Source of the DNA: Thermosulfurimonas dismutans
GTDB lineage: Bacteria; Desulfobacterota; Thermodesulfobacteria; Thermodesulfobacteriales; Thermodesulfobacteriaceae
Length of the DNA: 32,000 nucleotides
Assembly (NCBI RefSeq): GCF_001652585.1
Contig: NZ_LWLG01000001.1
Location: 330,001-362,000 of the forward strand
Direction of reading: 5' to 3'
Below, piece by piece: positions 1 to 32,000 of the stretch (positions are counted from its first letter, which is position 1; the number at the start of each line of letters is the position of its first letter). A program made the position numbers and the translations under genes. Under the pieces are notes generated by a model. That model did no database searches. It had not been told where the DNA came from and saw nothing but the letters and a program-made list of their open reading frames with translations.

Positions 1-202
1 GTATTTCGGCTTTCAATTTTTCGGAGAGGTTGGCGTAAAGCCAGACCTCTCTGTCCGGCGTTTCTGGAAAGGCCCGAGCGTAGCAGTAGACACAGGCATG
101 AAGACATCCCCGGGTAAGATTTATGGAAGGGGTGCCTTTGAGGCACCCGAAGGCCGGCTTTTTTAAAACTGGGGTTTTCCTTTCGATTGTCCGGAGATAC
201 AT
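1..202 (-). CDS. Radical SAM protein, N-terminal 67 codons (gene continues beyond the left edge)
   Basis: Minus-strand frame from ATG (plus 202-200) reads MYLRTIERKTPVLKKPAFGCLKGTPSINLTRGCLHACVYCYARAFPETPDREVWLYANLSEKLKAEI. CLHACVYC is a CxxxCxxC radical-SAM cluster motif in the usual N-terminal position. Absent from the ORF track because it runs off the window edge. Confidence 0.6.
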   Translation of the reverse strand, partial: MYLRTIERKTPVLKKPAFGCLKGTPSINLTRGCLHACVYCYARAFPETPDREVWLYANLSEKLKAEI

Positions 203-214
203 TAGCTTTAAAAG

Positions 215-223
215 ATTATAACA
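215..223 (-). promoter_or_regulatory. Extended -10 element (TGTTATAAT) for the radical SAM gene, giving a very short or absent leader
   Basis: Minus strand reads gaaTGtTATAATcttttaaagctaATG. The -10 ends 12 nt before the ATG and no Shine-Dalgarno sequence is present. No good -35 element. Confidence 0.35.
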
Positions 224-231
224 TTCGGGGC

Positions 232-259
232 TTGACAGCAGGAAAGGAAGGGTTACATT
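232..259 (+). promoter_or_regulatory. rrn promoter P1 candidate
   Basis: TTGACA (232-237), 16-nt spacer, TACATT (254-259), upstream of the 16S gene. Confidence 0.5.
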
Positions 260-272
260 AAAAGCCGTCAGT

Positions 273-285
273 CGCTCTTTAGAAC
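273..285 (+). promoter_or_regulatory. boxA-like antitermination box (leader, after P1)
   Basis: CGCTCTTTAGAAC compared with the E. coli boxA TGCTCTTTAACAA. Confidence 0.4.
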
Positions 286-327
286 CTGTCAGGTGTTAGA
301 GCCCCCAACGGGATGTCCGATGGGGGG

Positions 328-355
328 TTGACAGTCTTCTGTGAGTAGTTATAAT
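328..355 (+). promoter_or_regulatory. rrn promoter P2 candidate
   Basis: TTGACA (328-333), 16-nt spacer, consensus TATAAT (350-355), about 96 bp downstream of P1. This is a tandem arrangement like classical rrn P1/P2. Confidence 0.65.
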
Positions 356-375
356 AAGCTTCGCCTGGTTGAGGT

Positions 376-388
376 TGATCTTTGAAAA
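376..388 (+). promoter_or_regulatory. boxA-like box (leader, after P2)
   Basis: TGATCTTTGAAAA matches boxA TGCTCTTTAACAA at 10 of 13 positions. Confidence 0.35.
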
Positions 389-413
389 CTGAATAGTGGC
401 GCATGGGCAGGCC
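384..413 (+). other. 5' half of the 16S precursor processing stem (pairs with 2089-2120)
   Basis: Leader gaaaactgaatagtggcgcatgggcaggcc is nearly the exact reverse complement of trailer ggcctgtccatgtaagccactattcagctttc. This is the RNase III-type helix that brackets 16S. Confidence 0.6.
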
Positions 414-483
414 TCCGTGTTTCAGCCTCGGCGGCCTGGAATCTTCCCTTAAGGGTGATTCCGGAGCCGGGAGGTTTGAATTT

Positions 484-2056
<1,573 letters not shown>

Positions 2057-2132
2057 CTAAGGAGTAATCTTTAAGAACTTGAAAGAACGGCCTGTCCATG
2101 TAAGCCACTATTCAGCTTTCAGGGATCAACTT

Positions 2133-2145
2133 TGCTCTTTAAAAG
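2133..2145 (+). promoter_or_regulatory. boxA-like box in the 16S-tRNA spacer
   Basis: TGCTCTTTAAAAG compared with TGCTCTTTAACAA. Confidence 0.45.
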
Positions 2146-2173
2146 TTTTTGTTTGGGGTGAACGGGCAAGGTT

Positions 2174-2252
2174 GGGCCTATAGCTCAGCGTAGGTCAGAG
2201 CGCACGCCTGATAAGCGTGAGGTCGGTGGTTCGAATCCACCTAGGCCCACCA
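2174..2252 (+). tRNA. tRNA-Ile (anticodon GAT), CCA encoded
   Basis: GGGCCTATAGCTCAG...CTGATAA anticodon loop...GGTTCGAATCC...TAGGCCCACCA; cloverleaf folds by eye; located in the rrn spacer. Confidence 0.95.
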
Positions 2253-2277
2253 AATATTTGGGCCGTAGGGCCCTAGT

Positions 2278-2353
2278 GGGGGTGTAGCTCAGTTGGGAGA
2301 GCACCGGCTTTGCAAGCCGGGGGTCGACGGTTCGAGTCCGTTCACCTCCACCA
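2278..2353 (+). tRNA. tRNA-Ala (anticodon TGC), CCA encoded
   Basis: GGGGGTGTAGCTCAG...TTTGCAA loop...GGTTCGAGTCC...CACCTCCACCA. The G3:U70 alanine identity pair is present. Confidence 0.95.
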
Positions 2354-2407
2354 CCTGCGGGTTTAAGAAGAGAGTTTGGGCTCTCGCTTAAGCCCGCAGG
2401 TTGGGTA

Positions 2408-2420
2408 TGCTCTTTGACAA
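2408..2420 (+). promoter_or_regulatory. boxA box preceding 23S
   Basis: TGCTCTTTGACAA has a single mismatch to E. coli boxA TGCTCTTTAACAA. Confidence 0.6.
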
Positions 2421-2440
2421 GTGAATATGGGTATCCGTTT

Positions 2441-2458
2441 GGCATCTTGACCGGCCTG
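2441..2458 (+). other. 5' half of the 23S precursor processing stem (pairs with about 5525-5543)
   Basis: ggcatcttgaccggcctg compared with the reverse complement of cttgggccggcaaggtgcc. In addition, the mature ends GGCCAAGC (2480-2487) and GCTTGGCC (5493-5500) form helix 1. Confidence 0.55.
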
Positions 2459-2479
2459 AGCAAATTTTTAAAAGTTTGT

Positions 2480-5502
<3,023 letters not shown>

Positions 5503-5586
5503 CAGCTGGCTTTATTTAAGAATTCTTGGGCCGGCAAGGTGCCGGCGGTATACCCATATTCGCTTGTCCTAGATTTGGACAAGTTT

Positions 5587-5705
5587 CCCGGGTGCCCATA
5601 CCGGAGGGGCCACACCCGTTCCCATTCCGAACACGGTCGTTAAGCCCTCCAGGGCCGATGGTACTGGGGCGTTACCGCCCTGGGAGAGTAGGTCGGTGCC
5701 CGGGG
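5587..5705 (+). rRNA. rrf: 5S ribosomal RNA
   Basis: CCCGGGTGCCCATACC...CCCATTCCGAACACGG...GGGAGAGTAGGTCGGTGCCCGGGG; the two termini pair with each other. Confidence 0.93.
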
Positions 5706-5716
5706 TTGATTTTCTG

Positions 5717-5757
5717 AGCCCGGCTGGGAGTTATCCTGGCCGGGCTTTTTTGTTTTT
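5717..5757 (+). terminator. Rho-independent terminator of the rrn operon
   Basis: AGCCCGGC...GCCGGGCT stem followed by TTTTTTGTTTTT. Confidence 0.8.
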
Positions 5758-5784
5758 AAAGGGATAAAACTCTTTCTTTGTTGC

Positions 5785-7092
5785 TGCACAGGGAAAATGT
5801 TACCCCCTTCGGATTTTCGGTTCTGATCTTTAGTCGTAGCCGCTTTTTTGCCTCGTCTTACCCAGCCCTTAATAGGGTATCTCTCCTTGGCTCGGGATAA
5901 AAGATCGTGAAGGTGCCATCGAAAATCTTCTTCACTTTCACCTCGAGTCCTGCAAGTCTTTTCATCCGTATTTTGGATTTGAGCTGAAGGATTCGTCCTT
6001 CTACCGAGATGGTGAGATCGTTTTTGAGGCTTCTCTCAAAGGTCCGGCAGAGGATTTCTTTCAGGTCATTAGGAGGTGTTCTCCAGGCCAGGGATTGGAT
6101 CTTCCGGTTCTACGGCGAACTTTCTCATATAGCTGAAGAACCGGTTGAGGTAATGGATGACTTCTTCGGGATCAGAAATCCCCTCAAGGGCCCGTTTTTT
6201 GACCAATCGATCTTGGAGGTGGCGAAACTTCATTCTATGCGGCCTCGGGCTTGAGGGGGGAATGGGCGAAGATGAGGTTTATGTTGATTTTGGCCATGGC
6301 TATTTGGAAACAGGTAGGGTTTCCTACAGTCTGTTTGACGTGAACGCCTTCGTGCCGGGTGGTTATGAAGACCGAATGTCTGTCGAGGCAAAGGTTTTCT
6401 GGGAGGCTGTATTTTTGGAAGACTTGGTAGCAGACTTCGAAGTAGGCCATAAGGGACTCTCTTTTGACGAAATTTCCGTAGAGAGGTTTTCCTCCGGTGG
6501 CGTCATCGAGGGCGTAGGGTTTACACCGAACCAGGGGTGGAGGGAACCGTCGATGAAGACGATCTGGCCTTCTTTGGGGCTCGCTTTCGGCGTTTTGTGC
6601 GGCGGTAACGTTTTTAGGTGGTGGAAGGGGATCCGCCTCCTTAAGCCAACGTCTTAGGGTTTCCCGGCTTAGCCGGATACATTCCAGTTCTTTGAGCATA
6701 TCAGTGAAATGGGAAAGGTTGAAGTATTGAAGTTTTGGTATTTGGACTGGTAGAGGGTCAGGACGGTTTGCTTAAGGGAGGAGGGGAAGGCATTTTGGGG
6801 TTTGCGACCACGGTTACCGTGAAGGGGCCCTTTAGGGCCATATTTTGAGGACTTTCTTTTTGAGGCGGATAAATTGTCGTTTGGAGAGGCCGAGTTGTTT
6901 GGGCCCTTCGGCATTGGAGAGTTTATGATTCAGAGCTTGCTGGATGACATGGTATCTGACGGGATCCTAGACGGTAAACCTCCCTTTGTGATCTCCATGG
7001 GTCCCTCCCGAGACAAGATCTTTGAGACCTATGGGTACCTCAGGGGGTGACAAAATCCCTATGCACTTAAGGGGTGACATAGTCGCTGTGCA
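5785..7092 (-). mobile_element. ISNCY-type insertion sequence, inactivated (about 1.3 kb)
   Basis: Terminal inverted repeats: left TGCACAGGGAAAATGTTACCCC (5785-5806); right GGGGTGACATAGTCGCTGTGCA (7071-7092), 18 of 22 complementary. A second inner copy GGGGTGACAAAATCCCTATGCA lies at 7044-7065. The interior encodes a broken DDE transposase. No target-site duplication was recognised. Confidence 0.65.
5858..6975 (-). pseudogene. ISNCY-family (integrase-core DDE) transposase, at least 3 frameshifts
   Basis: Pieces lie in different minus-strand frames. HTH part: VRYHVIQQALNHKLSNAEGPKQLGLSKRQFIRLKKK. Then HGNRGRKPQNAFPSSLKQTVLTLYQSKY, then LDDATGGKPLYGNFVKRESL...LDRHSVF...NLIFAHSP, then FRHLQDRLVKKRALEGISDPEEV, then the C-terminal DLTISVEGRILQL...stop at 5858. 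Family recognised from memory of ISNCY transposases. Confidence 0.6.
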
Positions 7093-7470
7093 ATGACACA
7101 TATAACGATACCCCCCTTGACAGAAAAATAAGCAAAAGCTATCCCTTCTCTTAAGGCCTAGGGGTAGAGGTGGGGTATCTATTTCGAAAACAGGGTTGAG
7201 ATTGTAAAGAACAACCTCAGAGAAGGGCTGGATGAGGGGGGCCGATCCTGCCTCACGGAGGCCTTCGGGCTCGGGGACGAGGAACGGCTGATCCTTCTCC
7301 TGGCCTTCGCCTTCGAAAGCGGAAAGCTTGTTCCTTCTCCCGATTTCCCCTGGGCTAAACCGAGGGCCGTAGCTCGCCTGGCCGGACTATATTACCGGAG
7401 GGGCCGAGCCCTTTTCGACCCCCGTGGGAGGCTTCTCCGTTTTCGACTTCTCAGATTTCTTCTGGGCTTT

Positions 7471-7944
7471 GTGGACTATCCCCTCCTTGATCGACCTTAC
7501 GTGTTGCCGGAGGCCCTCCTCGATCGTTTAACCGGTATCAGCTCCGTCCTTTCCGGGGTAAAGGAGCTTCCTCCTGCGGAAGATGGTCTTTTTCACGAGA
7601 AGGCCGTAGAGATCGCCCAGGTCTGTCGTTGCAAGAAGGTCGCCGGCGGAACCCTGCTCCTAGAACTGATGCGTTCCCCCGAGGCCTCTATCCTTCTCAT
7701 CGAAGGTATTCTGGCCTTACTCGGCCTTTCGGCCTGGACATTTAATCTTGAGGAGGCCAAGAACTCCGGCATCGACTTTCGACTCGCCCCGGGCCTCTCC
7801 TACAATGTCTCCGTGTTTAAGCGGAGAGAGGCCTTTTTGTATTTTTCTATGTATCCGGTATTCGACGGCACCCTTTTTCCTCATATTACTATAGAGTTTA
7901 GGGATAAGGGTAAGGCGTATTTTGCCTATTTTATTCGATTTTAA
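7471..7944 (+). CDS. Hypothetical protein resembling the N-terminal region of a bacterial AAA+ ATPase family, with no Walker A motif. The frame is open from 7168 without a canonical start, so this may be a decaying gene.
   Basis: The first ATG/GTG/TTG in frame is GTG 7471, with no SD. The frame is open upstream to 7168 and reads ...LTEAFGLGDEERLILLLAFAFESGK...FDPRGRLLRFRLLRF...YVLPEALLDRLTGI, like the N-terminal domain of that ATPase family. At the expected P-loop position the sequence reads GGTLLLELMRSPEASILLIEGILALLG. Confidence 0.4.
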   Translation: MDYPLLDRPYVLPEALLDRLTGISSVLSGVKELPPAEDGLFHEKAVEIAQVCRCKKVAGGTLLLELMRSPEASILLIEGILALLGLSAWTFNLEEAKNSGIDFRLAPGLSYNVSVFKRREAFLYFSMYPVFDGTLFPHITIEFRDKGKAYFAYFIRF

Positions 7945-8051
7945 AAGTTTTAGGCATAAGGAACCAGAATTAGCGAATATGTTTATTGAAAAGTTTAACG
8001 GTATTAATTTTAGAATTATTTTCCTCAGTGAATAGGATAGGAGGTAAAGTT

Positions 8052-9458
8052 ATGAGCAAGGAATGTTTGGCTCTAGTCTTTTCTGACCTCCATCTCGGCG
8101 AGGAAGACAGTATCCTCATGTATCCCGACTCCAATGAGGGAGTGAATCGCCATTATCTGGAGGCCTTGAAGGAATTCCTATCCCAAAGTATCGGGACGGA
8201 AAGGGTACGCTACTTGATTCTGGCCGGCGATGCCTTGGATCTTTCTTTGGCCCGGCGACGGCAGGCCTTTTTGGCTTTCAAGACCTTTCTCGAGGGGATG
8301 CAAGATCTTTTCAGCGAGGCGGTAATTTATCTTCCGGGGAATCATGATCATCACCTTTGGGTAGCCCTCCAGGAAGAGGCCCTCATCTTTCAGAAGGTCC
8401 GCGCGGGTCGTCCGGTAGAACCCTATTACCACGCCCTTTGCCCATATCTTGACGAGGAGGGTATCCGCATTCCCGGCCGGAGAGTGAGTACCCCGTACGG
8501 AAAGAAGACTTTTCTCTATCACCTTCTCTCTGCCGAGGCCCAGGAAGACGGTCGGGGAATTCTCGTCGCTTATCCGAATCTTTATGTGCATACGGGCGAT
8601 TTTTCCATCCTTATCACACATGGTCACTTTTTTGAGGAGGCCTGGAGGCTCTTCACCGATCTTTTGAAAGAATCTCTGGCCAAAATGGGATTAAAGCGTT
8701 TGAATTTTAAGAAGCTCGAACAGATAAATTCCCCCTTCATCGAGTTTGGTTGGTATTCCCTTGGCCAGGCCGGAGAACTGAGCAAGCTCATCGAAAAACT
8801 CTGGGACGACCTCCAGGCCGGAGGCACAGGGCCGATCACCGAGGGAGTACTCGAGGACCTTATCCACTATCTTGACGAACGCCTCACCCGGGAGCCCCGT
8901 CACAGAAAATCCCTCCTCGGGAAACTGGGCGCTCTCATGGGCCACTTCACCGGCACGCTATTTGAGGTGGGTTCGGATGCAGCCTTGCGGTTCATTGCAG
9001 AGATCCTCAAATACACAATCGTTGCCCAATTAGCCCCTAAAGGTGACCGGCACTCCGGGGCGCCTTTACGACATTTCCCGCGCATCTTAAGTGAGGATAG
9101 GACCAGGGCCCGCATTGAGGACTACTTGGAGATGGCCCTTCCGGCCTTTAAAGAGCTTAACACCTTAATCTTTGGTCACACCCACGTACCCTTTGAGCAC
9201 GGAAGGATTGAAATCGACACCGTAGCCGGTAGAAAAGGCGTGACCTGTTTCAACACCGGAGGTTGGGTGACTGACGTCTACGAGGCCGATCATCTGGCCA
9301 TCAGCAGGCCTTTTGTCTTCGCCTTAGGAGAGGAAGTCAAGACCTTGGAGATACCTTGGCCATCTTACGAAGAGTTTGAGTCCATTCTCGAGGGCGTAGA
9401 GGGGGAAGATCAGGCCCGGGAACTGGTAAAAAAGCTGGCTTGGGGCAAACTTTTTTAA
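8052..9458 (+). CDS. Calcineurin-like metallophosphoesterase, 468 aa, with a large helical insertion
   Basis: GGAGGT SD lies 6 nt before ATG 8052. MPP motifs appear in order: SDLHLG (DxH), AGDALD (GDxxD), PGNHDHH (GNHD/E), ITHGH, IFGHTHVP (GHxH). Confidence 0.8.
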   Translation: MSKECLALVFSDLHLGEEDSILMYPDSNEGVNRHYLEALKEFLSQSIGTERVRYLILAGDALDLSLARRRQAFLAFKTFLEGMQDLFSEAVIYLPGNHDHHLWVALQEEALIFQKVRAGRPVEPYYHALCPYLDEEGIRIPGRRVSTPYGKKTFLYHLLSAEAQEDGRGILVAYPNLYVHTGDFSILITHGHFFEEAWRLFTDLLKESLAKMGLKRLNFKKLEQINSPFIEFGWYSLGQAGELSKLIEKLWDDLQAGGTGPITEGVLEDLIHYLDERLTREPRHRKSLLGKLGALMGHFTGTLFEVGSDAALRFIAEILKYTIVAQLAPKGDRHSGAPLRHFPRILSEDRTRARIEDYLEMALPAFKELNTLIFGHTHVPFEHGRIEIDTVAGRKGVTCFNTGGWVTDVYEADHLAISRPFVFALGEEVKTLEIPWPSYEEFESILEGVEGEDQARELVKKLAWGKLF

Positions 9459-9513
9459 CAGGAGCTTCATTGATATTGGAGGGTATTAGATCTCCGATGA
9501 AAGGGCCGCAATC

Positions 9514-9540
9514 GGGCTCCCTTCGGAGTGTTGTTTTTTT
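9514..9540 (+). terminator. Weak terminator candidate after the phosphoesterase gene
   Basis: Short CTCC-cttc-GGAG stem-loop followed by TGTTGTTTTTTT. The stem is only 4-5 bp. Confidence 0.3.
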
Positions 9541-9649
9541 ATATCATAATCTACAAAGAACCCTCAAAAAACTCGCCTTTCCTTACTCCGAAAAGTCCAT
9601 GCAGTATGCTCTGGAATTCTTAATCCTTCTAGGGAAAACGAGACTCCTA

Positions 9650-10430
9650 CTGCAAACAAGTTCTCCCGCCAGACTGGTTCGATATCTGCATTGATGCTTA
9701 CCGGGAAAGATTAGAGACCCGGGAACCGGTGCCCTCAAAGGGCTCCCCGTTTTTGTGCCCCTCGGTATAGCTTTCGAGGCTTGTTCTTCTGGCCCTTAAA
9801 AGGCTGAGAAAATAAGACCTTCTGGACAGAAATTATACAGAATTCTTGAGCCGAGGCCTCAAAAGGCATCTACTTTTCGTCACCGATGACTTCCGGAGCC
9901 TTACTGAAGCCACCTCCAATTTCTTCCCCTATAACTCAGCTCTACCTTCGGCGTAACTTTAAAGCCAAATTTCCTTCAAGGATTATCGCAGAGTAAGGGA
10001 GTTCTTTCCCAAACTGAAGATCTGATCGGATAGACAGGAAGGGGAGAGACTATTTGCAGAACTTTGCCGGGTGGTCAAGAACGAATATAGCCAATGGGGC
10101 CAGAGCCTTGAGGAAAAGGCTTCCCGTTACCTAGCCTTTCTAGATTGCCCCAGAGAAGTGAGAAAATACATCTATTCCCCCAATCCTGTGGAAAGCATCA
10201 ATTCCGGGCTAGCTAGGATGGCTATGGAGCTTGGAAACTATTTTCCTTTGGAAAAGGCTCTCGAAGTGAACCTTTTCGTCCAAATGGCCGATCTCTAGTA
10301 GAGGTGGTGACTAAAACTCTTGTCCACCGTTCAGGCCTTGAGCTACGAGCTCTAGAAGAAGTTTATTTTGACCTATGAACTCAAGCAATCTAAAATGCCT
10401 TTACACAAAAGGCCCTGTAGGTCTTCTCAG
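9650..10430 (+). pseudogene. IS256-family (mutator-type) transposase relic: central and C-terminal parts only, with frameshifts and stops
   Basis: Fragments WFDICIDAYRERLETREPV (compare the YxxLxxDAxYxKVR block) and RGLK..LLFVTDDFRSLTEATSNFFP. An intact tail ORF at 10071-10298 contains IYSPNPVESINSGLARM (the TNxIESLN block). An IS256-like end TTTACACAAAAGG lies at about 10400. No N-terminal third and no left inverted repeat were found. Confidence 0.55.
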
Positions 10431-10507
10431 GGGGCGTGACGTTGTCCCTCAGATTGAAGTCAGCCTCACTTGTCCCGCACCGACACTTAATCCTAATCTC
10501 TAGGAAC

Positions 10508-10539
10508 ATTAAGATACTTCTTATTAGGAGTATCTTAAT
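10508..10539. repeat. Perfect 11-bp inverted repeat with a 10-nt spacer
   Basis: ATTAAGATACT-tcttattagg-AGTATCTTAAT, located 104 nt upstream of the 10643 start. Confidence 0.6.
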
Positions 10540-10642
10540 CCACTATTACATAAAGCTGGGCAGATGGTCAAGATGGAGCTTTGCGAAGGATTCGCTCCAG
10601 AGTATAGGTGACCATAATCATTTTGATTTTAAGGGGGACACT

Positions 10643-11020
10643 ATGGAGAAATTTGTCGCCTGTCTCAACTGTATGGATGGTCGGGTTCAGGAACCGGTGA
10701 TCTCCTGGGTCAAGGAAAACCTGGGGATTCCCTTCGTGGATATGATTACCGAGCCCGGGATGGATGGCCTTCTGGGAAGAAATTTCGGGGAGGAGATTCC
10801 GCCACCCATCCTCGCTAAACTGCAAATATCTCTTAAAAAGCACGGCTCAAAGACTGTGATCGTGGTGGGCCACTACGACTGTGCCGGAAATCCGGTAGAT
10901 GAAAACACGCATAAGGAACATCTCCGGGTAGCGGTGGAAAAACTTCGCAAGCTCTATCCGGAACTTACAGTGATAGGGCTCTGGGTTTCCGAAAAGTTCA
11001 GAGCCGAGAGATGGTTTTAG
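10643..11020 (+). CDS. Small (125 aa) beta-carbonic-anhydrase-like metal-binding protein (putative)
   Basis: ATG 10643 is preceded by AAGGGGG. CMDGR (CxDxR) and VVGHYDCAG (HxxC) resemble the beta-CA zinc-ligand motifs. The protein is much shorter than canonical beta-CAs. Confidence 0.45.
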   Translation: MEKFVACLNCMDGRVQEPVISWVKENLGIPFVDMITEPGMDGLLGRNFGEEIPPPILAKLQISLKKHGSKTVIVVGHYDCAGNPVDENTHKEHLRVAVEKLRKLYPELTVIGLWVSEKFRAERWF

Positions 11021-11163
11021 AGTTTGGCCAGCAAGCAGGAATACCGTAAGATGTTGGGTGGTAAAGACTTTAGCGACGGAGAAAATCCCCTCTTTGAGAG
11101 GGGGATAGGATGCCCTTTTGGGCCTGCGAGGTTAAAAGAAAGAACCTTTGCGGAGGTGGGGAT

Positions 11164-12006
11164 ATGAAGTTGGGATGGATAGGAGCGGGGTCTTTGGGTA
11201 AGGCCATGCTGGAAAGGCTTCTCGGGGAGGGCTGGAAGCCCCTGGTCTGGAATCGTACCCCTGAGAAGCTGAAAGATCTGAAGGTGGAGAAAGCCTCCTG
11301 CCCAGAGGAGGTGCTTCGGGAAAGCGAGGTGGTGGCCCTGTGTCTTCACGATTCTTCGGCGGTAAGGGAAGTTCTCGAAAGGCTCGTCGGTAAAGGTCTT
11401 CATGGGAAGATTTTGGTGGATTTTACCACCAACCATTTTGAGGAGGTGGTGTCTTTCCATGAGATGGTATCCCACGCCGAGGGCAGTTATTTGGAAAGTC
11501 CGGTGCTAGGTAGCGTTATCCCAGCCTCCCGGGGAGAACTTACCATCCTGGTAAGCGGAGAGGAAGGCCCCTTCCGCAGGGTACAACCTCTCTTGGAGTG
11601 TCTCGGACGTAAGATCTTTTTCTTTTCTGAGCCCGGTAAAGCTAGTCGTTTCAAGCTAGTCAATAATCTAGTGTTGGGAGGGTTCCTTGCGGTTCTGTCC
11701 GAGGCCGTAGCTCTGGCGGAAGAGTTAGGGTTTGACCGGAGTGAGACGCTTGAGGTTCTTGAGAACGGAGCCGGGCGTTCGCTGGTGCTTTCCGCCAAGA
11801 AGGCCAAATTCCTCAACGAAGATTTCTCCCCGCATTTTTCGGTCAAGAACATGCTCAAGGATCTCGACTATCTGTCTGAGATGGCCCGCAAAGCGGGAAA
11901 GCCCCTTCCCATTATCTCGGAAATACGTGAGCTTTATAGAAGCGCCTTTCGTCGCGATCCAGAAAAGGATTTCCTCCTAGTGTGGAAGGTCCTGCGGGAA
12001 CTATAA
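11164..12006 (+). CDS. NAD(P)-dependent oxidoreductase, 3-hydroxyisobutyrate / 6-phosphogluconate dehydrogenase-like family
   Basis: GGAGGTGGGG SD precedes ATG 11164. N-terminal Rossmann motif MKLGWIGAGSLGKAM. Length is 280 aa. The C-terminal helical domain matches the family pattern (KLVNN...LAEA..LAE..G). Confidence 0.75.
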   Translation: MKLGWIGAGSLGKAMLERLLGEGWKPLVWNRTPEKLKDLKVEKASCPEEVLRESEVVALCLHDSSAVREVLERLVGKGLHGKILVDFTTNHFEEVVSFHEMVSHAEGSYLESPVLGSVIPASRGELTILVSGEEGPFRRVQPLLECLGRKIFFFSEPGKASRFKLVNNLVLGGFLAVLSEAVALAEELGFDRSETLEVLENGAGRSLVLSAKKAKFLNEDFSPHFSVKNMLKDLDYLSEMARKAGKPLPIISEIRELYRSAFRRDPEKDFLLVWKVLREL

Positions 12007-13122
12007 ACTCGCAAGGAAGGCGCAGCGAAGGCCGCCGTGTTCGGTAGTAAGGATTTGCCGGAAGCGAAGACCAGTGAGGCGCGAAAACTCCCGGGATCTG
12101 GCTTCGGGAAAGATCAATACGAGACGCCATCCCGAAAATCTATCCCTGAATATTTTTCCCAAAGTGCGATAGAAGACCACAAGGTTCCGGGATTTTAGGC
12201 GCTTTCCGTAAGGAGGATCGGTTATGATGTGTCCCGAACCCGGGCTCGGTGGCGAGAGTTCTTCTAATTTTATTTGAAAGGTTTCAACCCAGGGTTCAAG
12301 GCCTGAGGCCTGAAGGTTTTTCCGGGTAGCGGAAAGGGCCTTATCCGAAGCGTCCCCGGCAAAGATGAAGGGTTCCTCTGGAGGCGGGTTTTCGCAGGAC
12401 CGGGCCTCGGCCTTTATTTCTTCCCAGAGCCCGGAGTCAAAGTTCGGCCAGTCTTCAAAGGGGAAAGACCGGAGAAGTCCGGGGGCGCGGTTTGCGGCGA
12501 TAAGGGCGGCCTCGATGGGGATGGTACCGGTGCCGCAGAAGGGGTCAAAGAGGGGCGCGCAAGGGATCCAGCCCGAGGAAAGAATCAGGGACGCAGCCAG
12601 GTTCTCCCGGATGGTGGCCAGGCCCTTGCCCACCTTGTAGCCCCGCCGGAAGAGATCGCCCCCGGAGGTGTCAATACTTATGGTGCACAGGTCCTTCACG
12701 AATCGGACTACGATGAGGATCTCCTTTTCGGCAGCCTGAGTAAGGGCCCGTCCGAGACGATTCCCTAGGGCCGTAAGGACTCGTTCCTTGATGGCCCTCT
12801 CGTGATAGAGCTTTGAGCGATAGGAGGTCACCCGGAGCTTCACTCCGTAACCCTCGGGGATGTAGGTCTCCCAGGGATAGCGTTCGGTCTTGCGGATGAG
12901 TTCCGGAAAGGAGAGGGCCCGGAAACGAGCCACCCTGAGGAGAACACGGTTGGCCGTCCGCAACCAGAGGTTTGAAAGGTAGAGTTCTCTTAGACCGCCT
13001 TGGAAACGTACCCCTCCGATCTCAATCTCTCCTGAAAGACCAAGGCCCTTAAGCTCTTGAGCCACGAGCTTCTCAAGCCCTGGCGGAGAGACCGCAAAGA
13101 GTTCAAGGCTAGCCTCCCTCAT
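12001..13122 (-). CDS. THUMP-domain class I SAM-dependent RNA (guanine-N2) methyltransferase, RlmL/UPF0020-like
   Basis: N-terminal THUMP-like region; DPFCGTGTIPIEAAL (SAM motif I); ITDPPYG (the (D/N)PPY catalytic motif); GGAGGAACG SD before the ATG. Confidence 0.75.
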   Translation of the reverse strand: MREASLELFAVSPPGLEKLVAQELKGLGLSGEIEIGGVRFQGGLRELYLSNLWLRTANRVLLRVARFRALSFPELIRKTERYPWETYIPEGYGVKLRVTSYRSKLYHERAIKERVLTALGNRLGRALTQAAEKEILIVVRFVKDLCTISIDTSGGDLFRRGYKVGKGLATIRENLAASLILSSGWIPCAPLFDPFCGTGTIPIEAALIAANRAPGLLRSFPFEDWPNFDSGLWEEIKAEARSCENPPPEEPFIFAGDASDKALSATRKNLQASGLEPWVETFQIKLEELSPPSPGSGHIITDPPYGKRLKSRNLVVFYRTLGKIFRDRFSGWRLVLIFPEARSREFSRLTGLRFRQILTTEHGGLRCAFLASL

Positions 13123-13193
13123 CGTTCCTCCGAGTCTAACCCTTTTATATCTTTGGGCAATTATTCTGGAGGGCTTTTATTTATGAAAACTTT

Positions 13194-13223
13194 TTGACGT
13201 TGTCTATAGATTATCTTTAAAAT
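13194..13223 (+). promoter_or_regulatory. Promoter candidate for the molybdoenzyme operon
   Basis: TTGACG (13194-13199), 18-nt spacer, TAAAAT (13218-13223), 32 nt upstream of the ATG. Confidence 0.35.
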
Positions 13224-13255
13224 TCCGATAAAACCCCTTGTGAGGGAGGCGGGGG

Positions 13256-16200
13256 ATGCCCAGTCGACGGGATTTTCTTAAAATGGCGGGGATTGGCCTT
13301 ATGCTTGCGCCGGAAATCCTAAAGGGAGAGGCCAGAGGCGGAGTGAGGCTTCCGATGGTGGGCTATGATTCCAGGAAGTGCCTGGGGTGTCAGGCTTGTG
13401 TGCTGGCCTGTCAGAACGCAAGGGGCCTTTCCCCGGAAACGAGACTGATCGAGATCACGATTTCGGAGAAAGGCCGCTACCCGGAAGTTAAGCCGGAATT
13501 CAGGCTGCGGGTCATGGGGTGCGATTTCTGTATTATGAAGCTCGGTGAAGGGGAGGTTCCGACCTGTGTAAGGGTATGTCCCACCGGGGCGCTTAGCCTG
13601 AAAGGCTCTTACAAAATCAAGCCGGGAAACCTGCCCCTTTCAGGGACGGAAAGGGTGGTGCATACGGTGTGTTTGGCCTGTAACGCCCGCTGTGGCCTGA
13701 GGGTCCGGGTCAGGGGAGATGGGATTGCGGCCGTGGATGGCAATCCCTATCATCCCTATAACCGCGCAGGAAATCCCATCCCCTATGAGACCCCGGTGCG
13801 GGAGAGCCTTTCGGAGGCGGCTAGCACCTGCGGAAAACCCCAGTGTGATCGGGACTATTTAAAGAATACCTACCGGGTCCTTTTGCCCTTGAAGCGAAAC
13901 GGGCCCCGGGGCTCGGGCCGTTTTGTGCCCATCTCCTGGGATCAGCTTATAAGGGAGATCGCCGAGGGCGGAAAACTTTTTGCCCATCTCGGTGACGAGC
14001 GTCACTACCCGGGTCTCAGGGAAATACTTTCGGATGACCCCATTGACCCTTCTGCTCCAGAACTTGGGCCTAAGCGGAATCAGCTGGTCTGGCTTACCGG
14101 GCGCTCGCAGGCGGGCCGAAAGCACTTTATAAACCGGTTCGTGAAACAGGCCGTGGGGTCCGTGAACCACATCGGGCACACGGACATCTGCGGGATCGGT
14201 TTCCGGATGGGAAACTACATCCTTACCGACGGAAGGCAGGTGGAGCTTAAGGCCGATCTCAAAAATTCCCGTTATATGATCGTTTTCGGGGCCAACATCT
14301 TCGCCGCCGGGCAACCTGGAGTGAACACCGCCGGGGCTATCATAGCCCGTAGAGCCGTGGCCGGAAAGCTTAAAGTGGTCATCGTGGATCCTAGGGGGCA
14401 CGAGGGGCTAGCCATAGCCCACGAGTGGCTTCCGGTTAAGCCCGGGGAAGACGGGGCACTTGCCCTGGGGTTTTTGCGGGTCCTCCTTGAGGAAGGGCTT
14501 TACGATCGGGAGTTTCTGGAGCTTCCTTCAAAGGAAGCCGCTTTTCGTGCCGGGCGGAACCTTTACACCAACGCCACCCACTTAGTGGTGACCAATGCGG
14601 ACCATCCTCTTTACGGAAAAATTCTCAAAGTGAAGGATGTGGCCGGCGTTTCCGGAGCGGCCGAGGACCCAATGGTGGTTTCACCAGAAGGAAGGCTTTC
14701 TCCCGCCTCATCGGTGTCCTGCGGTGTGCTTGAGTGGGCCGGGGAAATTGAGCTTGCGGATGGCAGCCGAGTTCAGGCCAAGACCACCTTTCTTATTTTT
14801 AAGGAAGCCGTTTTTGAACATACGCTTGACTACTACGCCGAAAGATCGGGGATCCCGCGGGAGAAGATCGTAAAGATCGCCCGTGAGTTTGCGGCTCACG
14901 CCCCACAGGCCGCAGCCTTTGCCTATCACGGTGGCGGAAACTATCTGGGCGGGGCCTACGCCAGCTATGCCATTGCGCTTTTAAACGCTCTTGTCGGCAG
15001 TGTAAACCGTCGGGGAGGATATCTCCCTTCAGGTGGGGCCGCGGCCGACTGGCGGAGAGGTCTCTATGATCTTAAAGACTTTCCCGGGGCCTTAAAGCCC
15101 CGCGGGGTCAAGATCTCGCGTGAAAAATACGCCTATGAGAGGACCTCGGAATTCAAAAGAAGGGGGTATCCCGCGCCCCTTCCCTGGTTCCCCTTTACCA
15201 AGGGCGGCCTTTCGGTCTCGGCCATGGTGGGGATCGACCGCCAGTATCCCTACCCCGTAAAAATCCTTTTTACCTATTTCTTTAATCCGGTCTATAGCAT
15301 GCCGGGTGGGAAGAGGTTCGAGAGGACGCTCGCCGATCCTGAAAAGGTTCCTCTCCATGTCTCCATAGATGTCACCATAAACGAGACCAACATCTATGCA
15401 GACTACATTGTGCCGGATGTGACCTATCTTGAGGGGCACTACGGGTTTCTCAACCCCCACGCCCCGGGCGAGAGGTTCACCGCGGTGCGTACCCCGGTGG
15501 TGGAGCCTCTAACCGGCCGCACCCGGGACGGGCGCCCATTCTCGCTTGAGACCTTCCTCATTGATCTTGCGGAGTATCTCGGGCTTTCGGGGTTCGGGGA
15601 TAAGGCCATCCCGGGAGAGGACGGAAGGCTTTACCCCCTTCATCGGGCCGAGGATTTTTACCTGAGGGGGATTGCGAATCTTGCCGAAAACGCCGGGGTT
15701 CCTCCTGCGGCCGAGGAGGAAAGACGCTATGTGGAGGCCAACTATCCGGTTTCCCGCCATCGGGATCTTTTAAAGCCCCAAGAATGGGCCCGGTGCTGCA
15801 CGGTGCTCGCCCGGGGCGGGGTGTTTCTGTCTCCGGAGTCCCTCTTTGACGAAAACGGAAATTTTAAGAAGGGCCTTCCCTATGTGCTTTTCTGGAACGA
15901 GAAACTGGCAAGCTGTGGGGATGGTCTTTCTGGGAGACACTTCCACGGCACGGTTCGCTATCGGCCGGTCTCCATCCGTGGGCAGGAGGATTTCCCCTTC
16001 GTGCTTCTATCGCACAAGCTTGCCCTCCACACGCAGTCGCGGACCATCTGTTATCGGCAGGCCCTGGCCCTTTTCCCCGAGCCCCCGCTTCTCGTAAACC
16101 GGATGGATGCGGAGCGCCTGGGGCTTTCCGACGGGGATCGGGTGCGGCTTACCTCGGCCTCCTATCCCGAAGGGGTGATCGTGAGAATCATGGTCTCGGA

Positions 16201-16498
16201 AAGAATTCGGCCCGGATGCGTGGCCCTGCCCCATCACTACGGGCACTGGCAGCACGGGGCCTCGAAACTTCAGGTTTTGCGGGCTGAAGAGGTCTTTCTC
16301 GGGGGAGGCCGGGTGGCCCGTGGAGATCGGGTTCTTCCTGATCCGAGGAGGGCCCGCGGCGCAAATCCAAACCTTTTGAGTTTCCGTTCGACCGAAAGTT
16401 TTGATCTACCTCTGGTAGATACCCTAGGGGGCATTCCGGATTTCAGCCTCACCAAAGTACGGGTAGAAAAGGTCTCAACGGAGGGGAAAGATGCGTAA
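13256..16498 (+). CDS. Tat-exported fusion: 2x[4Fe-4S] ferredoxin domain joined to a TtrA-like (tetrathionate-reductase family) molybdopterin oxidoreductase catalytic subunit, 1080 aa
   Basis: Twin-arginine signal MPSRRDFLKMAG. Ferredoxin motifs CLGCQACVLAC and CDFC...CVRVCP. MopB FS0 motif CLACNARCG. Blocks that match my recollection of Salmonella TtrA: GNPYHP, PKRNQLV, NATHLVV, PWFPF, YIVPDVTYLE, RAEDFYLR. Confidence 0.8.
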   Translation: MPSRRDFLKMAGIGLMLAPEILKGEARGGVRLPMVGYDSRKCLGCQACVLACQNARGLSPETRLIEITISEKGRYPEVKPEFRLRVMGCDFCIMKLGEGEVPTCVRVCPTGALSLKGSYKIKPGNLPLSGTERVVHTVCLACNARCGLRVRVRGDGIAAVDGNPYHPYNRAGNPIPYETPVRESLSEAASTCGKPQCDRDYLKNTYRVLLPLKRNGPRGSGRFVPISWDQLIREIAEGGKLFAHLGDERHYPGLREILSDDPIDPSAPELGPKRNQLVWLTGRSQAGRKHFINRFVKQAVGSVNHIGHTDICGIGFRMGNYILTDGRQVELKADLKNSRYMIVFGANIFAAGQPGVNTAGAIIARRAVAGKLKVVIVDPRGHEGLAIAHEWLPVKPGEDGALALGFLRVLLEEGLYDREFLELPSKEAAFRAGRNLYTNATHLVVTNADHPLYGKILKVKDVAGVSGAAEDPMVVSPEGRLSPASSVSCGVLEWAGEIELADGSRVQAKTTFLIFKEAVFEHTLDYYAERSGIPREKIVKIAREFAAHAPQAAAFAYHGGGNYLGGAYASYAIALLNALVGSVNRRGGYLPSGGAAADWRRGLYDLKDFPGALKPRGVKISREKYAYERTSEFKRRGYPAPLPWFPFTKGGLSVSAMVGIDRQYPYPVKILFTYFFNPVYSMPGGKRFERTLADPEKVPLHVSIDVTINETNIYADYIVPDVTYLEGHYGFLNPHAPGERFTAVRTPVVEPLTGRTRDGRPFSLETFLIDLAEYLGLSGFGDKAIPGEDGRLYPLHRAEDFYLRGIANLAENAGVPPAAEEERRYVEANYPVSRHRDLLKPQEWARCCTVLARGGVFLSPESLFDENGNFKKGLPYVLFWNEKLASCGDGLSGRHFHGTVRYRPVSIRGQEDFPFVLLSHKLALHTQSRTICYRQALALFPEPPLLVNRMDAERLGLSDGDRVRLTSASYPEGVIVRIMVSERIRPGCVALPHHYGHWQHGASKLQVLRAEEVFLGGGRVARGDRVLPDPRRARGANPNLLSFRSTESFDLPLVDTLGGIPDFSLTKVRVEKVSTEGKDA

Positions 16499-17510
16499 AG
16501 TGATCCTTGGGTTCTTTTTGATTCTTGCGGTTTTTGGAACCGGAAACTGGGTGCGGGCGGAGAAGAAGATCTCGGGGCGGATGGTCTGGCGCTTAAGCAT
16601 CTCCCCTCCGCCCGGGGCCAAGAAAGCCCGCCTCTGGCTTCCCTATCCCCGGACGGACAGGTATCAGAGGATACAAGATCCAGAGGTTTTCGGTAATTAC
16701 GCCTATCACGGCCTTTTTACCGACGAGCACGGAAACCTCATTCTCTATCTCGAATGGGATCTTGACCGCACCACAAGGCCGGAGATGGTCCTTTCCTACC
16801 GGGTCTTGCGCTGGGAAGTGGTGCGGAATGATTTTCCTGAACCCCCTCAAAGCTTTAACCCCGAGAATTTCAAAGAGTTTCTTTCCGGAAACCGCTACGT
16901 AGAGGTTGGAGGGGAAGTTAGGAAACTAGCCTTGGAGATCACCCGGGGCAAGACCTCGGTTCGAGACAAGGCCCGGGCTATCTATGACTGGGTGGTGGAT
17001 AATCTCAGGCGGGATCCGAAGGTCAAAGGCTGTGGTAAGGGTATCGTTTGCAAGGTGCTAAAAAATCGGTGCGGGAAGTGTGCGGACCTCAACTCGGTCT
17101 TCGTGGCTCTGTGCCGGGCAGCTGCCATTCCGGCCCGGGAAGTCTTCGGTCTGAGGCTTGGCCAAGAGGGCGGGGAGAACCTCACTGGAGCCCAGCACTG
17201 CTGGACGGAGTTTTTCGTTCCAGGCTACGGGTGGGTGCCGGCTGACCCGGCCGATGTCCTGAAGACGGCCCTCATAAAGGGGCTCTCGCCCAGGGCTCCG
17301 GAATTGAGACCCGTGAGGGAATACTACTTTGGGGCCGTGGATGCCTACCGGGTGAAGCTCTCAGAAGGGAGAGACTTAATTTTCAATCCTCCCCAGGAAG
17401 GTGAGCCCGTAAACTATTTCGTCTATCCATATCTAGAGATAGACGGAAGGCCGGTGGATATCTTTCGTTCGCCAATTCTTGACTTTGAGATCACCTGGGA
17501 GAAGGAATAA
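16491..17510 (+). CDS. Secreted transglutaminase-like (Cys-His-Asp) domain protein
   Basis: The ATG overlaps the upstream stop (ATGCGTAA). Signal peptide MRKVILGFFLILAVFGTGNWVRA. Catalytic-core pattern GKCADLNSVFVALCRAAAIPAR...HCWTEFF...GWVPADPA. Confidence 0.75.
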   Translation: MRKVILGFFLILAVFGTGNWVRAEKKISGRMVWRLSISPPPGAKKARLWLPYPRTDRYQRIQDPEVFGNYAYHGLFTDEHGNLILYLEWDLDRTTRPEMVLSYRVLRWEVVRNDFPEPPQSFNPENFKEFLSGNRYVEVGGEVRKLALEITRGKTSVRDKARAIYDWVVDNLRRDPKVKGCGKGIVCKVLKNRCGKCADLNSVFVALCRAAAIPAREVFGLRLGQEGGENLTGAQHCWTEFFVPGYGWVPADPADVLKTALIKGLSPRAPELRPVREYYFGAVDAYRVKLSEGRDLIFNPPQEGEPVNYFVYPYLEIDGRPVDIFRSPILDFEITWEKE

Positions 17511-17521
17511 TATGTTTTGGC

Positions 17522-18061
17522 ATGGGAAAGATTATTTGGCTTCTTGCCGGAGTGGTCGTGCCTCTAATTCTCGTCAAAATAGCCTACGCTGTAAGCATGG
17601 TCTTGGTCCTTCCGAAAACCAAGGGAGCCCTCTTTGTCTCCACCTCACGTCGTAAGATCCGGGCCATTCTTGAGGCCGTCTCCATGAGTCCCGAGACCAG
17701 GCTGGTTGATCTCGGCTGCGGGGACGGGCGATTTCTGCGGGCGGCCTGGAAACGATACCAGGTGCGGGGTGTGGGCTACGAGATCAATCCCTGGGCCTAT
17801 TTTTTGGCCAGAGCGAAAAACGGACTCTTTCGGGTTCCGACAGAGGTGCGATTTAGGGATTTCATGAAAGAAGATCTCTCGTCTTATGAGGTAATTTTTT
17901 GTTATCTTTTTCCGGACGTTCTTCGAGAACTGTCGCCCAAACTCCGGCAAGAATTGCGAAAAGGGGCTATCGTGATCAGCTGTAACTTTCCTCTGCCGGG
18001 TTGGAGGCCTCAAAAGGTGATCCAGGAAGGTGATCCTATTTATATCTATCAGGTCTCCTAG
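17522..18061 (+). CDS. Class I SAM-dependent methyltransferase with an N-terminal transmembrane helix
   Basis: Starts 11 nt after the upstream stop. Hydrophobic N-terminus IIWLLAGVVVPLILVKIAYAVSMVLVL. SAM motif I LVDLGCGDGR. Confidence 0.7.
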   Translation: MGKIIWLLAGVVVPLILVKIAYAVSMVLVLPKTKGALFVSTSRRKIRAILEAVSMSPETRLVDLGCGDGRFLRAAWKRYQVRGVGYEINPWAYFLARAKNGLFRVPTEVRFRDFMKEDLSSYEVIFCYLFPDVLRELSPKLRQELRKGAIVISCNFPLPGWRPQKVIQEGDPIYIYQVS

Positions 18062-19707
18062 GAGGGCCAGGTTTGATCCAACAATTTCTGGATGAAGTCC
18101 GAAGGAAGGCCATAACGAGTCATGACCCGCCTGAAGATTTCGGTGGAGGCCACCAGTTCTTCGGCAACCACTTCGTCGGCTCCCAGATTTTTGAGAACTT
18201 CAATTTCAGTGGCAAACCTAGTCCTTGCAATGAGATAGACCTTGGGATTGATACGCCTTACTAAGGCAACCACAGCCCGGGCGGTCTTGGCATCAGGAAT
18301 GGTTACAGCTACCACACGTGCCATCTCTAGACCGGCTTCTTGCAGGATATACGCATTAGAGGCGTCGCCAAAGACGATAGGAGTCCCTTTCAGCTTTTCC
18401 CTTTTGACAGTCAAGGGGTTTAGTTCGATAACTACAAAAGGCAAGGAGGCCCTCTTGGCAGCTAAGGCTAAGGTGCGCCCAATAACTCCGAAGCCGATTA
18501 TAACCAAGTGGTCTTTGAAGAATTTATCTGAGGCTGAAGGTTTGGCTATGGCCCCCCAAAAGCGCCCGCCAAAACGTATCAAGAAGTTATAGCTCAAAGG
18601 CGTAAACAAGATGGAGAAGAGGGTAGCTGCAATGAAGATCCGGTGTTCTTCGGGTGAAAGGAGCTGGTATTTCAAACCTTCCTGGGCCAAGACAAAGGAA
18701 AATTCTCCTACTTGAAAGAGCAAGAGACCTGAAGTCAGGGCGATCTTGAAGGGATATCTCAAGAGCAAGACTGCTCCCAGAGCGATAAGACCTTTCAGAA
18801 CGATAATGCCCGAAGTGAGTCCTAGGACCTTGAGCGGCTGTTGCCAGAGTGTCTCCGGTGAAAGCAGCATGCCCACCGAGATGAAAAATACGCACACCAA
18901 GAGGTCCTTGAAGGGCAGGATTTCGGCTACTATCTGGGCGTGGTAGGGGCTGCGGGAAAGGAGGAAGCCTGCCAGAAAAGCACCCATAGAAAGAGAAAGG
19001 CCGGCCTTGTAGGTGATGAGGGAAATGCCTAGGCAAAGAGCGATCACGATCAAGAGAAAGAGTTCGCGGTTGCGGGTAAGAGCCACCTGATCCATGATCC
19101 AGGGCACCAGCTTGGTGCCCGCGATATAGAGGGCGACGAAGGCCCCTGCGCTTTTCAAGAACAGAAAGGGCCAGCTTTGGGTTTCCCCGCTCACATCCGG
19201 GTTGAGCAAAGGGATGGCCATGAGCATGGGTACCACCATGAGATCCTGGAAGAGGAGGATTCCCATGGCGATCTGTCCTTGAGGGGTCTCCAGTTCATGA
19301 CGATCCTGCAGCAAGGAGAGTACCACTGCGGTACTGCTCAGGGCCACCACCAGGCCCCAAAAGATGCTTCGGCCTAGAGTCAAGCCCGCTAATACTTGCA
19401 AGAGCAGAGTTACGGTCAAAGCCGTGGCCAGGATCTGAAAGGTGCCTCCCAGAAGGGCAATCCTCTTGAGGCGGGAGAGTTGGGCAGGCGAAAACTCGAT
19501 CCCGATAGTGAAAAGCAGCAAGATGACCCCGATCTCGGCCCAGAGGTGGATTTCTTCCAAGTTTTGTATAAGGGCTAGCCCCGAAGGCCCTATGAGGACT
19601 CCGGCCAGTATGAAGCCTATGAGGGTTGGAATACGCAAATGATGGGCTAAAAGACCAGTCAGAGCCGCAGAGCACAGGATAAGGACGATTTCTTGGAGTA
19701 GGGCCAC
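18058..19707 (-). CDS. CPA2-family cation:proton antiporter (Kef-type) with a C-terminal RCK/TrkA-N domain
   Basis: About 12 predicted TM segments. C-terminal Rossmann motif HLVIIGFGVIGRTLA...VVIELN. GTG start at 19707 with AAGGTGA 7 nt upstream. Confidence 0.85.
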   Translation of the reverse strand: MALLQEIVLILCSAALTGLLAHHLRIPTLIGFILAGVLIGPSGLALIQNLEEIHLWAEIGVILLLFTIGIEFSPAQLSRLKRIALLGGTFQILATALTVTLLLQVLAGLTLGRSIFWGLVVALSSTAVVLSLLQDRHELETPQGQIAMGILLFQDLMVVPMLMAIPLLNPDVSGETQSWPFLFLKSAGAFVALYIAGTKLVPWIMDQVALTRNRELFLLIVIALCLGISLITYKAGLSLSMGAFLAGFLLSRSPYHAQIVAEILPFKDLLVCVFFISVGMLLSPETLWQQPLKVLGLTSGIIVLKGLIALGAVLLLRYPFKIALTSGLLLFQVGEFSFVLAQEGLKYQLLSPEEHRIFIAATLFSILFTPLSYNFLIRFGGRFWGAIAKPSASDKFFKDHLVIIGFGVIGRTLALAAKRASLPFVVIELNPLTVKREKLKGTPIVFGDASNAYILQEAGLEMARVVAVTIPDAKTARAVVALVRRINPKVYLIARTRFATEIEVLKNLGADEVVAEELVASTEIFRRVMTRYGLPSDFIQKLLDQTWPS

Positions 19708-19730
19708 CCTTTCTCACCTTAGAAAGAACG

Positions 19731-20111
19731 GGGAGGGCCGGTCATAAGCCGGGTTCTGTAGCCTGCGGAGCCTTTCGACCCCCGCAGGTGGTGGTCATTC
19801 CTCTAGGCGGCCGGTTGCCCGGCCGCTCTAGCGGCCTACCCGGGGGCATCGGGCGGGCCACCCTCAAGCGCCCCCCTATGCGGCCTTTCTCCGGGCGGGG
19901 TTTGCCGTGCCTTCCTCCCTCTCGGGAGGAAGCGGTGGGCTCTTACCCCACCTTTTCACCCTTACCCCGAGGCCAAGCCCCGAGGCGGTCTGTTTTCTGT
20001 GGCACTTTCCAGGGGTTACCCCCTCCGGGTGTTACCCGGCGCCCTGCCCTGCGGAGCCCGGACTTTCCTCCGGAGGTCAAAGACCTCCGGCGACCACCGA
20101 CCGACCCTCCC
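19731..20111 (-). ncRNA. rnpB: RNase P RNA, bacterial type A
   Basis: The minus strand contains the universally conserved P4 strands GGAGGAAAGTCCGGGC and ACAGAACCCGGCTTA. It also has GGTAAGGGTGAAA and GGTAAGAGC motifs, and a P1 helix formed by GGGAGGGTCGGTC with GACCGGCCCTCCC. Confidence 0.93.
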
Positions 20112-20119
20112 AGAAATAA

Positions 20120-20147
20120 AATTTAAGACGGAGTAACCTATAAGCAA
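20120..20147 (-). promoter_or_regulatory. rnpB promoter candidate
   Basis: Minus strand: TTGCTT, 16-nt spacer, TAAATT, then 8 nt to the first G of P1. Confidence 0.4.
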
Positions 20148-20155
20148 GGGCGGGT

Positions 20156-21289
20156 TTAGGCCCGGGGCCCTTCCTGATCCTCTTTTAGGGCCTGACAGTA
20201 TTCCTCGATCAGTTCGTCAATAAGTTCTTGGACCGAGACGATCTTGTCTACCCGCCAGGCATTGGCCCCGGCAAAGACGAAACCAGCTTCAAGTCTACCT
20301 CGCTGGGCGTTTATCAGGGCCGCAGCGATACAGTAAGGACTCTTGCGGTAATCGCAGGTCTTGAGGCAGTGATAGATACACTTATAAGGCTTCTTTTTGC
20401 CGGCCTCTACCTCTTTGATGAAAGTACCCCGGATGGCTCGACCGGGAAGTCCCACAGGACTTTTGATAATGGTGAGATCTTCCTTGGTGGCCTTGACGAA
20501 GGCTTCCTTGAAAGCCGGGGCAGCGTCGCACTCGTGGGTGGCCACGAAGCGGGTGGCCATCTGGACCCCGGCAGCGCCGAGTTTGTTAATGTAATAATAG
20601 ATGTCGCGTCCGGTGTATATGCCGCCTGCTGGAATTACCGGAATAGGTTTGCCCGCCTTGTCTTCAAAGGGTTTCATGGCTTCTAGCACTTGGGGAACCA
20701 GGACTTCAAGGCGTGACTCCTCGGCTTCTATCTTGTCCGGGGCAAATCCTAGATGGCCTCCGGCCTTGGGACCTTCCACCACCACCGCATCGGGTACGTA
20801 CTGGTACTTGCTCCACCAGCGTTTGGCAACGAGTTGAGCCGCCCGAGGCGAAGACACTATGGGGACCAGCTTGGTGTTCGCTCCCTCGGGCCGAAGTTCT
20901 GGAAGGTTCAAGGGAAGCCCGGCTCCGCAGAATAGGATGTCGGCTCCGGCTTCACAGGCCGCCCGGCATAGGGGCTCAAAGTCCGTAAGGGCCACCATGA
21001 TGTTGACCCCGATGATTCCTCCCGGGGCCTTCTTCTTGGCCAGGGCGATCTGGCGTTTAATGCCTTGGATGTTGGCTTCGGTGGGATTCTTGAAGAAATA
21101 GGCCTCGCCCTCGTAGATTCCAACCAAAGCCGCAGATATTACACCAATCCCACCGGCTCTAGCTACCGCCGAGGCCAGGCCCGCCAGCGAAATACCTACG
21201 CCCATGCCTCCCTGGACAATAGGTACCCGCGCTACGAGATCACCAATTTTGAGGGCCGGGGGTTCACAGGACCATTTGGATTCCATCAT
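20156..21289 (-). CDS. NAD(P)H-dependent flavin oxidoreductase, nitronate monooxygenase / FabK-like family
   Basis: PIVQGGMGVGIS FMN-barrel motif; GGHLGF; C-terminal Cys-rich CIYHCLKTCDYRKSPYC. ATG-ATG at 21289 is preferred over the TTG at 21328; the start remains uncertain. Confidence 0.75.
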   Translation of the reverse strand: MMESKWSCEPPALKIGDLVARVPIVQGGMGVGISLAGLASAVARAGGIGVISAALVGIYEGEAYFFKNPTEANIQGIKRQIALAKKKAPGGIIGVNIMVALTDFEPLCRAACEAGADILFCGAGLPLNLPELRPEGANTKLVPIVSSPRAAQLVAKRWWSKYQYVPDAVVVEGPKAGGHLGFAPDKIEAEESRLEVLVPQVLEAMKPFEDKAGKPIPVIPAGGIYTGRDIYYYINKLGAAGVQMATRFVATHECDAAPAFKEAFVKATKEDLTIIKSPVGLPGRAIRGTFIKEVEAGKKKPYKCIYHCLKTCDYRKSPYCIAAALINAQRGRLEAGFVFAGANAWRVDKIVSVQELIDELIEEYCQALKEDQEGPRA

Positions 21290-21345
21290 AACGATGACTT
21301 TTTTAATTCTTTTTGAGACTAAAGTCAATCTCTAATATGTCAATA

Positions 21346-22710
21346 TCAAAGCCCTGTAGGAAATTTGGGTAATTTCTCCAGAGCCTCCCGGATCTTTTCT
21401 TCTGGATACTCGTAGTCTTCAAGCTTCCCTTCCAAGAAAGCGTCATAGGCCGCTAGATCAAAGTGGCCGTGCCCGCTGAAGCAGAAAACAATGGTTTTCT
21501 CCTCGCCAGTCTCTCGACACTTGATGGCTTCGTCTATAACCGCCCTTATGGCGTGACTGGTTTCGGGTGCCGGAATGATTCCTTCAGTTTGGGCAAAGAG
21601 CACCGCCGCTTCAAAACAGGGGTTTTGGGGATAGGCCCGTGGTTTTATCACGCCCTCTTTTACCAATTGGCAAATTAGGGGAGCATCTCCATGATATCTC
21701 AGACCTCCCGCATGAATGCCTGGAGGCTCAAAGGTATGCCCCAGGGTGTGCATCAAAAGAAGAGGGGTGAGACCAGCGGTGTCGCCAAAGTCATAACGAT
21801 AGACGCCCTTGGTGAGCGTAGGGCAGCTGGTGGGTTCAACCGCAATCACCTCCGCCGAAAGACGACCCTCAAGGATCTCTCCAATGAAAGGAAAGGTAAA
21901 ACCAGCGAAGTTACTTCCCCCACCGACACAACCAATAAGGATGTCCGGTCGCTCTTCTATCTGTTCAAGCTGTTTCTGGGTTTCAAGGCCGATAATGGTC
22001 TGATGAAGGAGTACGTGGTTTAGAACACTACCTAGAGCATAGTTAGTGTCCTCGTGAGTGGCAGCATCTTCTACCGCTTCAGAGATAGCAATCCCCAAGC
22101 TACCCCGAGTCTTCGGATTTTCGGCAAGGATTCGACGGCCGGCCGCTGTGCGTTCAGAGGGCGAGGGGAAGACTTCTGCTCCCCAGATGTGCATTAGACT
22201 CTTACGGAAAGGTTTCTGCTCGAAACTCACTTTCACCATGTAAACCGTGCACTCAAGGTTAAAAATCTTACAGGCAAAGGCCAGGGCGCTGCCCCATTGC
22301 CCGGCCCCGGTTTCCGTGGCCAGCCGACGGATACCTTCCTTTTTGTTGTAATAGGCCTGGGCCACGGCGGTATTGGGCTTGTGGCTGCCAGGAGGGCTAA
22401 CACTTTCGTCCTTGTAGTAGATTCGGGCCGGCGTCTTCAAAGCCTTCTCAAGATTGTGGGCCCGGCGCAGCGGAGTCGGCCTCCAGAGACGATAGACTTT
22501 TTTCACTTCCTCGGGGATTTCAATCCAGGGTTCCGGGCTCATCTCCTGCTCGACAAGGGCGCGGGGAAAGATGGTGAGGAGGTCTTCGGGCTTTATAGGC
22601 TCCCCACTTCGGGGATCAAGCGGTGGAGCTGGCGGTTTGGGTAACCGGGGAATGATATTAAACCACGCCTCCGGCAGTTCGGTTTCTGGAAGGAGGATTT
22701 TGGTCTCCAA
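21346..22710 (-). CDS. trpB: TrpB2-type tryptophan synthase beta-like PLP enzyme (stand-alone)
   Basis: 454 aa with the long TrpB2 N-terminal extension. PLP-lysine motif [17 protein letters not shown] glycine loop. TTG start with AAGGAGG 10 nt upstream. Confidence 0.8.
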
Positions 22711-22736
22711 GATGATTAAACCTCCTTAAAATAAAC

Positions 22737-22756
22737 AGTCTAGCGCAATCTAGACT
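22737..22756. promoter_or_regulatory. Palindrome in the trpB2 promoter region (operator candidate)
   Basis: AGTCTAG-cgcaat-CTAGACT. On the minus strand it directly follows a TTGCAT-16 nt-TAAAGT promoter-like pair and precedes the SD. Confidence 0.3.
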
Positions 22757-22888
22757 TTACACAAAAGAAGGTTCTATGCAAATAGGAAAAAATTAATAAA
22801 TAAACATTAATAAAAGAATCAGGAAACTAACCATTACGGTTTTCGCCCCTAAGAAGTGGTATTCGGAGTTGGGTGAAGATTAAGCACG

Positions 22889-23269
22889 TCAGTTCCGGGC
22901 AACATCGCGGTCAAAACTAAAAGGTCTGTACCCTTTTACGTTGCCCCAAGCCAAAACGATGGCGTCCACTATGTCGACTTTTCTGGCTCCAAAGAGGACC
23001 AGGGCTTCCCTGTAAACGGCAAGCTCTCCTTCTAAGCCTTTGTAGTCCAAGAGTTGGGATAGCTTCTCCACGGCCTTCTCCTTGGGCACACCGTAAACTT
23101 TCAGAAGAACGTAGACGGTCTCGGCAAGAACACTTTCCGGGATGAAGGCCTGAACCTTTCCGAGTTTGACTTGCTCCCAGAAGGTCCGGGCTTTCTCGAA
23201 GTGCTCTGGGTGATCCCCGATGAGGTAGCGGATGATAACGTTAGTGTCTACCACTACCAAACTTTTCAC
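22889..23269 (-). CDS. vapC: PIN-domain ribonuclease toxin VapC
   Basis: N-terminal VVVDTNVIIRYL (first PIN acidic residue), then ...IPESVLAETVYVL... and ...DAIVLA... GTG start overlaps the antitoxin gene. Confidence 0.8.
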   Translation of the reverse strand: MKSLVVVDTNVIIRYLIGDHPEHFEKARTFWEQVKLGKVQAFIPESVLAETVYVLLKVYGVPKEKAVEKLSQLLDYKGLEGELAVYREALVLFGARKVDIVDAIVLAWGNVKGYRPFSFDRDVARN

Positions 23270-23483
23270 GCACGGCCTCCGTCCAGGCTTCTTCCTTGGC
23301 TTTGGTTAGGTCCACGGGCTTAGCGTATTCCTTGAGAGAACCTGCCAGGTCTTCCACCGGCTCAATGATTACTTTCCGATCCCGGAGAACGAGCCTGAGA
23401 ACCTCGGAGCCAAGGGCTTCTCTCATCTCCTTGGGAAGCGTGATTTGTCCCTTTTGGGATACTTTGACAGTCTTAATCAACAT
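23241..23483 (-). CDS. vapB: AbrB/SpoVT-type antitoxin VapB
   Basis: MLIKTVKVSQKGQITLPKEMREALG is the SpoVT/AbrB swapped-hairpin signature. GAGGT SD precedes ATG 23483. The longer track ORF (to 23606) was rejected. Confidence 0.75.
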   Translation of the reverse strand: MLIKTVKVSQKGQITLPKEMREALGSEVLRLVLRDRKVIIEPVEDLAGSLKEYAKPVDLTKAKEEAWTEAVREKFGSGRH

Positions 23484-23509
23484 GACTTTACCTCGCACGC
23501 AAGCTTTAC

Positions 23510-23526
23510 TTTGATTGTAAGTCAAA
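23510..23526. promoter_or_regulatory. Imperfect palindrome upstream of vapB (autoregulatory operator candidate)
   Basis: TTTGATTgtaAGTCAAA in the 63-nt divergent intergenic region. Confidence 0.3.
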
Positions 23527-23546
23527 CCAGAGGGAAAAGGAAGTGG

Positions 23547-23675
23547 ATGCCATTCAAGGAATACGCCTGGGACCGCAAGTGGAACCTCAACTGGACGGCC
23601 GATCACCTAGCAACTGAGGCCAAACTCATAAACGACCTTTTGGCTCAGATCCAAAACCAAAACATAAGGGGTTAA
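23547..23675 (+). CDS. 42-aa ORF, a C-terminal paralogue fragment of the next gene
   Basis: MPFKEYAWDRKWNLNWTADHLATEAKLINDLLAQIQNQNIRG. FKEY..W...NDLLAQ..Q aligns with residues 67-99 of the 117-aa product. May not be expressed. Confidence 0.3.
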   Translation: MPFKEYAWDRKWNLNWTADHLATEAKLINDLLAQIQNQNIRG

Positions 23676-23678
23676 ACC

Positions 23679-24032
23679 ATGAGCACCAGAGAACGCTTAG
23701 ACCTAAAATCCAAGATCCTTGAGACTAAAGTGCACGAACTTATGGACGTGTCTTTGGCCCTGGAGGTTTTGGCAGACGTGGCCCGGTTGGCCGAGGATGT
23801 CCAAGAAGTCGATCCGGAAGGCAAGCTAGGCCTTTCTTTTCTAGCCGAGAAAGTCAAGAACTCCTACTCTACAATCTTTAAGACTTACACCATGTGGATG
23901 ACCGAAGACCTGGGCAAAGCCAAGTTTGAGATCAGGCAAGCCGTCAATGACCTTCTGGCCCAGACCAAGACCCAGAAACCCGGCCCCGAGGAGGAAGAGG
24001 ACATCAACGACGGCTGCGGGTGCGAGGACTAA
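23679..24032 (+). CDS. Hypothetical acidic helical protein, 117 aa, ending in CGCED
   Basis: AAGGGG SD precedes ATG 23679. No family recognised. Confidence 0.5.
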   Translation: MSTRERLDLKSKILETKVHELMDVSLALEVLADVARLAEDVQEVDPEGKLGLSFLAEKVKNSYSTIFKTYTMWMTEDLGKAKFEIRQAVNDLLAQTKTQKPGPEEEEDINDGCGCED

Positions 24033-24105
24033 GTTCGCCAGGGCCGAGATTACGAACTTACTTCCTGGCCCTGGTCACCAAAACTAGACCGAGGAGGGGG
24101 AAGTC

Positions 24106-24321
24106 ATGAACATCAAAGAAGCCATCTAAGACCACGTTAAAGGTATCCGCATGAGGACGAGAGAGATCTTCACACCGAACACCTTGCCATTGAGAACCTT
24201 GCTTTTTTGGGAGTGTTTGCGAGACTTCGTCTATTTCTTCCGGGGCACGGTTAACCGCTACGGGTTCTCCGATGTAGATATACAGGAGAGTGCCCCTGGA
24301 CTCTCTGCCCTCGCTTTTTGA
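24106..24321 (+). pseudogene. Hypothetical gene interrupted by an in-frame TAA after codon 7
   Basis: Very strong GAGGAGGGGG SD lies 5 nt before ATG 24106. It reads MNIKEAI, then TAA (24127-24129). The same frame then stays open for 63 more codons to TGA 24321. Confidence 0.35.
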
Positions 24322-24781
24322 TCTCCTAGCTCACTTTGCCTTTGACCGTAAGTGGGCGCTTGTCGAGATCTAGGAGGCTCTTGAAGCCGAAAGGAAAGGC
24401 CTCATGATCTTGGCATCCGAAGAAGAAGGCTCCAAGCCCAAAACACCACACCACGGAGGTGCCAAAATGCCTAAACTGAAAAATCGAAGGCTTTCGACAA
24501 AGAGGCTTTGATCGAGGCCCATTACGTCCTTTCCGAGGCCTACCATGAGCTTGAGCGGTTACCTGCGGCCATGGAGGGGATAGCCGAGGCCCTGAACATG
24601 CTTTCCCGGTATGCGAGCCTTGAGCAAGCTCTTTTTACCGGGCACGCTAAAAACCGAATGTGCTTCCATAAATTTCCAAGGAAGAGGTGGAGAATTAGGA
24701 TCTATCTTACTTCTAGGTAATAGGTGGGGAAAATCAAATTATCAGGAAGAATAGATCTTCTGAAACCGTTGAGAATCAAGG

Positions 24782-24854
<73 letters not shown>

Positions 24855-24866
24855 ACGTAATTTATT

Positions 24867-24894
24867 TACATACCATCTTTTGAAAGGCTTGCAA
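24867..24894 (-). promoter_or_regulatory. tRNA-Phe promoter candidate
   Basis: Minus strand: TTGCAA, 16-nt spacer, TATGTA, about 12 nt before the tRNA 5' end. Overlaps the 3' flank of the upstream gene. Confidence 0.35.
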
Positions 24895-24898
24895 GCCC

Positions 24899-25708
24899 CT
24901 AAGCGGGTTTCATCTTCTTGTGCTTGGGGACCTCCTTACGACGCTTGATAAGATCCTCGCCGAAAAGGACGCTCTTGAGCCACCGGAACCCGAATTGGAG
25001 TAACGCCAGATCATCCTCCCGAATGCGATCTTGAGTTTCCTGGTCCACCTCAAAGATCTCTAAAAATTTGCTCTCAAATACGAACCGGCGGAACCTTTCA
25101 GGATTAGTGCTCACCATGAAAAAGAGCTGAAGGCTCTTTTCCGGGACCTCAATAGGGCCCAGGGACTCTTTTTTCATGACGATCTCGGCCCACTCCTTAA
25201 CCGGCTCCTCGGTCTCGGGAATGCCCTGGCTCTGACGGTACTCTTCGACCGTTATCTCCGGGCCGGAATCGAGTCCCTGGCAAAATCCTTCCTTGACCAA
25301 GTAATAGAAATCTTCGTTACGGCCTTCGTCCCGGTTGCGGAAAATTCCCAGTCCAAGGGGATAGTAACGACAGGCCAAAGGCCTTACTTCGTAAACTTTG
25401 CACCCTTCTTCACTTAAAAAGGGACAGGTCTTTTCCTCGTTGTCTTGCATCTTGAGGCGAGCTACCGGCAGTCCGGAGCGAGGTAAGATGAAAGGCTCGG
25501 TGTACTGCAGCAGAAACTCGTCGGTCGAAAGTCCTAGGTGATTTCTCAAACGAAGGATGTCATAAGGTGTAAGCGGAAGATAGAGGGCCGAACAGCAGAG
25601 TTTGAAACAGGGCACTCCCGGCCCGCATTGAAAAATGAACTTCGTCCCTGGTTCGAGCTTAATAGGGACGATGACGCGATCCATACCTCGAAGTTCGGTG
25701 ATGGCCAT
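24899..25708 (-). CDS. YkgJ-family cysteine-cluster (putative Zn/Fe-chelating) protein
   Basis: CGPGVPCFKLCC...LTPYDILRL and CPFLSEEGCKVYEVRPLACRYYP fit the CxxCxxCC/UPF0153 pattern. GGAGAGG SD. Confidence 0.65.
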   Translation of the reverse strand: MAITELRGMDRVIVPIKLEPGTKFIFQCGPGVPCFKLCCSALYLPLTPYDILRLRNHLGLSTDEFLLQYTEPFILPRSGLPVARLKMQDNEEKTCPFLSEEGCKVYEVRPLACRYYPLGLGIFRNRDEGRNEDFYYLVKEGFCQGLDSGPEITVEEYRQSQGIPETEEPVKEWAEIVMKKESLGPIEVPEKSLQLFFMVSTNPERFRRFVFESKFLEIFEVDQETQDRIREDDLALLQFGFRWLKSVLFGEDLIKRRKEVPKHKKMKPA

Positions 25709-25718
25709 CTCTCTCTCC

Positions 25719-27086
25719 TCAACTCCTTTTTTTTAATCTTACCCCGAAAAAACCATCCAGACCATGGCGATGGGGATAGGTGTGCAGAAAACCATTTTCG
25801 TCAATGAGCTCCCGGGCGGCTTCGGGAAGGGCCTTTCTGGGGTCGTCGATCTCGAATTCTGGATGACGGGCCAGAAATTGCTGGATCACCTCTTCGTTTT
25901 CCTCGGGTTCAAGGCTGCAGGTAGCGTAAACCAGAAGCCCCCCTTTTTTTAGAGTTTCGCTAAGAGATTCTAGAAGGGCCAACTGTTTCTCCGGGACTTT
26001 TACCAAATCCTCGGGTTTGCGGGCCCATTTGATGTCGGGATGCCTCCGAATAACCCCGGTTCCGGTGCAGGGGGCATCGATCAAGATGCGATCGAAAAAG
26101 TTCCCTCCGAGGGCCTTTACGGCCTCTGTCACGTCAGCTGTGATGGTCTCCACGTTGGTGATTCCCAGGCGCTCGGCGTTTTCGCGAAGCCTCTTAAGGC
26201 GCCATTCATAAAGATCGTAGGCATAGATGTGACCGGTATTGCGAAGGAGTTGGGCCAGATGGGTGGTCTTGCCTCCAACTCCGGCGCAGGCGTCAAGGAT
26301 CTTTTCTCCCGGCCGAGGCGAGACCAGGTAGGAGACCAGCTGGCTGGACTCGTCCTGAACCTGGAGCCAGCCCACCCGAAAGGCCCGGAGGTTTGTCACG
26401 TGACCCCGAAAGCCGTGTAGAATGATGCCGTCAGGGCTATAGCGGGTAGGTTCGGCTTCTGGTATCTCGCTTTTGAGATAGAGGAGGAGCTGATCCCTGG
26501 TAACCCGCAAGGTGTTGGCCCTCACCACCAAAGGGGGTTTTTCGTTGCCGGCGGCGAGCAAACGTTCAGTTTCCTCTTCGCCAAAACGGGCTAACCACCT
26601 TTCTACCAGCCACTCGGGGTAAGAGTAACGCACGGAGAGATAGGCCACAGGATTCATCTCTCGGGGAGGTTCAGGCGGATTCTGTCTTTTAGCGGCGATT
26701 TTCCTTAAAACGGCGTTTACGAACGAGATAATCCACTTCCCGCGGCCTCTTTTGAGGAGCTTTACGGCCTCGGCCACCGCGGCCCGCTCGGGTATGCGGG
26801 TAAAAAGGAGTTGGTAGGCCGAAAGCCGCAACAAGTTCCTCACTTGGGGATCCATTTTCTCTAGAGGCTCTTCAGAAAAGCGAGAGATCACGTAATCAAG
26901 GTAATAGAGATGCCGGACCACTCCGTTCACCAGCTCCCCACACAGAGCACGGTCCCGAGGGTCCGGAAGGACGCTCTTGGTTAGAACTTCGGCCAAGATC
27001 TCGTCGAGGAGAGGTTTCCCCCGTTCCCAGCGGATAAGGGTTTTTAAGGCCATAGCCCGAGGATTTCTGCGTGGGAGCTTCGGCAT
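25719..27086 (-). CDS. rsmB: 16S rRNA (cytosine-C5)-methyltransferase RsmB
   Basis: NusB-like N-terminal domain; DACAGVGGKT (SAM motif); DAPCTGTGVIRRHPDIKW and YATCSLEPEENE (the two catalytic Cys motifs). Confidence 0.88.
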   Translation of the reverse strand: MPKLPRRNPRAMALKTLIRWERGKPLLDEILAEVLTKSVLPDPRDRALCGELVNGVVRHLYYLDYVISRFSEEPLEKMDPQVRNLLRLSAYQLLFTRIPERAAVAEAVKLLKRGRGKWIISFVNAVLRKIAAKRQNPPEPPREMNPVAYLSVRYSYPEWLVERWLARFGEEETERLLAAGNEKPPLVVRANTLRVTRDQLLLYLKSEIPEAEPTRYSPDGIILHGFRGHVTNLRAFRVGWLQVQDESSQLVSYLVSPRPGEKILDACAGVGGKTTHLAQLLRNTGHIYAYDLYEWRLKRLRENAERLGITNVETITADVTEAVKALGGNFFDRILIDAPCTGTGVIRRHPDIKWARKPEDLVKVPEKQLALLESLSETLKKGGLLVYATCSLEPEENEEVIQQFLARHPEFEIDDPRKALPEAARELIDENGFLHTYPHRHGLDGFFGVRLKKRS

Positions 27087-27089
27087 AGG

Positions 27090-28436
27090 CTAAAGGACTT
27101 TCCTTATACGTTCGACGGTTTCGGAGTAAAGGGCCCTCAATTTCTCGGAGATGCGAGTAGAGGGTGTACGTTGCCCCTTCCGGATGTCTTCGGGAAGGCT
27201 TTTGAGGTTCTCGGCGGCTTTTTTTCGTATTTCCGGAAGGGGCGGGTTTTCCATGAGGAGACGGCCATCCCGCATGAAGCATTTCAGAAGGGGGTTGCCT
27301 ATAAGATTTTCTTCCCTAAGACCTAATTCATCTTCGTAGAAGAGCCCCGAGGGGTCAAAACGCCGGAAGACCTGCTTGCGGCCGGGATAGGTGACCTTGC
27401 CTTCGGAAAGTTTGAGTCGAGGTTTGCCGTCATATTCCACCAGCTTATAGGCTAGGTCGAGATAAGGGGCGTCGGCCGAAACGCCCATCTTGGTGCCTAT
27501 GCCAAAGGCGTCAACCGGGGCTCGGGAGGAAACGATTTCGGCGATTTTGTGCTCGTCAAGGCCACCGGAGACAAAAATCTTTATTTCCGGGAATCCGGCC
27601 TTATCAAGAAGTCTTCGAACCTCCCGGGCCAGTTCGATCACGTTTCCGGAATCGAGCCGCACCCCACGGACGCGAATACCCCTTTCGGAAAGCCGTCGGG
27701 CGACCTCGATGGCCTTTTCGGCTCCGCGGAGGGGATCGTAAGTATCGATGAGAAGAACCGTGTTTTCGGGGAAGTTTCTGCCAAAAGCTAAGAAGGCCTC
27801 TTCCTCGTTTGGGAAACTTTCCACATAGGAATGGGCCATGGTCCCGGTAACCGGTATGCCGAAGAGTTTTCCGGCCAGCACGTTGCTGGTGGCCGTAAAC
27901 CCCGCGATATATGAGGCTCGGGCGGCATGTAGGCTGGCCTCAAGGCCCTGTGTACGCCTGGCCCCAAAGTCCACACAGGGCCGTCCATCTGCCGCTATTA
28001 CGCATAGGGCAGCCTTGGTAGCCACTGCGGTTTCAATATTTAAGATGTTGATGACTAGGGTTTCTACAATCTGGGCCTCGGGAAGGGGTGCTGTAATCTC
28101 CACCACAGGTGCGTTTTCAAAGAAAACCGTGCCTTCTGGAAGGGCCCAGACCTCCCCGGTAAAACGGAAGTTTTTGAGATAATCCAAAAAAGTGGGCTTA
28201 AAGAGCTTTAGAGATTCCAAATAAGCGAGGTCTTCTTCGGAAAATCGGAAGTCTTGAAGGGCCTCAAGCAGGGGCCAGAGACCTGCGGCCAGCAGAAAAG
28301 AGCGATTTTGGGGAAGTTTCCGAACGAAAAGCGAAAAGGTTGCCGGAGCGAGCATGTCTCGCTCCACATAAACCTGGCTCATAGTGAGCTCATAGAGATC
28401 CGTAAGAAGGGCGGAGACGTTAAGCCAGGAGGACAT
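27090..28436 (-). CDS. pncB: Nicotinate phosphoribosyltransferase
   Basis: LLTDLYELTM N-terminus; GTMAHS motif; about 448 aa. ATG 28436 shares one nt with the pncA stop (TGATG). Confidence 0.85.
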   Translation of the reverse strand: MSSWLNVSALLTDLYELTMSQVYVERDMLAPATFSLFVRKLPQNRSFLLAAGLWPLLEALQDFRFSEEDLAYLESLKLFKPTFLDYLKNFRFTGEVWALPEGTVFFENAPVVEITAPLPEAQIVETLVINILNIETAVATKAALCVIAADGRPCVDFGARRTQGLEASLHAARASYIAGFTATSNVLAGKLFGIPVTGTMAHSYVESFPNEEEAFLAFGRNFPENTVLLIDTYDPLRGAEKAIEVARRLSERGIRVRGVRLDSGNVIELAREVRRLLDKAGFPEIKIFVSGGLDEHKIAEIVSSRAPVDAFGIGTKMGVSADAPYLDLAYKLVEYDGKPRLKLSEGKVTYPGRKQVFRRFDPSGLFYEDELGLREENLIGNPLLKCFMRDGRLLMENPPLPEIRKKAAENLKSLPEDIRKGQRTPSTRISEKLRALYSETVERIRKVL

Positions 28437-28951
28437 CAAATCACCTTGGCTTTATAGATCCTCTCCATACGTCGCAGAGCAAAGGCGTGGGCTTCGGGAT
28501 CGAAGTCCCCTACGGCCCTCTTCGGAACAACTACCTTAAAGCCCCGGAAAAAGGCCCCAGCCGCGGTGTCCATCACGCAGATGCTGGTGCAGACCCCGCA
28601 GAGCCAGACCTCGGTAACTTCGAGTTCCTTGAGGACTTCTTCGAGCTCGGTGCGGAAGAAGGCGTCAAACCGGGTTTTGGGAAGTACCTTATCCCCGGGC
28701 TCCGGGGCGATCTCCGGGATGACCTCTGCCCCCCACGTGCCCTTCACACAGTGGGCCGGAAAGGCCTGAAATTCCCTGTCGTCTGGATCGTGAGCGTCGC
28801 AGACATAGATAACCGGTTCTTTCCGCGATCGGAATTCTTCGATGAGCTTTTTGACTTCCGGAATGATTTTTCTGGCCGCTTCACCGCAGTAAAGTATCCC
28901 CCTAGGGTCCATGAAATCATTAAGCATGTCTATAACAACCAGGCCCCGCAT
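28436..28951 (-). CDS. pncA: Isochorismatase-family cysteine hydrolase, probable nicotinamidase
   Basis: LVVIDMLNDF (catalytic Asp); K in LPKTRFDAF; CGVCTSICV (catalytic Cys). Located upstream of pncB. GGAGGG SD precedes ATG 28951. Confidence 0.75.
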   Translation of the reverse strand: MRGLVVIDMLNDFMDPRGILYCGEAARKIIPEVKKLIEEFRSRKEPVIYVCDAHDPDDREFQAFPAHCVKGTWGAEVIPEIAPEPGDKVLPKTRFDAFFRTELEEVLKELEVTEVWLCGVCTSICVMDTAAGAFFRGFKVVVPKRAVGDFDPEAHAFALRRMERIYKAKVI

Positions 28952-29028
28952 CTTGCCCTCCACGTGGAAAGATTAATCAAGGGCAAATCGTTTGGCAAGA
29001 TGATCTGAATGGGTTAGAAATAGAGAGC

Positions 29029-29427
29029 ATGAAGCGTCGAGAAATATTAAAGTGGATATTCGCAGGGGGAGCGGCTGGAGTTTTTGGTTACATGGGCCTA
29101 AAAACTGTGGTCTATTTTCTCCCCAGACCGCCGAAAAAGGTTTTTGTCAAGGCCGAGGAACTCCCTCCCGCTGGAACTCTCAAGGTGAAAGAGGAATTCT
29201 TTATGGTGAGGCCTTCCGATGGTCATCTCCGAATTCTTTCCCGCCGGTGTCCTCACCTGGGCTGTACGGTGAACTATAGCTCTGGAGAAGATCTCTTTAT
29301 CTGTCCTTGCCATCAGAGCCGGTTTGCTCTGACCGGGGCCTATCTCTCCGGGCCGGCCAAAAAGGACCTTGTGAAAATCAAGTGGGAAAAAGTTGAGGGC
29401 GGAATCATCCTCGAAATTCCGGGTTAG
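29029..29427 (+). CDS. Rieske [2Fe-2S] protein, bc/b6f-type, with a Tat-like N-terminal anchor
   Basis: MKRREILKW followed by a hydrophobic helix. CPHLGC-x12-CPCH is the CxH...CxxH ligand pattern, including the extra disulfide cysteines typical of bc-complex Rieske proteins. Confidence 0.85.
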   Translation: MKRREILKWIFAGGAAGVFGYMGLKTVVYFLPRPPKKVFVKAEELPPAGTLKVKEEFFMVRPSDGHLRILSRRCPHLGCTVNYSSGEDLFICPCHQSRFALTGAYLSGPAKKDLVKIKWEKVEGGIILEIPG

Positions 29428-29434
29428 TCCCCGA

Positions 29435-30235
29435 GTGGCCTGGGGACTTTCAGCCAGTTTCCTCGTGGCGATCGTTACGGGTATTCTGCTGGCTTATCCT
29501 TTTAATGAGAGCTATCCCCTCCTTTCTACGGTGGGCATAGAGAACGTAGTACCCTTCGGGAGGTTTTTTCGAAGATTGCATTACTGGAGCGGATTCTTTA
29601 CCCTAATTCTCCTTTTCTATCATGCTGCCGAGACCTTAGTGGCCGAAGGGTACCGCAGACGCGATTGGGCAAGGTGGCTGGCCCTTTGCGCCACCCTACC
29701 GCTTTTGATTCTGATAGCCTTTACCGGCTACGTGGCCCGAGGCGACGAGACTGGACGGTTTGCCGGTTATATCGCCGAAAGTTTGGTGCTCAAGGTCCCC
29801 CTTTTAGGATCTCTGTTGAACGCTTGTCTTTTCTTGGTCCGGGAGTCCGGAGTCCATCGACCTTATCTCTTTCATTTCTACGCCTCGTTAGCCCTTTTCT
29901 TTGTTTCAGGAATCTGGCACTTCCGGCTACGGCGCTTGCCTCTAGAAGATCTCCTTGGGTGGCTCCTTGCCCCTATGATCCTGGCCCTGGTCTATCCCTT
30001 GGGGTTGCATGCCCCTGGACCATACCTTTTGATAAAAGGCCCCTGGTTTTTCCTAGGGGTACAGGAAGCCCTGAGATATTTTCCACCGGTTTGGGCTGGT
30101 ATTTTATTTCCGGCTTTAGGGATCTTGCTCTATGTGCTGGTTAAAATGGATAGTCTAAGGAAGTGGGTCTTCGGAGGCCTCCTAGTCTGGACAGGGGTTT
30201 ATATGTTCTTCATGGTTTACGGGCTTTTGCGATGA
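29435..30235 (+). CDS. Compact dihaem cytochrome b (b6-like part fused to a subunit-IV-like part), about 266 aa
   Basis: Helix B reads LHYWSGFFTLILLFYH (H-x13-H). Helix D reads HFYASLALFFVSGIWH (H-x14-H). IKGPWFFLGVQEALRY occupies the PEWY position. The start is ambiguous: GTG 29435, or TTG 29393 which would overlap the Rieske gene. Confidence 0.75.
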   Translation: MAWGLSASFLVAIVTGILLAYPFNESYPLLSTVGIENVVPFGRFFRRLHYWSGFFTLILLFYHAAETLVAEGYRRRDWARWLALCATLPLLILIAFTGYVARGDETGRFAGYIAESLVLKVPLLGSLLNACLFLVRESGVHRPYLFHFYASLALFFVSGIWHFRLRRLPLEDLLGWLLAPMILALVYPLGLHAPGPYLLIKGPWFFLGVQEALRYFPPVWAGILFPALGILLYVLVKMDSLRKWVFGGLLVWTGVYMFFMVYGLLR

Positions 30236-31479
30236 GAAATCATTGGTGGTTTTTAGTTCTAATGCTGGCCATGTTTGCGGCTCTGATCCAAGAGTTGCGT
30301 TTCAAACGCGCCGACAAGGTCTATACCTTAGCCTCCGGTCGGGTGGACATGTGTCTTGCCTGCCACAAGGAGGCTCCTGGGAAAGCCCATGCCCGAGGGG
30401 TAGTGGGGTGTGCGGACTGTCATTTGGGCGACCCCCTAACGGTAGAGAAGAAGCGGGCCCACCGGGGGATGGTGAAAAATCCGGGAGACCTTCGGGTAGC
30501 GGATCAGACCTGTGGTCGGCCGGAATGCCATCCGGGCTATGCCGAAAGGGTCAAAAAGAGCCTTATGGCCACCAACCGAGGTATTATTACTACTCTCCGT
30601 TATTACTGGGGGGAAATCGAAGACTTTCACGCTGAAGCTTCGGTGGAGACCCTAATGAAGACCGACGAGACCTCACCGGCCTTGGACTATTTCCGCAAAC
30701 TCTGTGGCACCTGCCACCTGTGGCTCCCCAAGGAGAAGCTTCCGGGATTTCTTAAGAAAAAGGGCGGAGGTTGCGTGGCCTGCCATTTGATTCCGGGTAA
30801 GAATAAGGATAAGAAGGTACATTCCATACTTACCCGAAAGATCCCGCTTGAAAATTGCGTGCGCTGTCACAACCGGAGCGGACGTATCGGATTGTCTTAC
30901 CAGGGGCTTTATGAAGACGAACAATACGGAGCGCCTATAGAGGAAGGCGAATTCGCGGCCGAAGAACTCGAAGACGGACGTTTTGTGGCCCGTATACCAC
31001 CGGATGTACATTTTAAGGCCGGTATGGTTTGCGTGGACTGTCACACCCAGAACGAGACCATGGGAGACGGCAAGGCCTACGCCCACTTTGAAGAATCGCT
31101 TGAGATCACCTGCGAGGCTTGCCACGAGGGGACAGGCCGAACCCGAAAGGGCACGCTCCTCACCAACCTCAAAGTAAAAGACGGAAAAATTTACTGGCAG
31201 GCCAAACTCAGTGGAAAAGAACTTGAAGTTAAAAGGCCGGATCCGGTGGCCTGCCGACATCCGGTACACCGCAGGCTCACCTGTGAGAGTTGTCACGACC
31301 AGCGGGTTCCCCAGTGCTTCGGTTGCCATGTGAGGCGGGATCCCCGAGAAAAACAGCTTGACAAGTTGTCTTTTAAGGAGACCCCCGGCCTCTGGGAGGA
31401 GTTCCGGAGCTATATGCGGGTTGAGGTGCCCACCCTCGGAGTTCGAGAAGACAAGGTAGTGATTTTGGTCCCAGGATGA
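30232..31479 (+). CDS. Multihaem c-type cytochrome (9 CXXCH plus 1 CX4CH) with an N-terminal anchor/signal; ends at an in-frame TGA
   Basis: ATG 30232 overlaps the cytochrome b stop (ATGA). Hydrophobic N-terminus WWFLVLMLAMFAALI. Haem motifs CLACH, CADCH, CGRPECH, CGTCH, CVACH, CVRCH, CVDCH, CEACH, CESCH, CFGCH. Confidence 0.85.
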   Translation: MRNHWWFLVLMLAMFAALIQELRFKRADKVYTLASGRVDMCLACHKEAPGKAHARGVVGCADCHLGDPLTVEKKRAHRGMVKNPGDLRVADQTCGRPECHPGYAERVKKSLMATNRGIITTLRYYWGEIEDFHAEASVETLMKTDETSPALDYFRKLCGTCHLWLPKEKLPGFLKKKGGGCVACHLIPGKNKDKKVHSILTRKIPLENCVRCHNRSGRIGLSYQGLYEDEQYGAPIEEGEFAAEELEDGRFVARIPPDVHFKAGMVCVDCHTQNETMGDGKAYAHFEESLEITCEACHEGTGRTRKGTLLTNLKVKDGKIYWQAKLSGKELEVKRPDPVACRHPVHRRLTCESCHDQRVPQCFGCHVRRDPREKQLDKLSFKETPGLWEEFRSYMRVEVPTLGVREDKVVILVPG

Positions 31480-31515
31480 CAGGACTTCATTTCCTTTCTT
31501 TCCCCGGAGGGGAAG

Positions 31516-31902
31516 TTGGAGAAGGAATTTAAACGCATCACCTGGTCTTTCATGTATCCCCACAATACCGGCAAGGCCCGTACTTGTAAGGACTGTCACC
31601 AGTCAGCCAAGACCGTGGGCCTGGGTTACGGTAGCCTTACCTACTTAGGAAAGGGTCGCTTTCGATTCACGCCGGCTGAGGCTCCCTCGGAGTTGCTCGA
31701 AATTGAACACGGGCTTTCGGCGGTGGTGGATCTTTCGGGGAAACCCTTGGTGAACTTCCGCCCCGGGGTGAGAGGCTTTAATGGGAAGGAAATTCGACAA
31801 ATTTTAAGGGTTGGACTCTGCCTCTCGTGTCACAGAGACTTTTCCGATCCCGTTATGCGGAACTGGCCTCCCAGGAAGCCCTGTCCGGTTTTCAAGGAGT
31901 AG
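31516..31902 (+). CDS. Dihaem cytochrome c segment in the same frame as the preceding cytochrome. It is probably that protein's C-terminal extension, separated only by TGA 31477-31479.
   Basis: CKDCH and CLSCH motifs. No signal peptide when read from TTG 31516. No stop between 31480 and 31902 in the frame of the upstream gene. Confidence 0.55.
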   Translation: MEKEFKRITWSFMYPHNTGKARTCKDCHQSAKTVGLGYGSLTYLGKGRFRFTPAEAPSELLEIEHGLSAVVDLSGKPLVNFRPGVRGFNGKEIRQILRVGLCLSCHRDFSDPVMRNWPPRKPCPVFKE

Positions 31903-31904
31903 AG

Positions 31905-32000
31905 GTGCTGGTTCAGCTCTGGGAGAATCGAGAGGCTTTAAGGACTCTGGTGGAGTCCAAAGGCCCTCTTGGGCCGGTGATTTTCGTGCTGATTCAGGCC
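31905..32000 (+). CDS. Membrane protein, possibly TVP38/DedA-like, N-terminal fragment (runs off the right edge)
   Basis: AAGGAG SD lies 5 nt before GTG 31905. Reads MLVQLWENREALRTLVESKGPLGPVIFVLIQA; only 32 codons are visible. Confidence 0.35.
   Translation, partial: MLVQLWENREALRTLVESKGPLGPVIFVLIQA

Follow-up and report, generated by a model that had tools for sequence, protein, structure and literature searches.

A predicted dodecahaem selenoprotein of the ExtM superfamily in a Rieske/cytochrome b operon of Thermosulfurimonas dismutans

The thermophilic sulfur bacterium Thermosulfurimonas dismutans carries a three-gene respiratory operon (Table 1) whose last gene can be read as a product of either 415 or 556 aa. 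This raises the questions of what that gene encodes and of what complex the operon might specify, and we considered both in a stretch of 32,000 nucleotides (the window; positions are counted from its first letter) and in homologous loci. An earlier note on this DNA gave 415 or 556 residues and 10 or 12 haems, and both counts proved exact: 10 haem motifs lie ahead of an in-frame TGA and 2 lie past it. The selenocysteine (Sec) meaning of this ambiguity, its most interesting feature, was missed there. As judged from sequence comparisons, the ambiguity stems from the TGA, a predicted Sec codon, and the gene encodes a single predicted 556-aa dodecahaem selenoprotein, because only TGA or TGY codons occupy the site, substitutions past it are of the coding type, and a downstream hairpin is confined to Sec-type loci.

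Table 1. Features of the operon and of the predicted selenocysteine site in the window
Feature	Position	Strand	Basis
Rieske iron-sulfur protein, 132 aa	29029..29427	+	Pfam Rieske, cluster boxes
Compact cytochrome b, 266 aa	29435..30235	+	Pfam, profile-to-PDB match, alignment
Qo motif GPWF (G202-F205), inside IKGPWFFLGVQEALRY	30038..30049	+	Alignment, invariance
Dodecahaem cytochrome c, 556 aa, ExtM superfamily (predicted selenoprotein)	30232..31902	+	Read through internal UGA
In-frame TGA, predicted Sec416 codon, motif VPG-U-QDF	31477..31479	+	Codon survey, coding periodicity
SECIS-like hairpin core	31497..31516	+	Stem 31498-31504 with 31509-31515, loop CGGA

Every gene caller, and RefSeq, splits the gene into pieces of 414-416 and 128-141 aa. 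If the TGA were a true stop, a 415-aa decahaem cytochrome would be followed by a second product, a 128-aa dihaem protein whose translation restarts at TTG 31516. Among 83 homologous loci, however, the site holds TGA in 45 and TGC or TGT in 38, and TAA or TAG in none (0/83); a conserved in-frame UGA with Cys in other orthologues is the pattern of a bacterial selenoprotein. The Cys falls exactly at the UGA position in full-length homologues (TPGCQD), and these Cys-type orthologues run through it uninterrupted. The 13 codons that separate the UGA from the first possible restart show conservation at the protein level (QDF[IV][ST].LS..GK), with substitutions by codon position of 323:171:663, the corresponding figures for the 25 codons upstream being 886:496:1863. 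The frame then continues through two further invariant CXXCH motifs. Together with the conserved hairpin past the TGA, this makes termination at the TGA very improbable, even though no Rfam SECIS family matches there. At one locus (L036), a Cys form is nested among Sec forms and retains a decayed hairpin.

Seen in just one sequence, a lone in-frame stop would ordinarily point to a pseudogene or a sequencing error. The same TGA, however, occurs in 44 other independent assemblies, isolates such as Thermodesulfatator autotrophicus and Thermosulfurimonas sp. F29 included, and the codon survey and the coding periodicity past the TGA refute this reading, to which we assign a negligible probability. 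Reassignment of the genetic code was likewise rejected, as the cytochrome b gene ends in TGA and so, in six relatives, does the multihaem cytochrome gene. A scan with ARAGORN detected no tRNA-Sec in the 32-kb window or in 85 loci. The genus Thermosulfurimonas appears to decode Sec, since a Sec-type MccSep with a SECIS has been reported in T. dismutans (PMC13510729).

Read-through is predicted to be directed by the hairpin directly downstream of the UGA, its loop lying 23-28 nt past that codon; in the window a lower stem lengthens it to about 31491-31527. In one group of 16 loci, 89.8% of the alignment cells in the stem are paired and three pairs have changed on both sides, and the same columns are only 45% paired in Cys-type loci. 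Two clade-specific hairpins past the UGA have 83-90% of cells paired, each with changes on both sides, and their columns are only 30-45% paired in Cys-type loci; because the sequences counted are related, these figures overstate the independence of the covariation. The longest stem averages 8.4 and 7.0 in Sec-type loci compared to 4.9 in Cys-type loci. We relied on position-specific pair counts with controls because folding energies of whole segments did not separate the two types (−14.2 versus −15.0 kcal/mol for the 63 nt past the codon); the folding z-score of the window sequence against shuffles was 0.11. An Rfam search around the UGA at permissive E-values found no SECIS family, its one match being a spurious plant microRNA.

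The full-length cytochrome, labeled hypothetical in RefSeq, has an N-terminal membrane helix (residues 2-23) and 12 haem motifs (11 CXXCH and one CX4CH). NCBIfam NF040943 (ExtM/CbcM) matches it with 279 bits and also matches the two gene halves separately (231 and 29 bits), the part downstream of the TGA corresponding to ExtM positions 478-585; the pointer of the earlier note to Geobacter Cbc was therefore well placed. ExtM, ExtN, and ExtO were the only NCBIfam matches. Because the equivalog cut-off of NF040943 is 800 bits, the window cytochrome is best classed, by profile score, as a sister family of ExtM within one superfamily rather than as an equivalog; the true equivalogs found by scanning thirty representatives (P0267 and P0304) score 826 and 881 bits. 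It shares with that superfamily, which comprises 377 clusters at E ≤ 1e-30, the length of ~560-620 aa, the N-terminal membrane helix, the 12 haem motifs, and full-length homology. A PDB sequence search and a Foldseek search with its AlphaFold model (pLDDT 78.5) turned up nothing meaningful, the best E being 0.74.

The profile searches proposed earlier for the other two subunits succeeded for the Rieske protein (Pfam Rieske, 45 bits against a cut-off of 20) and for cytochrome b (Cytochrome_B, 44 bits) but not for the cytochrome b tail, which Cytochrom_B_C failed to match. The Rieske protein begins with a twin-arginine (Tat-type) anchor, KRREIL, and its cluster boxes, CPHLGC (29248-29265, residue 74) and CPCH (29302-29313, residue 92), include the disulfide-forming cysteines of the CxHxGC and CxCH patterns. 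Past CPCH it carries an S-F signature, read against a study that predicts mid-to-high potentials for the Rieske partners of APWY and GPWY cytochromes b (PMC4122944); the signature predicts the same for the window protein.

Cytochrome b consists of a b6-like four-helix haem domain fused to a three-helix tail, and its seven hydrophobic helices correspond to b6 plus subunit IV, in agreement with the fused subunit-IV-like tail proposed earlier. Its family profile matches cytochrome b6 in the PDB (E 1e-23), and both bis-His pairs that had been read from the sequence hold up: H49/H63 (x13) and H147/H162 (x14) fall on the haem ligands of b6 in the alignment and do not vary across 62 family members. 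Because a single-sequence PDB search with the tail alone found nothing, the Qo site was located by a profile-to-bovine comparison, in which GPWF aligns onto the bovine PEWY. This xxW[YF] motif lies on the subunit-IV-like/C-terminal domain and is invariant in 62-69 members of the compact family (KGPWFF in 69/69). The claim that GPWF is an unclassified Qo motif did not survive, as it is one of six major Qo patterns and was put in the "GPWY clade" by Kao and Hunte in 2014 (PMC4122944), an outcome that the earlier note had itself listed as counting against its proposal. By its motif and the Rieske signature, the window cytochrome b probably belongs to this GPWF/GPWY clade.

The tight coupling of the three genes was borne out, with matching coordinates. 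The GTG start of cytochrome b lies 7 nt past the Rieske stop, and it is favored because all relatives show a similar spacing of 7-13 nt. The ATG of the multihaem cytochrome shares ATGA with the cytochrome b stop, and because this ATGA/GTGA overlap recurs in 16/16 Thermodesulfobacteria loci examined, the arrangement is far beyond chance. From this adjacency, with overlapping or close start-stop spacing conserved in all 16 loci, we infer that the three proteins would form one physical complex with predicted quinol oxidase activity.

The synteny survey of the triad gave a divided answer. The triad is a conserved unit in Thermodesulfobacteria only (16/16 loci); a universally conserved triad was rejected because in 67 loci from other taxa the cytochrome stands alone, with neither Rieske nor cytochrome b found by tblastn within 8 kb of it. 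Outside Thermodesulfobacteria, Rieske and cytochrome b occur together as a unit of two genes. This lack of linkage is a point against the complex. Within the window, the genes flanking the operon are housekeeping genes, with no porin, outer-membrane cytochrome, or substrate-handling genes nearby; a promoter scan found nothing, and terminator-like sites were no more numerous than expected by chance.

The module is not of a new kind but a compact version of Geobacter ExtO/ExtP+Q/ExtM (Cbc6), known since 2010. In Geobacter sulfurreducens, the ExtMNOPQ/Cbc6 cluster (CbcMNOPQR; GSU2935-GSU2932) likewise combines a 14-kDa Rieske protein (ExtO), a b6-like 23-kDa cytochrome b (ExtP), and a 12-haem cytochrome (ExtM) (PMC5877670, PMC2825233). 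Homology between ExtM and the window cytochrome extends along the whole length of the latter, and true ExtM shares the PGCQ motif, its Cys standing where the window protein has Sec; Cys341 of the window protein is His in ExtM. The small membrane subunit ExtQ is separate from ExtP in Geobacter, whereas here one protein combines cytochrome b with the subunit-IV-like part, and the window operon, unlike that of Geobacter, has no ExtN, ExtS, ExtKL, porin, or rhodanese genes alongside.

Compared to cytochrome b6f and menaquinol bc complexes, the operon keeps the four conserved haem b histidines with the b6-type x13/x14 spacing, the helices equivalent to b6 and subunit IV, and a Rieske protein with disulfide-forming cysteines. 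GPWF and the S-F signature also fit the description of the "GPWY clade." Unlike these complexes, it has no c1/f or dihaem c subunit; a 12-haem cytochrome adjoins cytochrome b instead, as the earlier note had proposed for the multihaem partner. The cytochrome b N-terminus is ~35 residues shorter than that of b6, so that the region of b6 Cys35 (haem ci) is absent.

A second relevant system is MccSep (ExtKL), a pentahaem selenocysteine polysulfide reductase (Mihara et al. 2026, PMC13510729), which is found in the same taxa and whose gene lies beside extM in Geobacter. Like MccSep, the window cytochrome would be a periplasmic multihaem c-type selenoprotein. In both cases annotators split the gene at a UGA in frame, orthologues come in Sec and Cys forms, and there is a SECIS-like hairpin; the Sec is placed in a loop belonging to a C-terminal beta domain, and each protein has an invariant non-motif Cys, which in MccSep (Cys239) ligates haem 2. 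The window cytochrome differs in having 12 haem motifs rather than the five of the GSU2937-2936 family, in its membrane anchor and its operon linkage to Rieske/cytochrome b in Thermodesulfobacteria, and in its Sec motif (PG-U-QD versus DG-U-P). No relationship to MccSep was found by PDB phmmer or Foldseek, in PDB copies (that of Foldseek ending in April 2026) for which the presence of the MccSep entries is uncertain. Unlike in MccSep, homologues of the window cytochrome may have Met in place of Sec, an alternation suggestive of ligation.

What might Sec416 do? The site is Cys in Desulfobulbaceae/cable-bacteria orthologues and in the true ExtM equivalogs, and of 150 diverse representatives ~89 have Met and ~37-42 have Cys at the aligned position. 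For 12 invariant haem motifs there are only seven invariant spare His and two invariant Met, leaving Cys341 and Sec/Cys416 as the remaining invariant ligand candidates. In the AlphaFold model, Sec416 lies in a turn between two strands of the beta domain (pLDDT 80-95). A role at position 416 as a haem axial ligand or in an active site would fit, because distant homologues have Met or Cys there; Sec416 may thus be the distal ligand, or an active-site residue, of one haem, and Cys341, which alternates with His, may play the same part at another. The one line of evidence for a ligand role is this alternation of residues. In MccSep, the sole solved Sec multihaem enzyme, the Sec is not a haem ligand (PMC13510729), which counts against ligation by Sec416. 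As in TsdA, SoxAX, and DsrJ, which are also tied to sulfur-cycling organisms, a Cys (here Sec) would occupy a position behaving like a distal haem ligand. One natural Sec haem ligand has been reported, in a Sec-ligated P450 (preprint PMC11703216); the window cytochrome differs from it and from the His/Cys-ligated haem enzymes in fold, as a c-type multihaem protein, and in sharing no sequence relationship. As a tentative possibility, then, Sec416 could be the distal axial ligand of a c-type haem, a natural His/Sec haem forming the catalytic end of a complex that acts on S-S or Se bonds.

Taken as a whole, the operon likely specifies a three-subunit, membrane-bound, quinol-linked complex with the predicted Sec cytochrome in place of c1/f. 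Its subunits would be a Tat-exported Rieske [2Fe-2S] protein, the fused b6 plus subunit IV cytochrome b, and the membrane-anchored 12-haem cytochrome. Electrons would pass from menaquinol at the Qo site to the Rieske cluster, along the haem chain, and to a His/Sec haem, where a periplasmic chalcogen substrate (polysulfide, tetrathionate/thiosulfate, or similar) would be reduced, as the analogous His/Cys haems in TsdA, SoxAX, and MccSep suggest. Such a menaquinol-linked complex, ending in a His/Sec haem, would probably handle sulfur compounds.

The complex could instead be a pure conduit, as the earlier note had proposed, passing quinol electrons through the 12 haems to soluble periplasmic or extracellular acceptors, with a noncatalytic Sec/Cys416 that tunes the potential of one haem or serves structure. 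Most distant homologues do have at the site Met, a typical electron-transfer ligand, and there are the missing substrate-handling genes to consider. Sec, however, is costly for the cell and almost always catalytic, it is retained in several clades across the 45 of 83 species-level loci, and the window offers no porin or outer-membrane cytochrome genes for such a route. Descriptions of Geobacter Cbc6, whose role is unknown, go no further than a predicted quinol:cytochrome c oxidoreductase (PMC13591261), which suits a conduit, but in TsdA, SoxAX, and MccSep the haems with His/Cys ligation are catalytic (PMC13510729). We regard a conduit as rather unlikely.

The direction could also be the opposite, since a mid-to-high-potential Rieske protein sits awkwardly between menaquinol and low-potential haems of the His/Cys type. 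The selenoprotein would then oxidize a reduced periplasmic sulfur compound or cytochromes, and electrons would enter the menaquinone pool through Rieske/cytochrome b. The predicted potentials of APWY/GPWY-paired Rieske proteins are consistent with this, and a case has been made that APWY complexes run backward (PMC4122944). Among the hosts are sulfur disproportionators and sulfide-oxidizing cable bacteria; Thermodesulfatator species, on the other hand, are sulfate reducers that oxidize hydrogen. Low-potential donors could, moreover, reach menaquinone without a Rieske/cytochrome b complex, and we know of no biochemically characterized GPWF or GPWY complex that would bear reverse flow out. We therefore consider reverse flow unlikely and prefer menaquinol-driven reduction.

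These results bear first on annotation, as at least 45 species-level genomes hold the mis-split gene as a ~415-aa "hypothetical protein" and a ~130-aa orphan, among them cultured Thermodesulfatator and Thermosulfurimonas and the Seep-SRB2 MAGs of ANME partners. In the excerpted table of a 2026 review of prokaryotic selenoproteins (PMC13188914), the three cytochrome entries are ExtKL, the GSU2204 family, and octahaem tetrathionate reductase, and ExtM is not among the families; as far as that excerpt goes, the Sec-type ExtM homologue looks like an additional selenoprotein family. Because Sec is nearly always catalytic, ExtM-type cytochromes can be argued to be enzymes or specially ligated redox gates and not passive wires, an argument that extends to the uncharacterized Geobacter Cbc6 and cable-bacteria ExtM homologues. 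The Thermodesulfobacteria operon, with its minimal Rieske/cytochrome b, also provides a compact system in culturable organisms for GPWF/GPWY bc complexes. Should the tentative His/Sec haem prove real, it would form the catalytic end of a complex driven by Rieske/cytochrome b, at which S-S (or Se) bonds are broken or made, sulfur metabolism would have, besides MccSep, a second multihaem selenoenzyme of independent origin, and the long-unexplained ExtM/Cbc6-type complexes would gain a physiological role.

The window very probably encodes an unannotated, widely conserved dodecahaem selenoprotein that is coupled to a minimal bc core. The three genes described in the earlier note, for a Rieske protein, a cytochrome b, and a multihaem cytochrome, were confirmed by ORF listing and direct reading, and the range that it gave for the cytochrome (415-556 aa, deca- or dodeca-haem) is explained by an in-frame TGA lying between haem motifs 10 and 11, with 10 motifs upstream and 2 downstream. 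The Rieske protein has a twin-arginine N-terminus (KRREIL) and the two cluster boxes CPHLGC and CPCH and passes the Pfam Rieske threshold, just as the cytochrome b passes that of Cytochrome_B. The closest solved structures to the latter are cytochromes b6 (family profile against b6, E = 1e-23), the haem ligands of which align with H49/H63 (x13) and H147/H162 (x14). These four histidines are invariant across 62 cytochrome b homologues, and the protein has seven hydrophobic helices.

Coordinates of the operon, of individual codons within it, and of other features of the window
Feature	Position	Strand	Remarks
Rieske gene	29029-29427	+	132 aa; ORF listing, direct reading
Cytochrome b gene	29435-30235	+	266 aa; GTG 29435 is the best start; stop 30233-30235
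Multihaem cytochrome gene	30232-31902	+	ATG 30232 overlaps the cytochrome b stop as ATGA; ORF listing, direct reading
Glu21 of multihaem cytochrome	30292-30294	+	periplasmic end of N-terminal membrane helix
Gln375 of multihaem cytochrome	31354-31356	+	
In-frame TGA (residue 416)	31477-31479	+	VPG-U-QDF
rRNA operon	482-5704	+	complete 16S-tRNA(Ile)-tRNA(Ala)-23S-5S
Molybdopterin oxidoreductase gene	13256-16495	+	1080 aa; Fe4S4, Molybdopterin, and Molydop_binding domains
Transglutaminase-like gene	16491-17507	+	overlaps the end of the molybdopterin oxidoreductase gene
RNase P RNA	19730-20108	-	class A
Type II toxin-antitoxin pair	22889-23606	-	small PIN-domain gene overlapping a MazE/AbrB-like antitoxin gene

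The neighbors of the operon are housekeeping genes (nicotinamidase-like, NAPRTase, and RsmB) in an arrangement syntenic with that of Thermosulfurimonas sp. F29. The window contains no gene for a porin or an outer-membrane cytochrome, so extracellular electron transfer finds no support there. The G+C content of the rRNA operon is well over that of the coding regions, as in thermophiles.

Segment IKGPWFFLGVQEALRY of the cytochrome b aligns onto bovine IKPEWYFLFAYAILRS. The proposal that its GPWF motif is a novel Qo variant does not hold, since GPWF is already classified: members of the GPWY clade (delta-proteobacteria, Ignavibacteria, and Nitrospinae) bear GPWY or GPWF (PMC4122944), and KGPWFF occurs in 69/69 members of the compact cytochrome b family (251-317 aa). 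The Rieske partners of this clade are predicted to be of mid+ to high potential (PMC4122944), and the sequence CPCH-Q-S-R-F in the window carries the S-F (mid+) signature, in line with that description. Across 100 homologues of the multihaem cytochrome Glu21 does not vary, and it may have a docking role towards the cytochrome b, whose Qo motif is without the usual Glu.

The earlier note was right that a Rieske/cytochrome b is here joined to a multihaem partner, and its pointer to Geobacter Cbc was right as judged by matches to the NCBIfam ExtM and ExtP models. ExtM, a cytochrome with 12 haems, belongs to the Geobacter extHIJKLMNOPQS cluster, and both halves of the window gene match its model (positions 13-302 and 478-585). 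The full-length protein reaches 279 bits, where the cut-off is 800, and is thus a homologue of ExtM, not an equivalog; the nearest match of the cytochrome b is ExtP (63 bits, under the cut-off). The Geobacter cluster, named a "bc complex" in 2010 and also known as Cbc6/CbcMNOPQR, comprises the Rieske protein ExtO (14 kDa), the cytochrome b ExtP (23 kDa), the membrane protein ExtQ (17 kDa), and ExtM with its 12 haems (PMC2825233, PMC5877670, PMC13591261). Compared with it, the window has a streamlined version made of a Rieske protein, a fused b+IV subunit, and an ExtM-like cytochrome. A separate observation concerns NCBIfam NF040968 ("FeS_ExtO"), a 416-position model whose description names the iron-sulfur subunit ExtO. 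The Rieske protein gives no match to it, and its match to the multihaem cytochrome covers the residues that the ExtN model also matches; the label of NF040968 appears to be at odds with its content.

The in-frame TGA is very probably a selenocysteine codon. The nearest Thermosulfurimonas and Thermodesulfatator homologues are all called at 414-416 aa, ending ...VPG, and full-length homologues of 567-617 aa from Desulfobulbaceae, cable bacteria, and Desulfocapsa read TPGCQD at the same point. In a census of 83 loci (80 loci of species-level genomes, taken from a scan that found a relative encoded in 428, together with two look-ups and the window), the codon at this site was TGA in 45 and TGC or TGT in 38, with no other codon found. 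The residues directly after the UGA are conserved (QDF[IV][ST].LS..GK). Across the 13 codons that follow it ahead of any possible restart codon, substitutions among 16 Thermodesulfobacteria sequences fall at codon positions 1:2:3 in the proportion 323:171:663, compared with 886:496:1863 over the 25 codons upstream; coding periodicity, as read from these alignments, persists past the UGA. TGA is an ordinary stop in these genomes, terminating the cytochrome b gene in every locus and the multihaem cytochrome gene itself in six relatives. The one piece of support for Sec decoding in the genus is the published Sec-type MccSep, a pentahaem selenocysteine polysulfide reductase, of Thermosulfurimonas dismutans (PMC13510729).

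Clustering by identity divides the census loci into groups. Sixteen Thermodesulfobacteria loci, the window included, have Sec at residue 416, and all 16 have the Rieske and cytochrome b genes directly upstream, with ATGA or GTGA overlaps and 7-13 nt gaps kept. Stand-alone Sec forms (29 loci) come from vent and seep "Deltaproteobacteria" MAGs, one labelled Seep-SRB2, and stand-alone Cys forms (37 loci) from Desulfobulbaceae, Desulfocapsa, and Electronema. The remaining locus, L036, is a stand-alone Cys-type gene (TGT at L036:7113, VPGCQDM) that nests among the Sec forms and keeps a degraded copy of the Sec-type hairpin (TCCTTCCTGGATACAGG); it has the look of a recent replacement of Sec by Cys. 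The compact Rieske and cytochrome b genes form a two-gene unit without a cytochrome c gene in Dissulfurimicrobium, Dissulfuribacterales, and Desulfobulbaceae, and according to papers on cable bacteria, the genomes of the latter encode a Rieske/cytochrome b as well as an ExtM homologue. These gene arrangements would fit a partnership whose genes share a single operon only in Thermodesulfobacteria and, alongside additional genes, Geobacter.

Two clade-specific hairpins lie downstream of the UGA. That of group A (the window and homologous loci L001-L015) pairs columns 21-28 with 33-40, counted from the U of UGA, around a loop that is CGGA in the window; that of group B (the 29 stand-alone Sec loci) pairs columns 16-22 with 28-34 around UGGAU. 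Paired cells amount to 89.8% and 82.8%, respectively, both sides have changed in 3 pairs of each, and one group B pair divides into CG:15 and UA:14. The same columns in the 38 Cys-type loci are 30-45% paired, and the longest uninterrupted stem averages 4.9 bp in these loci versus 8.4 in group A and 7.0 in group B. Overall folding energy did not separate Sec-type from Cys-type loci, and no Rfam SECIS family matched the UGA region of the window.

We found no description of a Sec form of ExtM-like cytochromes in the literature searched, and mention elsewhere is possible. Among Sec-containing cytochromes, the searched part of a 2026 review table of prokaryotic selenoprotein families names ExtKL/MccSep, the GSU2204 family, and octahaem tetrathionate reductase and does not include ExtM (PMC13188914). 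Cytochromes do not figure in the main text of the BSepDB paper, and gsu2935 (extM) appears in the MccSep paper solely as a downstream gene (PMC13510729). In RefSeq the truncated products go under the name "hypothetical protein," and sequence and fold searches of the PDB gave no relative of the window cytochrome.

A profile run against 1.84 billion representatives placed the cytochrome in a superfamily of 377 clusters (E<=1e-30). Among the best 150 of these, the position of Sec416 is held by Met in ~89 and by Cys in ~37-42; Cys is also found at this site in true ExtM equivalogs (VTPGCQTF; 826 and 881 bits). Three representatives, from other subfamilies (P0195, P0202, and P0269), stop exactly at ...PG, and the superfamily may hold more Sec-containing clades. 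Some ~900-aa relatives (P0221, P0228, P0235, and ~40 others), which carry a haem-free N-terminal extension of ~320 aa, have Met at the Sec-aligned site. Cys341, invariant in the window cytochrome family, is His or Cys across the superfamily, and besides their 12 invariant haem motifs, the 83 loci share no more than 7 spare His and 2 Met that are invariant. Because alternation of Met/Cys/Sec and of His/Cys is the pattern of distal haem ligands, we infer from these alignments that residues 416 and 341 ligate, or sit at, two haems. In an AlphaFold model built without haems (pLDDT 78.5, pTM 0.78), strands 408-414 and 418-423 of a confident beta-rich domain are joined by a turn that holds Sec416. 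Gln375 is kept in the window, in three aligned Thermodesulfobacteria proteins, and in Cys-type P0085 (EKQLDKL or similar), and the position is His in Desulfobulbaceae Cys-type proteins (ETHLDKL); a linked ligand change is possible.

The His/Cys haems of TsdA, SoxAX, and MccSep are sites of S-S chemistry (PMC13510729). By analogy with these proteins, we infer that the most likely function of the cytochrome would be the reaction of a sulfur compound at a His/Sec haem.

Follow-up and report, generated by a model that had tools for sequence, protein, structure and literature searches.

The in-frame UGA at 31477-31479 of a multihaem cytochrome c gene of Thermosulfurimonas dismutans is very probably a selenocysteine (Sec) codon with its own insertion hairpin. 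The gene lies in a window of 32,000 nucleotides, which is the whole stretch of DNA analysed here, and all of the features described below are on the + strand. Read through the UGA, the full recoded gene (30232..31902) is predicted to encode a membrane-anchored, ExtM-like dodecahaem cytochrome c of 556 aa, with 11 CXXCH motifs, one CX4CH motif, and Sec as residue 416. Such genes almost certainly constitute a widespread selenoprotein family, which is presently cut in two by genome annotation. In at least 43 species-level genomes, the gene is annotated as a 414-aa hypothetical protein plus an orphan fragment; a Sec codon restores a 12-haem respiratory subunit. This would be a second multihaem-cytochrome selenoprotein family, unrelated to MccSep (characterised in 2026). 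The 2026 inventory of prokaryotic selenoproteins does not list the family (PMC13188914).

Split reading frame and conserved C-terminal tail

The upstream ORF runs from the ATG at 30232 to the TGA at 31477-31479, and contains nine CXXCH motifs and one CX4CH motif (CGRPECH), i.e. 10 haem sites. Past the TGA, the same frame stays open for 140 codons (31480..31899) until the TAG at 31900-31902. The probability of such an open frame by chance is about (61/64)^140 = 0.001. This 140-aa tail carries haem sites 11 and 12, CKDCH (31585-31599) and CLSCH (31819-31833), and a conserved Cys551. The layout of the 10-haem ORF and of its open, two-haem continuation was thus as the initial annotation had described it.

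The tail shows the properties of a protein-coding segment. Among relatives with a TGA at the same codon, post-UGA tails of 140-180 aa with two CXXCH motifs each were found in frame in 43/43 forms. The dN/dS of the tail was 0.04-0.37 across comparisons, and about 0.08 for the window against its closest relatives; values for the upstream part were similar. By these ratios, the tail is under purifying selection as strong as that on the upstream part. The tail also aligns with positions 478-585 of the NCBIfam ExtM profile, and none of the 12 haem motifs varies across 81 sequences.

The N-terminus has a hydrophobic helix (residues 2-23, 30235..30300) with a maximum 15-aa hydropathy of 2.46, which may serve as an export signal or a membrane anchor; the AF2 model also places a helix at residues 2-23 (pLDDT 88-93). 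The tails reach a maximum of 0.81. No conserved start codon, RBS or signal peptide was found after the TGA among the 43 TGA forms. The earlier argument that the downstream part has no signal peptide of its own and makes sense as a fused product is borne out by these hydropathy values. A separate downstream gene with its own signal peptide in orthologues, which had been named as evidence against the fusion, was seen in none of the 43 TGA forms.

Conservation of the UGA codon

The comparison set comprised 80 species-level loci and the window. The homologous codon was TGA in 42/80 loci (VPG-TGA-QDF) and TGC or TGT in 38/80 (TPG-Cys-QD), which gives 43 TGA forms with the window included. Sense codons other than Cys were found in none of the 80 loci of this TGA/Cys clade. 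The initial annotation had proposed an orthologue alignment as a check on the codon, and the alignment returned either Sec-UGA or Cys. It had also taken the lack of a flanking Cys or redox motif as evidence against Sec. This argument does not hold, since the aligned full-length homologues all have Cys opposite the UGA (15/15). The full-length Cys homologues are 567-600 aa long and cover 96-100% of the recoded protein.

The carriers of TGA forms include Thermosulfurimonas, Thermodesulfatator, SEEP-SRB2-like and other deltaproteobacterial MAGs; Cys-form orthologues occur in, e.g., Desulfocapsa and Desulfogranum. In the neighbour-joining tree, all TGA forms fall into one deep clade, which extends down to about 47% identity. 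One Cys revertant (L034) is nested within this clade, and parsimony requires two state changes. The tree thus indicates that the TGA state is ancient. An independent metagenome contig (L081), 99% identical to the window, keeps the TGA amid synonymous differences. These differences around the codon exclude a shared systematic assembly artefact. Database gene calls stop at 414-416 aa, and the RefSeq orthologues are 414-aa hypothetical proteins.

The true terminator of the same gene is UGA in 19/43 TGA-form genomes, so UGA is otherwise a stop in these genomes. The base after the in-frame UGA is always C, and UGAC is a weak termination context in E. coli. The junction-spanning tryptic peptide predicted from the window is VVILVPG-U-QDFISFLSPEGK. 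Four features of a selenoprotein gene were found: a UGA conserved across species, a Sec/Cys pair, a conserved downstream protein in frame, and a stem-loop.

The hairpin downstream of the UGA

An extended hairpin (31491..31527) starts 11 nt past the UGA in the MFE structure of the window. Its outer arms are UUCCUU (31491-31496) and AAGGAA (31522-31527); its inner arms are UUUCCCC (31499-31505) and GGGGAAG (31509-31515), with the loop GGA at 31506-31508. This is the best register in the window, and the arms, loop and spacing described before were all recovered. The SECIS-like core conserved among relatives spans 31497..31516, with the stem at 31497-31503 / 31510-31516 and the loop at 31504-31509. 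In the window's type, the G-rich loop of the core lies 24-26 nt past the UGA.

Zhang and Gladyshev (2005) reportedly place the apical loop of a bSECIS 16-37 nt from the UGA, with a G in the first loop positions. A discrete test was applied that required a stem of at least 5 bp, a loop of 3-8 nt, a G in the first two loop bases, and a loop start 19-26 nt after the codon. It was positive in 43/43 TGA forms versus 1/38 Cys forms, which agrees with the suggestion in the initial annotation that the spacing and loop of the hairpin are loosely compatible with bacterial SECIS models. The upper stem has 5-9 bp across the TGA forms. There are two registers, one per sub-clade; the loop is offset by 19-20 nt in one and by 24-26 nt in the other. 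The hairpin is lost in the Cys forms, including the nested revertant.

The RNAalifold consensus of 14 Thermodesulfobacteria-type sequences has seven pairs, with 93% of cells paired. Compensatory pairs were found at 24-37 (UA/CG) and 21-40 (CG/GC). Pairing was kept in 93-97% of cells in register versus 39-79% with the partners slid. The compensatory changes are few and clustered by clade, and therefore count as few independent events. The outer stem is not conserved in the window's form beyond the closest relatives; in L081, an A-to-G change at 31523 preserves the outer-stem pair as U-G.

Against dinucleotide shuffles in a 76-nt context, the window hairpin is unremarkable (z -1.16). Against synonymous-codon shuffles that keep the protein, its z was -2.07, and 4% of the shuffles were equally stable. 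The mean z in these synonymous shuffles was -1.05 for the TGA forms versus -0.12 for the Cys forms, so excess structure is seen in the TGA forms only. The significance of the window hairpin comes from the comparison with relatives. TGA and Cys forms were not distinguished by the total MFE of the 66 nt that follow the codon, because their GC content differs. Rfam gave no match to 31380-31640 at E <= 10. A scan for other TGA-split ORF pairs in the window gave one, which was spurious and lay in an alternative frame of a kefC-like gene.

Selenocysteine machinery and proposed decoding

Genes for selA, selB, selC and selD were found neither in the 32-kb window nor in the flanks of the TGA-form loci, and neither the window nor any of the 80 loci yielded a tRNA-Sec. 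A tblastn search with an approximate E. coli SelD query had a sole match, in a Cys-form locus (L069). Sec decoding is documented in related genomes. Thermodesulfatator indicus has a tRNA-Sec (PMC12439589), and its orthologue (P0022) is a TGA form; Thermosulfurimonas dismutans has a Sec-type MccSep (PMC13510729).

The hairpin downstream of the UGA, with its core at 31497-31516, would act as a bacterial SECIS. It would recruit SelB with Sec-tRNA(Sec), and the ribosome would insert Sec at residue 416 and proceed to the TAG at 31900. This insertion step is drawn from the comparative evidence and the established SelB/SECIS mechanism. The product would be a single 556-aa polypeptide, exported or anchored via its N-terminal helix, which would receive its 12 c-type haems in the periplasm. 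In a three-gene complex of Rieske protein, cytochrome b and multihaem cytochrome, it would be the cytochrome c subunit.

Alternative explanations

The initial annotation had left the choice between recoding and a fresh nonsense mutation. Recoding is strongly supported by the TGA in 42/80 loci, the hairpin in 43/43 TGA forms, the tail dN/dS, and the L081 contig; the same evidence refutes a fresh mutation. If the TGA were a fresh nonsense mutation or a sequencing error, or the lesion of a pseudogene, the gene would be truncated to a 10-haem protein and the tail would be decaying untranslated DNA. A single stop in an otherwise continuous homologue and the database gene calls that end at 414-416 aa fit this explanation. 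It is nevertheless scarcely credible, given that 42 other species-level genomes and an independent assembly with 99% identity have the same TGA, that both tail haem motifs are intact in 43/43 forms with a tail omega of about 0.08, and that the TGA is ancient on the tree. Two genuine genes are also highly improbable. Translation would here stop at the UGA, and a tail of 128-140 aa would start at the TTG at 31516 via the GGAGG in the hairpin, which would regulate the RBS. The window does have GGAGG and the TTG within the hairpin, and ORF callers give 31516-31902. However, the TTG at +13 is unique to the window, and the first in-frame start varies over the 43 forms (+4, +6, +10, +18, +20, +25, +46), mostly without an SD-like motif. 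The ATG that is common at +25 encodes an internal Met, which the Cys forms have too, and the homologues run through the junction as one chain, with Cys at this position. Moreover, the tails have no signal peptide, so a separate tail product could not receive haem. The earlier suggestion of an RBS-sequestering hairpin is therefore not sustained across the 43 TGA forms, in which neither a start nor an RBS is conserved.

The UGA might also be read through without Sec, by near-cognate insertion of Trp, Cys or Arg or by a local recoding signal, to give a selenium-free full-length protein. The invariable UGAC context is compatible with such read-through, and the Sec machinery was not seen directly for this genome, of which the 32-kb window was searched. 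On the other side, the hairpin with a G-rich loop is present at the canonical distance in 43/43 TGA forms and lost in the Cys forms, and related genera decode Sec (PMC12439589, PMC13510729). The strict alternation of UGA and Cys is a signature of Sec rather than of leaky read-through. Read-through without Sec is thus considered improbable, and the UGA is taken below as a probable Sec codon.

Protein family and gene neighbourhood

The recoded protein scored 274 bits against the NCBIfam ExtM model (NF040943), with a match that spans both halves. This is far under the equivalog cutoff of 800, which indicates a related family rather than ExtM itself. Ten diverse superfamily representatives scored 222-349 bits against the same model, and 0/10 passed the cutoff. 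The protein is a twelve-haem c-type cytochrome of the ExtM size class (~600 aa); the 800-bit score and the ext cluster are lacking. In the NCBIfam search, the ExtKL model (NF040886) gave no match at E <= 0.01, which places the protein outside the MccSep / ExtKL family. The GSU2204 family (NF041027) and the OTR-family octahaem cytochromes (TIGR04315) were also absent among the NCBIfam matches. These are the other listed cytochrome selenoprotein families (PMC13188914).

The cytochrome c gene is the third of a conserved three-gene unit. The first gene (29029..29427) encodes a Rieske [2Fe-2S] protein (Pfam PF00355, 45 bits), which matches the bc1/b6f Rieske NCBIfam models below cutoff. The second (29393..30235) encodes a b6/ExtP-like cytochrome b (PF00033, 45 bits), with 63.5 bits against NCBIfam ExtP (cutoff 290), i.e. 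below cutoff. Both Pfam scores exceed the gathering scores. The gene ends overlap within the trio, and the cytochrome b stop overlaps the cytochrome c ATG at 30232 as ATGA. The trio is kept in Thermodesulfatator autotrophicus (L012) and in L081: cytochrome b adjoins the cytochrome c gene in both, and the Rieske gene of L012 has the same place upstream of the cytochrome c gene. Beyond these two genes no neighbours are conserved, and the flanking housekeeping genes vary from genus to genus. Adjacent, co-oriented genes for a Rieske protein, a cytochrome b and a c-type partner are the layout of a bc-type quinol oxidoreductase module. We propose that the trio encodes a compact Rieske / cytochrome b / multihaem cytochrome complex, predicted to exchange electrons with the quinone pool. 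The complex is found in sulfur-disproportionating and sulfur-cycling bacteria, such as Thermosulfurimonas, Desulfocapsa and the cable bacteria, whose sulfur-transforming enzymes are poorly known.

Possible role of residue 416

A first AF2 model (19 sequences) had a pLDDT of 51 and was too poor to use; a second (105 sequences) reached 80. In this haem-free model, residue 416 lies in the four-residue turn of a β-hairpin. A Foldseek search of the model against the PDB gave no significant match (best E 0.55), and a PDB sequence search gave weak NrfA haem-motif matches only. Across 150 superfamily representatives, the position of residue 416 is Met in ~90 and Cys in ~35; His is rare. The wider superfamily has Met, Cys or Sec at an invariant β-turn, a natural series in which to study chalcogen tuning of a c-type haem site. 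Seven His residues, Met112, Met277, position 416 and Cys551 make up 11 ligand candidates for the 12 haems. Met112 and Met277 both swap with His. Residues specific to the Cys/Sec branch are Arg392, Arg396, Tyr232, Gln417 and, mostly, Lys156.

The Met/Cys/Sec alternation at this turn suggests a role in sulfur or selenium chemistry, either as an axial ligand of a haem or as a catalytic nucleophile close by. Residue 416 may be either a distal axial ligand, like the His/Cys ligation of TsdA and SoxAX, or a nucleophile beside a Cys-ligated haem, as in MccSep. The reactive Sec or Cys together with the gained Arg/Tyr pocket may represent a candidate catalytic site. We infer that residue 416 is part of a catalytic haem site whose substrate is an anionic chalcogen species, e.g. 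polysulfide, thiosulfate, tetrathionate or selenite. A structural role alone could account for the Met that most relatives have here. These functional assignments draw on substitution patterns and the haem-free model.

A more specific possibility, which we regard as rather doubtful, is that Sec416 itself is the distal axial ligand of one haem and replaces the Met or Cys of relatives. This would give a natural His/selenolate-ligated haem c at the catalytic centre of a quinol-linked (Rieske / cytochrome b) enzyme, with polysulfide, thiosulfate or related sulfur species as substrates. If true, such an enzyme could fill a gap in sulfur disproportionation or respiration in the Thermodesulfobacteria and their relatives.

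Comparison with known systems

Geobacter ExtM (GSU2935) is the 12-haem cytochrome encoded in the extHIJKLMNOPQS cluster (PMC5877670). Its family gave the highest score along the whole recoded protein, with the post-UGA tail included. ExtM also has 12 haem sites, and likewise has a Rieske partner (ExtO) and a cytochrome b partner (ExtP). However, ExtM has not been reported as a selenoprotein. Cluster and gene order also differ: the unit described here has three genes, with no porin (ExtI), rhodanese, ExtKL or ExtN. As in E. coli fdhF and other bSECIS elements, the hairpin lies within the coding sequence right after the UGA, although its primary sequence is unrelated to the fdhF SECIS.

TsdA, SoxAX and DsrJ are sulfur enzymes with His/Cys-ligated catalytic haems. 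To our knowledge, none of them has Sec in place of the ligand. They share with the present protein a lone conserved Cys outside the CXXCH motifs, basic residues conserved alongside, and an occurrence in sulfur-metabolising bacteria. The alternation of this position with Met in relatives is also axial-ligand-like behaviour. However, there is no sequence or fold relationship, and the ligation is here only predicted. The His/Cys-ligated haems of sulfur enzymes have been discussed elsewhere (PMC13510729).

A native Sec-ligated cytochrome P450 is represented by the ncCYP subfamily M (PMC11703216). In both cases, the UGA lies at the position of a Cys in relatives, which is the haem-ligating Cys in ncCYP, and database entries are truncated at the TGA. 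The ncCYP enzymes differ in having a b-type haem, a P450 fold and a cytoplasmic location. The ligand role is proven for ncCYP, whereas it is one of two readings here.

MccSep / ExtKL (GSU2937-2936) of Geobacter sulfurreducens is a multihaem cytochrome c selenoprotein that acts as a polysulfide reductase (PMC13510729). There is no detectable sequence relationship between MccSep and the present protein, and MccSep has five haems versus 12 here. MccSep is a soluble tetramer, whereas the present protein has a predicted anchor at its N-terminus and is encoded in an operon with a Rieske protein and a cytochrome b. The Sec of MccSep adjoins a Cys-ligated haem; the homologous residue here is Met in most of the superfamily. 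Both are periplasmic multihaem c-type cytochromes with one in-frame UGA, annotated as two genes. In both, a SECIS-like hairpin follows the UGA at no more than about 30 nt, and the homologues form Sec/Cys pairs. The Sec of each follows a Gly in a loop of the β-rich C-terminal part (D-G-U-P in MccSep versus P-G-U-Q here), and both occur in Desulfobacterota, including Thermosulfurimonas. Furthermore, MccSep is encoded in Geobacter directly upstream of ExtM, the closest named relative of the present protein.

Gene organization and protein identity

The ExtM-like cytochrome ORF of 415 codons extends from ATG 30232 to TGA 31477-31479 (+), and contains nine CXXCH motifs and one CX4CH motif (CGRPECH). 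The frame then remains open for another 140 codons, up to TAG 31900-31902 (+); this tail encodes two further haem motifs, CKDCH and CLSCH. By our own arithmetic, the chance of a 140-codon open frame past a stop is about 1/1000. A hairpin with a GGA loop begins 11 nt 3' of the UGA. The ORF, the continued frame and the haem sites described in the initial annotation are all present in the sequence, and the hairpin arms and loop lie exactly where it had placed them.

The joined product (556 aa) matches the NCBIfam ExtM model over the whole length with 274 bits, well short of the 800 bits set as equivalog cutoff; the tail alone covers profile positions 478-585 of 599. ExtM is a 12-haem cytochrome encoded in the ext cluster of Geobacter (PMC5877670). 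The N-terminal hydrophobic helix (residues 2-23) is predicted to serve in export or anchoring. Model matches identified the two genes 5' of the cytochrome as a Rieske iron-sulfur protein and a cytochrome b. The ATG 30232 shares ATGA with the cytochrome b stop (30232-30235), which suggests that translation may be coupled inside the three-gene unit. Since only these three genes are kept together in relatives, with flanks varying by genus, the unit is probably a compact complex of the bc type, in which the cytochrome c subunit is dodecahaem.

Conservation of the UGA codon

The search of 5.8 billion proteins identified two classes of homologues. The first consists of Thermodesulfobacteria proteins of about 415 aa (63-98% identity), all ending at the same point as the window ORF, including RefSeq 'hypothetical proteins' of Thermosulfurimonas sp. 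F29, Thermodesulfatator indicus, and T. atlanticus. The second consists of proteins of 567-600 aa (about 50% identity), which span both halves. Where the window has the UGA (VPG-UGA-QDF), every aligned full-length protein carries Cys (TPG-C-QD); the RefSeq entries for the orthologues are truncated at the UGA.

Among 80 loci fetched from species-representative genomes, the codon for residue 416 is TGA in 42 and TGC or TGT in 38. With the window counted, all 43 TGA forms retain a tail of 140-180 codons that stays in frame and has two CXXCH motifs. The tail dN/dS is 0.04-0.37 (0.08 for the window versus its three closest relatives), indistinguishable from the upstream part. An independent vent-metagenome contig, 99% identical, also keeps the TGA, with four synonymous differences in the surrounding codons. 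Neighbour-joining groups the TGA forms in one deep clade, inside which lies only one Cys form, a revertant; the sister clade consists of the other 37 Cys forms, which come from Desulfobulbales and cable bacteria. Two state changes suffice by parsimony.

The revertant, L034:7113 (MAG JALVVK010000134.1), carries TGT and is the sole Cys form within the Sec clade. The Sec-clade flanks (LVPG-C-QDM and SFLD) are still there, as is the hairpin's 5' arm; the 3' arm is lost, with GGAGG changed to ACAGG. Its sequence suggests that Sec was recently converted to Cys here and that the SECIS then decayed.

The hairpin as a probable SECIS element

The discrete test of the hairpin called for a perfectly paired stem of 5 bp or more and a loop of 3-8 nt that had G among its first two bases and began 16-37 nt past the codon. 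This is a stricter version of the published bSECIS criteria. All 43 TGA forms passed, with loop offsets of 19-26 nt, whereas only 1 of the 38 Cys forms did. When synonymous codons were shuffled with the protein preserved, the mean z was -1.05 for the TGA forms (-2.07 for the window); the Cys forms had no excess structure (mean z -0.12). The consensus fold of the Thermodesulfobacteria-type group has a 7-bp stem (window 31497-31503/31510-31516), in which pair 24-37 is UA or CG and pair 21-40 is CG or GC. The second group has a 5-bp stem with the loop UGGAU, and one of its pairs alternates between UA (15 sequences) and CG (14). Paired cells amount to 93-97% in register, versus 39-79% with the partners slid. 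These compensatory changes count as few independent events, because they are clustered by clade; the presence/absence contrast between TGA and Cys forms in the discrete test weighs more than covariation. No Rfam model matched the hairpin region. Overall, the hairpin behaves as would be expected of a SECIS.

Several other explanations of the UGA were considered. The initial annotation had left open a fresh nonsense mutation or a sequencing error; these, and a pseudogene, are excluded by the TGA shared across 42/80 loci, the intact and selected tails, the independent contig, and the deep TGA clade. A separate downstream gene started at TTG 31516 with its GGAGG, which the hairpin might sequester as a ribosome-binding site, also fails. 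Both the TTG and the GGAGG are unique to the window; across the 43 forms the first in-frame start past the UGA varies widely, mostly without an SD-like motif. The tails contain no hydrophobic segment, in agreement with the initial annotation. Non-Sec read-through would not result in the strict UGA/Cys alternation tied to hairpin gain and loss, and is rejected as well. Selenocysteine, one form of the recoding first proposed, is supported by the Sec/Cys pairing, the selected tail, and the SECIS-type hairpin. The UGA is thus most probably a genuine, ancient, and widespread Sec recoding site with its SECIS.

Reassignment of the codon was also ruled out, since UGA is the true terminator of the same gene in 19 of the 43 genomes.

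Structural context of residue 416

The AlphaFold2 model, built from 105 sequences (pLDDT 80, pTM 0.80), places residue 416 in the turn G-U-Q-D (four residues), which joins strands 408-414 and 419-423 in the beta-rich C-terminal part. No solved structure similar to the model was found by sequence or Foldseek. A large superfamily (390 clusters at E <= 1e-30) emerged when 1.84 billion cluster representatives were searched with a profile. Of the best 150 representatives, about 90 have the turn as PG-M-(I/V) and about 35 as PG-C-Q; His, Gly or Tyr occur rarely. Two representatives from other branches, P0132 (423 aa) and P0200 (549 aa), end exactly at PG, just before the Sec/Cys/Met position; judging from these ends, further UGA forms may exist outside the studied clade. 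Many Met-branch members (such as P0153, P0158, and P0166) have about 900 aa, with an N-terminal extension of about 320 aa before the 12-haem module.

The conserved ligand candidates are seven distal His, Met112, Met277, position 416, and Cys551, which make eleven for twelve haems. Both branches retain Cys551. Met112 and Met277 show no variation in the Met branch; His is found instead in 5-6 of 36 Cys-branch representatives, as expected for His/Met axial ligands that turn bis-His. The Cys/Sec branch has gained Arg392, Arg396, Tyr232, Gln417, and mostly Lys156, a set that resembles the anion pockets of sulfur-converting His/Cys haem enzymes. By analogy, residue 416 might be the axial haem ligand itself, like in TsdA or SoxAX; or it might be a nucleophile beside a Cys-ligated haem, perhaps ligated by Cys551, like in MccSep, where Sec325 adjoins Cys239 (PMC13510729).

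Other features of the window

The molybdopterin oxidoreductase at 13256-16498 (+, 1080 aa) best matches the tetrathionate reductase TtrA (554 bits, under the cutoff of 1750); PhsA and ArrA matches are weaker. Its first ~150 aa match NrfC/HybA-type 4Fe-4S proteins, so the Fe-S and catalytic subunits appear to be fused. An ORF of 339 aa that overlaps it downstream (16491-17510, +) has no NCBIfam match, and may encode a membrane anchor. The window also contains an rRNA operon (1-5600) with tRNA-Ile(GAT) (2174-2252) and tRNA-Ala(TGC) (2278-2353) in the spacer, and a tRNA-Phe (24780-24854, -).

The model NF040968 (FeS_ExtO, 'iron-sulfur cluster-binding subunit ExtO') matches multihaem cytochromes nearly as NF040967 (ExtN) does, for example 42.0 versus 43.6 bits over the same positions (20-209 of 416 and 415). 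The true Rieske protein of the window did not match NF040968. The name may be at odds with what the model represents.

Selenocysteine machinery and known selenoproteins

No Sec machinery was found within the 32-kb window or the fetched flanks of the TGA-form loci. A tRNA-Sec is present in T. indicus (PMC12439589), one of the carriers of a TGA-form orthologue, and a Sec-type MccSep, with its SECIS-like element, in T. dismutans (PMC13510729); both provide indirect support for Sec decoding. In Bacterium BMS3Bbin14, a Cys-form copy of the cytochrome gene has a homologue of SelD (selenophosphate synthetase; L069:6106-7104, -; 39% identity to E. coli SelD) about 3 kb away.

The only multihaem-cytochrome selenoprotein characterised so far is MccSep (ExtKL) (PMC13510729); its Geobacter gene adjoins ExtM, ExtO (Rieske), and ExtP (cytochrome b) (PMC5877670, PMC13510729). 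MccSep has no sequence relationship to the cytochrome studied here; it is soluble, with five haems. The 2026 inventory of prokaryotic selenoproteins includes ExtKL, the GSU2204 family, and an OTR-family octahaem cytochrome, and the ExtM-like family is absent from it (PMC13188914). The NCBIfam models of these three did not match our protein. The ExtM-like dodecahaem family appears not to have been recognised as a selenoprotein, with prior listing elsewhere possible (Haft and Tolstoy 2025; a groundwater-MAG survey). Native Sec-ligated haem has been reported in a P450 only (PMC11703216). The position of the Sec in our protein gives a hint of unusual haem chemistry. Systems of this kind are known; the ExtM-like family itself appears to be new.
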